Source: Escherichia phage vB_EcoP_24B | Sequence record: HM208303 | Reading direction: 5' to 3' (one strand) | DNA: 57,677 nt | Part shown: piece after piece, positions 1 to 57,677 of the stretch | How positions within the stretch are numbered: the stretch's first letter is position 1 | How the letters are laid out: each line of letters begins with the position of its first letter | The notes under the pieces: generated by a model | Told to the model about the DNA's origin: nothing | What the model saw: the letters and a program-made list of their open reading frames with translations, nothing else | Databases searched by the model: none | Position numbers and translations under genes: made by a program

Positions 1-160
1 TTAATACTTGTATTCATTATATCCATTTAACTAAGAGGACGTTGTTGCGTATTGATTTTGGTTGTTCACCATATGACTGATAATACCGTCTTTATGGTTT
101 TAAAATCAAGGTGTAAGTTCGTTTTTGTTCATGGTTGATTATCTTCTTTTGCGTTGAAAA

Positions 161-1405
161 GTGTTTTGTTCACTTGCTAATGCGTACATATTGAGTACAG
201 AATACATTATAAACTTGTGTACAGGATATAAAGCATTGGCACTGAGTGACACCAAACTACGAGGCCTATACGGAAAACCCTACTCTGGCCCTGCTGAAAT
301 CACCGATGGTGACGGGTTAAGTGTGCGGATTACTCCAGCAGGAACTATCACGTTTCAGTACCGTTATCGCTGGAATGGTAAGCCAGTACGTCTTACTGTC
401 GGGCGCTATCCGTCCACTTCACTGAAGGACGCACGTGTTATCGTCGGTGAGATGCGCGCATTGTACATGAAGGGAGTTAACCCTAAAAATTATTTTGCCC
501 CCAGTGATGGCGAATTGACATTAAAAGAATGCCTGGATCAGTGGTGGGATAAGTATGTTAGCGGCCTGAAACCCAATACTCAGACGCTTTATAGATCTGT
601 TGTGTACAACACTATGTACACACAGTTTGAAGACTCGCCAGTTGCCGGTATCCCTGTATCGGCTTGGGCTCGCTTTTTTGACAAGCAAGAAAGCCTCAAC
701 AAGAAAAAGGCTCGTGTTCTGTTGTTACAACTGCGTTCAGTTATTAACTGGTGTATCAGCCGCCAGTTAATCCCATCATGCGAATTACTCAAACTTAGTG
801 TAAAGAATATTGGGAAGAAACCAGATGTGGGGAGTCGCGTACTTACCTATACGGAACTGGCAAAGATCTGGCTGACACTGGAGAACTCAAAAGTGGTTAC
901 TTCCAACAAGCTGTTACATCAATTGCTATTGCTATGGGGGGCCAGGCTTTCTGAGCTACGTCTCGCTACAGCCAGTGAGTTCAACATGGAAGATCTGGTC
1001 TGGACAACCCCTAAAGAGCATTCAAAGATGGGTAATATTATCCGGCGTCCGATATTTACTCAGGTTGAGCCTTATATTGAGCGATTGCTTAATATCGGAT
1101 TTGATGTGCTGTTCCCTGGGCAGGAAATAGATAAACCTATTGACCGTTCGTCTGCTAATTTGTACATGAAAAAACTCAGGGCGAAAATTGATATTCCTGA
1201 ATGGAGAACGCATGATTTTAGGCGTTCTCTGGTAACGAATTTATCTGGGGAAGGAATTATGCCCCACGTCACTGAAAAAATGCTGGGGCATGAACTGGGA
1301 GGAGTGATGGCCGTGTATAATAAACACGACTGGTTGTCGGAACAGAAAGATGCGTATGAGTTGTATGCTGATAAAATTTTCTGGCACGCTAAACAGCTCG
1401 GTTAA
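161..1405 (+). CDS. int: Tyrosine recombinase / phage integrase (P4 / CP4-57 IntA-like)
   Basis: 414-codon ORF; N-terminal LSDTKLRGLYGKP region and C-terminal HDFRRS...LGH...Y context typical of tyrosine integrases. Codon 161 is GTG, so the true start is uncertain within the first ~70 nt. Opposite in orientation to the early-left operon. Confidence 0.85.
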   Translation: MFCSLANAYILSTEYIINLCTGYKALALSDTKLRGLYGKPYSGPAEITDGDGLSVRITPAGTITFQYRYRWNGKPVRLTVGRYPSTSLKDARVIVGEMRALYMKGVNPKNYFAPSDGELTLKECLDQWWDKYVSGLKPNTQTLYRSVVYNTMYTQFEDSPVAGIPVSAWARFFDKQESLNKKKARVLLLQLRSVINWCISRQLIPSCELLKLSVKNIGKKPDVGSRVLTYTELAKIWLTLENSKVVTSNKLLHQLLLLWGARLSELRLATASEFNMEDLVWTTPKEHSKMGNIIRRPIFTQVEPYIERLLNIGFDVLFPGQEIDKPIDRSSANLYMKKLRAKIDIPEWRTHDFRRSLVTNLSGEGIMPHVTEKMLGHELGGVMAVYNKHDWLSEQKDAYELYADKIFWHAKQLG

Positions 1406-1571
1406 TTCCTCCGGATTTAAGCCATTGTTCAACGGCCTGACGGCTATATCGCGCCGGATGAGTAAGTACTGGATCAGGGAATCCGTGTTTTTTTCGCAAA
1501 TTATACAAAGCTGTGCGCCTTTTTTGTAACAACTCAGAAACTTCTTTTTCGGTCATTAAGTTGATTTCCAT
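1389..1571 (-). CDS. alpA: AlpA-family excisionase / DNA-binding regulator
   Basis: 60 aa, MerR-like HTH (EKEVSELLQKRRTALYNLRKKHGFP); adjacent to and convergent with int. Confidence 0.7.
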   Translation of the reverse strand: MEINLMTEKEVSELLQKRRTALYNLRKKHGFPDPVLTHPARYSRQAVEQWLKSGGINRAV

Positions 1572-1612
1572 AGTATGCTCTCCTTTTCTACATGTTTTTC
1601 AACAGCATAATA

Positions 1613-1630
1613 AACCGCCCGAAGGCGGTT
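1613..1630 (-). terminator. Hairpin (AACCGCC-CGAA-GGCGGTT) followed on the minus strand by a U-rich tract
   Basis: Perfect 7-bp stem seen directly; lies just downstream of the minus-strand ORF ending at 1632. Confidence 0.4.
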
Positions 1631-1631
1631 G

Positions 1632-1883
1632 TTAGTTGATTGATGTACGGCGCATTTTTCGAAGGCTGGCAATATGCTTTTCCTTCTCAATTTCCGCTTT
1701 AATCATATGCAGTTCGTTGTGCTCTATTCGCTCAAATTCTTCATTAAATGCACCAATTGAAGTGGCTCTGGTTCTGCCGTCGAGCCTTCGGTAGATCACC
1801 TGAGTCAGAGTTACCTTGCATATTTCTACCGGATAGTTGTTGGCATCAACGAAAGACTGCCCGCGCTGGATCAGGACGAACAC
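1632..1883 (-). CDS. Hypothetical protein (83 aa)
   Basis: ORF whose start overlaps the end of the upstream minus-strand ORF; no recognisable motif. Confidence 0.4.
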   Translation of the reverse strand: MFVLIQRGQSFVDANNYPVEICKVTLTQVIYRRLDGRTRATSIGAFNEEFERIEHNELHMIKAEIEKEKHIASLRKMRRTSIN

Positions 1884-2251
1884 TGGTTGTATTCCTTGAG
1901 TGCCATATCATAAACACGGCATGCCGAGAGGTGTGTTGTAGTCAACGTCGTTCGTATCCTGAAAAGTCCATGTGTTGTGACGGTAACTTCCGGGGCTTTG
2001 AGTTTCACTGCATCAACGATATGCTGATGTTTGCGGCTTTCGAATATAGAGCTGGAGATAACCACACTTGCTGTTAAACCGTAACTTTCAAATGTGATTT
2101 TCATGTCATTATCCTCGCAGTTAGCCGGGCAACAAAAATAAATAATGTTGTTCCTGCGAATAACAGGATACCGCCCGTCATTAGAGAAAGGAAAAACAAT
2201 ATTAATGTACGCGGTTTGTTTCTCAAAATATTCTCTCTGTGATTCGCTCAC
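1871..2251 (-). CDS. Hypothetical protein (126 aa; alternative 77-aa form from ATG at 2103 preceded by GAGGA)
   Basis: ATGA overlap with the upstream ORF at 2248-2251; internal ATG at 2103 has a strong Shine-Dalgarno sequence. Confidence 0.45.
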   Translation of the reverse strand: MSESQREYFEKQTAYINIVFPFSNDGRYPVIRRNNIIYFCCPANCEDNDMKITFESYGLTASVVISSSIFESRKHQHIVDAVKLKAPEVTVTTHGLFRIRTTLTTTHLSACRVYDMALKEYNQCSS

Positions 2252-2646
2252 TCTGACAATTCGTTGATCAAGTCACGGTATTTATTCAGTTCTTGCAGCG
2301 CCTTACATGCACCCTCCCATCGTTTCTGTTTCCGCCCGGCGCGGCGCGCTTCTTTCCGTGATTTACGTAGCAGGTCACCTATAATGTTGTGCTGCACTGG
2401 CTGCACTGGCTGCACTGGCTGCACTGGCTGCACTGGCTGCACTGGCTGCACTGGGGCGATATTTGGTTTTTTGTCCACTTCCCTTGCAACTGCCTGCCAG
2501 ATGCCATTTTTTACAGTTACTACCCCCTGGTTTTTTAACTTCCATAGAGTGTCAATAACGTCATTCAAATCAATATTGAGACCTTTAGAAATACTTTCGG
2601 CTGATGCTTTTCCTAATTTGTTCAATTCTGTGAGCACTGCGTTCAT
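2248..2646 (-). CDS. Small putative DNA-binding protein with a (Pro-Val-Gln)x7 linker
   Basis: 132-aa ORF; N-terminal HTH-like region, central PVQ x7 encoded by a 9-bp tandem repeat, basic C-terminus (RKSRKEARRAGRKQKR). Confidence 0.6.
   Translation of the reverse strand: MNAVLTELNKLGKASAESISKGLNIDLNDVIDTLWKLKNQGVVTVKNGIWQAVAREVDKKPNIAPVQPVQPVQPVQPVQPVQPVQHNIIGDLLRKSRKEARRAGRKQKRWEGACKALQELNKYRDLINELSE
2392..2454. repeat. Perfect 9-bp tandem repeat CTGCACTGG x7 (in-frame, encodes PVQ on the minus strand)
   Basis: Counted directly in the sequence. Confidence 0.95.
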
Positions 2647-2681
2647 TTTTTTCTCCTGATATTTTAATGTCGGTGGGGCTG

Positions 2682-2897
2682 TTATACGGTTGGTGAGGTG
2701 TCAGCTTCTTCTACCAGCTTTTCCAGTTCATCCAGCTTTCGGGAAAGAATTTCACCAAACAGATGAAGTTCTGCATCTGCTGTAATCGGGATTGGAACAA
2801 ATCGTATTCCACTTCTGGCAAGTTGCAGGTTAGCCACGGTTAACCTCCTGCGGCGGTTCCGGTAGCGGCATCCAGTGTGACGGTTTCCACGACGCAC
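2682..2897 (-). CDS. Small protein, paralog of the lambda orf63-like ORF at 4344-4535
   Basis: Shares the RFVPIPxxxDxExH motif with the 4344-4535 ORF; overlaps the upstream ORF by 68 nt. Confidence 0.45.
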   Translation of the reverse strand: MRRGNRHTGCRYRNRRRRLTVANLQLARSGIRFVPIPITADAELHLFGEILSRKLDELEKLVEEADTSPTV

Positions 2898-3735
2898 CAG
2901 GAATTATCCACCCATCATTAGCGTCAGGATGCCCCGGGATGTAAGTCGCCCACTTCATTCGCCAGTCACCTTTCCTGTCAAACTCCACGGCAACAAGAAC
3001 GGCTGTTTTGGTATCCGGCATTCGCTCACTACAACTTATCCAACCATCCGGAGTTACCGGAGAGTTGCCAGACAGCGCATTCTGCAACCGTTCCAGCTTA
3101 ACGTATTCCTGAACCCTGTTTCCGTCGCACGCCTGAAGCCATTGCTCAGCCTTTTGCGCATCAGTGTGAAAGGCACAAGTGCGACCGTCATCAAATTGCA
3201 TTTCGTAGAGGTTAGCAATCTGTTCAAACTGCGTGTGTGGCAACTTGTAAGTTTGGCTTACGAGTTCGGCTTCCAGTTCTGCTATGCGCTTCTCTGATGC
3301 TTCAAGTAACGCCTGCTTATCGCGTAGCGCTTCTTCCAGTTCAGCAACATGGCATTCACTATCAATAAGGTTGTTCTCTGCTGCTCCCAGCTCAACTCTC
3401 AGCTTCCCAACCGTAAGCGCAATCTCCTCGTTCTCCTGGTCGCGGCGTTTGATGTATTGCTGGTTTCTTTCCTGTTCATCCAGCAGTGCCAGCACGGTAG
3501 CCGGGTTAGCCTCTGCTATGAATTCAGCGTTTGCATAAGCCTGATCATCTGATTCAATCAGGCAGTTAACATGACATTCCGCAATCACGCCACCGGGTTC
3601 TCCTTTCCATTTTTGGCAAACAAAAACTCCTGTTAAATTGCCGTGCTGGTTAACAGATGTATGCCCTACGATGTAGCTTCCTTTAGTTGCTTTCTCTGCC
3701 TTTTCACGCAGTGCCTGATAATTAATTTCGCTCAC
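2830..3735 (-). CDS. Ead/Ea22-like early protein with C-terminal DUF551-like domain
   Basis: 301 aa; coiled-coil middle; C-terminal DGWISCSERMPD...WMPLPEPP resembles DUF551 as recalled from lambdoid early regions. Confidence 0.6.
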   Translation of the reverse strand: MSEINYQALREKAEKATKGSYIVGHTSVNQHGNLTGVFVCQKWKGEPGGVIAECHVNCLIESDDQAYANAEFIAEANPATVLALLDEQERNQQYIKRRDQENEEIALTVGKLRVELGAAENNLIDSECHVAELEEALRDKQALLEASEKRIAELEAELVSQTYKLPHTQFEQIANLYEMQFDDGRTCAFHTDAQKAEQWLQACDGNRVQEYVKLERLQNALSGNSPVTPDGWISCSERMPDTKTAVLVAVEFDRKGDWRMKWATYIPGHPDANDGWIIPGASWKPSHWMPLPEPPQEVNRG

Positions 3736-3953
3736 TTCGAACCTCTCTGTTTACTGATAAGCTCCAGATCCTCCTGGCAACTTGCACAAGTCCGACAACC
3801 CTGAACGGCCAGGCGTCTTCGCTCATCTATGGGATCGCCACACTCGCAACAATGAGTGGCAGATATAGCCTGGTGGTTCAGGCGGCGCATTTTTATTGCT
3901 GTGTTGCGCTGTAATTCTTCAATTTCTGATGCTGAATCAATGAGGTCTGCCAT
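3732..3953 (-). CDS. DksA/TraR-family C4 zinc-finger protein
   Basis: 73 aa with CxxC...CxxC (CCECGDPIDERRR...CRTCASCQ). Confidence 0.7.
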   Translation of the reverse strand: MADLIDSASEIEELQRNTAIKMRRLNHQAISATHCCECGDPIDERRRLAVQGCRTCASCQEDLELISKQRGSK

Positions 3954-4051
3954 CTTTCATTAATCCCTGAATTGTTGGTTAATACGCTTGAGGGTGAATG
4001 CGAATAATAAAAAAGGAGCCTGTAGCTCCCTGATGATTTTGCTTTTCATGT

Positions 4052-4333
4052 TCACCGTTCCTTAAAGACGCCGTTTAACATGCCGATCGCCAGACTTAAA
4101 TGAGTCGGTGTGAATCCCATTAGCGTTACCGTTTCGCGGTGCTTCTTCAGTACGCTACGGCAAATGTCATCGACGTTTTTATCCGGAAACTGCTGTCTGG
4201 CTTTTTTGATTTCAGAATTAGCCTGACGGGCAATGCTGCGAAGGGCGTTTTCCTGCTGAGGTGTCATTGAACAAGTCCCATGTCGGCAAGCATAAGCACA
4301 CAGAATATGAAGCCTGCTGCCAGAAAAATGCAT
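4052..4333 (-). CDS. Hypothetical early protein (likely start at 4267)
   Basis: ORF in the position of lambda orf61; internal Met (MTPQQEN...) is the more plausible start. Confidence 0.5.
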   Translation of the reverse strand: MHFSGSRLHILCAYACRHGTCSMTPQQENALRSIARQANSEIKKARQQFPDKNVDDICRSVLKKHRETVTLMGFTPTHLSLAIGMLNGVFKER

Positions 4334-4343
4334 TCTGTTGTTG

Positions 4344-4535
4344 TCATGCCGGGTCTCTCTCGTTTGCTTCTGCTTTCGCCGCCATCATTTCCAGCTTTTG
4401 TGAAAGGGATGTGGCTAACGTATGAAATTCTTCGTCTGTTTCTACTGGTATTGGCACAAACCTGACTCCAATTTGAGCGAGGCTATGTGCCATCCCGATA
4501 CTCGTTCTTAATTCAACAGGAGATGCTTTGTGCAT
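4344..4535 (-). CDS. Lambda orf63-like protein
   Basis: 63 aa; sequence recalled as close to lambda orf63 ([13 protein letters not shown]...RFVPIPVETDEEFH). Confidence 0.6.
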   Translation of the reverse strand: MHKASPVELRTSIGMAHSLAQIGVRFVPIPVETDEEFHTLATSLSQKLEMMAAKAEANERDPA

Positions 4536-4696
4536 ACAGCCCCTCGTTTATTATTTATCTCTTCAGCCAGCCGCTGTGCTTTCAGTGGATTTCGGATAAC
4601 AGAAAGGCCGGGAAATACCCAGCCTCGCTTTGTAACGGAGTAGACGAAAGTGATCGTGCCTACCCGGATATTATCGTGAGGATGCTTCATTACCAT
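4508..4696 (-). CDS. Lambda orf60a-like protein
   Basis: [11 protein letters not shown]...KHLLL matches lambda orf60a as recalled; start may be the ATG overlapping the exo stop (4690). Confidence 0.6.
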
Positions 4697-5367
4697 TGCT
4701 CCCCATATACAAAACCAATTTCAGCCAGTGCCTCGTCCATTTTTTCGATGAACTCCGGCACCATCTCGTCAAAACTCGCCATGTACTTTTCATTCCGCTC
4801 AATCACGACATAATGCAGGCCTTCACGCTTCATGCGCGGGTCATAGTTGGCAAAGTACCAGGCATCTTTTCGTGTCACCCACATGCTGTACTGCACCTGG
4901 GCCATGTAAGCCGATTTTATGGCCTCGAAACCACCGAGCCGGAACTTCATGAAATCCCGGGAGGTAAACGGGCATTTCAGCTCAAGGCCGTTGCCGTCAC
5001 TGCATAAACCATCGGGAGAGCAGGCGGTGCGCATACTTTCGTCGCGATAGATGATCGGGGATTCAGTAACATTCACGCCGGAAGTGAACTCAAAGAGGGT
5101 TCTGGCGTCGTTCTCGTACTGTTTTCCCCAGGCCAGAGCCTTAGCGTTAACTTCCGGAGCCACACCGGTGCAAACCTCAGCCAGCAGGGTGTGGAAGTAG
5201 GACATTTTCATGTCAGGCCACTTCTTTCCTGATCGGGGTTTTGCTATTACGTTGTGAATTTCTGAAGCTGTGATGACGCCGAGCCGTAATTTGTGCCACG
5301 CATCATCTCCCTGTTCGACAGCTCTCACGTCGATCCCAGTACGCTGCAGGATAATGTCCGGTGTCAT
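4690..5367 (-). CDS. exo: Lambda exonuclease (Red alpha)
   Basis: 225 aa, near-identical by recall to lambda Exo ([36 protein letters not shown]...). Confidence 0.95.
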
Positions 5368-6149
5368 GCTGCCACCTTCTGTTCAGTGGCTTTTTGTTTC
5401 AGGAATCCAAGAGCTTTTACTGCTTCGGCCTGTGTCAGTTCTGACGATGCACGAATGTCGCGGCGAAATATCTGGGAACAGAGCGGCAATAAGTCGTCAT
5501 CCCATGTTTTATCCAGGGCGATCAGCAGAGTGTTTATTTCCTGCATGGTTTCATCGTTAACCGGAGTGATGTCGCGTTCCGGCTGACGTTCTGCAGTGTA
5601 TGCGGTATTTTCGACAATGCGCTCGGCTTCATCCTTGTCATAGATACCAGCAAATCCGAAGGCGAGACGGGCACACTGAATCATGGCTTTATGACGTAAC
5701 ATCCGTTTGGGATGCGACTGCCACGGCCCCGTGATTTCTCTGCCTTCGCGGGTTTTGAATGGTTCGCGGCGGCATTCATCCATCCACTCGGTAACGCAGA
5801 TCGGATGATTACGGTCCTTGCGGTAAATCCGGCATGTGCAGGATTCATTGTCCTGCTCAAAGTCCATGCCATCAAACTGCTGGTTTTCGTTGATGATGCG
5901 GGACCAGCCATCAACGCCCACCACCGGAACGATGCCGTTCTGCTTATCAGGGAAGGCGTAAATTTCTTTCGTCCACGGATTAAGGCCGTACTGGTTGGCG
6001 ACGATCAGCAATGCGATGAACTGCGCATCGCTGGCATCACCTTTAAATGCCGTCTGGCGAAGAGTGGTGATCAGTTCCTGTGGGTCGACAGAATCCATGC
6101 CGACACGTTCAGCCAGCTTCCCAGCCAGCGTTGCGAGTGCTGTACTCAT
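5364..6149 (-). CDS. bet: Bet single-strand annealing protein (Red beta)
   Basis: 261 aa, near-identical by recall to lambda Bet ([37 protein letters not shown]...). Confidence 0.95.
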
Positions 6150-6154
6150 CCGTT

Positions 6155-6451
6155 TTATACCTCTGAATCAATATCAACCTGGTGGTGAGCAATGGTTTCA
6201 ACCATGTACCGGATGTGTTCTGCCATGCGTTCCTGAAACTCAACATCGTCATCAAACGCACGGGTAATGGCTTTTTTGCTGGCCCCGTGGCGTTGCAAAT
6301 GATCGATGCATAGCGATTCAAACAGGTGCTGGGGCAGGCCTTTTTCCATGTCGTCTGCCAGTTCTGCCTCTTTCTCTTCACGGGCGATCTGCTGGTAGTG
6401 ACGCGCCCAGCTCTGAGCCTCAAGACGATCCTGAATGTAATAAGCGTTCAT
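6155..6451 (-). CDS. gam: Gam (RecBCD inhibitor)
   Basis: 98 aa matching the short form of lambda Gam ([21 protein letters not shown]...). Confidence 0.9.
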
Positions 6452-6526
6452 GGCTGAACTCCTGAAAATGGCTGTGAAAATATCGCCCGCGAAATGCCAG
6501 GCTGATTAGGAAAACAGGAAATGGGG

Positions 6527-6670
6527 TTAGTGAATGCTTTTGCTTGATCTCAGTTTCAGCATTAATATCCATTTTTTATAAGCGTCGACAGCTTCACGAA
6601 ACATCTTTTCATCGCCAATAAAAGTGGCGATAGTGAATTTAGTCTGGATAGCCATAAGTGTTTGATCCAT
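6527..6670 (-). CDS. kil: Kil (host cell-division inhibitor)
   Basis: Internal Met of the 6527-6796 ORF gives 47 aa [36 protein letters not shown]..., matching lambda Kil as recalled. Confidence 0.8.
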
Positions 6671-6803
6671 TCTTTGGGACTCCTGGCTGATTAGGTATGT
6701 CGATAAGGCGTTTCCATCCGTCACGTAATTTACGGGTGATTCGTTCAAGTAAAGATTCGGAAGGGCAGCCAGCAACAGGCCACCCTGCAATGGCATATTG
6801 CAT
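6639..6803 (-). CDS. cIII: cIII (FtsH inhibitor, lysogeny promoting)
   Basis: Internal Met of the 6639-6875 ORF gives 54 aa MQYAIAGWPVAGCPSESLLERITRKLRDGWKRL..., matching lambda cIII. Confidence 0.85.
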   Translation of the reverse strand: MQYAIAGWPVAGCPSESLLERITRKLRDGWKRLIDIPNQPGVPKNGSNTYGYPD

Positions 6804-6875
6804 GGTGTGCTCCTTATTTATACATAACGAAAAACGCCTCGAGTGAAGCGTTATTGGTATGCGGTAAAGCCGCAC

Positions 6876-7244
6876 TCAGGCGGCCTTGATAGTCATATCA
6901 TCTGAATCAAATATTCCTGATGTATCGATATCGGTAATTCTTATTCCTTCGCTACCATCCATTGAAGGCCATCCTTCCTGACCATTTCCATCATTCCAGT
7001 CGAACTCACACACAACACCATATGCATTTAAGTCGCTTGAAATTGCTATAAGCAGAGCATGTTGCGCCAGCATGATTAATACAGCATTTAATACAGAGCC
7101 GTGTTTATTGAGTCGGTATTCAGAGTCTGACCAGAAATTATTAATCTGGTGAAGTTTTTCCTCTGTCATTACGTCATGGTCGATTTCAATTTCTATTGAT
7201 GCTTTCCAGTCGTAATCAATGATGTATTTTTTGATGTTTGACAT
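6876..7244 (-). CDS. ea10: Ea10-like early protein
   Basis: 122 aa matching lambda Ea10 as recalled (MSNIKKYIIDYDWKASIEIEIDHDVMTEEKLHQINNFW...). Confidence 0.8.
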   Translation of the reverse strand: MSNIKKYIIDYDWKASIEIEIDHDVMTEEKLHQINNFWSDSEYRLNKHGSVLNAVLIMLAQHALLIAISSDLNAYGVVCEFDWNDGNGQEGWPSMDGSEGIRITDIDTSGIFDSDDMTIKAA

Positions 7245-7394
7245 CTGTTCATATCCTCACAGATAAAAAATCGCCCTCACATTGGAGGGCAAAGAAGATT
7301 TCCAATAATCAGAACAAGTCGGCTCCTGTTTAGTTACGAGCGACATTGCTCCGTGTATTCACTCGTTGGAATGAATACACAGTGCTTATTCGTA

Positions 7395-7865
7395 CTAATA
7401 AAATACCCAATTTTCTGTTTCTTGGTTGTGTCCAAAGTTATATTCAATATCTGGTGTTGATGTATCAATATTCTTCATACCATCAACAAGAGTTGATACA
7501 ACAGCCAAATCTTGTTTGATTCTCATTAAATGGTATTTCTTCCGGCGCAATAAACTTTCAATGGCAAGTTTCTTCGTTGGGAATGCAAAAGATCTTTCTG
7601 CATTTTTTGCTACTTTCTTAATTGCATATCTATTTCTCCTTTGTTTCCATTCCTGTAACCACTGATTTGGTGCTGGTTTAAAATTAACAATCCAATGCGC
7701 AGGAACCAACCATGCATAATGCTCTGTCTGATGAAAAGCTATATATTGAAGTGCGAATATTTTTATCCCATCTTCTTCAACTGTCGCCTGGAATCTCCAG
7801 AAAACAGGCATTCCATCATGTTCAGTTTCTGATTCAGGAAAAGGTACGCTCCATGATTTTGTCAT
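7395..7865 (-). CDS. Hypothetical protein (156 aa) in an AT-rich island between ea10 and N
   Basis: ORF in the position of lambda ral/sieB; visibly AT-rich; no motif recognised. Confidence 0.6.
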   Translation of the reverse strand: MTKSWSVPFPESETEHDGMPVFWRFQATVEEDGIKIFALQYIAFHQTEHYAWLVPAHWIVNFKPAPNQWLQEWKQRRNRYAIKKVAKNAERSFAFPTKKLAIESLLRRKKYHLMRIKQDLAVVSTLVDGMKNIDTSTPDIEYNFGHNQETENWVFY

Positions 7866-7923
7866 ATCTCACCTCAAATAAGTGGTTTGCTGCCTAATTT
7901 CATTTTCTGGCGACCAACACAAG

Positions 7924-8307
7924 TCACCTCGCCGTCAGTTGTTTTGATTTCCGGTAGCCTGCCGCGTAAATGGCTACGTTTGGAAGACATACACCAGTTT
8001 CTGGTTGCTTATGTCCAAACTCATTCGCGTACACAATGGCCGCTCGCTCCAGATTGCGTCTGTATTCTTTCTGTTGCCAGATCACGTCCTGTGCCATGAA
8101 CTTAATTGGCTTAGCGTCTTCTATGCGCTCAGGCGTTTCGTGAGTACCTTTAGCCTGAATCTGCGCTCTGCTTAGAGTAGGGCGGTGTAATACTTCTGAA
8201 CTTATTGCTTCTTCGCGGGCCAGTACGCCGTTAGCTAATGCCTTTGCCTTTAAACGCTCACGACGACGAGAACGTGAATTGCCTTTGAACTGAGTTCTGC
8301 GTGTCAT
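7924..8307 (-). CDS. N: N-like transcription antiterminator
   Basis: 127 aa with an N-terminal arginine-rich motif (RRTQFKGNSRSRRRERLKAKA), first gene of the leftward early operon. Confidence 0.6.
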   Translation of the reverse strand: MTRRTQFKGNSRSRRRERLKAKALANGVLAREEAISSEVLHRPTLSRAQIQAKGTHETPERIEDAKPIKFMAQDVIWQQKEYRRNLERAAIVYANEFGHKQPETGVCLPNVAIYAAGYRKSKQLTAR

Positions 8308-8472
8308 ATAGACCTCCTGATGAACTTTGGTGGTGTGGTAGGTGGGAGACCCATTTCGACCTGTTTCGGCCTACTTCAATTCGGCAATAGTCCCGCAGGC
8401 CTCGCCGCTTTACGTGCGACATATTCCCGTCCATGAACCCTTCACCACACCCCAAAGTTCACTTTGGTTATT

Positions 8473-8487
8473 GCGCTTTGTCAGCGC
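8473..8487 (-). promoter_or_regulatory. Candidate nutL boxB hairpin (minus strand GCGCU-GACAA-AGCGC)
   Basis: 5-bp stem with a GACAA pentaloop in the N leader; a near-identical hairpin sits after cro at 11986-12000. Confidence 0.35.
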
Positions 8488-8777
8488 CGTAGATTCATAT
8501 TCGAATCGTTGTATATTCACCGCCCTGGTGAGTAATGCGTCCTGCTGACGACGATAATAATGAACCAATAGTTCGACATTATCAAGAACTATTGGTACGA
8601 ATTTTGGTGATTTATTAACTCTACGAAGTATGATTCTGATATATAAGGAAATTTATTTTTGAAAATGTGGCTGATGAAGGTTATGCGGCAGGGATCATAA
8701 CTGCATGGTTTAGCGAGTTACATCAATAAATACAATTGGTTATGTTTTTTAGGTGGGCGAACGTGAGGCAAAGAAAA

Positions 8778-8795
8778 CCCGGCGCTGAGGCCGGG
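8778..8795 (-). terminator. Intrinsic terminator closing the cI-kinase operon
   Basis: CCCGGC-GCTGAG-GCCGGG hairpin followed on the minus strand by UUUUCUUU; immediately after the 54-codon ORF. Confidence 0.5.
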
Positions 8796-8960
8796 CTAGA
8801 TTTTAAAGTATTTATCTTTTAGAGATGTAGATGTAAAACTTTTCGCCTTTGAAAATTTTTTGTCATCAGAAGGGCTTATGAACTCATCTTTTTTGTAGGG
8901 AACCGCTAATGCTGCATCACGTCTGCGAGGCAGCTTGCTTACTTCCTCGCGCTTTTTCAT
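8796..8960 (-). CDS. Small Lys-rich ORF (54 aa) directly downstream of the kinase
   Basis: Hand-translated MKKREEVSKLPRRRDAALAVPYKKDEF...; ATG 2 nt after the kinase stop, AGGA about 9 nt upstream; below the ORF-track length cutoff. Confidence 0.3.
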   Translation of the reverse strand: MKKREEVSKLPRRRDAALAVPYKKDEFISPSDDKKFSKAKSFTSTSLKDKYFKI

Positions 8961-8962
8961 GA

Positions 8963-10009
8963 TCAGTTATCCTTTAATAACCTATACAGTTTTGTAGGGG
9001 TACATCCTGAGGATATTGTTAAGTTCGTAGCACGCCTTTTCCGCCCATCATCGTATAAACGAAAACCAGTAGTAGACGAATTTTCTGCGTCAAAAACTAT
9101 AGACAGTATAGCGTCCCCAGACTTTTTTTGCCATTCGCATGTGCCGTTAGTTGGTTTCGTCATCTGTAGACGCCAGTCAAGAACGCCATCACTTATAGCT
9201 GAGAGATCGTTTAGTACATCTAGTACGGATTGATATCTTTCATTTGGATCTACATGAATGCATTTGTTCACTATTGTTATTAATTTTTTATGTATATGGG
9301 GAGGATACTCTTTTAATGGATAGCAGCCATTAATTATCGACTCTCTGAGTTGTTCAATCGTGCTAAATGCAGATCTTTCTCTTTCAAAATTATCATGTCC
9401 AACACACATTCTATATATGGTTAATCCTGCCTGATATATGTCATATGTGAAATTATAATCATTTGTTGATAAAGAAAAATATTCCGGTGGCACATGAAAA
9501 TGATATCCAAACTCAGGCGCAGCTCTCGATTCCTCATTGACTAACTGAGATAATCCAAAGTCAGATAGCATGGCCTCATTTCTGTTTGATATCATAATGT
9601 TATTAGGTTTTATATCAAAATGCATAAGACCTTTTGAGTGTATATGATAAAGTCCACTTAAAAATTGAATGGAATACCGTATTATCTCCCTGCTTGTAAG
9701 ATTATTTTTTTTCATTAATTGGTTTAGCGAACCATTATGATAAAATGGCATGGCTATATAGATATTGCTCTCACATTGAGCAGCATACTGAACTTGCACA
9801 ATATTTGGATGTGCATGTTTATAGAGAAGCCTTGCTTCATTAAAGTAGTCGTCGTGGTTAGTGTTTTCTTTTTTTTCTATTTCTTTAATCACCAAGTCAT
9901 GAGCTAGGTGTCTGTCATGAGCCAGATATACTTTTGAAAAACAACCCTGTTCTTCTAGATCACTAATCCATTCGAATTCTACATCAGCTCTTTTGTATGG
10001 AGTTAGCAT
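8963..10009 (-). CDS. Eukaryotic-like (Hanks-type) protein kinase
   Basis: 348 aa; Gly-rich loop EQGCFSKV, VIK lysine, catalytic loop HFDIKPNN, SDFG; about 100-aa C-terminal extension; AT-rich. Confidence 0.85.
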   Translation of the reverse strand: MLTPYKRADVEFEWISDLEEQGCFSKVYLAHDRHLAHDLVIKEIEKKENTNHDDYFNEARLLYKHAHPNIVQVQYAAQCESNIYIAMPFYHNGSLNQLMKKNNLTSREIIRYSIQFLSGLYHIHSKGLMHFDIKPNNIMISNRNEAMLSDFGLSQLVNEESRAAPEFGYHFHVPPEYFSLSTNDYNFTYDIYQAGLTIYRMCVGHDNFERERSAFSTIEQLRESIINGCYPLKEYPPHIHKKLITIVNKCIHVDPNERYQSVLDVLNDLSAISDGVLDWRLQMTKPTNGTCEWQKKSGDAILSIVFDAENSSTTGFRLYDDGRKRRATNLTISSGCTPTKLYRLLKDN

Positions 10010-10464
10010 CCCCTTACCTCCGCAGATAGTGCAGCCAAAACAGCTTCATTTGTTTCAGTTGTAAAACCAGAATTATCGATTCCATTTATATTGCGGTGTG
10101 ACTTCAATATTTCTTTATACTCGATCTCTGTTAGGTTCAATGATGATTTCATGCCAGATTTTCTAATAGTGTAATATTTTCTTACATCACTGCTTGAAAA
10201 TGCTTCTTGAATAACAGCTTCTATATAAAGGCGGTCAATGCTAAGATTATCAGAGTTTGATTCAGTAACGCGTATGGCAGCTAATTCAACATTATATAAA
10301 TTAAGAATGTCGAGGATGTTATTTCTCACATACTTTAATTTTTCTGGTGTGTCTAAGGTCGAAGGTATTTTAATAACATCAACACATTTGAGTGCAGACT
10401 CATTAGTGCAATATACAACAAAAGATGTAACTTTGGGCGCCGCTCTAACACCTAGTATTCTCAT
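10003..10464 (-). CDS. Hypothetical protein (153 aa), translationally coupled to the kinase
   Basis: 7-nt overlap with the kinase start; AT-rich; no motif recognised. Confidence 0.6.
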   Translation of the reverse strand: MRILGVRAAPKVTSFVVYCTNESALKCVDVIKIPSTLDTPEKLKYVRNNILDILNLYNVELAAIRVTESNSDNLSIDRLYIEAVIQEAFSSSDVRKYYTIRKSGMKSSLNLTEIEYKEILKSHRNINGIDNSGFTTETNEAVLAALSAEVRGC

Positions 10465-10531
10465 TTTTTATATCCTATTTTAGAATCAGGCCGCATCTCT
10501 GCGACCATCCATCATCCAAACGTCTCTTCAC

Positions 10532-10873
10532 TCATCCGAAGAAGCAGCAATCCGGGTTAGCACGCACAAGCTCAAGCGCATCAGTCAGCGAAAGTTCAGT
10601 ACTGTACTGATGCCATTTCATATCCTTCCGCATCCAATAGATTTTCCATCTATCCAGAGAACGTATGTACTTGATTCTTGCTGATGGCAGGATGTTTGTT
10701 TCACCTGGATTGCCCTGCCACACGGGGCGCTGTTCGCCGATATCTATCGTTTGGTCATTGATGCTATAAACAATATCCAGTTCATTGCGGATATGTTCAG
10801 GCGGCCTTATGCTTTCAATGAATTGGTGAACTTCTTTTTTTACTGCTTGATATTCAAGGTCATTGAACGCCAT
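10532..10873 (-). CDS. Hypothetical protein (113 aa) immediately downstream of cI
   Basis: Co-directional with cI and the kinase; no motif recognised. Confidence 0.6.
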   Translation of the reverse strand: MAFNDLEYQAVKKEVHQFIESIRPPEHIRNELDIVYSINDQTIDIGEQRPVWQGNPGETNILPSARIKYIRSLDRWKIYWMRKDMKWHQYSTELSLTDALELVRANPDCCFFG

Positions 10874-10933
10874 CTATCCTCCTTACCCAAACGTCTCTTC
10901 AGGCCACTGGTTACCAGCTATGTGACGATGAAG

Positions 10934-11641
10934 TCACGAACTTTTCAGCCACTCCCTTGCCTCGATGTCATCCAGATGGCGAGATTGCTTCAGAATACCA
11001 GCTACATACTCCACCTTTGCTACTTGATGATAAGGCAACGTTATAGGCCTGTGATCCTGGTTAATGCTTGTAAATTGGTATTCTCCATCTCTGTCATAGC
11101 CAAGAACCTTAATCATGTTGTGTCCTTCAACGGTTCTGACAAACACCTCATCACCCGGGAATACTTTGGTGTTAGGCTCAATGAGTACATATTCTCCTGA
11201 TTTTATTCTGGGCCACATGCTGTCTCCTTTCACACGAAGACCAAAGGCATCTGGATCATCGCTATAAATTTTGAGCCACCCATCGCGCTCTTCGGTCATC
11301 TCGATGGCACCATCAACACCAAGAATTGCCTCACCAACCACGCGCACTAACCCTTTTTTTAATTTGCCAACAAATGAAAGAGTATCTTCATCATTCGCTC
11401 CATTTAACGAAGTGCCGTGCTGAAGCCAAACAACATCAACGTTTAGAAATTTCGCAAGCGCATTCATTTTTTCCTGACGCGGTAAAGACTCAGCATTAAA
11501 CCATTTGCTAACGCCTTTGGACGAAAGAGAAAGGGCACGGGCTATAGCCATTCCCCTACCATGTTCATCAAGACCAGCTTCTTTACAGGCTTGCGCTAGC
11601 CGCTGGGCGAATTCTTTGCGCACTTTTTCATTCTGAACCAT
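10934..11641 (-). CDS. cI: CI-type repressor (HTH plus S24 LexA-like autopeptidase)
   Basis: 235 aa; N-terminal HTH, C-terminal GDSMWP serine motif and downstream Lys; divergent from cro. Confidence 0.85.
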   Translation of the reverse strand: MVQNEKVRKEFAQRLAQACKEAGLDEHGRGMAIARALSLSSKGVSKWFNAESLPRQEKMNALAKFLNVDVVWLQHGTSLNGANDEDTLSFVGKLKKGLVRVVGEAILGVDGAIEMTEERDGWLKIYSDDPDAFGLRVKGDSMWPRIKSGEYVLIEPNTKVFPGDEVFVRTVEGHNMIKVLGYDRDGEYQFTSINQDHRPITLPYHQVAKVEYVAGILKQSRHLDDIEAREWLKSS

Positions 11642-11719
11642 GAGTACGATACTAAAGCACTTGCAAAAACTTTCAGTTCAACCATAATACGTACTGAAAG
11701 TACGAAAAAGGATATTCCT
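11642..11719. promoter_or_regulatory. Divergent promoter/operator region between cI and cro
   Basis: 78-bp intergenic with inverted elements ACTTTCAGT (11668-11676) and ACTGAAAGT (11693-11701) and the palindrome CGTACTGAAAGTACG; operator boundaries not resolved. Confidence 0.5.
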
Positions 11720-11947
11720 ATGCAAAATCTTGATGAGCCGATTAAAGGTGTCGGCATCCCTGAAGTTGCGAAGGCTTGTGGAGTTAGCGAAAGGGCTGTC
11801 TATAAGTGGCTCAAAAACGGCTTCCTCCCTAAGACTGAGTTTTTTGGGAAAACTAAATACGCATCAAAAATCGAAGAGATTTCTGGTGGCAAATATCAAG
11901 CAAGCGAAATGCTTGAAATAAGCAAAAAGAACCTTCTGGCTGCATAA
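11720..11947 (+). CDS. cro: Cro-like HTH regulator
   Basis: 75 aa with HTH (VAKACGVSERAVYKWLKNG); first rightward gene. Confidence 0.7.
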   Translation: MQNLDEPIKGVGIPEVAKACGVSERAVYKWLKNGFLPKTEFFGKTKYASKIEEISGGKYQASEMLEISKKNLLAA

Positions 11948-11985
11948 GTAACACCGCTATTTTCACAATGGACATTCGTCCTACG

Positions 11986-12000
11986 TCGCTGACAAAGCGA
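11986..12000 (+). promoter_or_regulatory. Candidate nutR boxB hairpin (UCGCU-GACAA-AGCGA)
   Basis: Same stem-loop architecture and loop sequence as the nutL candidate; located between cro and cII. Confidence 0.35.
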
Positions 12001-12085
12001 GTCCCAATATATCTGACCAACTAAGGCCATATGCGTTTCCACGCATACCTTTCAACTAACTATTCACTATTGGAAATCTTAAGAA

Positions 12086-12385
12086 ATGGAACAAACAAGT
12101 TACAGCAAACTATCCCAGCGTGACGTTGATCGCGCAGAAACTGATTTACTCATCAACCTGTCAACGCTTACCCAGCGTGGTCTGGCAAAGATGATTGGCT
12201 GTCATGAATCGAAGATAAGCAGAACGGACTGGAGGTTTATTGCTTCGGTCTTGTGTGCTTTCGGAATGGCATCAGACATCAGTCCGATTAGCAGGGCTTT
12301 TAAGTATGCGCTTGATGGACTCACCAATAAAAAACGCCCGGTGTGCAAGACCGAGCGTTCTGATCAAATACAAATGGAATTTTAA
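12086..12385 (+). CDS. cII: CII transcriptional activator
   Basis: 99 aa; C-terminal TNKKRP...TERS.QIQMEF matches the lambda CII C-terminus as recalled. Confidence 0.85.
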   Translation: MEQTSYSKLSQRDVDRAETDLLINLSTLTQRGLAKMIGCHESKISRTDWRFIASVLCAFGMASDISPISRAFKYALDGLTNKKRPVCKTERSDQIQMEF

Positions 12386-12407
12386 CAACATCCAACGAGG
12401 TAATTAT

Positions 12408-12551
12408 ATGCGAAAAACGCAGGAAAATAAACGCGTTAATCACCGAAAAGATGTGCTACGTGACCAGTTTTATCAGGGGGTTAATCCAGCAATAGCTGTG
12501 CCACTGAGAGAAATACTTAACAGGTACAAAACTTCGGAGAAGTCAAAATGA
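12408..12551 (+). CDS. Small basic ORF (47 aa) between cII and the initiator
   Basis: Distal part of track ORF 12240-12551; ATG at 12408 preceded by GAGG; ATGA overlap with the next gene. Confidence 0.3.
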   Translation: MRKTQENKRVNHRKDVLRDQFYQGVNPAIAVPLREILNRYKTSEKSK

Positions 12552-13324
12552 GCATGAATCTTATGGCTAAGGCCATGAATATAAAGGTTGGCAACCCACT
12601 GAGAAAACTGGTTCTGATTAAACTTGCCGATAACGCCAATGATAATGGCGAATGCTGGCCTTCATATCAACATGTCGCTGACCAGTGTGAGGTGAGCAGA
12701 TCGACAGTAAAAAGTCACATTAGGGCACTGGAAGAGATGGGGCTTTTGAAAAGGGAATTCAGAAGAAAAGGAGAGCTTAACCAGTCAAACGTTTTTTATC
12801 TGACGCTGGATAATGCACAACAAATCCAACCAGAATCAGGTGGGGCAGGAGCTGCCCGGGGTGGGGCAGGAGCTGCCCTAGGGGGTGGGGCAGGAGCTGC
12901 CCCCAGAACCTATCACTCTTTTGAACCAGTCAATGAACCTAAAAACATTATGTTCGAACATGTCCGAACAGAGTGTGAAAAAACTCCTGACCGTCACGAA
13001 GAAACCGACAAGGCATTCGAGGAAATATTCTGGTGTGCAGGCATGCGGAAAGCCGGGAAGAAAAACGCAGCTTCAGCATTCAGAACACAGTTCAGGGAAT
13101 GGCGTAAAACTACCAGGGGGACGGCAAGCGAGTTTGCCACGATGCTGGCAGAAGACATTGCGTGCAGGCTCGGTAAGCAGTTCGGGTTCGACAGGTTGTT
13201 ACCATCGAGCTACCTGAACGGTCAACGCTGGAACGACGAGAAGCCAGAAACTATTCAACCACAATCCAAACCATCATCCGCAATCACCGTATCGAAAACT
13301 GGCTACGTGTTTTTCGACAGGTGA
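12548..13324 (+). CDS. Replication initiator (O-like, N-terminal winged HTH) containing an iteron array
   Basis: 258 aa; HTH-like N-terminus; central GGAGAA repeats encoded by iterons, analogous to lambda ori inside O. Confidence 0.6.
   Translation: MSMNLMAKAMNIKVGNPLRKLVLIKLADNANDNGECWPSYQHVADQCEVSRSTVKSHIRALEEMGLLKREFRRKGELNQSNVFYLTLDNAQQIQPESGGAGAARGGAGAALGGGAGAAPRTYHSFEPVNEPKNIMFEHVRTECEKTPDRHEETDKAFEEIFWCAGMRKAGKKNAASAFRTQFREWRKTTRGTASEFATMLAEDIACRLGKQFGFDRLLPSSYLNGQRWNDEKPETIQPQSKPSSAITVSKTGYVFFDR
12839..12902. repeat. Three direct copies of GGTGGGGCAGGAGCTGCCC (iteron-like, each an imperfect palindrome)
   Basis: Copies start at 12839, 12860 and 12884, inside the initiator gene. Confidence 0.5.
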
Positions 13325-13434
13325 ACCATGAAATCCAGAATCAAATCGTTACTTATCGCTGGCTATAACCATGGCTGGCTTAGTTCTGCATTCGTTGAGT
13401 TCTGGTTTAACCGTCTCGATCTGAGGTCAGCGTA

Positions 13435-16341
13435 ATGACTCCAAGTGAACTGAGCGACCTGCTTTGGGCGCAGGTTGACAGGGTGGCTCCGCACCTGTTG
13501 CCAAACGGCAAGAAAGAGGGGCATGAGTGGGTTGCCGGTAACGTCAACGGTGACAAGGGAAACAGCCTTAAGGTCAACATTAGCGGCAAGAAAAAATGGG
13601 CTGATTTCGCTGAGGGAGACGGCGGTGACATGCTTGATTTGTGGATGGCATGTCGTGGAATTAACCTGCATCAGGCTATGCAGGAAGCGAAAGCATTTCT
13701 CGGTATCAAGGATGACGATCACCATTTCGATGCCAAACGTGAGAAAAAATTCTCCAGACCTGACCGCAAGAAAATCGCCCGCTACGTTACCAGAACAGAA
13801 TCCCATCTTGAGTACCTGCAATCGCGTGGCATATCGCCAGAAATCGTAAAGCGCTACGAGGTTGTCAGCGGCAAGGTGTGGAATGGAGAGCGGGAACTGG
13901 ATGCTCTGGTGCTTCCGTACAAACGCGATGGTGAGTTGTTGCAGGTCAAGCGAATCAGCACTGAGCGCCCGGACGGGAAGAAAGTCATTATGGCAGAAGG
14001 TGATTGCGAACCTTGTCTGTTCGGATGGCAGGCTCTGGACGCTGGCGTGAGGGCGGTTGTACTTTGCGAAGGCGAAATTGATTGTATGAGCTATGCGCAA
14101 TACGGCATCTCGGCGTTATCCGTGCCGTTTGGTGGCGGGAAAGGCGCTAAGCAGCAGTGGATTGAGTTTGAGTATCACAACCTCGACAGGTTTGAGGAAA
14201 TATTCATCTCGATGGACGTTGATGATGTTGGTCGTGAAGCCGCAAGGGAAATCGCAAGCCGACTCGGTGAACATCGTTGCCGTCTTGTTACTCTGCCGTA
14301 CAAAGACATCAACGAATGCCTGATGAACGGTGTTACCGAGGATGAAATCTGGCAGTACATCGGCACGGCATCCTATTTCGATCCTGAAGAACTCTACAGT
14401 GCGCGAGAGTTTTACCAGGACACTATCAACGCTTTCTACGGCAAGAAGCAGTATCTGTTTAATCCACCGTGGGAATCTCTGGCAGATAAATTCCAGTTCC
14501 GTGAGGCCGAGTTGACGCTGGTCAATGGTGTGAACGGTCACGGAAAGGCATGCCCACTGAATGAGCCTATTCTTTTAGCTGATGGGACATGGACTACTCA
14601 CGGGGATGTAAAAATTGGCGATCAGGTGGCGTCAGTAGACGGCAATCCGTCAACTGTCACTGGGATATTCCCGCAGGGTGTTAGAGATGTTTACCGAGTC
14701 ACATTTGAAGATGGTCGTTATGTTGATTGCGCAGGCGATCACCTATGGGAGGTCACTAGTCGTGGATTCACGAAAGGCGAGAAACGCCGCGTGATTGACA
14801 CCTTCGAGCTGAAGCGGTTGAGTGAAACGAAGAGGCACAAAAATGGCGTTAGGATTCCTGAAATAACTGGTGACTTTGGCGACCACTCAGAGCCATTAGC
14901 ATGGGTTATCGGCTCCCTTCTCGGGGATGGTAGTCTTAGCAATGGGAGCGTGAAGTTTTCAAACGTCGAGCCATACATGATCGAGCGTATGAAGGCTGAA
15001 CTGCCTGATTACAACTTCTCTGGAGATGGTAAGGACTGGCTGATATCAACGGCGCGTGGTCAGGCAAATCCACTCATGGAGACCCTGCGAGGTTATGGAC
15101 TAATGGGGTGCACAGCAAAAAACAAATTCATCCCTCGTGTGTTTTTTTCCGCAAATAAATCAACGCGTATAGGCATGCTGTGTGGTCTGCTTGAAACGGA
15201 TGGGTATGTCGAGAAGGATGGAACGCTTGTTTTTTCCTCAGCAAGTGAAGAACTGCGCAATGGGGTTGTTCAACTGGTTAACTCACTCGGCGGGTCATGC
15301 CGGACGCGAGTTAAAACTGGCGTGACATACACATACAAGGACGATAAGCGGCATGGGATGGATTCATACGAGGCAAGAATCAGACTGACAAGAGAAATCA
15401 GGGAGGCCATCCGTTCACCACGACTCAATGGCAGATTAACTGCGCATCGATTCGAGGGCTGTGGGGTATTCGTCAGGAATGTTGAAAAAATCGGCAATGC
15501 AGAATGCTTGTGTATTATGGTCGATCACCCTCGCCACCTGTATGTAACCAGGGGATATGTGGCGACGCATAACACCGAGGTTGTCGGGCATATGGCACTT
15601 GAGGCAATGCGTCAGGGTGTGAAGACGTGCATCGCGTCACTTGAGCTGAAGCCTGGTATTCTCCTTAAGCGCCTTACCCGTCAGGCGACGTGCTGCAAGA
15701 TGCCGCCAGTGCTGGAAATTGACTCTGCATTTAAATTTTATGACGAAAGACTTTGGGTGTTTGGCCTGACCGGAACGGCGAAAGCCGACAGGCTGATCGA
15801 AATATTCGACTACGCTCGCCGCCGATACGGTATCCAGTTATTCATCATCGACAGCCTGATGAAATGTGGCATAGGCGACGATGACTATAACGGGCAGAAG
15901 GCGTTTGTTGACTCGATTTGCGACTTCAAAAACAAAACAAACTCCCACGTCATTCTCGTTACTCACTCGCGAAAAGGAGACAGCGAAGAAAAACCAACCG
16001 GGAAAATGGACGTAAAAGGCTCTGGAGCGATAACAGACCTGACAGACAACCTTTTCATCATCTGGCGTAACAAGGCTCGCGAGAGAGCGTTACAGAGAGT
16101 TCAGAGTGGTGAAAAGATGTCAGAGAAGGACGAACAGCTACTGGCATCTCCGGCATCTGTTTTGATGCTTGAAAAACAACGTAACGGCGAAGGTTGGGAA
16201 GGTGGTGTCCCGTTGTTCCTTGACGAGCAATCGCACCAGTTCCTGCAACTTGAATCAGGATCGCCATATAGCTACATCGCCAATATGCCGAAATCGGAAT
16301 ATGACGAGGCGTGGCGACAGGAAAACGTGACGGAGTATTAA
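13435..16341 (+). CDS. Bifunctional DNA primase / replicative helicase, interrupted by an intein
   Basis: 968 aa; Toprim motif (VVLCEGEIDC) N-terminally; RecA-like helicase C-terminally (LFIIDSLM Walker B-like); about 341-aa insertion with intein hallmarks. Confidence 0.85.
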   Translation: MTPSELSDLLWAQVDRVAPHLLPNGKKEGHEWVAGNVNGDKGNSLKVNISGKKKWADFAEGDGGDMLDLWMACRGINLHQAMQEAKAFLGIKDDDHHFDAKREKKFSRPDRKKIARYVTRTESHLEYLQSRGISPEIVKRYEVVSGKVWNGERELDALVLPYKRDGELLQVKRISTERPDGKKVIMAEGDCEPCLFGWQALDAGVRAVVLCEGEIDCMSYAQYGISALSVPFGGGKGAKQQWIEFEYHNLDRFEEIFISMDVDDVGREAAREIASRLGEHRCRLVTLPYKDINECLMNGVTEDEIWQYIGTASYFDPEELYSAREFYQDTINAFYGKKQYLFNPPWESLADKFQFREAELTLVNGVNGHGKACPLNEPILLADGTWTTHGDVKIGDQVASVDGNPSTVTGIFPQGVRDVYRVTFEDGRYVDCAGDHLWEVTSRGFTKGEKRRVIDTFELKRLSETKRHKNGVRIPEITGDFGDHSEPLAWVIGSLLGDGSLSNGSVKFSNVEPYMIERMKAELPDYNFSGDGKDWLISTARGQANPLMETLRGYGLMGCTAKNKFIPRVFFSANKSTRIGMLCGLLETDGYVEKDGTLVFSSASEELRNGVVQLVNSLGGSCRTRVKTGVTYTYKDDKRHGMDSYEARIRLTREIREAIRSPRLNGRLTAHRFEGCGVFVRNVEKIGNAECLCIMVDHPRHLYVTRGYVATHNTEVVGHMALEAMRQGVKTCIASLELKPGILLKRLTRQATCCKMPPVLEIDSAFKFYDERLWVFGLTGTAKADRLIEIFDYARRRYGIQLFIIDSLMKCGIGDDDYNGQKAFVDSICDFKNKTNSHVILVTHSRKGDSEEKPTGKMDVKGSGAITDLTDNLFIIWRNKARERALQRVQSGEKMSEKDEQLLASPASVLMLEKQRNGEGWEGGVPLFLDEQSHQFLQLESGSPYSYIANMPKSEYDEAWRQENVTEY
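14551..15573 (+). mobile_element. Intein with LAGLIDADG-type homing-endonuclease motifs
   Basis: Begins at Cys (KA|CPLNEPILLADG), block-B-like TxxH, two LAGLIDADG-like motifs (SLLGDGSL, LCGLLETDGYV), ends His-Asn followed by Thr (ATHN|TEV); in frame, about 341 aa. Confidence 0.75.
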
Positions 16342-16611
16342 ATGAATAAAAAACAATTAGCCATTCTCGAAAAGGCATGGGATGCACAAATATCATACGC
16401 TTTGAAAGAACAGGCACTACCAATAATCCAGACCAAATCGAAAATAGCCAGGCAGTTATGCGATGGCGGATTCCTGAACGAAGTTGAGATTACGCGCCAG
16501 ATGGTAACGTTCAAAGGGTATGAGATAAATCATCATGGTATAGCAGCGTATTGTTCCCATCTTCCTGATGACGTTGACATTGATGAAATGGAAGGGGAGA
16601 TGAAGCAATGA
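16342..16611 (+). CDS. Hypothetical protein (89 aa)
   Basis: ORF directly after the helicase gene; no motif recognised. Confidence 0.5.
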   Translation: MNKKQLAILEKAWDAQISYALKEQALPIIQTKSKIARQLCDGGFLNEVEITRQMVTFKGYEINHHGIAAYCSHLPDDVDIDEMEGEMKQ

Positions 16612-16700
16612 CCATCTACATCACTGAGCTTGTAACAGGCCTGCTGGTAATCGCAGGCCTTTTTATTTGGGGGAGAGGGATTGGAGGCTTTAAGAAATGA
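16608..16700 (+). CDS. Possible small hydrophobic peptide (30 aa)
   Basis: ATG overlapping the upstream stop; MTIYITELVTGLLVIAGLFIWGRG...; below ORF-track cutoff; weak support. Confidence 0.2.
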   Translation: MTIYITELVTGLLVIAGLFIWGRGIGGFKK

Positions 16701-16912
16701 GTACGATAGCTGAGCTTGTCAGGGCTAATTTTCGTGAAGAGTTGGTGCGTTGGTATCGGTATCGTTCATCGTCCAGTTTGCCGCTTGATGAGTTGTATGA
16801 GCATTCACCTGCCGCACGACGCTATCCGCGTGACCGTGTTCTTCGACGGTTGTTCAAACTCAACAATGAGTTTCAGCGCAACAGAATTATCCGGAGTCTG
16901 GATTTAAAGTGA
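16697..16912 (+). CDS. Hypothetical protein (71 aa)
   Basis: ORF in the nin region. Confidence 0.5.
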   Translation: MSTIAELVRANFREELVRWYRYRSSSSLPLDELYEHSPAARRYPRDRVLRRLFKLNNEFQRNRIIRSLDLK

Positions 16913-16916
16913 AGGA

Positions 16917-17159
16917 GTGAGCATGAGCGACCTATCATTAACCCAGCCAAAGCTAAAAGAATGTCCGTTTTGCGGCGGTAATGCTCGTCTGTGGGTTGAG
17001 GCCGGAATAAATATTGATGTGTGGGGCTATGCAGAATGTGACCTCTGTGAAGCCAGGGGGGCATGGGCACCATCAGTTGCTGCGGCGGCTGAAAAATGGA
17101 ACCGGAGAGCAGGAGATGAAGCAAACCTTTCTGCTTCGCAACGAAGCAATCAGAAATAA
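16917..17159 (+). CDS. lar: Lar-family restriction-alleviation protein
   Basis: CPFCGG...CDLC...WNRRAG motif pattern of Lar-like proteins. Confidence 0.6.
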   Translation: MSMSDLSLTQPKLKECPFCGGNARLWVEAGINIDVWGYAECDLCEARGAWAPSVAAAAEKWNRRAGDEANLSASQRSNQK

Positions 17160-17562
17160 CGCCATAGACGCCATTCTCTCACTACCCATCGACGACAAGT
17201 CACCCCACGAAGTCCACGTTAAAGAACCCAAGCGCAGCAAAGCGCAGAATGACCGTATGTGGCCGATGCTGAACGATGTTTCGCGTCAGGTGCTATGGCA
17301 TGGTCAACGGCTGGCGCCGGAAGACTGGAAAGACCTGTTCACTGCCCTGTGGCTTAAGACCAAAAAACTGGAGCAACGAAGTGTGCCTGGTATCGACGGT
17401 GGCGTTGTCATGCTTGGCGTGCGTACCAGCAAAATGCGGAAGGCCAGCATGACTGAGCTTATCGAAATCATGTTCTGGTTCGGCTCAGAGCGCAACGTGC
17501 GGTGGAGTGATGACTCCCGGCGAGAGTATGAATGGTCACAACGAAAAGGTAGGGCTGCATGA
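17116..17562 (+). CDS. ninB: NinB (Orf recombination mediator)
   Basis: Start taken at the internal ATG 17116 with GGAG upstream; resembles lambda NinB (...DVSRQV.WHG...SWK..FTA...SDD.R). Confidence 0.85.
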   Translation: MKQTFLLRNEAIRNNAIDAILSLPIDDKSPHEVHVKEPKRSKAQNDRMWPMLNDVSRQVLWHGQRLAPEDWKDLFTALWLKTKKLEQRSVPGIDGGVVMLGVRTSKMRKASMTELIEIMFWFGSERNVRWSDDSRREYEWSQRKGRAA

Positions 17563-38093: not shown

Positions 38094-40027
38094 GTGTTGT
38101 TGTTTCGGGGACGCTGAAATCTCCTGATGGTGAGGCGATATCAGGAGCAAATATTACCCTGACGGCGCTGACAGTTTCACCGGATGCGCTCAGCGGCACC
38201 AGTGCGTCGGCAGTGACCCGTGAAGGTGGATATTACGGAATGACGATGGATCCGGGGGAGTATGCGGTTTCGGTGACGGTGAAAGGGAAGACTGCTGTCT
38301 ACGGACGTGTGCGTATTGAGGGGACCGAAAGTACGGTGACGCTCAATATGCTGTTACGCCGCAGTCTTGTTGAGGTTAGCATACCCGGAGAACTGCTGAC
38401 AGATTTCCGGCAGATACAGAATAATGTGGCTGATGACCTTGCCACTATTCGTCGCCTGAATGAAGACACGGCGACAAAAAACACTCAGGCCACACAGTCA
38501 AAAGAAAGTGCAGCAGCCAGTGCGAAGAGTGCATCTGACAGTGCAAAGACGGCAACCAGCAGGGCGGCTGAAGCCGGACAAAAAGCGACTGATGCCACTG
38601 AGGCTGCGACCCGTGCAGTCACAGCAGCGGGGAATGCAGAGGAAAGCTCGACCCGTGCCGGAGAGTCTGAAAAAGCCGCCGGAGCTGATGCAGAAAAAGC
38701 CAGACAGCATGCTGAAAAGGCCAGGCTGGCGCAGGAGAGCGCCGGAGAGATCCTTAAGCGGGCAGAGGCTGCCACTGTCAGTGCTGAAGAGGCCAGACGT
38801 ATGGCTGAGAATGCACGGGGGCCCCGGGGGCCTCAGGGAGAAACTGGTCCGAAGGGGGATGTCGGTCCTAAAGGCGAAACAGGTCCAGTGGGCCCTCAAG
38901 GGCCCGCAGGGCCGAAAGGTGAGCGTGGTGACGTTGGTGCTCAGGGGGCTGTAGGGCCTGCTGGTCCGCGTGGTGAGAAGGGCGAACAGGGGGAGCGAGG
39001 ACCGCAGGGAATACCAGGCCTGAAGGGGGATACCGGAGAGCGGGGGCCTAAAGGGGACCAGGGGGATATGGGGCCAAAAGGCGAGAAAGGTGATCCGGGA
39101 GGTCCTGCAGGCCCGCAAGGTCCTAAAGGCGAACGAGGAGAAGCCGGACCACAGGGACCGATGGGAGCACGAGGTGAGCGTGGGGAGACTGGCCCCCGAG
39201 GTGAACCTGGTCCTGCAGGTCCGAGAGGCGAACGAGGAGAGACCGGACCTCAGGGACCTCGTGGAGAGCCAGGTCCGGCAGGCAGCGCTGCAAATGTGGC
39301 TGATGCAACGACGGCACAGAAGGGAATTGTGCAGTTAAGCAGCGCAACGGACAGTGATGATGAAACGAAGGCTGCCACCCCGAAAGCGGTGAAAGCGGCA
39401 ATGGATGTGGCAAATGAAGCGAAAACAAAGGCAGAAGAGGCTGCAGCAGGAGGTGGTGTTCCCGGTCCGAAAGGAGATAAAGGGGACACGGGGCCAGCAG
39501 GTCCGGCTGGGCCGAAGGGTGATAAGGGAGAGCGCGGTGACACCGGCCCTGTCGGGGCAACCGGCGAACGGGGACCGGCAGGTGATGCTGGTCCGGCAGG
39601 CCCGCAGGGGCCGAAAGGTGACAGGGGAGAGCGGGGAGAGACCGGTCTGACGGGAAATGCAGGTCCACAGGGTCCAAAGGGAGATACCGGTGCGGCAGGC
39701 CCGGCAGGCCCACAGGGACCGAAAGGAGAAACAGGTGCGGCAGGCCCGGTGGGGGCGACCGGACCTCAGGGGCCGAAGGGCGACCCGGGGGAGACGCAAA
39801 TACGGTTCCGTCTGGGGCCGGGAAACATTATTGAGACAAACAGCCATGGCTGGTTCCCGGATACAGATGGCGCACTCATCACCGGACTGACCTTTCTTGA
39901 CCCCAAAGATGCCACACGGGTTCAGGGTTTTTTTCAGCATTTGCAGGTCAGGTTTGGTGACGGGCCGTGGCAGGATGTCAAGGGGCTGGATGAAGTGGGC
40001 AGTGATACAGGCAGAACAGGAGAATGA
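38090..40027 (+). CDS. Tail fibre protein with Stf-like N-terminus and collagen-like Gly-X-Y repeats
   Basis: 645 aa; N-terminus [14 protein letters not shown] and [25 protein letters not shown] resemble lambda Stf as recalled; two long GXY blocks. Confidence 0.8.
38815..39790. repeat. Collagen-like Gly-X-Y coding repeats (two blocks, GC-rich)
   Basis: Runs of GPxGxxG triplets in the translation; approximate boundaries. Confidence 0.85.
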
Positions 40028-40028
40028 C

Positions 40029-40298
40029 ATGAATATTTTGAGAAAGCTTATGCAGAGTCTGTGCGGTTGCGGAAAGCATGATGACTGTGAAAACGGGCAG
40101 TCGCTTACAGCACAACTGCGACTGGGACCGGCAGACATTCTGGAGTCAGATGAGAATGGCATTATTCCGGAGCAGGACAGGGTAATCACACAGGTGGTGA
40201 TACTGGATGCAGATAAAAAGCAGATACAGTGTGTGGTAAGACCGCTGCAAATCCTGCGTGCTGACGGGACGTGGGAAAATATTGGCGGGATGAAATAG
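40029..40298 (+). CDS. Hypothetical protein (89 aa) downstream of the tail fibre
   Basis: Internal ATG of track ORF 39897-40298; starts 1 nt after the fibre stop. Confidence 0.45.
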   Translation: MNILRKLMQSLCGCGKHDDCENGQSLTAQLRLGPADILESDENGIIPEQDRVITQVVILDADKKQIQCVVRPLQILRADGTWENIGGMK

Positions 40299-40316
40299 CC
40301 GACAGCTTCACAAAAA

Positions 40317-40338
40317 CCGGAGCCCGGCTCCGGTTTTT
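40317..40338. terminator. Hairpin CCGGAGC-CCG-GCTCCGG flanked by an A-tract and a T-tract
   Basis: Read directly; geometry is compatible with either strand. Confidence 0.5.
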
Positions 40339-40344
40339 GTTGTC

Positions 40345-40626
40345 ATGTATAGGGGGGGGTTATTAGAGAGTGAAGTAATAAACATGTTAATACGATGGAG
40401 TGAAGGATGCCGTGTAATTCTGGTTCAAGAGTTTTTTATGCCGGAAAATCGCAGGATTATTCTGGATAGTAAAGAATCCTGGTTAATAATCTGTGATAGT
40501 CAGTTGGGCCATTTAATGCGCAGTATGTATCAGGGACGCCGTTTTATTCAGCTGAATCTGGAAAAATTGAAAGGGGTACATGATGTCGCCTTGCCAGTGA
40601 AATGGGAATTCACACGAAGACAGTGA
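40345..40626 (+). CDS. Hypothetical ORF in an AT-rich island, begins at a G8 homopolymer
   Basis: 93 codons; poor coding look; may be a degenerate gene. Confidence 0.3.
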   Translation: MYRGGLLESEVINMLIRWSEGCRVILVQEFFMPENRRIILDSKESWLIICDSQLGHLMRSMYQGRRFIQLNLEKLKGVHDVALPVKWEFTRRQ

Positions 40627-40842
40627 ATAGCTTTCTGTATACGGGAATGGCGAAAAATGGACTGTATGGTGTGAGTGTGAAACATCTTGCGTGTGCGGAG
40701 TGATGCTTCTCGTTGCTACAGCGGCAATGATAATGCAGTGAAAAAAGGGGAGCAATATGCTCCCCCAAACCGAAAGAAAATTGCAATAATCAATGAAGTT
40801 ATTTAGTCATCATCAGAATGTCATGCAAGGCATTTTGTTTCA

Positions 40843-42546
40843 GTGATGCCGATCGCGATTTTAGCGAATTCCATCATAAATCCCCTGATTTTTAAGCCTG
40901 AAGCAGTCAAAGGAATTTCTATGCCCTATATCGATATCACCACGATGCGTGGGATGATGCCGCGCGTTGTGACATCCATGCTGCCCGAGCATTCCGCTGT
41001 ACTGGCGGAGGACTGCCATTTCCGGTTTGGTGTTATTACACCAGAACGTCAGATATCCGGGGTTGAGAAAACATTCACAATTAAGCCAAAAACAATTTTT
41101 CATTACCGTGACGATTTCTGGTTTGCATGGCCGGATGTGGTGGATGTGATCCGCAGTCCGATCGCTCAGGACCCCCACGGGCGTATTTACTACACTGACG
41201 GGCGTTTTCCTAAAGTGACGGATGCGACTATTGCCACAAAAGGGGACGGGAATCACCCGACATCATCGTATCGTCTGGGGATCCCCGCGCCGACGACAGC
41301 TCCTGTCTGTACTGTTCAGCAGGGCGGTGATGTTTCTGACGATAACCCGAATGATGATGAAACCCGGTTTTATACGGAAACCTTTGTCTCAGATTATGGT
41401 GAAGAAGGTCCGCCAGGTCCGGCGTCTCTGGAGGTAACACTCCGTACTCCGGGAACTGCGGTACAACTGACGCTGGCTCCGGTGCCATTGCAGAATGCCA
41501 GTATTAAACGTCGCCGGATTTATCGCTCTGCATCAGGTGGAGGGGAGGCGGATTTTTTACTTGTGGCTGAACTGGATGCATCCGTGCTCAGTTACACGGA
41601 CAAAATACCGGCGAAAAACCTTGGGCCTTCCCTGGCGACATGGGATTACCTGCCGCCGCCAGAGAATATGACAGGCCTTTGCCTGATGGCTAACGGTATT
41701 GCCGCCGGGTTTGCCGGTAATGAAGTGATGTTTTCGGAAGCGTATCTGCCGTATGCATGGCCGGAAGTGAATCGTCACACGACGGCAGAAGATATTGTAG
41801 CTATCTGTCCGCTGGGAACGTCACTGGTGGTGGCGACAAAGGGGGAGCCTTATTTGTTCAGTGGGGTATCACCGTCCACAATTTCTGGTTCCAAAATCCC
41901 TTCACTGCAGGCGTGTCTGAGCAGGCGGAGTATGGTTGCGATGGAGGGTTTTGTGCTGTATGCAGGAACAAATGGCCTGGCGTCTGTTGATGCAAACGGT
42001 AATGTCGCGCTGGCGACGGAACAGATTGTTTCACCGGAACAGTGGCAGAGTCAGTTTAATCCGGCCTCCATTGTGGCTTATCCCTGGCGTGGTGAATACA
42101 TTGCCTGTTACACGAAACCGGATGGTAAGCAGGATGTGTTTGTATTCAGTCCGGTGAACATGGATATCCGTTATCTCAGTACACCGTTTGACTGCGCATG
42201 GGTTGATCTCGCGAAAGATATGATGCGCGTGGTGACAGGAGACAAAATGTCAGTGCTTGCCGGGGGGGCTCTGCCCTCCACGATAAGGTGGCATTCAAAA
42301 ATTTTTTCATTACCTGAAAGAACCTCTTTTTCCTGTATCAGGGTGAAATCTCCGGCGCCTGAGCGGGTGGGGATCACCATTATGGCTGATGATGTTCCTG
42401 TGATTCATTTTGCGCCGGGTACGTTTAAGGGAAGTGTGGTGAGACTTCCGGCAGCAACCGGGCAAAACTGGCAGGTGATGGTATCCGGATTCGGGCAGGT
42501 GGAACGAATAACCCTGAGTACATCAATGTCGGAGATGCCGGTATGA
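40843..42546 (+). CDS. Hypothetical tail/structural protein (probable start about 40921)
   Basis: 567-codon ORF translationally coupled to the downstream tail gene. Confidence 0.6.
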   Translation: MMPIAILANSIINPLIFKPEAVKGISMPYIDITTMRGMMPRVVTSMLPEHSAVLAEDCHFRFGVITPERQISGVEKTFTIKPKTIFHYRDDFWFAWPDVVDVIRSPIAQDPHGRIYYTDGRFPKVTDATIATKGDGNHPTSSYRLGIPAPTTAPVCTVQQGGDVSDDNPNDDETRFYTETFVSDYGEEGPPGPASLEVTLRTPGTAVQLTLAPVPLQNASIKRRRIYRSASGGGEADFLLVAELDASVLSYTDKIPAKNLGPSLATWDYLPPPENMTGLCLMANGIAAGFAGNEVMFSEAYLPYAWPEVNRHTTAEDIVAICPLGTSLVVATKGEPYLFSGVSPSTISGSKIPSLQACLSRRSMVAMEGFVLYAGTNGLASVDANGNVALATEQIVSPEQWQSQFNPASIVAYPWRGEYIACYTKPDGKQDVFVFSPVNMDIRYLSTPFDCAWVDLAKDMMRVVTGDKMSVLAGGALPSTIRWHSKIFSLPERTSFSCIRVKSPAPERVGITIMADDVPVIHFAPGTFKGSVVRLPAATGQNWQVMVSGFGQVERITLSTSMSEMPV

Positions 42547-43811
42547 CCAGAAAACCGTGGCGTGCGGGGAAGGATTTATCCACTGTTGTGGAGAATATGG
42601 AAATTGGCACCGGGCAGCGTGGTGACGGACGTCACGCATTTGTGACCCGTGAGGAACTGGTTGGTCTTAAACTCGCCCGGCGTCGAACATCGGGTGGTGC
42701 CTCATATGCACTGAATCCGGGTATTGAGATTGACAGTACTTTAATGACTGTTGATTTTCCCACAAAACCGCTGAATTTTAAGGCGACCGGTGGATTTGGC
42801 TCGGTTCTTCTTGAATGGGATATGCCTAATTATCGCGGACATTCACTGACTGAAATCTGGCGGGGTACGGAGGATGACCTTGCTGATGCAGTGCTGGTTG
42901 CCACGACGCCGGGGCAGGTTTACGGCGATCCGGTTGACCCTGGCTGGTCGGGATTTTACTGGATACGTTTTGTTAACGCGGCAGGAGTGAAAGGTCCATG
43001 GAATGCTGAAAAAGGCACTCAGGCACAAACACAGATCGGCGTGAAGGCCATCATTGACCAGATCCGCGATGAGGCTGCAAAGTCGCCGGTTGTGTCCGAG
43101 CTGCGTAAAGAAATAAAAAACGCGCAGGGGCAGGCTGTAAAGGATGCTGCAATTAAGACAACCGAAGTTGTAGGGACTCTCAGGGAAGAAACGACAAGAA
43201 CGATTGGTGGTATTGAAACCCGCATTAGCACACTGGATTCGTCAACCAGTGAATCGCTTAATGAGGTCGACAAGCGCATCACTAAATTGGATAAAGAAGG
43301 CGGTGAAGCTTTTCTTGCAATGTGGTCAAAAAAAGCGGGAGTTGATGGTATCACTGCGGGGATCGGGATTGTCGCCGGAAAAGACAGTGAAGGCAGGCCT
43401 GTAAGTCAGGTTGCAATTTCTGCGTCGCAGTTGTTTGTCTTTGACCCGAATAATCCGGATAACACAGCCTATCCGTTTGCGGTATCAGGTGGCAAGGTAG
43501 TGATCCCGAAAGCGATGATTTATGACGCGGTGATTGAAACACTGGTGTCGCGGAAGGTTGTGGCGGATGAGGTAAAAGCCGGGGTAAGTATCACTTCGCC
43601 AGTTATCCGGAGTGCCGTTATTCAGAACGGAAACTTTCAGGTTGATTCTCAGGGTAACCTGAATATTGGAGGCCTTTTCAGTGTTACGTCACAAGGGCAA
43701 CTGACAATTCGTTACTCTAATCAGAATGTAGGACTGGTGATCCGCAATGATAAAATTGAGGTTTATGACCAGAATGGACGACTGGCTGTTCGCATAGGCA
43801 GATTACGCTGA
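42543..43811 (+). CDS. Tail tip/host-specificity protein (J-like C-terminal region)
   Basis: 422 aa; FN3-like segment (GSVLLEWDMPNYRG...FYWIRFVNAAGVKGPW) as in J-protein C-terminal regions. Confidence 0.55.
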   Translation: MTRKPWRAGKDLSTVVENMEIGTGQRGDGRHAFVTREELVGLKLARRRTSGGASYALNPGIEIDSTLMTVDFPTKPLNFKATGGFGSVLLEWDMPNYRGHSLTEIWRGTEDDLADAVLVATTPGQVYGDPVDPGWSGFYWIRFVNAAGVKGPWNAEKGTQAQTQIGVKAIIDQIRDEAAKSPVVSELRKEIKNAQGQAVKDAAIKTTEVVGTLREETTRTIGGIETRISTLDSSTSESLNEVDKRITKLDKEGGEAFLAMWSKKAGVDGITAGIGIVAGKDSEGRPVSQVAISASQLFVFDPNNPDNTAYPFAVSGGKVVIPKAMIYDAVIETLVSRKVVADEVKAGVSITSPVIRSAVIQNGNFQVDSQGNLNIGGLFSVTSQGQLTIRYSNQNVGLVIRNDKIEVYDQNGRLAVRIGRLR

Positions 43812-43825
43812 TCAGGAGGTGAGTA

Positions 43826-44104
43826 TTGGAATACGGTTTTGCCATTTATAACAGAAATAACGTTAATGTTACGGGCGTGCTGACTCCAGTATTTTTCCTG
43901 GACAGATTTACAGCGGAGTCTGGCTCAAAGACGTACACTAATAAACCCGACGGGAAATCATTGCAGGCTGTATGTTGTTTATTTCCCTGGAATAATGTAT
44001 TTGCGGATCGGAAAGTACCGAAGATAACCATTAATGACAATACGGTGACGTGGTCGAATCTTGAGCAGGGTATGGGATCTTATATTTATACATTCTGGGG
44101 ATAA
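43826..44104 (+). CDS. Hypothetical protein (92 aa)
   Basis: ORF between tail genes and lom; weak similarity to the N-terminus of the next ORF. Confidence 0.45.
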   Translation: MEYGFAIYNRNNVNVTGVLTPVFFLDRFTAESGSKTYTNKPDGKSLQAVCCLFPWNNVFADRKVPKITINDNTVTWSNLEQGMGSYIYTFWG

Positions 44105-44109
44105 GTGTT

Positions 44110-44727
44110 ATGTACGGTTTGAGCATTATGAAGCCGGATGGCAGCGTATGGATAAGTCCAGGTTTTACGCCGCAGTGTCTGATCAACAAAGGCACCATAC
44201 CGGCGACTGAAAAGTCTTTTTTTAAAACATCAATCCCGTCAGGCAAAAGTTGTTTTTTCTTTATCAGAACAGAGAAGAAGGCCGATGTCATGTACACGCA
44301 TGAACAGATTGATGGATATCATGCACTAAGGCTTCATGTAATTGTCAGGGGAACGAACCCTGGTGTTACGACGGTTTATGCTTTCGCGAATATGGTTACT
44401 CCACCTTCTGAGTATGGTATCGCCATGTATAACCCGGACGGTGAGATGATTTATCATGGCGAAATGATGCTGCTTGACGCGAAGTTAATACCTGTTGATA
44501 TCAAATTTGAAAAGGACCTTGGATATCCATGCGCAATCATGCCTGCACTGGTCGGGTATTATAACTGGAAAAGAACTCCTTATGATCGACCGATTTATAC
44601 CACATCCACTGGTGCTACAGGAAATAAAATATATTCCTGTGAGCATTATTCCGGTGGTGCAACATGGGATATTCGAAAGCCGTATATAGATAAGGTCCTG
44701 GTTATTAATACATCAGTATATGATTAG
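44110..44727 (+). CDS. Hypothetical protein (205 aa)
   Basis: ORF between tail genes and lom. Confidence 0.5.
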   Translation: MYGLSIMKPDGSVWISPGFTPQCLINKGTIPATEKSFFKTSIPSGKSCFFFIRTEKKADVMYTHEQIDGYHALRLHVIVRGTNPGVTTVYAFANMVTPPSEYGIAMYNPDGEMIYHGEMMLLDAKLIPVDIKFEKDLGYPCAIMPALVGYYNWKRTPYDRPIYTTSTGATGNKIYSCEHYSGGATWDIRKPYIDKVLVINTSVYD

Positions 44728-44817
44728 TTGAAGCGAGTCTTTAATATTCATTTAAAATGTCTAAAAAGATGTATTATTAAAAAGTTTAGCGTGTTATCTG
44801 AATACAGGATATCTTAA

Positions 44818-45552
44818 ATGAAGAGTATAGCAACACTGGTTGTGTGTGCAATCTCCGGGATTGCCTGTGTAAATTTATCTGCACATGCAGCAGAAGGAGA
44901 GCATACAATTTCTCTGGGGTATGCGCACTTTCAGTTTCCGGGACTGAAGGATTTTGTAAAGGATGCGACTGCTCATAACAGGGAGACTTTCAGTCATTTC
45001 GTCAACAGAAACTACTTTTCTTCATTGGGCGAATATACAGATGGTCGGGTCAGTGGATATGAAGGCAAGGATAAAAATCCACAGGGCATTAATATCAGGT
45101 ATCGCTACGAGATAACGGATGATTTTGGCGTTATCACCTCTTTTACATGGACGCGTTCTCTCACTAACTCACAGACATTTATTGATGTGCAGTCAGCCGA
45201 TCATACCAGGAAGATTAAGAATCCGGCAGCTTCTGCCAGAACGGATATCAGGGCGAATTACTGGAGTCTGTTAGCGGGGCCTTCATGGCGGGTTAATCAG
45301 TACATGAGTTTATATGCGATGGCAGGGATGGGCGTTGCTAAAGTTAGCGCTGACCTGAAAATTAAGGACAATATTAACAGTAGTGGCGGATTTTCTGAAA
45401 GCAACAGCACGAAAAAAACCTCCCTTGCGTGGGCTGCAGGTGCACAGTTTAACCTGAATGAGAGTGTTACACTGGATGTGGCTTACGAAGGTTCCGGCTC
45501 TGGCGACTGGCGCACGAGTGGCGTTACTGCTGGCATTGGCCTGAAATTCTGA
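44818..45552 (+). CDS. lom: Lom/Ail/PagC-family outer-membrane beta-barrel protein
   Basis: 244 aa; signal peptide, alternating amphipathic strands, C-terminal ...AGIGLKF; followed by a strong terminator. Confidence 0.85.
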   Translation: MKSIATLVVCAISGIACVNLSAHAAEGEHTISLGYAHFQFPGLKDFVKDATAHNRETFSHFVNRNYFSSLGEYTDGRVSGYEGKDKNPQGINIRYRYEITDDFGVITSFTWTRSLTNSQTFIDVQSADHTRKIKNPAASARTDIRANYWSLLAGPSWRVNQYMSLYAMAGMGVAKVSADLKIKDNINSSGGFSESNSTKKTSLAWAAGAQFNLNESVTLDVAYEGSGSGDWRTSGVTAGIGLKF

Positions 45553-45576
45553 CCTGTATCCGGTAACCGTTTACTA

Positions 45577-45599
45577 CCCGCTGTGATGGCGGGTTTTTT
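45577..45599 (+). terminator. Intrinsic terminator (CCCGC-TGTGATG-GCGGG plus T6)
   Basis: Read directly. Confidence 0.6.
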
Positions 45600-45783
45600 A
45601 TTGCCCGTACAGGGCAAAAACCGTAAATTATGCGTGGGTGCCTTTCGGCTGATGGCTGGAGGGTGAACCTGAAGGCCTGATGTGGAAAGGCCCCGAGTCA
45701 ACTTAACGTTAACCCGAGGCCCTAACCATCATACCTTAAGCAAGTAGAAGGTTAGCGCCTCTCTGTAAAAGGAGTCAAGCGCT

Positions 45784-45924
45784 ATGTCGCAAAAATCGCT
45801 TATCACCGTCACAATTTGCATGACGGTTATCTTCACCATCTGGATGTTGCACGGTTCACTGTGTGAGTTCCGGCTGAATTTGTGGGGAGCGGAGTTTGCG
45901 GCGTTCTTACAGTGTAAGCAGTAG
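45784..45924 (+). CDS. hok: Hok/Gef-family type I toxin (46 aa)
   Basis: Hand-translated MSQKSLITVTICMTVIFTIWMLHGSLCEFRLNLWGAEFAAFLQCKQ: single TM helix then SLCE.R...E.AAF as in Hok; AAGGAG 7 nt upstream; 9-bp-stem hairpin just after the stop. Confidence 0.65.
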   Translation: MSQKSLITVTICMTVIFTIWMLHGSLCEFRLNLWGAEFAAFLQCKQ

Positions 45925-45980
45925 GAAAACCGCGACGGGGACGAAAGTCCCCGTCAACTGGTTGCTGAGGTTCAGCCGAT

Positions 45981-46382
45981 ATGGCACCCGTTTCAGGTGA
46001 GAGAATGAACGATAAAATTCTCCGGTATATGCAGCGTGTGGTGAGAAATTCCCGCAACCCTGAATTTATGAATGAAGTTAAAGACGCCTGCCTTAAAAAG
46101 CAGGCGTTTTGTTTTGAGGCACCTGATGGCTTTCTGGTGCTGCGTTCTGTGCTCAGTGCTGATGGTATCCCTTATGTTCTGGTGTTGCTGGGCGTGTGTA
46201 CGGGGAGTAACAGCGTTGAGCGTTATCTGCCGGAGGTGAAGACATTAACCCGTCTGGCTGGCGGACGCTGGGCTGAATTTCATACGGCAAGGCGGGGATT
46301 TATCCGGCTGGGAAAACGTCTGGGCTTTGAGCGAATGCCGGATGATGAGGATGGCTTCATGGTGTTCAGGATAGCGGTCTGA
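45981..46382 (+). CDS. Hypothetical protein (probable start 46005)
   Basis: ORF after the hok-like locus; no motif recognised. Confidence 0.5.
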   Translation: MAPVSGERMNDKILRYMQRVVRNSRNPEFMNEVKDACLKKQAFCFEAPDGFLVLRSVLSADGIPYVLVLLGVCTGSNSVERYLPEVKTLTRLAGGRWAEFHTARRGFIRLGKRLGFERMPDDEDGFMVFRIAV

Positions 46383-46402
46383 CTGCCACAGTATTCATTA
46401 TC

Positions 46403-47131
46403 GTGTGTAAACCAATTGCAATTCACATTCTGACCCTGCCCCGGCAGGGTTTTTTGTTATCCAGGGGGGCCATTATGGGTGGAAGTAAAGGCGGTGGTGA
46501 TACCAAAGTAAAACCAACAGCAGCGCAAATAGCACAGGAAGAAGTGGCCTGGAAAGGGTGGCAGGATTACAAAAATATCCTCCGCCCGGCTGAAGATAAC
46601 TTCATGGAAAAGGTCGATGACCTTAACAGTGAGCAGCAGTACGACAATATTGCTGGCACCACAAATCTGGGGTATCAAAAACAGTTTGGCGAAGCGCGGA
46701 AGGAGCTGGCAAGTAATCTCACTCGGTCCGGTGTTGACCCGTCCAGTGGTCGCTTTAACGCGGTAATGAATGCGAACCAGAGTGATCAGGTAACCGGGCA
46801 GATTGACACAACCACACGGGGGCAGGTATCGCAGGCAGATAAGTATGTTGCCGGGCTACAGGATGTTGCTGCTCTCGGTTCTGGTCAGAAGGCGGATGCG
46901 TTACAGAGTTTTAACTCTCTGGCAGACAGCAGTCTGGCAAAAGCTAAATCGGATGCACAGGCGGCGTTTACGAAACAGCAGGGGCGAGCCTCTCTTGTTG
47001 GTGCTGGTCTGGGTGCGGCAGGTGCGTATGCGATGCATAAGGCTGGCGGTAGCGGAGGAAGTGGCGGTGCTAAAACACCTGGCACCGGCGCTAATGCCAT
47101 TCAGCATCAGGCTCAGAACTGGAGACTGTGA
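46403..47131 (+). CDS. Hypothetical Gly/Ala-rich protein (probable start 46475)
   Basis: Low-complexity ORF; possible internal virion protein. Confidence 0.5.
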   Translation: MCKPIAIHILTLPRQGFLLSRGAIMGGSKGGGDTKVKPTAAQIAQEEVAWKGWQDYKNILRPAEDNFMEKVDDLNSEQQYDNIAGTTNLGYQKQFGEARKELASNLTRSGVDPSSGRFNAVMNANQSDQVTGQIDTTTRGQVSQADKYVAGLQDVAALGSGQKADALQSFNSLADSSLAKAKSDAQAAFTKQQGRASLVGAGLGAAGAYAMHKAGGSGGSGGAKTPGTGANAIQHQAQNWRL

Positions 47132-47580
47132 TTATGGAGTACGGTAAATACGAAACACTTGCAAGATACGGTTATACCGGAGCAGCCCGCCCTCAGGGGG
47201 ACTGGCAGACATCCGCAGCGCTGACCCGCCAGCAATACGACGACTGGCGCACCAGATATTTACCCCGTGTAGCAAGGCTGGCTGACCTTGGGGAGAACAA
47301 CAGTCTGATGAATGCACAGCTTGCACGGGTGGGAGGCCTTGCCACTTCCAGTCTCCGTACAGCGCAGATGGCGCAGGATAACCAGATGGCGAGATACGGG
47401 GTAAACCGCCCGGATAATCCCGACAGTAATACGCTGGGGTTACGTAATGCCCTGGCAATTGCTGGCGCGAAAAATGGTATCCGTGAAGCCGAACAGGATC
47501 GCCAGATGAATATTCTGACGGGGGCTTCTGCACCGGCAAGACAGAAACTGAGTGTTGGCGGCCAACTGGTGGCAGCGTAA
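47128..47580 (+). CDS. Hypothetical protein (150 aa)
   Basis: ATGA-coupled ORF. Confidence 0.5.
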   Translation: MIMEYGKYETLARYGYTGAARPQGDWQTSAALTRQQYDDWRTRYLPRVARLADLGENNSLMNAQLARVGGLATSSLRTAQMAQDNQMARYGVNRPDNPDSNTLGLRNALAIAGAKNGIREAEQDRQMNILTGASAPARQKLSVGGQLVAA

Positions 47581-47589
47581 GGGGGCAAT

Positions 47590-47841
47590 ATGGGATACGG
47601 TTTACTGGATATTGCAAATCAGTCGCGGCGTGAGGCATTACAGGGAATAAGTGACGCAGACAGACGACGTGAAGAAATTGAGGCTGCGAACAAACAGATG
47701 GCGGCGCAACAGAAAGCGCAGAACAAGCAGAATATCGGTACGGGCATTGGTACGGGGGCGGCTATTGGCGCATCCGTTGGTGGTCCTGTTGGTGCTGTTG
47801 CTGGAGCAGTAATTGGCGGCATTGCTGGTTCTTTGTTTTAA
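47590..47841 (+). CDS. Small protein with C-terminal glycine-zipper segment
   Basis: GTGIGTGAAIGASVGGPVGAVAGAVIGGIAG motif. Confidence 0.5.
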   Translation: MGYGLLDIANQSRREALQGISDADRRREEIEAANKQMAAQQKAQNKQNIGTGIGTGAAIGASVGGPVGAVAGAVIGGIAGSLF

Positions 47842-47851
47842 GGAGTGGTGA

Positions 47852-57677: not shown

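Follow-up and report, generated by a model that had tools for sequence, protein, structure and literature searches.

VNTR loci used for the MLVA typing of E. coli O157 are in-frame tandem repeats that create disordered regions. Perfect amino-acid tandem repeats have also been described in Borg elements (PMC9879509). In both cases, as in the array considered here, the units are perfect and a multiple of 3 bp in length. The closest description concerns the same protein. In the section of Donaldson 2021 devoted to it (Antibiotics 10:1282; PMC8614690, section 5.2, Fig. 9), a model was given for gp05 (vb_24B_3c) of phage Φ24B. [quoted passage not shown] Sso10a was taken as the architectural template, and Gp05 was called a 'possible transcription factor'. 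The AlphaFold dimer was poorly packed, and the long linker was thought to let the winged-helix heads reach sites tens of bp apart. Whether gp05 is expressed was stated there as unknown. The section treats the repeat as fixed and does not bring in copy-number polymorphism, the DUF1627 link, a second synonymous allele, or the CMAT clones.

Lambdoid prophage proteins of the Pfam family PF07789 (DUF1627) have a common C-terminal helix, with the consensus ANRELRRAKxxVQKWERVCAALRELNKHRDIV. The archaeal wHTH proteins Sso10a (1R7J) and AspA (5K5Q) combine a small winged helix with a helical dimerisation element, like the layout predicted for Gp05. No paper besides Donaldson 2021 was found under the locus tag vb_24B_3c, and searches of the literature with the 9-bp unit and its rotations returned unrelated primer or sequence matches only. 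Searches on DUF1627, on VNTR together with Stx phage, and on the LC645xxx phages gave nothing about the PVQ repeat. The only tandem repeat mentioned in an O104:H4 comparison paper is one of 944 bp elsewhere, and no publication naming the gp05 repeat as a typing locus was found.

The window studied here is the whole 57,677-nucleotide sequence of Escherichia phage vB_EcoP_24B (HM208303). The CDSs in Table 1 of Riley 2012 correspond one for one to its ORFs, e.g., 38090-40027, 17559-18086, 49148-57571, 44818-45552, and 2248-2646. The gp05 gene lies between xis and exo on the strand transcribed from pL, as a lambdoid exo-xis (early-left, pL) gene. The features of the region are the following.

161-1405, plus strand: integrase
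1389-1571, minus strand: excisionase-like (xis-like) HTH protein
1632-1883, minus strand: DUF4222 protein
1871-2251, minus strand: 126-aa ORF
2248-2251, minus strand: GTGA, in which the gp05 stop overlaps the GTG start of ORF 1871-2251 (from the sequence)
2248-2646, minus strand: gp05 / vb_24B_3c CDS, 132 aa plus stop, a short DUF1627 member (ORF, Pfam, PHROG 1888, Riley 2012, Donaldson 2021)
2251-2391, minus strand: C-terminal basic helical domain, residues 86-132 (AF2, composition, Pfam DUF1627 match)
2392-2454, minus strand: seven perfect 9-bp units in tandem (coding strand, CCAGTGCAG), codons 65-85, (PVQ)7
2455-2490, minus strand: non-repeat linker, residues 53-64, VAREVDKKPNIA; allele 2 has VEGVGSKTDIDS here
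2491-2646, minus strand: N-terminal winged helix-turn-helix, residues 1-52 (AF2, Foldseek, weak TrmB and Csa3-HTH profile matches)
2653-2657, minus strand: Shine-Dalgarno-like AGGAG, 6 nt 5' of the ATG at 2646 (upstream sequence ...ATATCAGGAGAAAAAA-ATG)
2830-3735, minus strand: Ea22-like protein (Ead_Ea22 and DUF551)
3732-3953, minus strand: DksA/TraR-like zinc finger protein
4052-4333, 4344-4535 and 4508-4696, minus strand: three small ORFs of PHROG families of unknown function
4690-5367, minus strand: exo
5364-6149, minus strand: RecT/Bet

No terminator-like sites were found in 1300-4000, and the stop-start overlap suggests translational coupling of gp05 with ORF 1871-2251. The published Φ24B exo-xis primers (PMC10789677) match exactly at 1621-1635 (+) and 4694-4710 (-) and bracket 1621-4710. 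The first part of the window, 1-2817, was compared with AP012532, EU311208, AP012529, and PQ600366. Stx2a_F451 is 99.4% identical to the window across 93% of the first 25 kb; it has the same int and xis, carries gp05 as allele 2, and lacks the 126-aa ORF 1871-2251. The alignments of Min27 and F403 begin at ~2817 and run rightwards only, and that of Xuzhou21 begins at 3383. On these alignments the module containing gp05 is mosaic, and a junction lies immediately to the right of the gene. Neither 933W nor Sakai Sp5 has gp05.

The original prediction placed seven exact 9-bp copies in frame within the 132-aa ORF of a small protein near int, and coordinates, translation, and position all agree: the integrase ORF is ~850 bp away. 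On the plus strand the sequence is tgtg-(CTGCACTGG)x7-ggcga; the array opens with the C at 2392 and closes with the G at 2454. Read on the opposite strand, each unit is CCA GTG CAG and encodes P V Q, and the array makes up residues 65-85. Tandem Repeats Finder reports 2391-2454 with a period of 9, 7.1 copies, 100% matches, no indels, and a score of 128, so that the head-to-tail unit identity of a VNTR is complete in all 7 copies. With a two-unit probe (18 bp, at most 2 mismatches), six matches were obtained in the window, every one within the array and none elsewhere, and the expectation from 100 dinucleotide-preserving shuffles of the window was 0.00.

Other repeats and structured elements occur in the window. 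Within ORF 12548-13324 (+), three units of ~22-24 bp, GGTGGGGCAGGAGCTGCCC, lie at 12839-12902, each with an inverted repeat GGCAG..CTGCC; by sequence they look like origin iterons in a replication-initiator (O-like) gene. An in-frame repeat of 12 bp (4.4 copies, 82% matches) at 29036-29088 in ORF 28900-29706 (+), which overlaps the start of the 568-aa ORF 29687-31393, encodes a degenerate four-residue D-H-containing repeat, roughly IDHE/IDHK. Above the Rfam gathering score are the c4-a1b1, isrK, and C4 antisense-RNA cluster at 18289-18486 (+), the lambda cIII thermoregulator at 6758-6816 (-), and STnc100 with AsxR at 22902-23161. Between the latter and three tRNAs at 21679-21927 lies ORF 22125-22784 (-), of 219 aa, which we take to be the Tn9 chloramphenicol acetyltransferase in place of stx2AB (Δstx2::cat). 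Taken with the exact primer matches and the agreement in CDS coordinates, this ORF marks the window as the engineered phage Φ24B Δstx2::cat. Imperfect repeats of 45 bp x 2 and 21 bp x 2 are present at 39659-39749 and 38507-38549 in ORF 38090-40027 (+), the tail spike gene of Riley 2012 (CM1, tspS).

Of 5426 complete E. coli genomes, 304 have the gp05 gene, in each case on the chromosome; it is also present in 186 phage records, the majority of which are Stx1a- or Stx2a-converting phages. Length variation was followed in 60 evenly spaced genomes out of the 304, in the 186 phage records, and in 38 IMG/VR loci, and single cases were confirmed individually. Two alleles can be distinguished. Allele 1, the window type, consists of CCAGTGCAG units, usually with one TCAGTGCAG (SVQ) in front, and its gene measures 336 + 9n bp. 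In allele 2 the linker starts with EGVGSKTDIDS, the units are TCAGTTCAA, CCAGTTCAA, CCAGTTCAG, and CCAGTGCAG, and the gene measures 333 + 9n bp. The linker at residues 53-64 is the segment that diverges most between the two. The numbers of units in the 60-genome sample, with genomes in brackets, were as follows.

Allele 1: 2 (6), 3 (4), 4 (4), 5 (6), 6 (2), 7 (5), 8 (2), 9 (1)
Allele 2: 4 (13), 5 (11), 6 (3), 7 (1), 8 (1); 2, 3 and 9 (-)

IMG/VR extends the range to a 10-unit allele 1 and a 3-unit allele 2. The expectation that linker length would differ between isolates in frame-keeping 9-bp units was thus borne out, with 2-10 xVQ units across related Stx prophages and phages. Gene lengths proceed in 9-bp steps, from 354 to 417 and 426 bp in allele 1 and from 360 to 405 bp in allele 2, and whole 9-bp units account for the length changes in every case. 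An invariant copy number across relatives, which would have spoken against a variable repeat, was not seen; whole-unit differences separate even genomes that are otherwise identical. The Stx1a phages LC645428, LC645429, and LC645430 have 8, 6, and 7 units, although the 2300 bp to either side of the array match at 100% (4.6 kb in all). The Stx2a phages LC727848, LC727843, LC727844, and LC727858 have 7, 6, 5, and 4 units between identical flanks of 2544 and 2592 bp (5.1 kb). Among IMG/VR loci with identical 700-bp flanks, the sets of unit numbers are {7,3,3,2,2}, {10,8,7,6}, {9,5}, {6,5}, and {4,3,3}. As the flanks are identical and the unit counts differ, copy-number change must be much faster than point substitution over ~5 kb. 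From these comparisons we infer that the copy-number changes in gp05 are recent and came about by replication slippage.

The array itself arose by expansion, since one relative (P0011) has a single APVQ; in two others, P0009 and P0010, there are two units. Some lineages commonly carry 6-7 units, a pattern that ancestry or weak selection could explain. Among the sampled phage records, the allele-2 gene of the LC616xxx phages measures 387 bp in 15 and 378 bp in one. Where allele-2 arrays vary, the change is mostly in internal homogeneous units. Interrupted allele-2 arrays may be steadier, as would be expected if slippage depends here, as it usually does, on how pure the array is.

The protein had been proposed to consist of an HTH-like N-terminal domain and a basic C-terminal tail joined by the repeat as a linker. 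In the AF2 model of the monomer, made with the family alignment, residues 1-52 are predicted to form a helix-strand-helix-helix-hairpin winged helix at a pLDDT of ~85 (~79-87 along the domain; helices 2-11, 16-23, and 27-39, strands 43-46 and 49-52), with the topology H1-S1-H2-H3-S2-wing-S3. Foldseek searches of the PDB with this domain matched winged helices only (AspA, TFE-alpha, FtsK-gamma, MarR/OhrR, Z-alpha), with an rmsd of 0.8-2.7 Å over 51-62 columns. The E-values are only 6e-3 to 4e-2 because ~55 residues alone align. The best match was AspA 5k5q at 27% identity. In an alignment with ADAR1 Z-alpha made by eye, the key Asn position falls on Ile31 of Gp05, so no claim of Z-DNA binding is made. 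Residues 55-83 have a pLDDT below 50, in keeping with a linker between domains. The C-terminal part proved to be basic as expected (13 K+R vs 7 D+E in residues 86-132, pI 10.1), but it is not a loose tail: one long helix is predicted with moderate confidence at 86-122, followed by a short one at 124-131 (pLDDT 66-78). This C-terminal basic helix would probably dimerise. Gp05 may be a nucleic-acid-binding early protein with a regulator-like role.

A family context is provided by DUF1627. The Pfam match of Gp05 to PF07789 is a marginal pass (28.2 bits vs a cut-off of 28.1) and covers residues 87-128 only, at profile positions 112-153 of 155. The full length matches PHROG 1888 (function unknown) with an E-value of 1.9e-75, and the RefSeq name of the homologues is 'DUF1627 domain-containing protein'. 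In a word-indexed homologue search the repeat dominated and only close E. coli relatives came up, whereas an exhaustive HMMER search with the 2-unit protein P0003 reached the wider family. In this phmmer search against 1.84 billion representatives, nine proteins of 137-260 aa were obtained, most of them matching in two stretches, N- and C-terminal; the N-terminal stretch extends the DUF1627 homology beyond the segment matched by Pfam. Four of the nine were scanned and score 81-287 bits on PF07789. In alignment A1, 13 columns are invariant, and R101, R102, C114, A116, L117, L120, and N121 are the C-terminal ones. Distant relatives have conserved end domains and a middle that varies in length by more than 100 residues; in several of the longer proteins this middle includes a second winged-helix domain. 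Judged by these relatives, the middle region of Gp05 is length-tolerant.

Taken as a whole, the locus is likely to be a hypermutable in-frame minisatellite (VNTR) that varies by slippage in a tolerant disordered spacer, with near-neutral effects and without a switch. Slippage between perfect 9-bp units during replication would add or drop whole units, and such gains and losses would alter the number of PVQ tripeptides only, the reading frame always being kept. The PVQ tract would act as a disordered or polyproline-II-like spacer linking the winged-helix domain to the basic C-terminal helix, and its length would set the reach of the winged-helix heads. The length variation is most likely near-neutral, an argument from tolerance, because middles differing by more than 100 residues are tolerated, 2-10 units circulate, and many Stx phages do without the gene.

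The variation could also be adaptive, a 'tuning knob' in which spacer length sets the distance that dimeric Gp05 bridges between DNA sites, the variants shift lysis-lysogeny and Stx release, and they are selected in different hosts. We regard this as unlikely. It draws on the position of gp05, which belongs both to the Φ24B exo-xis fragment (1621-4710) carried on pUC18 and to the exo-xis region that, when deleted, increases lysogenisation (PMC10789677), but that fragment has about nine ORFs, of which gp05 is one. The remark in the gp05 section of Donaldson 2021 (PMC8614690) on heads reaching distant sites is in line with such bridging, and so are the persistence of a broad range of 2-10 units in nature and the conservation of PVQ at the peptide level. 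Against these stand the very different middles accepted in the family and the many Stx phages without the gene, 933W and Sakai Sp5 among them. Copy number likewise showed no association with toxin type in the phage samples, where Stx1a phages have 3-8 units and Stx2a phages 4-7. Slightly more doubtful still is the specific proposal that PVQ slippage alters the reach of a dimeric early regulator and thereby shifts the set-point between lysogeny and induction, and toxin output, between otherwise identical strains.

That the repeat acts as DNA or RNA, i.e., as protein-binding iterons, a structured element, or an sRNA whose PVQ coding is incidental, is highly improbable. In form, seven perfect direct repeats do resemble iteron arrays, and they lie near the int-xis recombination module. 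However, allele 2 changes the unit at third-codon positions and keeps PVQ, which is encoded by each of its units CCAGTTCAG, CCAGTTCAA, and CCAGTGCAG. The substitutions concerned, GTG to GTT and CAG to CAA, are synonymous in the PVQ frame only; in the remaining two sense frames they give different peptides, and in the antisense ORF 2264-2659 TGC becomes TGA. In the N-terminal domain, nine codons differ synonymously between the alleles and four non-synonymously. Synonymy confined to the PVQ frame, together with these codon differences, therefore argues that gp05 is under purifying selection as a protein and that PVQ is the selected reading. The copy number of 1 to 10, the many related phages without the gene, and the confinement of the unit to the array within the window also speak against a function as nucleic acid. 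The folding potential of the array does not exceed that of shuffled sequence on either strand (z +1.07 and +0.69), and none of the Rfam matches overlaps the locus. An RNA element at the repeat was rejected on the latter result, and hairpin-promoted slippage on the folding result.

Three further ORFs cross the array and were rejected as genes. The antisense ORF 2264-2659 is interrupted by the TGA of allele 2. The mini-ORFs 2379-2507 (-) and 2375-2545 (-) translate the array in the two remaining sense frames, as (QCS)n and (SAA)n, in which the allele-2 changes are not synonymous.

A phase-variable contingency locus, in which slippage turns the gene on and off, is hardly credible: perfect short repeats within a CDS are its classic substrate, but slippage by 9-bp units is unable to shift the frame, every full-length allele inspected has kept it, and the one truncated allele owes its frameshift to a site 5' of the array and not to a partial unit. 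This sole naturally frameshifted allele (L037; IMGVR_UViG_2751185961_000012, 3001-3368) is altered at the K59-K60 codons; its protein diverges after K59, reads the repeat as QCS, and ends at 79 aa.

Evidence bearing on expression comes from Riley 2012, where a Φ24B expression library was screened with lysogen-specific antiserum (CMAT). Three of the 23 informative clones map to the gp05 locus: CM3 (2523-2185), CM4 (3025-2375), and CM9 (2542-2940), the last assigned to the CDS 2248-2646. With inserts of ~450 bp, ~0.34 clones would be expected at the locus by chance (Poisson P ~0.005). The clones give indirect evidence that lysogen cultures, which include spontaneously induced cells, make an immunogenic product of the gp05 locus. 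CM3 and CM4 were assigned in that study to the out-of-frame mini-ORFs 2379-2507 and 2375-2545. The assignment is doubtful because both inserts hold gp05, with the repeat, in sense orientation and because allele 2 does not preserve the mini-ORF peptides; on this comparison it is probably wrong.

An in-frame VNTR in a disordered linker, such as the slippage reading makes of gp05, is otherwise a textbook case. The array is nevertheless of practical interest as a fast-evolving length marker that the Stx phage itself carries. Phages with identical 5 kb flanks can be told apart by it, so the locus could help to track sublineages within outbreaks. It also matters for the interpretation of model phages: the phenotypes of the Φ24B exo-xis fragment include gp05, a gene that 933W lacks and whose linker is not of one length in the model phages. 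The repeat is a frequent breakpoint in short-read assemblies. On 236 contigs there is a 64-aa 'partial' protein (P0029) that stops exactly at the array, and two IMG/VR contigs (L035 and L036) terminate within the array or at its edge. Truncated proteins of 60-87 aa are numerous among the database entries; several of them stop at A64, the last residue before PVQ, or only a few residues away from it.

Compared with the systems described at the outset, Gp05 has the N-terminal winged helix in common with DUF1627 proteins, as found by phmmer. Typical members are 137-260 aa long, and several longer ones have a second winged helix and a Pro/Glu/Ala-rich non-repetitive linker; Gp05 has 132 aa. Two distant DUF1627 relatives are encoded just downstream of replication genes (IstB/DnaC-like, lambda-P-like) and not beside xis, whereas the gp05 gene is near xis. 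Sso10a and AspA lack a long repeat linker, and sequence homology to them beyond the fold was not detectable, a PDB sequence profile search with Gp05 having given no significant match (E at least 0.02). The layout in the gp05 section of Donaldson 2021 (PMC8614690) is reproduced by the present AF2 and Foldseek model, and AspA is nearest in both. With the VNTRs of O157 MLVA typing and the Borg repeats, the gp05 array shares fast evolution, local expansion, and a low-complexity disordered peptide. MLVA-type loci belong to the chromosome backbone, whereas the gp05 array is carried on a mobile Stx phage. The PVQ variation is hence not new in kind, and protein and repeat had already been described for Φ24B; what is added here is the copy-number polymorphism, the family context, and the evidence for coding and expression.

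Follow-up and report, generated by a model that had tools for sequence, protein, structure and literature searches.

An antitermination system of the kind considered here is that of the Stx1 phage H-19B, whose nutR site is a standard experimental system for mechanistic studies of N, NusA, and Rho. N-dependent read-through at this site has been published both in vivo and in vitro, and the nutR/tR1 region, in which the nut and rut sequences overlap, directs Rho-dependent termination. Two hairpins have been reported in the nutR RNA. In footprints obtained with RNase H and RNase T1, N together with NusA/NusG protects the spacer and boxB, including the G of the boxB loop, and the spacer is likewise protected with N, NusA/NusG, and Rho; boxA shows no protection in the N plus NusA/NusG footprints. 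The N mutants R3H, S11F, R15C, R15P, and R18P, as well as a variant with an all-alanine arginine-rich motif (ARM), give no antitermination at nutR/tR1. In P22, the GACAA pentaloop of boxB has been solved in complex with the N peptide (PDB 1A4T); there the ARM contacts the third base, C, which is extruded from the loop.

Two deposited genomes also carry annotations of this module. The 933W GenBank record of 1999 (AF125520) contains nutL and nutR features, and the HK106 record has separate boxA and boxB annotations on the same module. The DNA analyzed here, referred to as the window, is the 57,677-nucleotide sequence of Escherichia phage vB_EcoP_24B (HM208303), a 933W-family Stx2a phage with 99.6–100% identity to deposited genomes. 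Two hairpins within it, at 8473–8487 on the minus strand and 11986–12000 on the plus strand, are almost certainly the nutL and nutR boxB elements of a Shiga-toxin phage of the 933W/H-19B type. This boxB pair is already known, having been annotated in GenBank since 1999 and studied experimentally in H-19B, and it is nothing new for the HM208303 genome; the experiments cited here come from H-19B and P22 rather than from this genome itself. The sites are of biological importance because, in 933W-type phages, the path that leads from prophage induction through Q to Shiga-toxin expression passes early on through N-dependent antitermination at nutL and nutR.

The nut modules and N protein of the window

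The left hairpin, read on the minus strand from 8487 to 8473 (GCGCTGACAAAGCGC), folds as GCGCU-GACAA-AGCGC, and the right hairpin, on the plus strand from 11986 to 12000 (TCGCTGACAAAGCGA), folds as UCGCU-GACAA-AGCGA. The reading of both strands and the folding thus agree on two 5-bp stems with the same GACAA pentaloop, as a first-pass annotation made from the letters alone had proposed, and the CTACG that it placed 5' of both hairpins is present at each. The fold energies are -7.1 kcal/mol for nutL boxB and -5.6 kcal/mol for nutR boxB (z = -3.2 and -3.8, respectively, versus shuffles), and both hairpins are kept in contexts of 63–146 nt with pair probabilities of 0.75–0.92. The window contains exactly two copies of the pattern CTACG-N-CGCTGACAAAGCG, where 0.00 would be expected; this 19-mer is absent from 100 shuffles, even with two mismatches permitted, and its 13-mer core is confined to these two window positions. 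Despite lying on opposite DNA strands, the two sites both present the asymmetric loop as GACAA in the sense of transcription. Each hairpin has the short stem of about 5 bp and the purine-rich loop beginning with G, in the sense strand of an early transcript, that characterize a lambdoid boxB, along with the G/C-rich stem and U-A closing pair that place a GACAA loop in the P22-type class. The outermost pair alone, U-A in place of G-C, separates nutR boxB from nutL boxB and from the nutL boxB of P22. A gathering-level Rfam search of the whole window returned no nut or boxB match, which is uninformative, as the collection searched contains no such family. The first-pass annotation did not recognize a textbook, annotated element here, nor that the left hairpin is the P22 nutL boxB.

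The left hairpin lies between pL and N and the right one between cro and cII, which are the nutL and nutR positions assigned to them at the outset, and the 933W features coincide with them. The 933W nutL feature (9614–9680 of AF125520), running from a putative boxA through boxB, maps with 100% identity to 8473–8539 on the minus strand, and both the nutL and nutR features terminate on the last base of the window hairpins. The left boxB is further identified by the HK106 boxB annotation and by alignment with the lambda nutL boxB. It lies downstream of a pL-like promoter (TTGATA-17-CATTAT, 8585–8557, minus strand) detected by a promoter scan, and 165 nt upstream of the ATG of N (8307). The predicted start is at about 8549, where the +1 of HK106 and lambda pL aligns with ATCAGCAGG at 8549–8541. 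Two operator-like dyads extend over pL (8563–8599), CGAACTATTGGTTCA at 8577–8563 and CGTACCAATAGTTCT at 8599–8585, and in their half-sites they agree with the oR1 (CGTACTGAAAGTACG) and oR3 (TGAACCATGAGTACG) of the annotation. These dyads come from a half-site pattern search and, for the one at 8577–8563, from direct reading of the sequence; an inverted-repeat search at pL found no repeats.

In lambdoid nut sites a boxA, CGCUCUU(U)A, precedes boxB on the 5' side and serves NusB/NusE. The putative nutL boxA, CGCAUUACU at 8531–8539 on the minus strand, is a weak assignment that follows the HK106 boxA annotation at the same position (CGCACUACU). It aligns with CGCACUGAC of the lambda pL leader, a stretch other than lambda's boxA, and in the alignment with lambda the window has no boxA-like sequence in lambda's boxA slot at nutL. 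Three further minus-strand hairpins are predicted by folding around nutL boxB. A 5' leader hairpin, UCACC-AGGGC-GGUGA (8517–8531), is common to the lambda pL leader by alignment, and a spacer hairpin, GAUUC-GAAUAU-GAAUC (8492–8507), keeps its arms among relatives while its loop is variable. The third, CCAAAG-UGAA-CUUUGG (8452–8467), lies directly 3' of boxB in a stretch homologous to the lambda N leader and aligns with lambda CAAAG...CUUUGGGGUGUG. The function of nutL is predicted from annotation, homology, and covariation, the published biochemistry cited here being concerned with nutR, and nutL probably works in the same way as nutR.

At the right site, the pR promoter (11661–11688), with oR2 and oR1, occupies 11661–11704 on the plus strand according to the mapped 933W annotation, a promoter scan, and the sequence itself. 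It is followed by cro (11720–11947, plus strand), which is assigned from the list of open reading frames, the 933W annotation, and a profile match. The nutR feature of 933W maps with 100% identity to 11955–12000 on the plus strand, and its boxB begins 39 nt past the cro stop codon (11945–11947) and upstream of cII (12086). The antisense oligonucleotides used against boxA, spacer, and boxB of H-19B nutR map to 11943–12026 of the window, with RS662 (boxA) at 11943–11966 and RS664 (boxB) at 11982–12005; the right boxB also aligns with the lambda nutR boxB. A boxA-like sequence, CGCUAUUUU at 11955–11963 on the plus strand, falls within RS662, aligns with lambda boxA (CGCUCUUAC), from which it deviates at position 5, and corresponds to the annotated HK106 boxA (CGCUCUUUU). 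In many relatives the nutR boxA is unrecognizable. Between boxA and boxB, a spacer hairpin is predicted at 11970–11981 on the plus strand (GGAC-AUUC-GUCC), for which relatives have the compensatory variant GGGC-ACUC-GCCC. The interval before cII (12001–12085, plus strand), with one mismatch to H-19B, probably corresponds to the Rho-dependent terminator region of H-19B nutR/tR1, and no intrinsic terminator was called within it. The contribution of boxA, NusB, and NusE is likely to be small, judging from the H-19B boxA footprint and from the title of Neely and Friedman (2000).

The N antiterminator is a small basic protein of 127 aa encoded by the first gene of the pL operon (7924–8307, minus strand), with an N-terminal ARM at about residues 2–24 (MTRRTQFKGNSRSRRRERLKAKA) that contains RSRRRER. 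Its open reading frame matches the Pfam family PF25694 (N_peptide) with 57.5 bits against a cutoff of 27.9, and the protein has 98% identity to H-19B N, the two being identical throughout residues 1–59, which include the ARM. It also resembles P22 gp24, with which it has in common the ARM core F-x-G-N-[SA]-[RK]-[ST]-R-R-x-E-R. The GACAA loop probably folds as in P22, GNRA-like and with its C extruded. Two ARM positions that align with the residues contacting the flipped C in P22 are different, His being replaced by Arg16 and Arg by Leu19 (in our own numbering), and for this reason the geometry of recognition need not equal that of P22. A search with the N sequence against PDB chains gave a chance match only (E = 1.5) and did not retrieve the P22 N peptide complex. 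The N-type antitermination circuit with an arginine-rich 127-aa N, proposed earlier for this locus, is supported by the annotation, the H-19B experiments, the N family match, and the comparison of related loci.

Coordinated variation of boxB and N

An IMG/VR search seeded with the N protein gave only copies that were 99–100% identical, which were useless for covariation, and it was replaced by a DNA pattern that fixed the conserved nutL flanks and left the hairpin unconstrained. With this pattern 120 related loci were collected. Stem pairs were counted directly, the loop fixing the register, as MAFFT placed the tetraloop forms out of register. From the outermost to the innermost position, the boxB stem displays 4, 3, 2, 1, and 2 standard pair types across the 120 loci, and the sole non-pairs are the C.C at the closing position of the heptaloops. 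Three loop classes are found among the relatives, namely GACAA, which is shared by Stx1 and Stx2 phages, a GAAA tetraloop, and CGUCAAC. The nutL loop class follows the class of the N ARM in every locus with N (117 of 117), and the nutR loop class follows that of nutL in every locus where both sites were found (96 of 96). This agreement between ARM and loops is kept over 1.2–3.6 kb of mosaic immunity DNA, in which cro occurs with at least 20 different 3' ends. That the boxB structure is under selection, and that ARM and loop specificities are matched, is supported by these observations. At nutL the agreement of ARM and loop could partly reflect physical linkage, as the two are about 170 nt apart; the loop match at nutR is the stronger argument.

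We suggest, as a proposal that still falls somewhat short of probable, that a single H-19B-type N family has three or more interchangeable specificity cassettes, the GACAA/ARM pair among them. These would combine FKGNSRSRRRERLK with GACAA, FNGSAAGRRRERRAALQ with the GAAA tetraloop, and FKGTSRARRRERLK with C-GUCAA-C at nutL and U-GACAA-G at nutR, all within a conserved nut scaffold without a functional nutL boxA. In the genome paper on epsilon34 a 'novel BoxB specificity' was predicted and the hairpin left unnamed. Provided that the classes are functionally orthogonal, they would determine which lambdoid or Stx prophages in the same host can trans-activate each other's early operons. If the proposal is true, a natural boxB with a GNRA tetraloop would mean that, in this N family, the N-NusA complex can be built without the extruded loop base of the lambda/P22 paradigm. 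The analysis as a whole shows that nut sites can be recognized from raw sequence, and its small gain is a tabulation of how the ARM and the loops of nutL and nutR switch together among relatives.

Alternative readings and the proposed circuit

Perfect 5-bp inverted repeats with a 5-bp center, located near the immunity region, could also be DNA palindromes bound by a protein dimer, for instance an additional operator, rather than RNA elements. A symmetric DNA site would have no need for the GACAA center to follow the direction of transcription on opposite strands, and the arms change by compensatory substitution that keeps the pairing and not the sequence, which is typical of RNA stems and unlike base-specific operators. 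The real operators are built on an unrelated half-site, and N with NusA/NusG leaves an RNA footprint on the identical H-19B sequence; the chance that the hairpins are DNA sites is practically negligible. Their short, GC-rich form and their location in a 5' leader and between cistrons would equally suit generic hairpins with no connection to N, serving RNA stability, termination, or RNase processing. Neither hairpin is followed by a U-tract (the sequences are AAUAACC and GUCCCAAU) or called terminator-like, the loop sequence covaries with the ARM class at both sites, and ARM mutants abolish function at the identical nutR of H-19B, all of which leaves a role unrelated to N highly improbable. The operator and terminator readings were accordingly rejected on the sense-oriented loop, the stem covariation, the missing U-tract, the ARM-loop covariation, and the H-19B data.

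A further role, which would not exclude the first, is autorepression, in which N, once bound to the nutL boxB, would inhibit translation of the N mRNA by means of the conserved hairpin downstream. The stretch of the lambda N leader 3' of boxB is sensitive to RNase III. Lambda N at nutL boxB is said to repress translation of its own mRNA, a finding reportedly due to Wilson, Court and colleagues in 1997. The window's pL leader is homologous to that of lambda, including CAAAG...CUUUGGGGUGUG 3' of boxB; its counterpart here, CCAAAG-UGAA-CUUUGG, is kept in all relatives. There is also an alternative leader fold, in which the transcript's 5' GUCAGC pairs with the boxB GCUGAC, that lies just 1.7 kcal/mol above the minimum free energy. 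Against such a role, the 145 nt between this hairpin and the N start are not conserved between 933W and H-19B, and autorepression appears possible but on balance unlikely.

With the hairpins taken as the boxB elements of nutL and nutR, prophage induction would allow polymerase starting leftward at pL (about 8549) and rightward at pR (about 11695) to transcribe both sites, and the nascent RNA of each would form its 5-bp stem with the GACAA pentaloop. The N-terminal ARM of N would then bind the boxB loop, and N, with NusG and spacer-bound NusA, would be passed to the elongating polymerase. Modified in this way, the polymerase would resist the Rho-dependent tR1 just downstream of nutR as well as later terminators, allowing expression of the delayed-early genes, with cII and the replication genes to the right and cIII and the recombination genes to the left.

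Comparison with known systems

Both nut features are 100% identical to those of 933W, and the gene order N - tM - stk - cI - cro - cII is the same. The window diverges from 933W only beyond about 12343, where it has an intein-containing primase-helicase replication module in place of the O/P of 933W. With H-19B, nutR is identical from boxA to past boxB, the cro-cII interval has a single mismatch, the nutL module is identical bar 1 nt, and the sites are placed in the same way with respect to pL, N, cro, and cII. The differences from H-19B lie in the immunity region, which has another cI and other operators, with an stk cluster in the window, and in the leader from nutL to the N start, which has diverged and has 32 extra nt in the window.

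The nutL boxB of P22 (GCGCUGACAAAGCGC) matches that of the window base for base, the GACAA loop is found at both nut sites of each phage, and N and gp24 share the ARM core and are 67% identical over their last 30 residues. However, the overall identity of the two N proteins is 38% with an unrelated central region, P22 has a canonical boxA (GCUCUUUA) near boxB whereas the window has a degenerate boxA and longer spacers with hairpins, and the P22 nutR boxB is of the C-GACAA-C heptaloop form. Lambda differs in its ARM, in its GAAGA and GAAAA loops on a GCCCU/AGGGC stem, and in its canonical boxA at both sites. Judged against lambda by sequence, the sites here appear to fall short of the full lambda type, with the nutR boxA degenerate and the nutL boxA missing from the lambda-equivalent slot. 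The window nevertheless shares with lambda the pL-nutL-N and pR-cro-nutR-tR1-cII architecture, a pL leader that is homologous from +1, hairpins that occupy the lambda boxB slots, and N, NusA, and NusG as factors.

Two matched hairpins in the leftward and rightward early transcripts

The nutL boxB hairpin is a 15-mer, GCGCTGACAAAGCGC, that runs from 8487 to 8473 on the minus strand, and its nutR counterpart, TCGCTGACAAAGCGA, occupies 11986-12000 on the plus strand. Sequence and folding agree exactly with the first-pass annotation, in that both are preceded by CTACG and both form a 5-bp stem with a GACAA pentaloop. Folded in isolation and compared with dinucleotide shuffles, the nutL hairpin reaches -7.1 kcal/mol (z = -3.2) and the nutR hairpin -5.6 kcal/mol (z = -3.8); both persist in contexts of 63-146 nt, at pair probabilities of 0.75-0.92. 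The pattern CTACG-N-CGCTGACAAAGCG is found twice in the 57.7-kb window and in none of 100 shuffles, even at two mismatches, and the window holds no third copy of the 13-nt core. The shared pattern is not a chance match.

The surrounding region (7900-12400) is 100% identical to the Stx2a phages F403, F451 and phiXuzhou21; its identity to 933W, and to many Stx1a phages, is 99.6%. The gene order is N (7924-8307, minus), a small ORF, the stk kinase, two ORFs, cI (10934-11641, minus), cro (11720-11947, plus) and cII (12086-12385, plus). A consensus scan recovers the annotated pR (11661-11688) and also a leftward pL-like promoter, TTGATA-17-CATTAT, at 8585-8557. The pL start is placed at about 8549, exactly where homology to the pL transcripts of lambda and HK106 sets in, and the promoter is overlapped by two dyads, CGAACTATTGGTTCA and CGTACCAATAGTTCT, whose half-sites are those of the annotated oR1 and oR3; the pRM transcript ends upstream of pL, at the annotated tM hairpin (8776-8797). 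With this start and these operator-like dyads, the nutL boxB would span roughly +63 to +77 of a transcript under repressor control, and the pR transcript reaches the nutR boxB after about 290 nt.

Some deposited genomes, such as PV189402, carry a 52-aa "hypothetical protein" over nutL (8410-8568, minus), which spans the pL start, boxA, spacer and boxB and for that reason is most likely spurious. A strong terminator-like hairpin of 12 pairs with a U-tract (12331-12361, minus) lies antisense to the cII 3' end, where lambda has the terminator of its oop RNA. The identity to 933W stops near 12343, and the O/P module of that phage is replaced by a 968-aa replication protein (13435-16341, plus) with Toprim primase and AAA_25 helicase-type domains. 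This protein is interrupted by an intein, with a weak sub-threshold Hint-domain match at 379-424 and LAGLIDADG at residues 579-634, and the insert begins with C, ends with HN and is followed by T. Elsewhere, Rfam matches at gathering score fall at 6758-6816 (minus), 18289-18486 (plus), 21679-21927 (plus), 22902-23107 (plus) and 23109-23161 (minus), and comprise the Lambda cIII thermoregulator, c4-a1b1/isrK/C4 antisense RNAs, three tRNAs, STnc100 and the anti-stx2 sRNA AsxR, consistent with an Stx2 phage late-regulatory region.

Counterparts in H-19B, P22 and lambda

In the Stx1 phage H-19B (AF034975), the 13-mer again has two copies, at the corresponding sites. Its nutR is identical to that of the window from boxA to past boxB, with one mismatch further along the cro-cII interval, and a single base distinguishes the two nutL modules. 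The two N proteins share 98% identity and are identical over residues 1-59, and the window N passes the curated threshold of Pfam PF25694, "Transcriptional antitermination N peptide". The nutL module (8448-8548, minus) is a sharply bounded mosaic unit with respect to H-19B: identity extends from pL +1 to about 25 nt past boxB, the operator/promoter DNA upstream is unrelated, and downstream the leader is diverged, with indels, until the N Shine-Dalgarno.

Muteeb et al. [quoted passage not shown] They described two hairpins in this nutR. N with NusA/NusG shielded both spacer and boxB from RNase H and T1, the G of the boxB loop among the protected bases; neither boxA nor the region after boxB was protected (PMC3526286). 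A search among random N mutants for defects at nutR/tR1 turned up only R3H, S11F, R15C, R15P and R18P, all within the nut-binding region, and an N in which the arginine-rich motif (ARM; 12-RSRRRER-18) was changed to alanine fails in vitro (PMC3526286).

The P22 nutL boxB is the window nutL hairpin, base for base. PMC12550061 describes the P22 GACAA pentaloop with the P22 N peptide as a solved complex (PDB 1A4T), with the loop C turned outward, and a similar loop fold is probable for the window hairpins. P22 gp24 and the window ARM have F-x-G-N-[SA]-[RK]-[ST]-R-R-x-E-R in common, and the last 30 residues of the two proteins are 67% identical, whereas the middle is unrelated.

The lambda pL leader is homologous to that of the window from the transcription start (AUCAGCAGGACGCA...), and in the alignment both window hairpins occupy the lambda boxB slots. 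At nutR, lambda boxA CGCUCUUAC aligns with CGCUAUUUU at 11955-11963, and the window spacer, which is 14 nt longer than that of lambda, contains the hairpin GGAC-AUUC-GUCC (11970-11981). At nutL (8488-8539, minus), the alignment places no boxA-like sequence in the lambda boxA slot. The annotated nutL boxA CGCAUUACU (8539-8531), named as such in HK106 and lying inside the 933W feature, aligns instead with lambda CGCACUGAC, a non-boxA part of the pL leader that is present besides the real lambda boxA. The nutL boxA assignment therefore appears weak, which fits the absence of boxA protection in the H-19B footprint (PMC3526286) and is consistent with the "reduced requirement for host factors" that the primary H-19B paper has in its title. 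The part played by boxA is probably minor. A recognisable boxA is also absent at nutR in many relatives.

Co-variation of the ARM and the boxB loop

Since a protein-seeded search with N returned near-identical copies only, IMG/VR was scanned by the conserved nutL flanks, with the hairpin left unspecified. Among the loci listed (at least 120), the nutL slot holds GCGCU-GACAA-AGCGC in 90, the true GNRA tetraloop form [C/A]GGCU-GAAA-AGCC[G/U] in 25 and GCUC-CGUCAAC-GAGC in five. Across these loci, the nutR variants and P22, the stem positions show, from outer to inner, 4, 3, 2, 1 and 2 standard pair types, and the only non-pairs are the C.C closures of the heptaloop forms. For the nutR spacer hairpin, too, a double-compensatory form occurs, GGGC-ACUC-GCCC.

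The ARM of the downstream N tracks the nutL loop class in all 117 N-holding loci among those listed: GACAA goes with MTRRTQFKGNSRSRRRERLKAKA, GAAA with MTRRTAFNGSAAGRRRERRAALQN and CGUCAAC with FKGTSRARRRERLKAKA. Where nutR was located, its loop class agrees with nutL in 96 of 96 listed loci (as nutL/nutR, 73 GACAA/GACAA, 19 GAAA/GAAA and four GUCAA/GACAA), and in the loci listed 1.2-3.6 kb of mosaic immunity DNA, which includes at least 20 different cro 3' ends, lies between the two sites. The match between ARM and nutL could be due to physical linkage, which accounts much less well for that of nutR; the nutR match argues for selection on a cognate peptide-RNA pair.

The GAAA boxB also occurs in epsilon34, SI5 and an Enterobacter phage, on the same conserved nutL/nutR scaffold, with the form given above at nutL and UCGCU-GAAA-AGCGA or UAGCU-GAAA-AGCUA at nutR. 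In these phages and in the 25 listed IMG/VR loci it is always paired with the lambda-like ARM GRRRERRAALQ. This natural tetraloop boxB lacks an extruded loop base. For epsilon34, a "novel BoxB specificity" had been predicted in the genome paper, which did not name the hairpin.

Mechanism, alternatives and known nut sites

The standard N/nut mechanism, in which the ARM binds boxB RNA and polymerase, with NusA/NusG, resists Rho-dependent tR1 and later terminators, is the best-supported account and almost certainly applies here. N-type antitermination by an arginine-rich N, as the first-pass annotation proposed, is upheld by the H-19B ARM mutants and footprint, the PF25694 match and the ARM-loop co-variation. 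Others have established, on identical sequence, ARM dependence, the footprint that N and NusA/NusG leave over spacer and boxB, and the suppression of tR1, which overlaps nutR; the identity, placement, homology and covariation of the hairpins come from the present analysis. By extension, nutL is probably equivalent to nutR.

A role for the hairpins as DNA operators fails, since the asymmetric loop reads the same way with respect to transcription at both sites, which lie on opposite strands, the stem retains pairing and not sequence, and the true operators have unrelated sequences. Nor are they terminator or stability hairpins, a reading that fails on the ARM-loop co-variation and on the lack of a U-tract 3' of either hairpin; the terminator scan called neither terminator-like. 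An additional role, in which nutL autoregulates N translation, is possible by analogy with lambda. The leads are a conserved hairpin, CCAAAG-UGAA-CUUUGG (8467-8452), and a pairing of the transcript 5' GUCAGC with boxB GCUGAC that lies 1.7 kcal/mol above the minimum free energy. The predicted pL transcript begins with these six bases, GUCAGC (8544-8549, minus); its complement (8480-8485, minus) spans the boxB 5' arm and loop, so that this pairing replaces boxB. The fold may be one of the "alternative NUT RNA structures" named in the H-19B paper title.

In 933W (AF125520), the features "nutL; putative N-utilization leftward" and "nutR; putative N-utilization rightward" map to 8473-8539 (minus) and 11955-12000 (plus) of the window (locus + 7599, checked by 100% identity). 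Both end on the last base of a hairpin. HK106 (EF120461) has the same nut modules beside a lambda-like pL, and its annotation separates boxA from boxB and assigns boxB to the same hairpin at both sites. The nut-site finding is correct and already known, having been annotated since 1999 and being in use as a model nut site. Mildly new are the doubtful nutL boxA and the co-variation of ARM and boxB in three classes, one of which has a natural GAAA-tetraloop boxB.

Follow-up and report, generated by a model that had tools for sequence, protein, structure and literature searches.

The prophage kinase gene stk of a 933W-type phage belongs to a conserved three-gene cassette with a RuvC-fold protein and a small basic protein

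The window analyzed here is the whole 57,677-nucleotide stretch of DNA from Escherichia phage vB_EcoP_24B (sequence record HM208303). Its region 8700–10950 shows 100% nucleotide identity (2251 nt) with the phage 933W records NC_000924 and AF125520, including gene order and terminator. Window coordinates equal those of the 933W record minus 1141. The 933W order cI, L0084, L0083, stk, L0081, and terminator tM is matched here (Table 1). The sequence, promoter, terminator, and position are those of the 933W Stk locus (Tyler & Friedman 2004; Friedman et al. 2011), whereas the replication module of the window phage differs from that of 933W. Being identical to a lysogeny operon that has been published and annotated, the locus is in this sense already known.

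Table 1. Features of the cI–stk operon region, in window coordinates.
Feature	Coordinates	Strand	Basis
pRM (pM) promoter for cI and downstream genes	11649..11676	-	placed by the pRM annotation of 933W, whose record is identical here
cI repressor (HTH + S24 peptidase), operon gene 1	10934..11641	-	Pfam Peptidase_S24, HTH_3; identical to 933W cI
Direct repeat GAAGAGACGTTTGG, upstream copy	10887..10900	-	within conserved junction just downstream of cI
113-aa DUF3024 protein, 933W L0084	10532..10873	-	ORF list, Pfam, PADLOC
Direct repeat GAAGAGACGTTTGG, downstream copy	10516..10529	-	exact 14-nt repeat
7-bp GC-rich hairpin, ~20 nt upstream of 153-aa gene start	10489..10506	-	predicted fold, z -2.2
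153-aa RuvC-fold protein, 933W L0083, cassette gene 1	10003..10464	-	ORF list; fold prediction
stk, 348-aa Hanks-type (eukaryotic-like) kinase	8963..10009	-	Pfam Pkinase; 100% identical to 933W stk
54-aa Lys-rich basic protein, 933W L0081, cassette gene 3	8796..8960	-	ORF list; PHROG 4063
Intrinsic terminator tM, end of pRM (cI) operon	8774..8797	-	hairpin scan; tM in 933W record

The four minus-strand reading frames of 113, 153, 348, and 54 residues that the first-pass annotation placed downstream of cI are all found where it had put them, and each is preceded by a plausible Shine–Dalgarno sequence. The stop codon of the 153-aa gene and the start codon of the kinase gene overlap by 7 nt in the sequence ATGCTAA. 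The 54-codon gene starts 2 nt past the kinase stop codon, with AAGGA upstream, and its product is indeed rich in lysine (22%). The end of the operon at a hairpin with a U-tract is supported both by a terminator scan and by the tM annotation of 933W. The hairpin, at 8797–8776 together with its tract, has eight base pairs, six of them GC (GCCCGGC-ctcagc-GCCGGGT, then TTTTCTTTG), and is the sole terminator-like site that the scan finds on the minus strand from pRM to pL. The surroundings of the terminator (8725–8793) are 88% identical to HK97. According to the 933W annotation, the genes downstream of cI end at this terminator just before pL, nutL, and N, so the proposed rexAB position is correct. 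The operon is also linked to the repressor, as had been suggested: papers citing the original work describe co-transcription of stk with cI (PMC3564112), and control by pRM with expression in stable lysogeny (PMC3430580).

Our analysis adds two points to the known locus. The stk gene forms part of a conserved cassette of three genes, whereas L0084, which encodes a DUF3024 protein, stands outside this cassette. Neither point was found stated in a literature search.

The GC content is 35.5% for the three distal genes, 44.4% for the 113-aa gene, 45.2% for cI, and 49.7% for the window. The earlier description of the segment as AT-rich compared with cI is thus accurate for the three distal genes, but not for the cI-like 113-aa gene. 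The 14-nt sequence GAAGAGACGTTTGG occurs only twice in the window, once in each of the intergenic regions that flank the DUF3024 gene. Around the upstream copy, 10881–10910 shares 96.7% identity with HK97 sequence at the 3′ end of cI. Relatives that lack DUF3024 (loci L072 and L063) contain a single related copy of the repeat. In a survey of 114 loci, which represent 44 kinase clusters from several phyla, DUF3024 is present in two clusters only. Its homologs occur elsewhere without the kinase, and one adjoins rexA-rexB in another prophage (locus L120). Because of the GC break, the flanking repeat, and the independent occurrences, we regard the operon as two separate acquisitions, a DUF3024 single-gene insert and a cassette encoding the RuvC-fold protein, Stk, and the 54-aa protein. 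On the same evidence we rejected a single four-gene cargo; of the cargo proposed in the first-pass annotation, horizontal acquisition is supported, but not its arrival as one unit.

The 113-aa protein matches Pfam family PF11225 (DUF3024) with 106.5 bits against a cut-off of 24.9, over positions 2–112 of the 112-position model. It also matches the PADLOC candidate PDC-S43 (E 4.4e-41) over all 115 positions of the model (1–115). PDC-S43 is a candidate defence family that appears in the searched literature only as a prediction, in a preprint, and an anti-phage role of DUF3024 is likewise only predicted. A literature search for DUF3024 found no mention of it. The protein is probably a small protein-binding factor.

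Stk is composed of a kinase domain (approximately residues 12–273) and a C-terminal domain of about 75–77 residues. A profile-HMM search gives a clear match over the catalytic domain, with Pfam Pkinase (PF00069) scoring E 2e-46 and 158.8 bits against a cut-off of 31.7. The alignment spans residues 21–260 of Stk and positions 9–253 of the 263-position model. The nearest solved structures are the PknB/StkP kinases of S. aureus and S. pneumoniae (E 1.7e-41), which cover residues 12–273 only. In 18 diverse homologs of 35–59% identity, K42 of the VIK motif, E58, H130-F-D132-I-K-P-N-N137, D150-F-G, and P-P-E176 are invariant. The VIK lysine, the HFDIKPNN loop, and the DFG motif noted at first pass are therefore secure. 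The Gly-rich loop is degenerate in sequence (EEQGCFSKV). In addition, Stk deviates from the usual motifs in having HFD for HRD and PPE for APE. Judged by its sequence, Stk is a bona fide Hanks-type kinase with an intact catalytic core. Its catalytic loop, D-I-K-P-N-N, has a Ser/Thr-type sequence; three papers call Stk a tyrosine kinase (PMC3681748, PMC3564112, PMC3430580). The C-terminal domain has no match in Pfam, even at E 10, and contains two tryptophans, W279 and W293, that are invariant in the 18 homologs.

The exclusion of a heterologous phage that the first-pass annotation connected with a kinase at this locus is that of HK97, which 933W Stk excludes through abortive infection (Friedman et al. 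2011, as cited in PMC3681748, PMC3564112, and PMC6356687). The first of these also describes Stk as nearly inactive without infection and as activated on HK97 infection. In our reading, the abortive-infection system with which 933W excludes HK97 is this cassette. This documented exclusion weighs against the idea that the operon has no defensive purpose against phages but serves lysogen physiology or virulence, for example through signalling in the host bacterium or the mammal that it colonizes. Such a function might be expected of a eukaryotic-like kinase within a toxin-converting phage, and a comparative paper calls the impact on the lysogen unidentified (PMC3430580). However, an stk mutant is described, in the sections consulted, as having no attaching-effacing (A/E lesion) phenotype (PMC3681748), and prophages with the same cassette also reside in marine, soil, and gut bacteria that are unconnected with virulence. 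A role in physiology or virulence is scarcely credible.

The exclusion phenotype is credited to stk, and the consulted parts of the literature speak of stk only (PMC3681748, PMC3564112, PMC6356687, PMC3430580). PADLOC also models such kinase defences as single genes. Stk alone could then be the system, like Stk2 and PD-T4-6, and the flanking small reading frames would be hitch-hiking inserts or mis-calls. The gene neighborhoods argue strongly to the contrary. A search seeded with the 153-aa protein found an Stk-like kinase as the next gene in all 34 loci, which belong to Gamma-, Alpha-, and Betaproteobacteria, Bacteroidota, and Clostridia. In the converse search, seeded with the kinase, a RuvC-like gene lies directly upstream in 78 of 80 viral contigs, and the other two contigs end at the kinase or within ~560 nt upstream of it. 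When the results are pooled, the RuvC-like gene immediately precedes the kinase in 44 of 44 clusters, from Enterobacterales to Bacteroidota and Clostridia. Wherever a locus reaches far enough beyond the kinase, a basic reading frame of 50–71 residues comes next. It starts in the span from 28 nt upstream to 54 nt downstream of the kinase stop codon, with one exception at +89. The frame was detected in 39 of the 44 clusters within an automated window and in one more, that at +89, by a wider scan; the contigs of the remaining four clusters end inside the kinase gene or within ~80 nt after it. Unrelated inserts would travel less strictly, as DUF3024 does. The best PADLOC match of Stk to PD-T4-6 (E 1e-37) covers the kinase domain only (20–273), and mad6 scores higher (7e-50), a similarity that is generic to any Hanks kinase. 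We did not assign Stk to PD-T4-6, since it lacks the stand-alone architecture and its HMM similarity is of this generic kind. That Stk acts alone is highly unlikely.

The strict co-occurrence indicates that the three proteins function together, but does not tell which of them senses infection. The junctions within the cassette mostly overlap or abut, ranging from -8 to +3 nt, and such stop and start codons suggest translational coupling. The position directly behind S24/CI-type repressors, in the same orientation, recurs for the cassette in distant lineages. Complete E. coli genomes carry it in 225 of 5426 cases. At 50% identity it forms about 250 clusters, which come from Proteobacteria, Bacteroidota, and Clostridia and in most cases lie behind a prophage repressor.

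The 54-aa protein is matched by PHROG 4063 (E 2.5e-39). An alignment of 40 basic reading frames shows a near-invariant arginine near residue 13–17 and a C-terminal aromatic motif, and the median net charge is +7. Residue Y22 or a conserved Ser/Thr-Arg site might make the small protein a phosphorylation target.

The partner proteins of the kinase had been considered uncharacterized, and a literature search found no description of them, but the fold of the 153-aa protein is now recognizable. Structure prediction reveals a RuvC (RNase H-like) fold. The fold was resolved in this way only; searches against Pfam, PADLOC, and PDB profiles returned nothing usable, and the PDB-search matches ALIX and MinE were discarded with E > 0.3. 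A family-level match to RuvC is absent, as the score with the NCBIfam RuvC equivalog is 12.5 bits where 163 are required, and hhalign comparison with E. coli RuvC gives a probability of 1.2%. The closest comparisons of the same fold are the RuvC resolvase and two pseudo-nucleases, the RuvC domain of Cas12k and mitochondrial TEFM. Unlike RuvC, the 153-aa family is always paired with the kinase and not with ruvAB.

The catalytic acidic tetrad of E. coli RuvC (D7, E66, D138, and D141) is incomplete in the 153-aa protein. The D7 position is occupied by R7 in 125 of 126 representatives and the E66 position by R/K65 in all 126. The D138 position is variable, and the D141 position corresponds to E140 (120/126), with the C-terminal equivalences assigned by helix position. 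In E. coli RuvC, a single substitution at either of these two β-strand residues (D7 and E66) abolishes cleavage, while junction binding is kept. Because two metal-binding carboxylate positions carry Arg and Arg/Lys, the 153-aa protein is probably not a canonical nuclease and is probably inactive as a resolvase. Annotation pipelines name it a Holliday-junction resolvase, a label that is probably wrong as a statement of its function. In addition, R47, E68, R78, E82, E87, and E140 are near-invariant in the family, indicating a conserved functional surface.

The four glutamates of this set, E68, E82, E87, and E140, might form a non-canonical active site, which makes nuclease activity conceivable. 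Together with a semi-conserved acidic residue at position 137, they lie near the former active-site elements, and nucleases are common as defence effectors. Roles could then be reversed, with the kinase as the sensor and the 153-aa protein, activated by Stk, as a nuclease effector that destroys phage or host DNA. However, both β-strand carboxylates of the DEDD tetrad are replaced in essentially all members, by substitutions at positions where changes in RuvC abolish cleavage but spare junction binding. Moreover, the activation of the kinase on HK97 infection is described without mention of DNA degradation in the consulted part of PMC3681748. An effector nuclease is unlikely, although it deserves more weight than the two preceding alternatives.

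For the two partners and for the trigger, we infer the following scheme. In an uninfected lysogen, the three cassette proteins would be produced at a low level from the cI transcript, and Stk would be held inactive. The RuvC-fold protein would be the sensing or regulatory subunit. It would recognize a branched DNA intermediate or a phage recombination protein and release or activate Stk. Active Stk would autophosphorylate and phosphorylate many host proteins, such that growth stops and the infection aborts. The third subunit, likewise obligatory, would be the small basic protein, which most likely inhibits the kinase or serves as its pseudosubstrate, although it could instead be an adaptor.

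The trigger may be the Erf recombinase of HK97. The HK97 product needed for exclusion is reportedly gp41 (orf41). The HK97 gene at the gp41 position encodes an ERF-superfamily (Erf-family single-strand-annealing) protein, an equation that is based on gene order in the HK97 RefSeq record. The window phage itself uses Bet, Exo, and Gam. As a check on whether prophages with the cassette avoid Erf recombinases, the 114 loci were searched, and no Erf homolog was found near the cassette; the 4–5 kb flanks rarely reach the recombination module and are too short for this absence to carry weight.

A toxin-antitoxin-like module could also account for some of these features. A toxic Stk would be held by a labile partner, either the 54-aa or the RuvC-fold protein, and it would be freed, with no specific sensing, by any phage that shuts down gene expression of the host or prophage. 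The near inactivity of Stk in the absence of infection (PMC3681748, sections consulted) fits such a module, and a prophage kinase-kinase-phosphatase module is a toxin-antitoxin-like defence (PMC11341870). The small partner is fast-evolving and highly basic, and the close packing of the genes, whose stop and start codons overlap or abut, fits as well. However, the dependence of exclusion on a single HK97 gene, as reported, speaks for a specific trigger. A plain antitoxin role also leaves unexplained the conservation, across phyla, of a RuvC fold whose Arg/Glu surface is invariant. The two schemes overlap, as the small protein could be an inhibitor in both. Unspecific release of a toxic kinase is quite unlikely.

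The region is best read as an accessory operon that a 933W-type Stx phage expresses from pRM in lysogeny, containing two separately acquired defence-type units, with the RuvC-fold protein activating Stk in the manner proposed above. This reading as a whole falls just on the probable side. A more general proposal is that the cassette is a widespread and previously unrecognized three-component defence, in which a catalytically dead resolvase senses Erf-type annealing proteins or their branched DNA and activates the kinase. We offer it tentatively, as a possibility that may well fail. If it is true, the first known member of this three-component system would be 933W stk, a gene that has been investigated on its own since 2004.

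Lambda RexAB consists of two proteins, which are generally described as a sensor and a membrane ion channel. The Stk operon shares its location, following cI on the pRM transcript with a terminator before pL, and is similarly a lysogeny-expressed system that aborts infection by a heterologous phage (PMC3564112). However, its effector is a protein kinase, and kinship in sequence or domains is absent; none of the four operon proteins matches the Pfam families of RexA (PF15969) or RexB (PF15968). Stk resembles staphylococcal Stk2 and E. coli PD-T4-6 in being a Hanks-type kinase that acts in abortive-infection defence. Stk2 is activated by a phage protein, and broad phosphorylation ensues (PMC13276650). 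Both are described as single-gene defences (PMC11341870, PMC9519451), whereas the 933W-type kinase has its own ~75-aa C-terminal domain and never occurs without the RuvC-fold and basic partners. The KKP module of Pf prophages is likewise prophage-encoded, multi-gene, and kinase-based, and its toxic kinase is restrained by a partner (PMC11341870). The KKP partners are a second kinase and a phosphatase, whereas the operon in the window encodes a RuvC-fold protein and a small basic protein and no phosphatase.

Prophages of the 933W type carry Shiga toxin in O157:H7 and related pathogens, and their effects on rival phages bear on phage therapy and phage-based anti-virulence strategies. One phage-based study engineered around 933W exclusion, the genetic basis of which was unidentified there (PMC6989128). 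In the same study, 933W lysogens excluded lambda and the lambda imm hybrids to different degrees. The Stk cassette is largely overlooked by the current defence literature. The constant presence of the two partners suggests concrete and cheap experiments on how Stk is silenced and how HK97 switches it on.

The predicted hairpin upstream of the 153-aa gene is possibly an attenuator or an RNA-stability element, an assignment that is tentative. In a relative without DUF3024 (locus L063), a hairpin is kept in this position, although its stem differs in sequence.

Between 8700 and 10950, the window matches phage 933W, and also dozens of other Stx1 and Stx2 phages, at 100% identity. The 933W record carries the same features, namely cI, L0084, L0083, stk, L0081, and the terminator tM of the pM transcript, with nutL and N annotated farther left of tM. 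L0084 is presently named a 'DUF3024 domain-containing protein' and L0083 a 'RuvC-like Holliday junction resolvase'. Thus, the locus was already known, as it is an exact copy of one annotated in 1999 and functionally characterised in 2004–2011. The first-pass annotation had placed the operon in the rexAB position, in agreement with the 933W annotation and with published work in which stk is co-transcribed with cI (PMC3564112; PMC6356687), controlled by pRM, and expressed during stable lysogeny (PMC3430580). It had also linked an Stx2-prophage kinase to exclusion of a heterologous phage, which is the abortion of HK97 superinfection by 933W stk described in PMC3564112 and PMC6356687. Its finding is real and its interpretation correct. 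The stk transcript level, as with cI, is unchanged upon induction of a related phage (PMC4651098). Papers citing the original studies describe Stk as silent in the lysogen and activated by HK97 infection, leading to abortive infection. The 113-, 153-, and 54-aa ORFs had been called uncharacterised, and the literature search found no paper describing any of them. The remaining interest of the locus lies in these partners of Stk.

All four minus-strand ORFs are present as first described. The stop of the 153-aa ORF and the start of the kinase lie in one heptamer, ATGCTAA, which accounts for the 7-nt overlap noted earlier, and the 54-codon ORF indeed starts 2 nt past the kinase stop, with AAGGA upstream. 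The DUF3024 gene has a strong ribosome-binding site, AAGGAGG. Between the cI promoter region and pL, the scan of the minus strand found no terminator-like site other than the hairpin and U-tract thought to end the unit. A second, GC-rich hairpin lies upstream of the RuvC-like gene, and relatives lacking DUF3024 (locus L063) have one at the same place with a different stem sequence; it may attenuate cI read-through or stabilise the RNA.

Features of the operon downstream of cI
Feature	Position	Strand	Basis or location
113-aa ORF (DUF3024)	10532-10873	minus	ORF call
153-aa ORF	10003-10464	minus	ORF call
Kinase ORF, 348 aa	8963-10009	minus	ORF call
54-aa ORF	8796-8960	minus	ORF call
Terminator-like hairpin + T-tract	8797-8776	minus	terminator scan
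GC-rich 7-bp hairpin	10489-10506	minus	~20 nt upstream of RuvC-like gene start
Direct repeat GAAGAGACGTTTGG, exact 14 nt	10887-10900 and 10516-10529	minus	flanks DUF3024 gene

The kinase assignment is confirmed by a Pfam Pkinase match (E 2e-46), and the catalytic residues are all kept in the homologue alignment. The family also has its own C-terminal domain of ~75 aa, in which W279 and W293 are invariant and which has no match in Pfam or PDB.

The 153-aa protein has no sequence match in Pfam, PADLOC, or PDB, and its homologues are stand-alone proteins of ~150 aa. A confident AlphaFold2 model (pLDDT 91.7, pTM 0.88; 31 sequences) predicts a RuvC fold. By sequence, the protein does not belong to RuvC: its score is 12.5 bits, and the NCBIfam equivalog cut-off is 163. 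Profile alignment to E. coli RuvC places R7 on the catalytic D7 and R65 on the catalytic E66, and in the model both arginines sit at the ends of β1 and β4, like the residues of RuvC. The family comprises 253 clusters at E ≤ 1e-10 in a complete HMMER search of 1.84 billion representatives. Of the 126 representatives that are full-length, 125 carry Arg at position 7 and all carry Arg or Lys at position 65; near-invariance extends to R47, E68, R78, E82, E87, and E140. Judged from these alignments, positive charges replace two of the four metal-binding carboxylates family-wide. In RuvC mutants, loss of such carboxylates abolishes canonical cleavage and spares the DNA-binding scaffold. Canonical cleavage should therefore be abolished in the 153-aa protein, with the scaffold intact, and the RefSeq name 'Holliday junction resolvase' is probably wrong as a functional statement. 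One main rival reading is that the protein acts as a non-canonical nuclease effector.

Strong evidence places Stk in a conserved three-gene cassette together with this RuvC-fold protein, which lacks two canonical catalytic residues. Of 5426 complete E. coli genomes, 225 carry the three genes. Klebsiella, Morganella, and Terasakiella contain a 153-aa homologue followed by a ~345-aa kinase and a 54-59-aa ORF. A scan with one genome per species added 24 loci, from Xenorhabdus, Proteus, Marinobacter, Psychromonas, Thermomonas, Pseudoxanthomonas, Lampropedia, Acinetobacter, Pontixanthobacter, Sphingobacterium, Pedobacter, Cytophagales, Clostridium, and Lachnoclostridium, and an Stk-like kinase is the next gene in all 24. 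The converse scan by kinase motifs found a RuvC-like gene directly upstream in 78 of 80 viral contigs; the other two stop at, or at most ~560 nt upstream of, the kinase. Pooling gives 114 loci, which fall into 44 kinase clusters (80% identity). All 44 have the RuvC-like gene. A small downstream ORF is present in 39 by automated window and in one more at +89; in the last four, the contig stops inside the kinase gene or within ~80 nt beyond. Across the 44 clusters, in loci reaching far enough past the kinase, the kinase always has both partners, and these co-occurrence data make it unlikely that stk acts by itself.

Most junctions within the cassette overlap or abut. The small proteins diverge very fast, yet they can be aligned: an Arg at ~13-17 is near-invariant, an aromatic motif lies at the C-terminus, and the median net charge is +7; Pro-Tyr at 21-22 is kept in the enterobacterial subset. 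In distant lineages the cassette again lies directly downstream of S24/CI-type repressors, and in others it adjoins integrases or an OLD-family ATPase. The cassette therefore moves as a unit, landing time and again in the lysogeny-expressed slot. On the Sessilibacter corallicola chromosome (locus L018, 3100-4857), it directly follows an OLD-family AAA/TOPRIM gene, which suggests that its neighbours outside prophages are other defence genes. In E. coli UTAK-2 (NZ_CP157162.1, 788457-791438), an IS3-family transposase splits the cassette in two, a natural knock-out that can be compared with intact strains. The literature search found no publication of the three-gene cassette, which is directly testable.

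The cassette parallels lambda RexAB in position and logic but is unrelated in sequence. As an abortive-infection defence built on a kinase, it groups with Stk2, PD-T4-6, and KKP. However, Stk2 and PD-T4-6 are single genes, and the KKP partners are a second kinase and a phosphatase rather than a RuvC-fold and a small basic protein. Neither the 153-aa nor the 54-aa protein has a model in PADLOC 2.0. The RuvC-fold protein may be the sensor or regulator, whereas inhibitor, pseudosubstrate, and adaptor are the roles proposed for the small basic protein. The other main rival casts the cassette as a toxin-antitoxin-like module freed by host shut-off. Under the sensor hypothesis, a coherent design, the resolvase-like scaffold would report a foreign recombinase, or the branched DNA that it makes. 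In 2011, Friedman et al. reportedly found that exclusion requires HK97 orf41. The HK97 record has erf between the genes of Gp40 and gp42/Gp43, and erf encodes a clear ERF-superfamily annealing protein (E 2e-44); the window phage carries Bet/Exo/Gam, not Erf. HK97 Erf, at the orf41 position, is a lead for the trigger.

HK97 itself is a close mosaic relative of the window phage. HK97 N and Gp45 share 98-99% identity with the N protein and a 156-aa ORF (7395-7865) of the window, and DNA identity of window 7260-8548 and 11940-12381 to HK97 (locus L037) is 98.4% over 1.3 kb and 90% in cII/nutR. The two phages differ in immunity, slot cargo, and recombination genes.

The segment had been described as AT-rich, which holds for the three cassette genes (35.5% GC; window 49.7%) but not for the 113-aa gene (44.4%), which resembles cI (45.2%). 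Pfam assigns the 113-aa protein to DUF3024, and in PADLOC it matches PDC-S43, a single-gene candidate. The repeat flanking its gene has only two copies in the window, and close cassette relatives without DUF3024 have one related copy between repressor and RuvC-like gene. The upstream copy lies within a 30-nt stretch common to HK97, at the 3' end of HK97 cI, and the tM region is also shared; the HK97 cargo consists of two unrelated genes, gp48 and gp49, with no Pfam or PADLOC match. The boundaries of the slot are thus conserved and its cargo exchangeable. DUF3024 occurs in 2/44 kinase clusters, and homologues occur without any kinase in Rouxiella, Rahnella, and Dryocola. A Rouxiella badensis prophage (locus L118, 3352-4342) has an S24 repressor followed by two tandem copies, the Rahnella homologue adjoins dinI genes at a prophage end, and that of a Dryocola clanedunensis prophage remnant (locus L120, 4001-5731) is immediately upstream of rexA-rexB. 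DUF3024 seems to accompany lysogeny-expressed exclusion genes repeatedly; one can say only that its gene is an independent insert, separate from the cassette, and a candidate defence gene.

PMC6989128 reports that a 933W lysogen reduces lambda plating about 10^6-fold, independently of cI immunity; the effect depends on the lambda immunity region, and hybrids with imm21, imm434, or immP22 evade it to differing extents. The operon genes are candidates for this exclusion, for which the paper names no 933W gene.

To the right of cII, the window departs from 933W and matches the Stx2a phages F451, F403, Xuzhou21, and Min27. In common with these four, it has a primase/helicase replication module in place of the 933W O/P genes. 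The 968-aa primase/helicase (13435-16341, plus strand) contains Toprim_2 at 209-296 and AAA_25 at 787-849, and is interrupted by an intein with a Hint domain (~379-424) and a LAGLIDADG homing-endonuclease domain (~579-634).

Follow-up and report, generated by a model that had tools for sequence, protein, structure and literature searches.

A probable class 3 intein with a LAGLIDADG homing endonuclease in the Walker A motif of a Stx2a phage primase-helicase

The primase-helicase gene in a 57,677-nucleotide stretch of Escherichia phage vB_EcoP_24B (HM208303; hereafter the window) is interrupted at positions 14548-15573 of the plus strand by what its sequence indicates is very probably a class 3 intein with a two-motif LAGLIDADG homing endonuclease, situated within the Walker A motif and spliced by the pathway proposed below. 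An earlier note on this DNA had described a LAGLIDADG intein in the primase-helicase, and that identification holds, but the N-terminal boundary and the block B TxxH do not, and the class 1 chemistry that they imply is not supported. The literature already covers inteins in P-loops, class 3 splicing and the present insertion; what we add is a boundary at 14548 instead of 14551 and a corrected mechanism class, with nothing conceptually new.

The host gene lies in the replication module, downstream of cI-cro-cII-O. The window is an Stx2a-converting phage of E. coli O157:H7 and, together with this coding sequence, is 100% identical to Stx2a_F403, F451 and Xuzhou21. Its product, recognized in the earlier note as a 968-aa replication protein with an in-frame insert, carries Toprim in its N-terminal part and, after it, a RecA-type helicase domain that includes Walker A, as in T7 gp4 and Twinkle-like fusions. 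Names in use include 'replication protein', 'P' and toprim domain-containing protein, as well as bifunctional DNA primase/helicase and twinkle protein; the exact window protein is 'P' in UniRef, from a Caudovirales record. In public annotation the labels are "toprim domain-containing protein" or "replication protein P", and the intein always goes unmentioned. The main parts of the gene are as follows.

13435-16341, plus strand: primase-helicase gene encoding the 968-aa precursor (list of open reading frames)
13435-14547, plus strand: N-extein, aa 1-371, comprising the Toprim primase part and the start of the helicase domain and ending G-V-N-G-H-G-K371 (alignment with 626-aa empty alleles; DNA junction)
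14059-14322, plus strand: Toprim domain, aa 209-296 (Pfam PF13155 Toprim_2, E 7.6e-12; 45.9 bits, cutoff 22.1)
14527-14547, plus strand: N-terminal part of Walker A, GVNGHGK (empty alleles read GVNGHGKTEVV)
14548-15573, plus strand: predicted intein, 342 aa, Ala372-Asn713, 38.0 kDa (1026-nt presence/absence against mEp043, Stx2_EH2086 and epsilon34)
15574-16341, plus strand: C-extein, aa 714-968 plus stop codon, starting with Thr+1, the Walker A Thr (alignment with empty alleles)

The limits of the insert can be read from natural alleles that lack it. In mEp043, Sf101 and Stx2_EH2086, the gene is 1881 nt long and encodes 626 aa with the protein junction GVNGHGK|TEVV; these alleles share 98.4-98.7% DNA identity with the window gene and are shorter by precisely the 1026 nt that separate Lys371 from Thr714 there. 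The empty DNA junction reads GGA AAA|ACG GAG (GK|TE) and the window GGA AAG [GCA TGC ... CAT AAC] ACC GAG, and the empty site of mEp043 and Sf101 is ...AACGGTCACGGAAAAACGGAGGTTGTCGGG.... A Salmonella intein-free allele that is 87% identical also reads GHGK-TEVV. The first inserted residue is Ala372, and Cys373 is intein residue 2, so that the insert comprises 342 codons from 14548 rather than the roughly 341 from a Cys at 14551 given earlier; the proposed alignment with intein-less homologues confirmed the insertion but moved the junction one codon upstream. The insertion had been assigned to the nucleotide-binding loop, which is right as to the loop, but it falls inside Walker A, between Lys and Thr (GVNGHGK|T), and not past a complete ...GKA loop. 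The completing residue, Thr714 (15574-15576), is joined to the rest of the motif only once the protein is spliced.

As the earlier note had predicted, removing the insert restores a contiguous helicase, the form found in the 626-aa alleles. The C-extein supplies the remainder of the RecA/DnaB-like helicase domain, including the C-terminal part of AAA_25 at aa 787-849 (Pfam), and in the empty allele the matches to AAA_25 (28.0 bits, cutoff 27) and DnaB_C (23.8 bits, slightly under the cutoff of 27) span the junction. The possibility, raised in the note, that homologues would carry the segment as a conserved native domain is contradicted by these near-identical orthologues: the insert is in frame, occupies a conserved host site and has no counterpart in them. 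The computed masses are 109.2 kDa for the precursor, 71.1 kDa for the ligated exteins and 38.0 kDa for the intein.

We number the intein from Ala372 of the precursor (Ala1), so that Cys373 is residue 2, Asn713 is Asn342 and Thr714 is Thr+1, and give conservation as counts among the 141 nearest full-length relatives of the intein. Four splicing blocks were found.

14548-14586, plus strand: splicing block A, ACPLNEPILLADG (Ala1, Cys2; position-for-position alignment with M. smegmatis DnaBi1, query 4-69 to chain 4-69)
14713-14754, plus strand: splicing block B, GRYVDCAGDHLWEV (Ala62 at B7, His65 at B10, Trp67 at B12; His and Trp in 141/141 relatives)
15502-15549, plus strand: splicing block F, ECLCIMVDHPRHLYVT, with Cys322 (F4) as predicted initiating nucleophile (Cys at F4 in 141/141 relatives)
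15553-15573, plus strand: splicing block G, GYVATHN (Thr340 at G5, His341 at G6, Asn342 at G7; T in 139/141, H in 140/141 and N in 141/141 relatives)

Blocks A, B, F and G are thus all present, with His at B10, a C-terminal Asn and Thr at +1, which removes the concern that the insert might lack conserved intein blocks; its end is ...VATHN followed by Thr, as first described. Class 3 inteins are defined by a "WCT" signature and by splicing that is initiated by a block F cysteine (PMC2807308, PMC3196547). The insert has a non-nucleophilic residue 1 (Ala372), the WCT residues Trp67, Cys322 and Thr340, and Thr at +1; in the alignment to 6rix and 6bs8 (vrCveVDnPeHLYl), Cys322 falls on their catalytic Cys. 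Our class 3 assignment is based on this signature together with similarity to class 3 inteins. The hallmarks of class 1 are missing: position 1 is not Cys, Ser or Thr, and B7 is Ala, hence there is no Thr(B7)-x-x-His(B10). A search for TxxH across the insert returned a sole T..H, TKRH at position 94, outside block B, so the block-B-like TxxH reported earlier gives way to GRYVDCAGDHLWEV.

The relatives show the same pattern. Their block A reads A-Q-P-L, with Ala at residue 1 in 107/141 and Cys in only 3/141, and residue 2 is Gln in 113 and Leu in 25 but Cys in none. B7 is variable (Cys 75, Gly 22, Asp 19, Ser 13, Thr 9 and Ala, as in the window, 3; n = 141), the +1 residue is Thr in 128, Ser in 12 and Cys in 1, and Lys precedes the intein in 128/141.

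The earlier note had taken the cysteine as splicing residue 1, implying a class 1 intein of 341 aa that would start at Cys373 (14551), undergo an N-S acyl shift there and leave Ala372 in the spliced helicase. Such an arrangement would fit the location of Cys373 immediately ahead of a block-A-like sequence, the His-Asn end followed by Thr, and the retention of Cys373 in every intein-plus allele seen, including that of phiKp_30, where its codon has undergone a synonymous TGC/TGT change within a highly diverged patch. We nevertheless consider it highly improbable. Its product would read GHGK-A-TEVV, against GHGK-TEVV in all intein-free alleles, including the Salmonella one; the relatives have Gln or Leu instead of Cys at this position; counting from Ala puts His65 and Trp67 in register with solved class 3 inteins; B7 is Ala and not Thr, and F4 is Cys and not Asp. 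Related Shigella prophage primase inteins, moreover, are listed without an N-terminal nucleophile (InBase data in Tori et al., PMC2807308). The junction in the empty alleles, the register of the motifs and the residue counts of the relatives thus led us to reject Cys373 as residue 1. Being unique to the window intein among the relatives examined, Cys373 may have some role.

The class 3 assignment determines which mutants are informative and which junction peptide is to be expected. With Ala372 as intein residue 1, the predicted Glu-C junction peptide is LTLVNGVNGHGKTE (1437.76 Da, monoisotopic); with Ala372 kept in the extein, it would be LTLVNGVNGHGKATE (1508.80 Da).

Homology searches and structure prediction pointed to the same family. 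The profile search suggested in the earlier note matched the insert to Pfam LAGLIDADG_3, to Hint and to intein-containing NCBIfam families. The best PDB sequence matches were the class 3 inteins M. chimaera DnaB1 (6rix, E 4.8e-10, phmmer) and M. smegmatis DnaBi1 (6bs8), and both align in register if Ala372 is residue 1. An exhaustive representative search returned 16,992 library proteins at E<=1e-3, and a word-indexed homologue search 6 matches only; given the phmmer E value and the 16,992 matches, the similarity to inteins is far above chance. An AF2 model of the intein (pLDDT 80.9) had PI-SceI (E 6e-18), the TliVMA intein and PI-PfuI as its top Foldseek matches, at TM ~0.7, and class 3 mini-inteins covered its splicing domain at TM 0.81-0.83. 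The fold of this predicted structure is that of a HINT domain.

Between the splicing blocks lies the predicted endonuclease, with three recognizable segments.

14896-14937, plus strand: LAGLIDADG motif 1 (block C), LAWVIGSLLGDGSL, intein residues 117-130, catalytic Asp127 (G122 in 141/141 and D127 in 121/141 relatives; Pfam)
15118-15144, plus strand: endonuclease block D, KNKFIPRVF, with Lys193 and Pro196 (K in 138/141 and P in 141/141 relatives; aligned with the KN-IP segment of PI-SceI)
15166-15210, plus strand: LAGLIDADG motif 2 (block E), RIGMLCGLLETDGYV, intein residues 207-221, catalytic Asp218 (D218 in 139/141 and G213 in 141/141 relatives)

The two LAGLIDADG-like motifs noted earlier were borne out: LAGLIDADG_3 scored 35.1 bits (cutoff 22.5), Hom_end was also matched, and the counterpart of motif 2 in the PI-SceI alignment is LAGLIDSDGYV. 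Asp127, Asp218 and Lys193 all agree with the family consensus of double-motif LAGLIDADG enzymes, and by sequence no catalytic residue has been lost. Once released, the intein is predicted to be a site-specific endonuclease that would cut empty alleles at ...GGTCACGGAAAA|ACGGAGGTTGTC... and could spread by homing in co-infection or in prophage-phage encounters, an activity we infer.

Among 5426 complete E. coli genomes, 79 contain the intein DNA, and all copies are full length, at least 99% identical and inside the primase-helicase gene; the gene itself occurs in 296 complete genomes, with the intein in 79 of these and at the same site each time. No co-conversion tract was evident at extein variable sites when two intein-plus alleles were compared with two intein-minus alleles, and the only sites segregating with the intein in this set were the third base of the Thr+1 codon and two downstream positions, +294 and +303. 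The presence/absence polymorphism could reflect exchange of whole replication modules and not recent homing. It is possible, if rather unlikely, that splicing has been retained while the endonuclease is inactive, with persistence by vertical descent and whole-module recombination among lambdoid phages. The missing tract would be in keeping with such a history, and modular exchange would account for a whole-gene identity of 98.4% between a Traversvirus and phiKp_30, a Lederbergvirus. Against it, both LAGLIDADG motifs are in place with consensus residues, the endonuclease region has no excess of replacement changes, and targets exist, because a 50-nt empty-site sequence is kept even in the Salmonella allele. 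This junction-spanning run of identity between E. coli and Salmonella empty alleles ranks only third in length within the gene (53, 53, 50), and we therefore rejected exceptional conservation of the homing site.

With the class 3 reading, translation would yield a 109-kDa precursor with a split ATP-binding loop. Cys322 (F4), activated by His65 and Trp67, would attack the Lys371-Ala372 bond to form a thioester branched intermediate; the N-extein would then be transferred onto the side chain of Thr714 (+1), cyclisation of Asn713 would free the 38-kDa intein, and an O-to-N shift would leave a 71-kDa helicase with an intact GKT loop and the architecture of the natural 626-aa alleles. The scheme follows the mechanism worked out with the class 3 inteins Bethlehem DnaB, Dra Snf2 and mycobacterial DnaBi1, from which we infer both splicing and the nucleophile.

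The insert might instead be a splicing-dead remnant, the 968-aa protein then either working without splicing, perhaps just as a primase, or not working at all, with a helicase provided by the host or another prophage. Decayed relatives offer a precedent: Shigella flexneri has truncated copies (574-586-aa and 274-aa pieces) that correspond to the ShP-Sfv primase inteins listed as 'partial' by Tori et al. (PMC2807308), and the class 3-like Arsp-FB24 Arth_1007 turned out to be a pseudogene (PMC3196547). In the window, however, His65, Trp67, Cys322, Thr340, His341, Asn342 and Thr+1 are all intact, the open reading frame is unbroken in the 79 E. coli genomes, and dN/dS against Klebsiella phage phiKp_30 is 0.16. 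The intein-plus allele also sits in the sole replication module of the complete Stx2a phage genomes F403, Min27, Xuzhou21-Stx2a and phiKp_30, and ATP binding is not expected of P-loop intein hosts while the loop is interrupted, here by 342 aa (PMC6195587). We judge a dead intein to be improbable. A second related intein in the phage was not found, as tblastn of AP012529 gave one place.

With 342 residues interposed in the ATP-binding loop of the module's only helicase, replication of the Stx2a phage most likely requires post-translational splicing. Phage replication amplifies the stx2 genes, and if it depends on splicing, the intein could conceivably serve as a point of control or a target for drugs. 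A far more speculative idea, to which we give little credence, is that Cys373 pairs with Cys322, Cys320 or Cys61 as a redox switch gating Stx2a phage replication by oxidative conditions. Cys373 adjoins the scissile Lys371-Ala372 bond, and in M. smegmatis DnaBi1 a Cys48-Cys118 disulfide reversibly blocks splicing under H2O2 (PMC6195587); were such a switch to operate here, toxin-gene amplification would follow the oxidative state via helicase splicing. The element would also be a convenient enterobacterial system for mechanistic work on class 3 inteins, its predicted endonuclease being intact.

InBase presumably holds full-length entries named 'EP-Min27 Primase' and 'ShP-Sfv-5 Primase'; the term 'EP-Min27 Primase' appeared in none of the literature searched. 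Shigella/E. coli prophage 'Primase' inteins (ShP-Sfv-2a-...-n Primase) were catalogued in InBase by 2009, as cited in PMC2807308. An intein in the phage 24B replication protein P was reported by Smith et al. (2012, BMC Genomics 13:311, PMC3430580), who described a 968-aa protein with an N-terminal Toprim domain, a C-terminal gp4d-type helicase and an intein starting at residue 372. This is probably the same element as the window intein, although the limits given there are approximate (372-702) and no class was assigned.

Among the other close systems are the DnaB inteins of mycobacteriophage Bethlehem, M. smegmatis (DnaBi1, 6bs8) and M. chimaera (DnaB1, 6rix), all of class 3 and located at the P-loop (DnaB-b site), which share the Walker A Lys|Thr/Ser insertion and have in common with the window intein Ala1, His65, Trp67, Cys at F4, Thr-His-Asn and Thr or Ser at +1. 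MchDnaB1 has SVGK ahead of Ala1 (PMC7664689), and His65 and Trp67 of Msm DnaBi1 bear numbers identical to those here (PMC6195587). Their hosts are canonical DnaB proteins, whereas the window protein is a Toprim-fused gp4/Twinkle-like primase-helicase; the LAGLIDADG endonuclease is full in the window intein but lost from the solved mycobacterial ones; and residue 2 of the window intein is Cys, while its B7 is Ala in place of the Asp62 of Msm DnaBi1. PI-SceI (yeast VMA1), TliVMA and PI-PfuI have the same two-domain build, a double-LAGLIDADG endonuclease set into a HINT splicing domain, with alignable blocks D and E. PI-SceI itself interrupts a V-ATPase subunit and belongs to class 1 (Cys1 nucleophile, Cys+1), and sequence identity is only ~15-18%. 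Other Stx2a phages, for example Stx2_06E050 (LC616075), encode a class 3 intein 50% identical to that of the window (GMGK|AMAL...VTHN|TE), with a near-identical block F (ECLCIMVSHPSHLYVT). It belongs to the same phage group and occupies the same replication-module slot, but it resides in a 797-aa DnaB-like helicase without Toprim and has Met as residue 2.

The gene that carries the insert (13435..16341, plus strand; 2,907 nt, 968 aa) shares 100% identity with the 'replication protein' gene of the Stx2-converting phages Stx2a_F403, Stx2a_F451 and phiXuzhou21-Stx2a, and with prophage genes on many chromosomes of E. coli O157:H7 and O111. In AP012529, its upstream neighbours are cI, cro, cII and an O-like initiator, while the nin region, Q, three tRNAs and stx2AB lie downstream. 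These identities and this gene order identify the window as a lambdoid, Stx2a-converting phage (Traversvirus min27), with the gene encoding the helicase/primase of the phage replication module. Pfam placed Toprim_2 at aa 209-296 of the protein, with AAA_25 matched by the C-terminal piece only.

Two neighbouring features were also observed. The O-like gene (12548..13324) holds three tandem 21-nt repeats, GGGGTGGGGCAGGAGCTGCCC, at 12837-12902. Every repeat contains a palindrome, and together they code for the GGAGAA low-complexity stretch of the initiator; they look like origin iterons inside the O gene, as in lambda. The three tRNA genes (21679-21930) lie upstream of stx2, and the first is tRNA-Met (CAT) according to ARAGORN versus ileZ in the GenBank record; a CAT anticodon is, as usual, ambiguous, as its modified form reads Ile.

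Translation of the insert region gives ...NGVNGHGK-A-CPLNEPILLADG...YVATHN-TEVVGH..., as written in the earlier note, including the final His-Asn followed by Thr. A profile search of the insert returned intein-type matches: LAGLIDADG_3 (over the gathering score), Hom_end_hint and Hom_end in Pfam, and mostly intein-named or intein-associated NCBIfam families (RecA, GyrA and two radical-SAM enzymes, all with inteins), the remainder being replicative DNA helicase, RNA polymerase A'', ribonucleotide reductase and RFC. Judged by the translation and these matches, the insert is genuinely intein-like, far beyond chance: it carries LAGLIDADG motifs, and its final His-Asn precedes Thr. Together with intein-free ('empty') alleles, the matches support the LAGLIDADG-bearing intein that the earlier note had placed at the P-loop, although the start, the motif details and the class given there are corrected below, so that the note is confirmed in part.

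Megablast matches in phage genomes fell into two groups, covering 100% or 65% of the gene. The 65% group aligned in two pieces, at 98.4-98.7% identity in Stx2_EH2086/EH2085, APC_JM3.2, Sf101 and mEp043 and at 87% in Salmonella phages such as epsilon34. These empty alleles (1,881 nt, 626 aa) read ...LVNGVNGHGK-TEVVGHMALE... at the junction, over which AAA_25 and DnaB_C matches continue uninterrupted; removal of the insert thus leaves a contiguous helicase, as had been claimed. The empty DNA junction is GGA AAA/ACG GAG, compared with GGA AAG (GCA TGC ... CAT AAC) ACC GAG in the window, so the insert is 342 codons (14548..15573) beginning at Ala372, with Cys373 as residue 2. Alignment with intein-less homologues therefore located the extein junction, but one codon upstream of the start proposed earlier, an insert of about 341 aa opening with Cys after ...GHGKA. 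The insertion does follow the conserved Lys of the loop; however, Ala372 belongs to the intein, and Walker A is split between Lys and Thr. Excision from Cys373 was rejected, as it would give GHGK-A-TEVV, which is absent from all natural alleles.

Conserved intein blocks A, B, F and G are present and of class 3 type, whereas a block-B-like TxxH, reported previously, was not found in the insert. Among 1.84 billion representatives searched exhaustively, 16,992 matched at E<=1e-3; the counts below are from 141 relatives, the full-length members of the best 150 matches.

Splicing positions (Ala372 = residue 1) and residues in the 141 relatives
Position -1: Lys in 128 of 141
Block A: ACPLNEPILLADG; Ala1 (Ala 107, Glu 14, Pro 5, Cys 3), Cys2 (Gln 113, Leu 25, Cys 0)
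Block B: GRYVDCAGDHLWEV; Ala at B7, His65 at B10 (His 141 of 141), Trp67 at B12 (Trp 141 of 141)
Block F: ECLCIMVDHPRHLYVT; Cys322 at F4 (Cys 141 of 141)
Block G: GYVATHN; Thr340 (G5, Thr 139 of 141), His341, Asn342 (G7, Asn 141 of 141); then Thr+1 (Thr 128, Ser 12)

According to Tori et al., class 3 inteins have a non-nucleophilic residue 1, Trp-Cys-Thr at B12/F4/G5 and Thr/Ser at +1, and most occupy the P-loop of helicase-type ATPases (PMC2807308; PMC3196547). The window intein matches this signature exactly, which, backed by three independent comparisons (PDB sequences, word-indexed homologues and the exhaustive search), supports class 3 with Ala1 rather than class 1 with Cys1. The best PDB sequence matches were the class 3 mini-inteins M. 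chimaera DnaB1 (6rix/6riy, E 4.8e-10), which has SVGK directly before its Ala1, and M. smegmatis DnaBi1 (6bs8), in which the block B His and Trp are likewise numbered 65 and 67. Query residues 4-69 aligned with chain residues 4-69, and block F paired clCimVDhPrHLYv with vrCveVDnPeHLYl of a class 3 chain. Word-indexed homologues included a DnaB (GARPKMGK/AMALEAK..., 51% identity), a PhoH-like ATPase (GTGK/AQPLTAK...VTHN/T) and a DnaB mini-intein (VGK/AIPNYT...LTHN/T), all with Ala first and none with an adjoining Cys. By alignment, the window intein fits this large family in every respect but one, the Cys at its second position, which none of the 141 relatives has there but which is conserved within the intein's own lineage. 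That this Cys373 pairs with Cys322, Cys320 or Cys61 of the intein and so gates splicing as a redox switch is speculative, and we consider it very improbable.

The AlphaFold2 model (mean pLDDT 80.9, pTM 0.74; shallow alignment) had PI-SceI as its top Foldseek match in the PDB (E 6e-18, TM about 0.7 for the predicted model), followed by the endonuclease-bearing TliVMA and PhoVMA inteins and PI-PfuI; further down, 6rix and 6bs8 matched the splicing domain (TM 0.81-0.83) and I-DmoI covered the endonuclease domain. Intein residues 117-130 and 207-221 form the two LAGLIDADG motifs noted earlier. The catalytic residues Asp127 and Asp218 are kept, as are Lys193 and Pro196 of block D, in agreement with the family consensus and the PI-SceI alignment, so the homing endonuclease looks intact and is probably active.

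Because experiments established the class 3 pathway in the inteins of Bethlehem DnaB, Dra Snf2 and mycobacterial DnaBi1 (PMC2807308; PMC3196547; PMC6195587), we propose the same steps here. The 109.2-kDa precursor, with its split P-loop, would presumably be ATPase-dead, as assumed for P-loop inteins (PMC6195587). Cys322 would attack the Lys371-Ala372 bond, the N-extein would be transferred to Thr714 and Asn713 would cyclize, yielding a 71.1-kDa helicase with GVNGHGKT and a 38.0-kDa free intein-endonuclease.

The host gene occurs in 296 of 5,426 complete E. coli genomes, 79 of which carry the intein DNA, always full length, >=99% identical and within this gene. The same intein is found in Klebsiella phage phiKp_30 (Lederbergvirus; 98.4% identity over the gene); within the intein, the two differ at 17 synonymous and 9 non-synonymous sites (dN/dS 0.16), consistent with purifying selection. 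No co-conversion tract was found around the insertion site, and the 50-nt run over the empty site that is identical in the E. coli and Salmonella alleles is unexceptional for the host gene. This presence/absence polymorphism is consistent with a mobile element but is not proof of recent homing. Separately, around 14548-14610, a 90-nt bin over the intein start contains 14 of the 52 gene differences from phiKp_30, dS being about 1 in the first 20 intein codons versus 0.04 in the rest of the intein. A third intein variant may thus have donated a short patch by recombination; Cys2 was retained there although its codon changed from TGC to TGT.

The exact 968-aa protein is recorded from E. coli, on at least 1,000 contigs, with cluster members from Shigella and Salmonella; public records call it nothing but 'toprim domain-containing protein' or else 'replication protein P', and no source name of it or of the cluster members mentions an intein. 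Full-length primase inteins of EP-Min27 and ShP-Sfv-5 presumably have InBase entries as well. In the cluster, the Shigella flexneri copies are broken within or after the endonuclease domain into pieces of ~575-586 aa and 274 aa; these match the ShP-Sfv primase inteins that Tori et al. cited as 'partial', and are probably the same. Smith et al. had reported an intein in this protein of phage 24B and noted orthologues in a Shigella flexneri prophage and Min27 (PMC3430580). The element is therefore already known; new in the present analysis are its exact boundary, a class assignment backed by statistics and a survey of alleles. The Min27 copy (EU311208/NC_010237, 14575-17483) is 2,909 rather than 2,907 nt and annotated as two genes, P and a 'DNA primase', suggesting a frameshift or sequencing error in the record, which would explain the '87% identity' quoted in PMC3430580.

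The search with the window intein matched 49 'Stx2a-converting' records, with ~50% identity for three of the matches listed. One other Stx2a-phage replication module, in Stx2_06E050 (LC616075, 2398..4791), encodes a 797-aa DnaB-type helicase with its own class 3 intein at GMGK/AMAL...VTHN/TE, 50% identical to that of the window and nearly identical in block F. Related P-loop inteins are thus present in two helicase genes of Stx2a phages that are themselves unrelated.

Follow-up and report, generated by a model that had tools for sequence, protein, structure and literature searches.

A Hok-family toxin gene and its predicted hok/sok-type regulatory cassette downstream of lom in a 933W-like Stx2a-converting phage

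The small gene that follows lom in a 933W-like Stx2a-converting phage is, as judged from its sequence, a real Hok-family membrane toxin gene, and the RNA surrounding it is strongly and conservedly structured. The region was analysed within a stretch of 57,677 nucleotides of Escherichia phage vB_EcoP_24B (sequence record HM208303; designated here as the window), which represents a phage of this type. The best explanation for positions 45616-45989, and one that we consider highly probable, is that they form a self-contained type I toxin-antitoxin cassette of the hok/sok type, which the phage carries as cargo just after lom. By homology with hok/sok of plasmid R1, we infer that the mRNA would be inert, that 3' trimming would cause it to refold, and that an antisense RNA would block its activation. 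The gene itself is already known, as it is annotated in RefSeq and its peptide has been catalogued and reported to be toxic upon overexpression. The additions made here are modest, and hold no surprises: they concern a regulatory layout without mok and the presence of two Hok modules in a single Stx phage.

The toxin gene and its genomic setting

The gene upstream of the locus (44818-45552) encodes an Ail/Lom outer-membrane protein (Pfam PF06316, 113 bits), and a consensus scan placed the terminator of this lom gene at 45576-45594. The 46-codon ORF that the initial annotation had located downstream of lom was found on the plus strand at 45784-45924, where it extends over 46 codons and a stop, from the ATG at 45784 to the TAG at 45922-45924, and specifies the 46-aa peptide MSQKSLITVTICMTVIFTIWMLHGSLCEFRLNLWGAEFAAFLQCKQ. 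The predicted ribosome-binding site is also present: an AAGGAG Shine-Dalgarno sequence (45769-45774, plus strand) can be read 9 nt before the ATG, and is sequestered in the consensus RNA structure described below.

The Hok/Gef-like identity previously assigned to the ORF was borne out by an HMM search, in which Pfam profile PF01848 (HOK_GEF) matched the 46-aa peptide with an E-value of 4e-08 and a score of 33.2 bits (gathering score 22), residues 8-44 being aligned to profile positions 6-42 of 42. In the peptide, a single N-terminal hydrophobic (transmembrane) helix precedes a two-cysteine C-terminal domain, SLCE...AEFAAFLQCKQ. Residues typical of Hok are retained (C12-x-T14, L26-C27-E28, E37 and C44), and these align to C16, T18, L30, C31, E32, E41 and C48 of the logo in the published Hok catalogue. 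A six-frame scan of the whole window with a profile made from twelve named Hok peptides returned the ORF as the sole Hok-like segment (E 3e-21; runner-up 0.044). The best NCBIfam match of the peptide was to HokA (NF007290, an equivalog model), with a score of 38.4 bits against a cut-off of 89, indicating that the peptide is not a HokA orthologue.

A homologue search covering 5.8 billion proteins yielded 56 homologues, found in E. coli, Shigella and Salmonella, the majority of which are 46 aa in length and the majority of which are labelled 'Hok/Gef family protein'. The C-terminus of these homologues, GSLCE[FILV]R...GAEFAAFLQCKQ, is near-invariant. Among distinct full-length cassette copies from other genomes, the 46-codon frame is intact in 80 of 82, while pN/pS, calculated for 52 representatives, amounts to 0.37 overall and to 0.26 in the C-terminal half. 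The very small size of the ORF and its omission from the original 933W annotation would fit a chance resemblance, by ORF and flanking motifs alike, in non-coding DNA separating lom from the gene that follows. The probability of such a coincidence is negligible, as the Pfam match (E 4e-08) lies above the curated threshold, nearly all of the 56 homologues are annotated as Hok/Gef, and conservation throughout E. coli, Shigella and Salmonella extends to the reading frame, the C-terminal end of the peptide and the RNA helices. This explanation is therefore already refuted by the Pfam, homologue and conservation results.

The 421 bases around the ORF display 99% identity to 933W, VT2-Sakai (Sp5) and ~100 other Stx phages. 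In the original 933W record (AF125520), the spacer between lom and L0129 carries no annotation, whereas RefSeq/PGAP places WP_000078907.1 ('Hok/Gef family protein') at the same spot and a phage record from 2025 names the gene 'MokW-like host killing'. The initial annotation had described the gene as unannotated and absent from the ORF track, which holds for AF125520 but not for RefSeq/PGAP or recent phage records; legacy Stx-phage records such as AF125520 thus miss a real toxin gene. The 46-aa peptide is moreover identical to entry 72_1589 in Table S2 of Escalera-Maurer et al. (bioRxiv 10.1101/2025.08.07.668861), a member of a high-abundance cluster that was cloned as LRP157 for arabinose-induced toxicity assays. 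According to the same preprint, 42 of 45 Hok homologues were toxic upon induction, and since the three named exceptions (19_179, 60_1482 and 69_1540) are other sequences, 72_1589 counts among those reported as toxic. Peptides of related cassettes are likewise catalogued, namely 72_1621, 79_1563 (from locus L008) and 82_1289 (from locus L007). The catalogue covers coding sequences only and deliberately sets aside Sok, Mok and mRNA structure, and is silent on the post-lom site and on co-occurrence with hokW. Besides this preprint, a literature search for this specific locus returned nothing. Given that databases annotate the gene and that an identical peptide has been reported as toxic, the locus represents an ordinary known element, and nothing in it is expected to surprise a specialist, the prophage enrichment of hok genes being known and the peptide catalogued.

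Cassette limits and sense mRNA structure

The limits of the whole cassette (~374 nt; 45616-45989, plus strand) were taken from where homology to diverged copies stops. Such copies in E. coli, at 77-84% identity, match positions 16-18 through to 389-390 of the segment 45600-46000, regardless of the flanking genes, and column conservation falls off beyond 45616-45989. In 933W-like phages the copies follow lom; in a lambda-like prophage a copy separates J from the tail-fibre gene, and P2-like prophages have theirs behind ogr/Delta, at the prophage ends. The O157 urease island is another site, while Salmonella harbours tandem arrays of two or three copies. The cassette thus travels as a unit between unrelated cargo sites. 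An exact-pattern scan of IMG/VR retrieved at least 120 viral loci/contigs, and the cassette occurs in 1750 of 5426 complete E. coli genomes, at one to nine copies each. For consensus RNA structure, 54 variants with <97.5% identity were used.

A candidate promoter for the hok-like mRNA was read from the sequence at 45601-45629 (plus strand), with the -35 hexamer TTGCCC at 45601-45606, a 17-nt spacer and the -10 hexamer TAAATT at 45624-45629. A -10 element of the form TAnAnT, located 6 nt before GGGTGCC, is present in all cassette variants, and the -35 element falls outside the conserved cassette. This promoter was not reported by the consensus promoter scan because its score, 8 of 12, is below the threshold. 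The predicted full-length mRNA (~354 nt; 45636-45989, plus strand) has ends that we infer from the start of an Rfam leader match and from a fold closed by end pairing. The whole of the Rfam model RF01794 ('sok'; positions 1-157) aligns to 45636-45797 of the plus strand (38.4 bits, E 1.6e-6), a score which does not reach the gathering score of 59, and the family was not reported in a gathering-threshold scan of the window. RF01794 is interpreted here as a model of the sense leader, placing the mRNA 5' end near 45636, because its consensus opens with the GGGUGCUUGAGG found in the hokW leader primer and terminates at the hok AUG.

Folding of 45636-45992 resulted in a structure of -155.3 kcal/mol (z -7.2), closed by pairing of GGGUGCC with GGCACCC and of CGGCUGA with UCAGCCG. 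The 5' side of this closure represents a tac-like element (GGGUGCC UU UCGGC; 45636-45649, plus strand), which pairs with 45975-45989 both in the minimum free energy (MFE) fold and in the consensus of the 54 variants. Its partner on the plus strand, the fbi-like element GCCGAUAUGGCACCC (45975-45989), lies at the point where cassette homology ends. Long-range fbi/tac-type pairing, as envisaged in the initial annotation, does exist and is accompanied by covariation, being present in 53 of the 54 individual folds. In the variants, the outer tac/fbi helix is 94.7% paired (slid controls 44-53%), and the inner helix 96.8% paired with double-sided changes at four of five pairs (slid controls 3-50%).

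The RNAalifold consensus of the 54 variants comprises five helices that are 95-99% paired, compared with 3-70% when the partner column is slid: the outer and inner 5'-3' helices, the 3' hairpin, the hok SD/CCUCU helix and a helix between the start-codon region and 45895-45904. The anti-SD strand of the fourth helix is a dcb-like box, GCCUCU (45757-45762, plus strand), which pairs with the hok Shine-Dalgarno sequence in the full-length folds of all 54 variants, this helix being 96.7% paired (slid controls 39-51%). The 3' hairpin was identified from sequence and recovered in the 54-variant consensus: a 9-bp stem, GACGGGGAC-GAAA-GTCCCCGTC (45934-45955, plus strand), starts 10 nt past the stop codon, as had been noted previously, and is 99.2% paired in the 54 variants with double-sided changes at five of nine pairs. 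This hairpin probably represents the protective 3' end of the processed mRNA. In the consensus scan, no canonical terminator was detected after the mRNA or after the antisense RNA, and the hairpin at 45934-45955 was read as terminator-like on the minus strand only. A role as terminator of a convergent transcript was considered and rejected, as no minus-strand gene was found downstream; the AAACC that flanks the hairpin can be explained by its pairing with GGUU at 45750-45753 in the mRNA consensus.

Two further boxes were placed in the leader. A ucb-like box, GAAAGGCCCCGA (45685-45696, plus strand), was recognized by its pairing in full-length and 3'-truncated folds, and a GAGG box (45716-45719, plus strand) occupies the position of the R1 mok Shine-Dalgarno sequence according to the Rfam alignment to the hok leader consensus. 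In the full-length fold the ucb-like box pairs with GAGG, as it does in 52 of 54 variants, and the closed state is predicted in 53-54 of the 54 full-length variant RNAs. When the RNA is truncated after the 3' hairpin, the 5' element is predicted to shift from the fbi-like element to GAAAGGCCCC (45685-45694) within the ucb-like box, a pairing obtained in 30 of 54 variants, and GAGG is predicted to shift from the ucb-like box to CCUC at 45758-45761, leaving the hok SD and AUG more open. This switch to tac/ucb plus GAGG/anti-SD pairing (the open state) is the MFE structure of only 30 of the 54 truncated variants. The predicted accessibility of the SD is greater after truncation in 47 of 54, although its mean rises only slightly, from 0.30 to 0.34.

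Predicted antisense RNA and probable control of hok without mok

The TTGACT element that had been proposed to drive a Sok-like antisense RNA lies at 45778-45773 of the minus strand, 6-11 nt ahead of the hok ATG. Together with a -10 hexamer TAACCT (45754-45749) at a spacing of 18 nt, it forms a predicted Sok-like promoter (45749-45778, minus strand) that is conserved in variants, the minus-strand conservation reading CTTG(A)CTCC...GAGGCGCTAACCT. The variants carry TTGACT or TTGCTC, a 17-18-nt spacer and TAACCT or TATCCT, and the TATCCT of some copies is the same as the -10 hexamer of R1 Sok. The consensus promoter scan yielded no promoter on either strand, both the sense and the antisense candidate being sub-threshold, and the promoter calls are consequently based on conservation and on the analogy with R1.

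In the predicted antisense RNA (~60 nt; putative ends at 45684 and 45744, minus strand), a 5' tail that is single-stranded and variable is followed by a hairpin of 16 bp (45723-45687); the folding energy is -39.3 kcal/mol and the z-score -6.9. Conservation within the cassette is lowest in the tail and its target. When the two strands were folded for each sequence separately, the minus-strand version of the hairpin was the more stable one in 29 of 29 distinct variants (mean -22.0 versus -13.5 kcal/mol), in line with its ~2.5 G-U pairs, which correspond to A-C mismatches on the plus strand. This asymmetry argues for a selected antisense transcript. When RNAalifold was applied to a MAFFT alignment of the antisense region, the main hairpin was missed and only a small invariant 6-bp stem was returned, as loop indels misalign the two arms. 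The consensus scan found no U-tract terminator after the antisense hairpin. The features identified in the sequence support the core reading of the initial annotation, in which a Hok/Gef type I toxin gene is combined with a 3' hairpin resembling that of hok mRNAs and with a promoter for a Sok-like antisense RNA.

Following the R1 paradigm, the cassette might operate as follows. A stable ~354-nt mRNA would start near 45636 and be kept translationally inert by pairing of the tac-like element (45636-45649) with the fbi-like element (45975-45989), its hok SD being paired to CCUCU at 45758-45762. Slow 3' trimming to the hairpin at 45934-45955 would strip the fbi-like element, upon which the 5' end would pair with 45685-45694 and GAGG (45716-45719) would capture the anti-SD box, thereby freeing the ribosome-binding site. 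A rapidly decaying antisense RNA of ~60 nt, transcribed from the minus-strand promoter TTGACT-N18-TAACCT with its 5' end near 45742, would pair with the leader at 45684-45744, block activation and mark the duplex for RNase III. Once antisense synthesis stops, the peptide would be made, enter the inner membrane and depolarise or kill the cell; loss of the element, prophage induction and transcription shut-off are possible triggers.

The order of the elements corresponds to that of R1 hok/sok, i.e. tac, ucb, GAGG box, dcb, hok SD, post-stop hairpin and fbi, with the R1 model taken as outlined in PMC9841398. An antisense promoter over the hok SD region (predicted here) and a GCCUCG...CGGGGC antisense hairpin are further similarities to that model. 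The two systems differ in that the R1 Hok peptide shares only 30% identity with the present one, that R1 hok/sok resides on a plasmid whereas this locus is found on a phage or chromosome, and that no U-tract follows the post-stop hairpin here. The most consequential difference concerns mok, as the locus possesses no mok start behind GAGG and its mok frame is closed. In the window, no ORF starting with ATG, GTG or TTG reads into hok; none of these codons lies behind the GAGG at 45716-45719, and the mok frame is closed by the TAG at 45752-45754. Nor is mok conserved among the variants, as 33 of 54 lack an upstream ORF reading into hok and the others vary in start, frame and length. E. coli-type copies possess a possible upstream start, AUGUGG, after GAAGG (45680 and 45682 here), which is not found in Salmonella copies; its frame and length vary, the latter from 8 to 87 codons.

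In R1, translation of mok up to the hok SD is required, as described in PMC9841398 for that system, and the R1 mechanism therefore cannot apply unchanged to a cassette without a conserved mok. In our structural model, regulation is probably exerted at the hok ribosome-binding site itself, through the exchange between GAGG and the anti-SD box. A wider proposal, which we put forward tentatively and with some doubt, is that Hok clusters 72, 79 and 82 represent a mok-less variant of hok/sok in which GAGG serves as a pure RNA switch, and that 933W-type phages carry two Hok modules that do not cross-react. Under this proposal, GAGG would capture the anti-SD box after 3' trimming and free the hok ribosome-binding site, while an antisense RNA covering GAGG would allow the anti-SD box to re-close the site and so block translation. 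If correct, this would amount to direct structural control without a leader peptide, and the two Hok modules of 933W-type Stx phages, between which cross-reaction is not expected, might have distinct roles. Specificity would then be set by the antisense 5' tail (45725-45745), which is hypervariable, letting several copies coexist. Natural variants in which tac, ucb, GAGG, dcb and fbi are retained without a conserved mok make the need for leader-peptide coupling a testable matter.

Relationship to named Hok systems and candidate roles

At the peptide level, the product does not differ from cluster 72 entry 72_1589/WP_000078907.1, as all 46 aa are the same. Its closest named homologue is HokA of E. 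coli K-12, with 45% identity over 47 residues. Both cysteines are hard-coded in each of these proteins (SLCE and ...FLxCK), so that TadA editing is not needed, and they differ in length (50 aa for HokA versus 46) and in cluster at 60% (93 versus 72). The hokW-mokW-sokW locus of 933W/Sp5 (Plunkett 1999 annotation; Takada et al. 2021, PMC8621323) is likewise a Hok-family type I locus carried as Stx-phage cargo. It resembles the post-lom cassette in having an antisense RNA against the leader (predicted here) and the same 5' GGGUGC leader start (primer YO-351). HokW is however a HokD-like protein of 51 aa in cluster 35, with 37% identity over 35 residues to the present peptide, and its locus has an annotated mok frame, which the post-lom cassette lacks. 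The hokW/mokW/sokW locus is situated at 58460-58734 of 933W, on the opposite strand ~13 kb downstream and beyond the end of the window, and the 933W family thus carries two Hok modules instead of one. The possibility that the post-lom locus is the published hokW-sokW was rejected, as the primers in PMC8621323 encode a different 51-aa peptide (MKQQKAM...VFVDYESEK), and a search allowing three mismatches did not find the 5' part of the hokW coding sequence in the window.

With regard to biological role, help in lysis and a function in addiction or defence are ranked about equal, and a decaying relic is unlikely. The cassette may possibly act as a lysis helper like Sp5 hokW-sokW and not in prophage maintenance or defence, with RecA-dependent induction removing the antisense RNA and the peptide permeabilising the inner membrane before holin/endolysin, thus raising phage release. 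Its position in the late (tail and cargo) region of the phage is consistent with this scenario, as are the findings for hokW-sokW, where mitomycin C removed sokW RNA, HokW appeared ~1 h before endolysin R and deletion of hokW-sokW halved phage release (PMC8621323). Faster growth arrest and a doubled phage release after induction constitute the sole experimental role reported for hokW-sokW (PMC8621323). Those experiments, however, deleted hokW-sokW only, and are uninformative on the post-lom locus, which was still present in the mutant; because this second cassette was left in place, the two-fold effect of hokW-sokW may also understate or confound the Hok share in Stx-phage lysis. A further argument against lysis as its purpose is that the cassette also occurs where the timing of lysis would matter less obviously, namely in a non-phage island (L007) and at the termini of P2-like prophages.

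An addiction or defence module, which would kill cells that lose the prophage or abort infection by transcription-shutting phages, is a similarly tentative explanation, and the one proposed in the initial annotation. The predicted combination of a long-lived mRNA with an unstable antisense RNA would suit either of these functions, the 933W record notes 'prophage maintenance' for hokW (a guess by its annotators), and R1 hok/sok on a high-copy plasmid lowers T4 plating, as cited within PMC8621323. The catalogue preprint reports a four-fold enrichment of hok genes in prophages, but no enrichment of hok near defence systems, and cites work in which chromosomal hokA, hokB and hokC did not mediate post-segregational killing (bioRxiv 10.1101/2025.08.07.668861). 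Alternatively, the peptide gene may have survived in a locus that is silent or can no longer be activated, as proposed for most chromosomal hok loci of K-12, and the lack of a mok-type ORF in this copy, the weak promoter candidates and the Rfam score below gathering could be taken as signs of such decay. We consider an inert relic improbable in view of the ORF being intact in 80 of 82 distinct copies with a pN/pS of 0.37, the compensatory changes that maintain the tac/fbi helix and the 3' hairpin, and the preservation of the antisense hairpin with strand-specific G-U pairs in 29 of 29 variants. The cassette also keeps spreading to new sites and forms tandem arrays, and its peptide is among those reported as toxic in the preprint (bioRxiv 10.1101/2025.08.07.668861).

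Two further observations were made when the window was compared with 933W. The window ends ~1 kb short of the 933W hokW position, and its last ~69 nt diverge from 933W. Within the post-lom region, the sole clustered difference between the window and 933W falls in the antisense 5' tail/target region.

Cassette copies in other genetic settings

Copies of the ~374-nt hok/sok-type cassette (45616-45989, + strand) were identified in unrelated elements, where they occupy the cargo positions. The cassette follows ogr/Delta at the ends of P2-like prophages (loci L005, L006 and L014-L017 from other genomes, around 2200-2900), lies between J and a tail-fibre gene in a lambda-like prophage (L008, 2470-2954) and is present in the O157 urease island (L007, 2366-3680). 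In Salmonella genomes, two or three cassettes were found in tandem at a spacing of about 500-700 nt (L009, 2501-3131; L010, 2501-3135; L011, 2501-3987; L012, 2501-3643), adjoined by DUF1131 or DUF4875 genes, with adjacent copies being unlike in both their peptides and their predicted antisense tails.

Comparison of the window with the 933W, phi346 and AUSMDU copies revealed a sole clustered difference at 45725-45732, which reads CTAAC-CATCATACC in the window and CTAACACTTCGTACC in the other three. This block is located within the 5' tail of the predicted Sok-like antisense RNA (45684-45744, - strand) and the target of that tail, where the cassette copies vary most. The window-type variant was also observed in L020 and L100, among the IMG/VR matches listed, and this shared occurrence suggests that paralogous cassettes have exchanged sequence.

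Boundaries of the cassette

Upstream, a second perfect hairpin (TTGCCC-GTACA-GGGCAA, 45601-45617) comes after the lom terminator (45576-45594); it is located outside the conserved cassette and overlaps the candidate -35 element of the predicted hok mRNA promoter. Downstream, the cassette is followed by a 133-aa ORF (45981-46382), a homologue of 933W gene L0129, for which profile searches returned no Pfam or NCBIfam match. The annotated ATG of this ORF (45981) falls within the fbi-like element (45975-45989, + strand), and cassette homology stops at 45989. A further in-frame ATG at 46005, preceded by GGTGAGAGA, may represent the true start. Further downstream, the small L0132 homologue WP_000540391.1 (4533-4784 of locus L002, equivalent to 47062-47313 of the window) carries the PGAP name 'bacteriocin', and is listed as hypothetical in phage records.

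The hokW region and Rfam matches elsewhere

The separate hokW/mokW/sokW locus of 933W is located at 58460-58734. Homology of the window to 933W reaches 933W position 57482, with the final ~69 nt (57609-57677) being without alignment to that genome; the corresponding place would lie past the end of the window. Elsewhere in the window, Rfam matches at gathering level were obtained for the Lambda cIII thermoregulator, c4 antisense RNA with its a1/b1 targets together with isrK, three tRNAs, STnc100 and AsxR, at 6758-6816 (-), 18289-18486 (+), 21679-21927 (+), 22902-23107 (+) and 23109-23161 (-). All of these are known RNAs with established, curated Rfam families.
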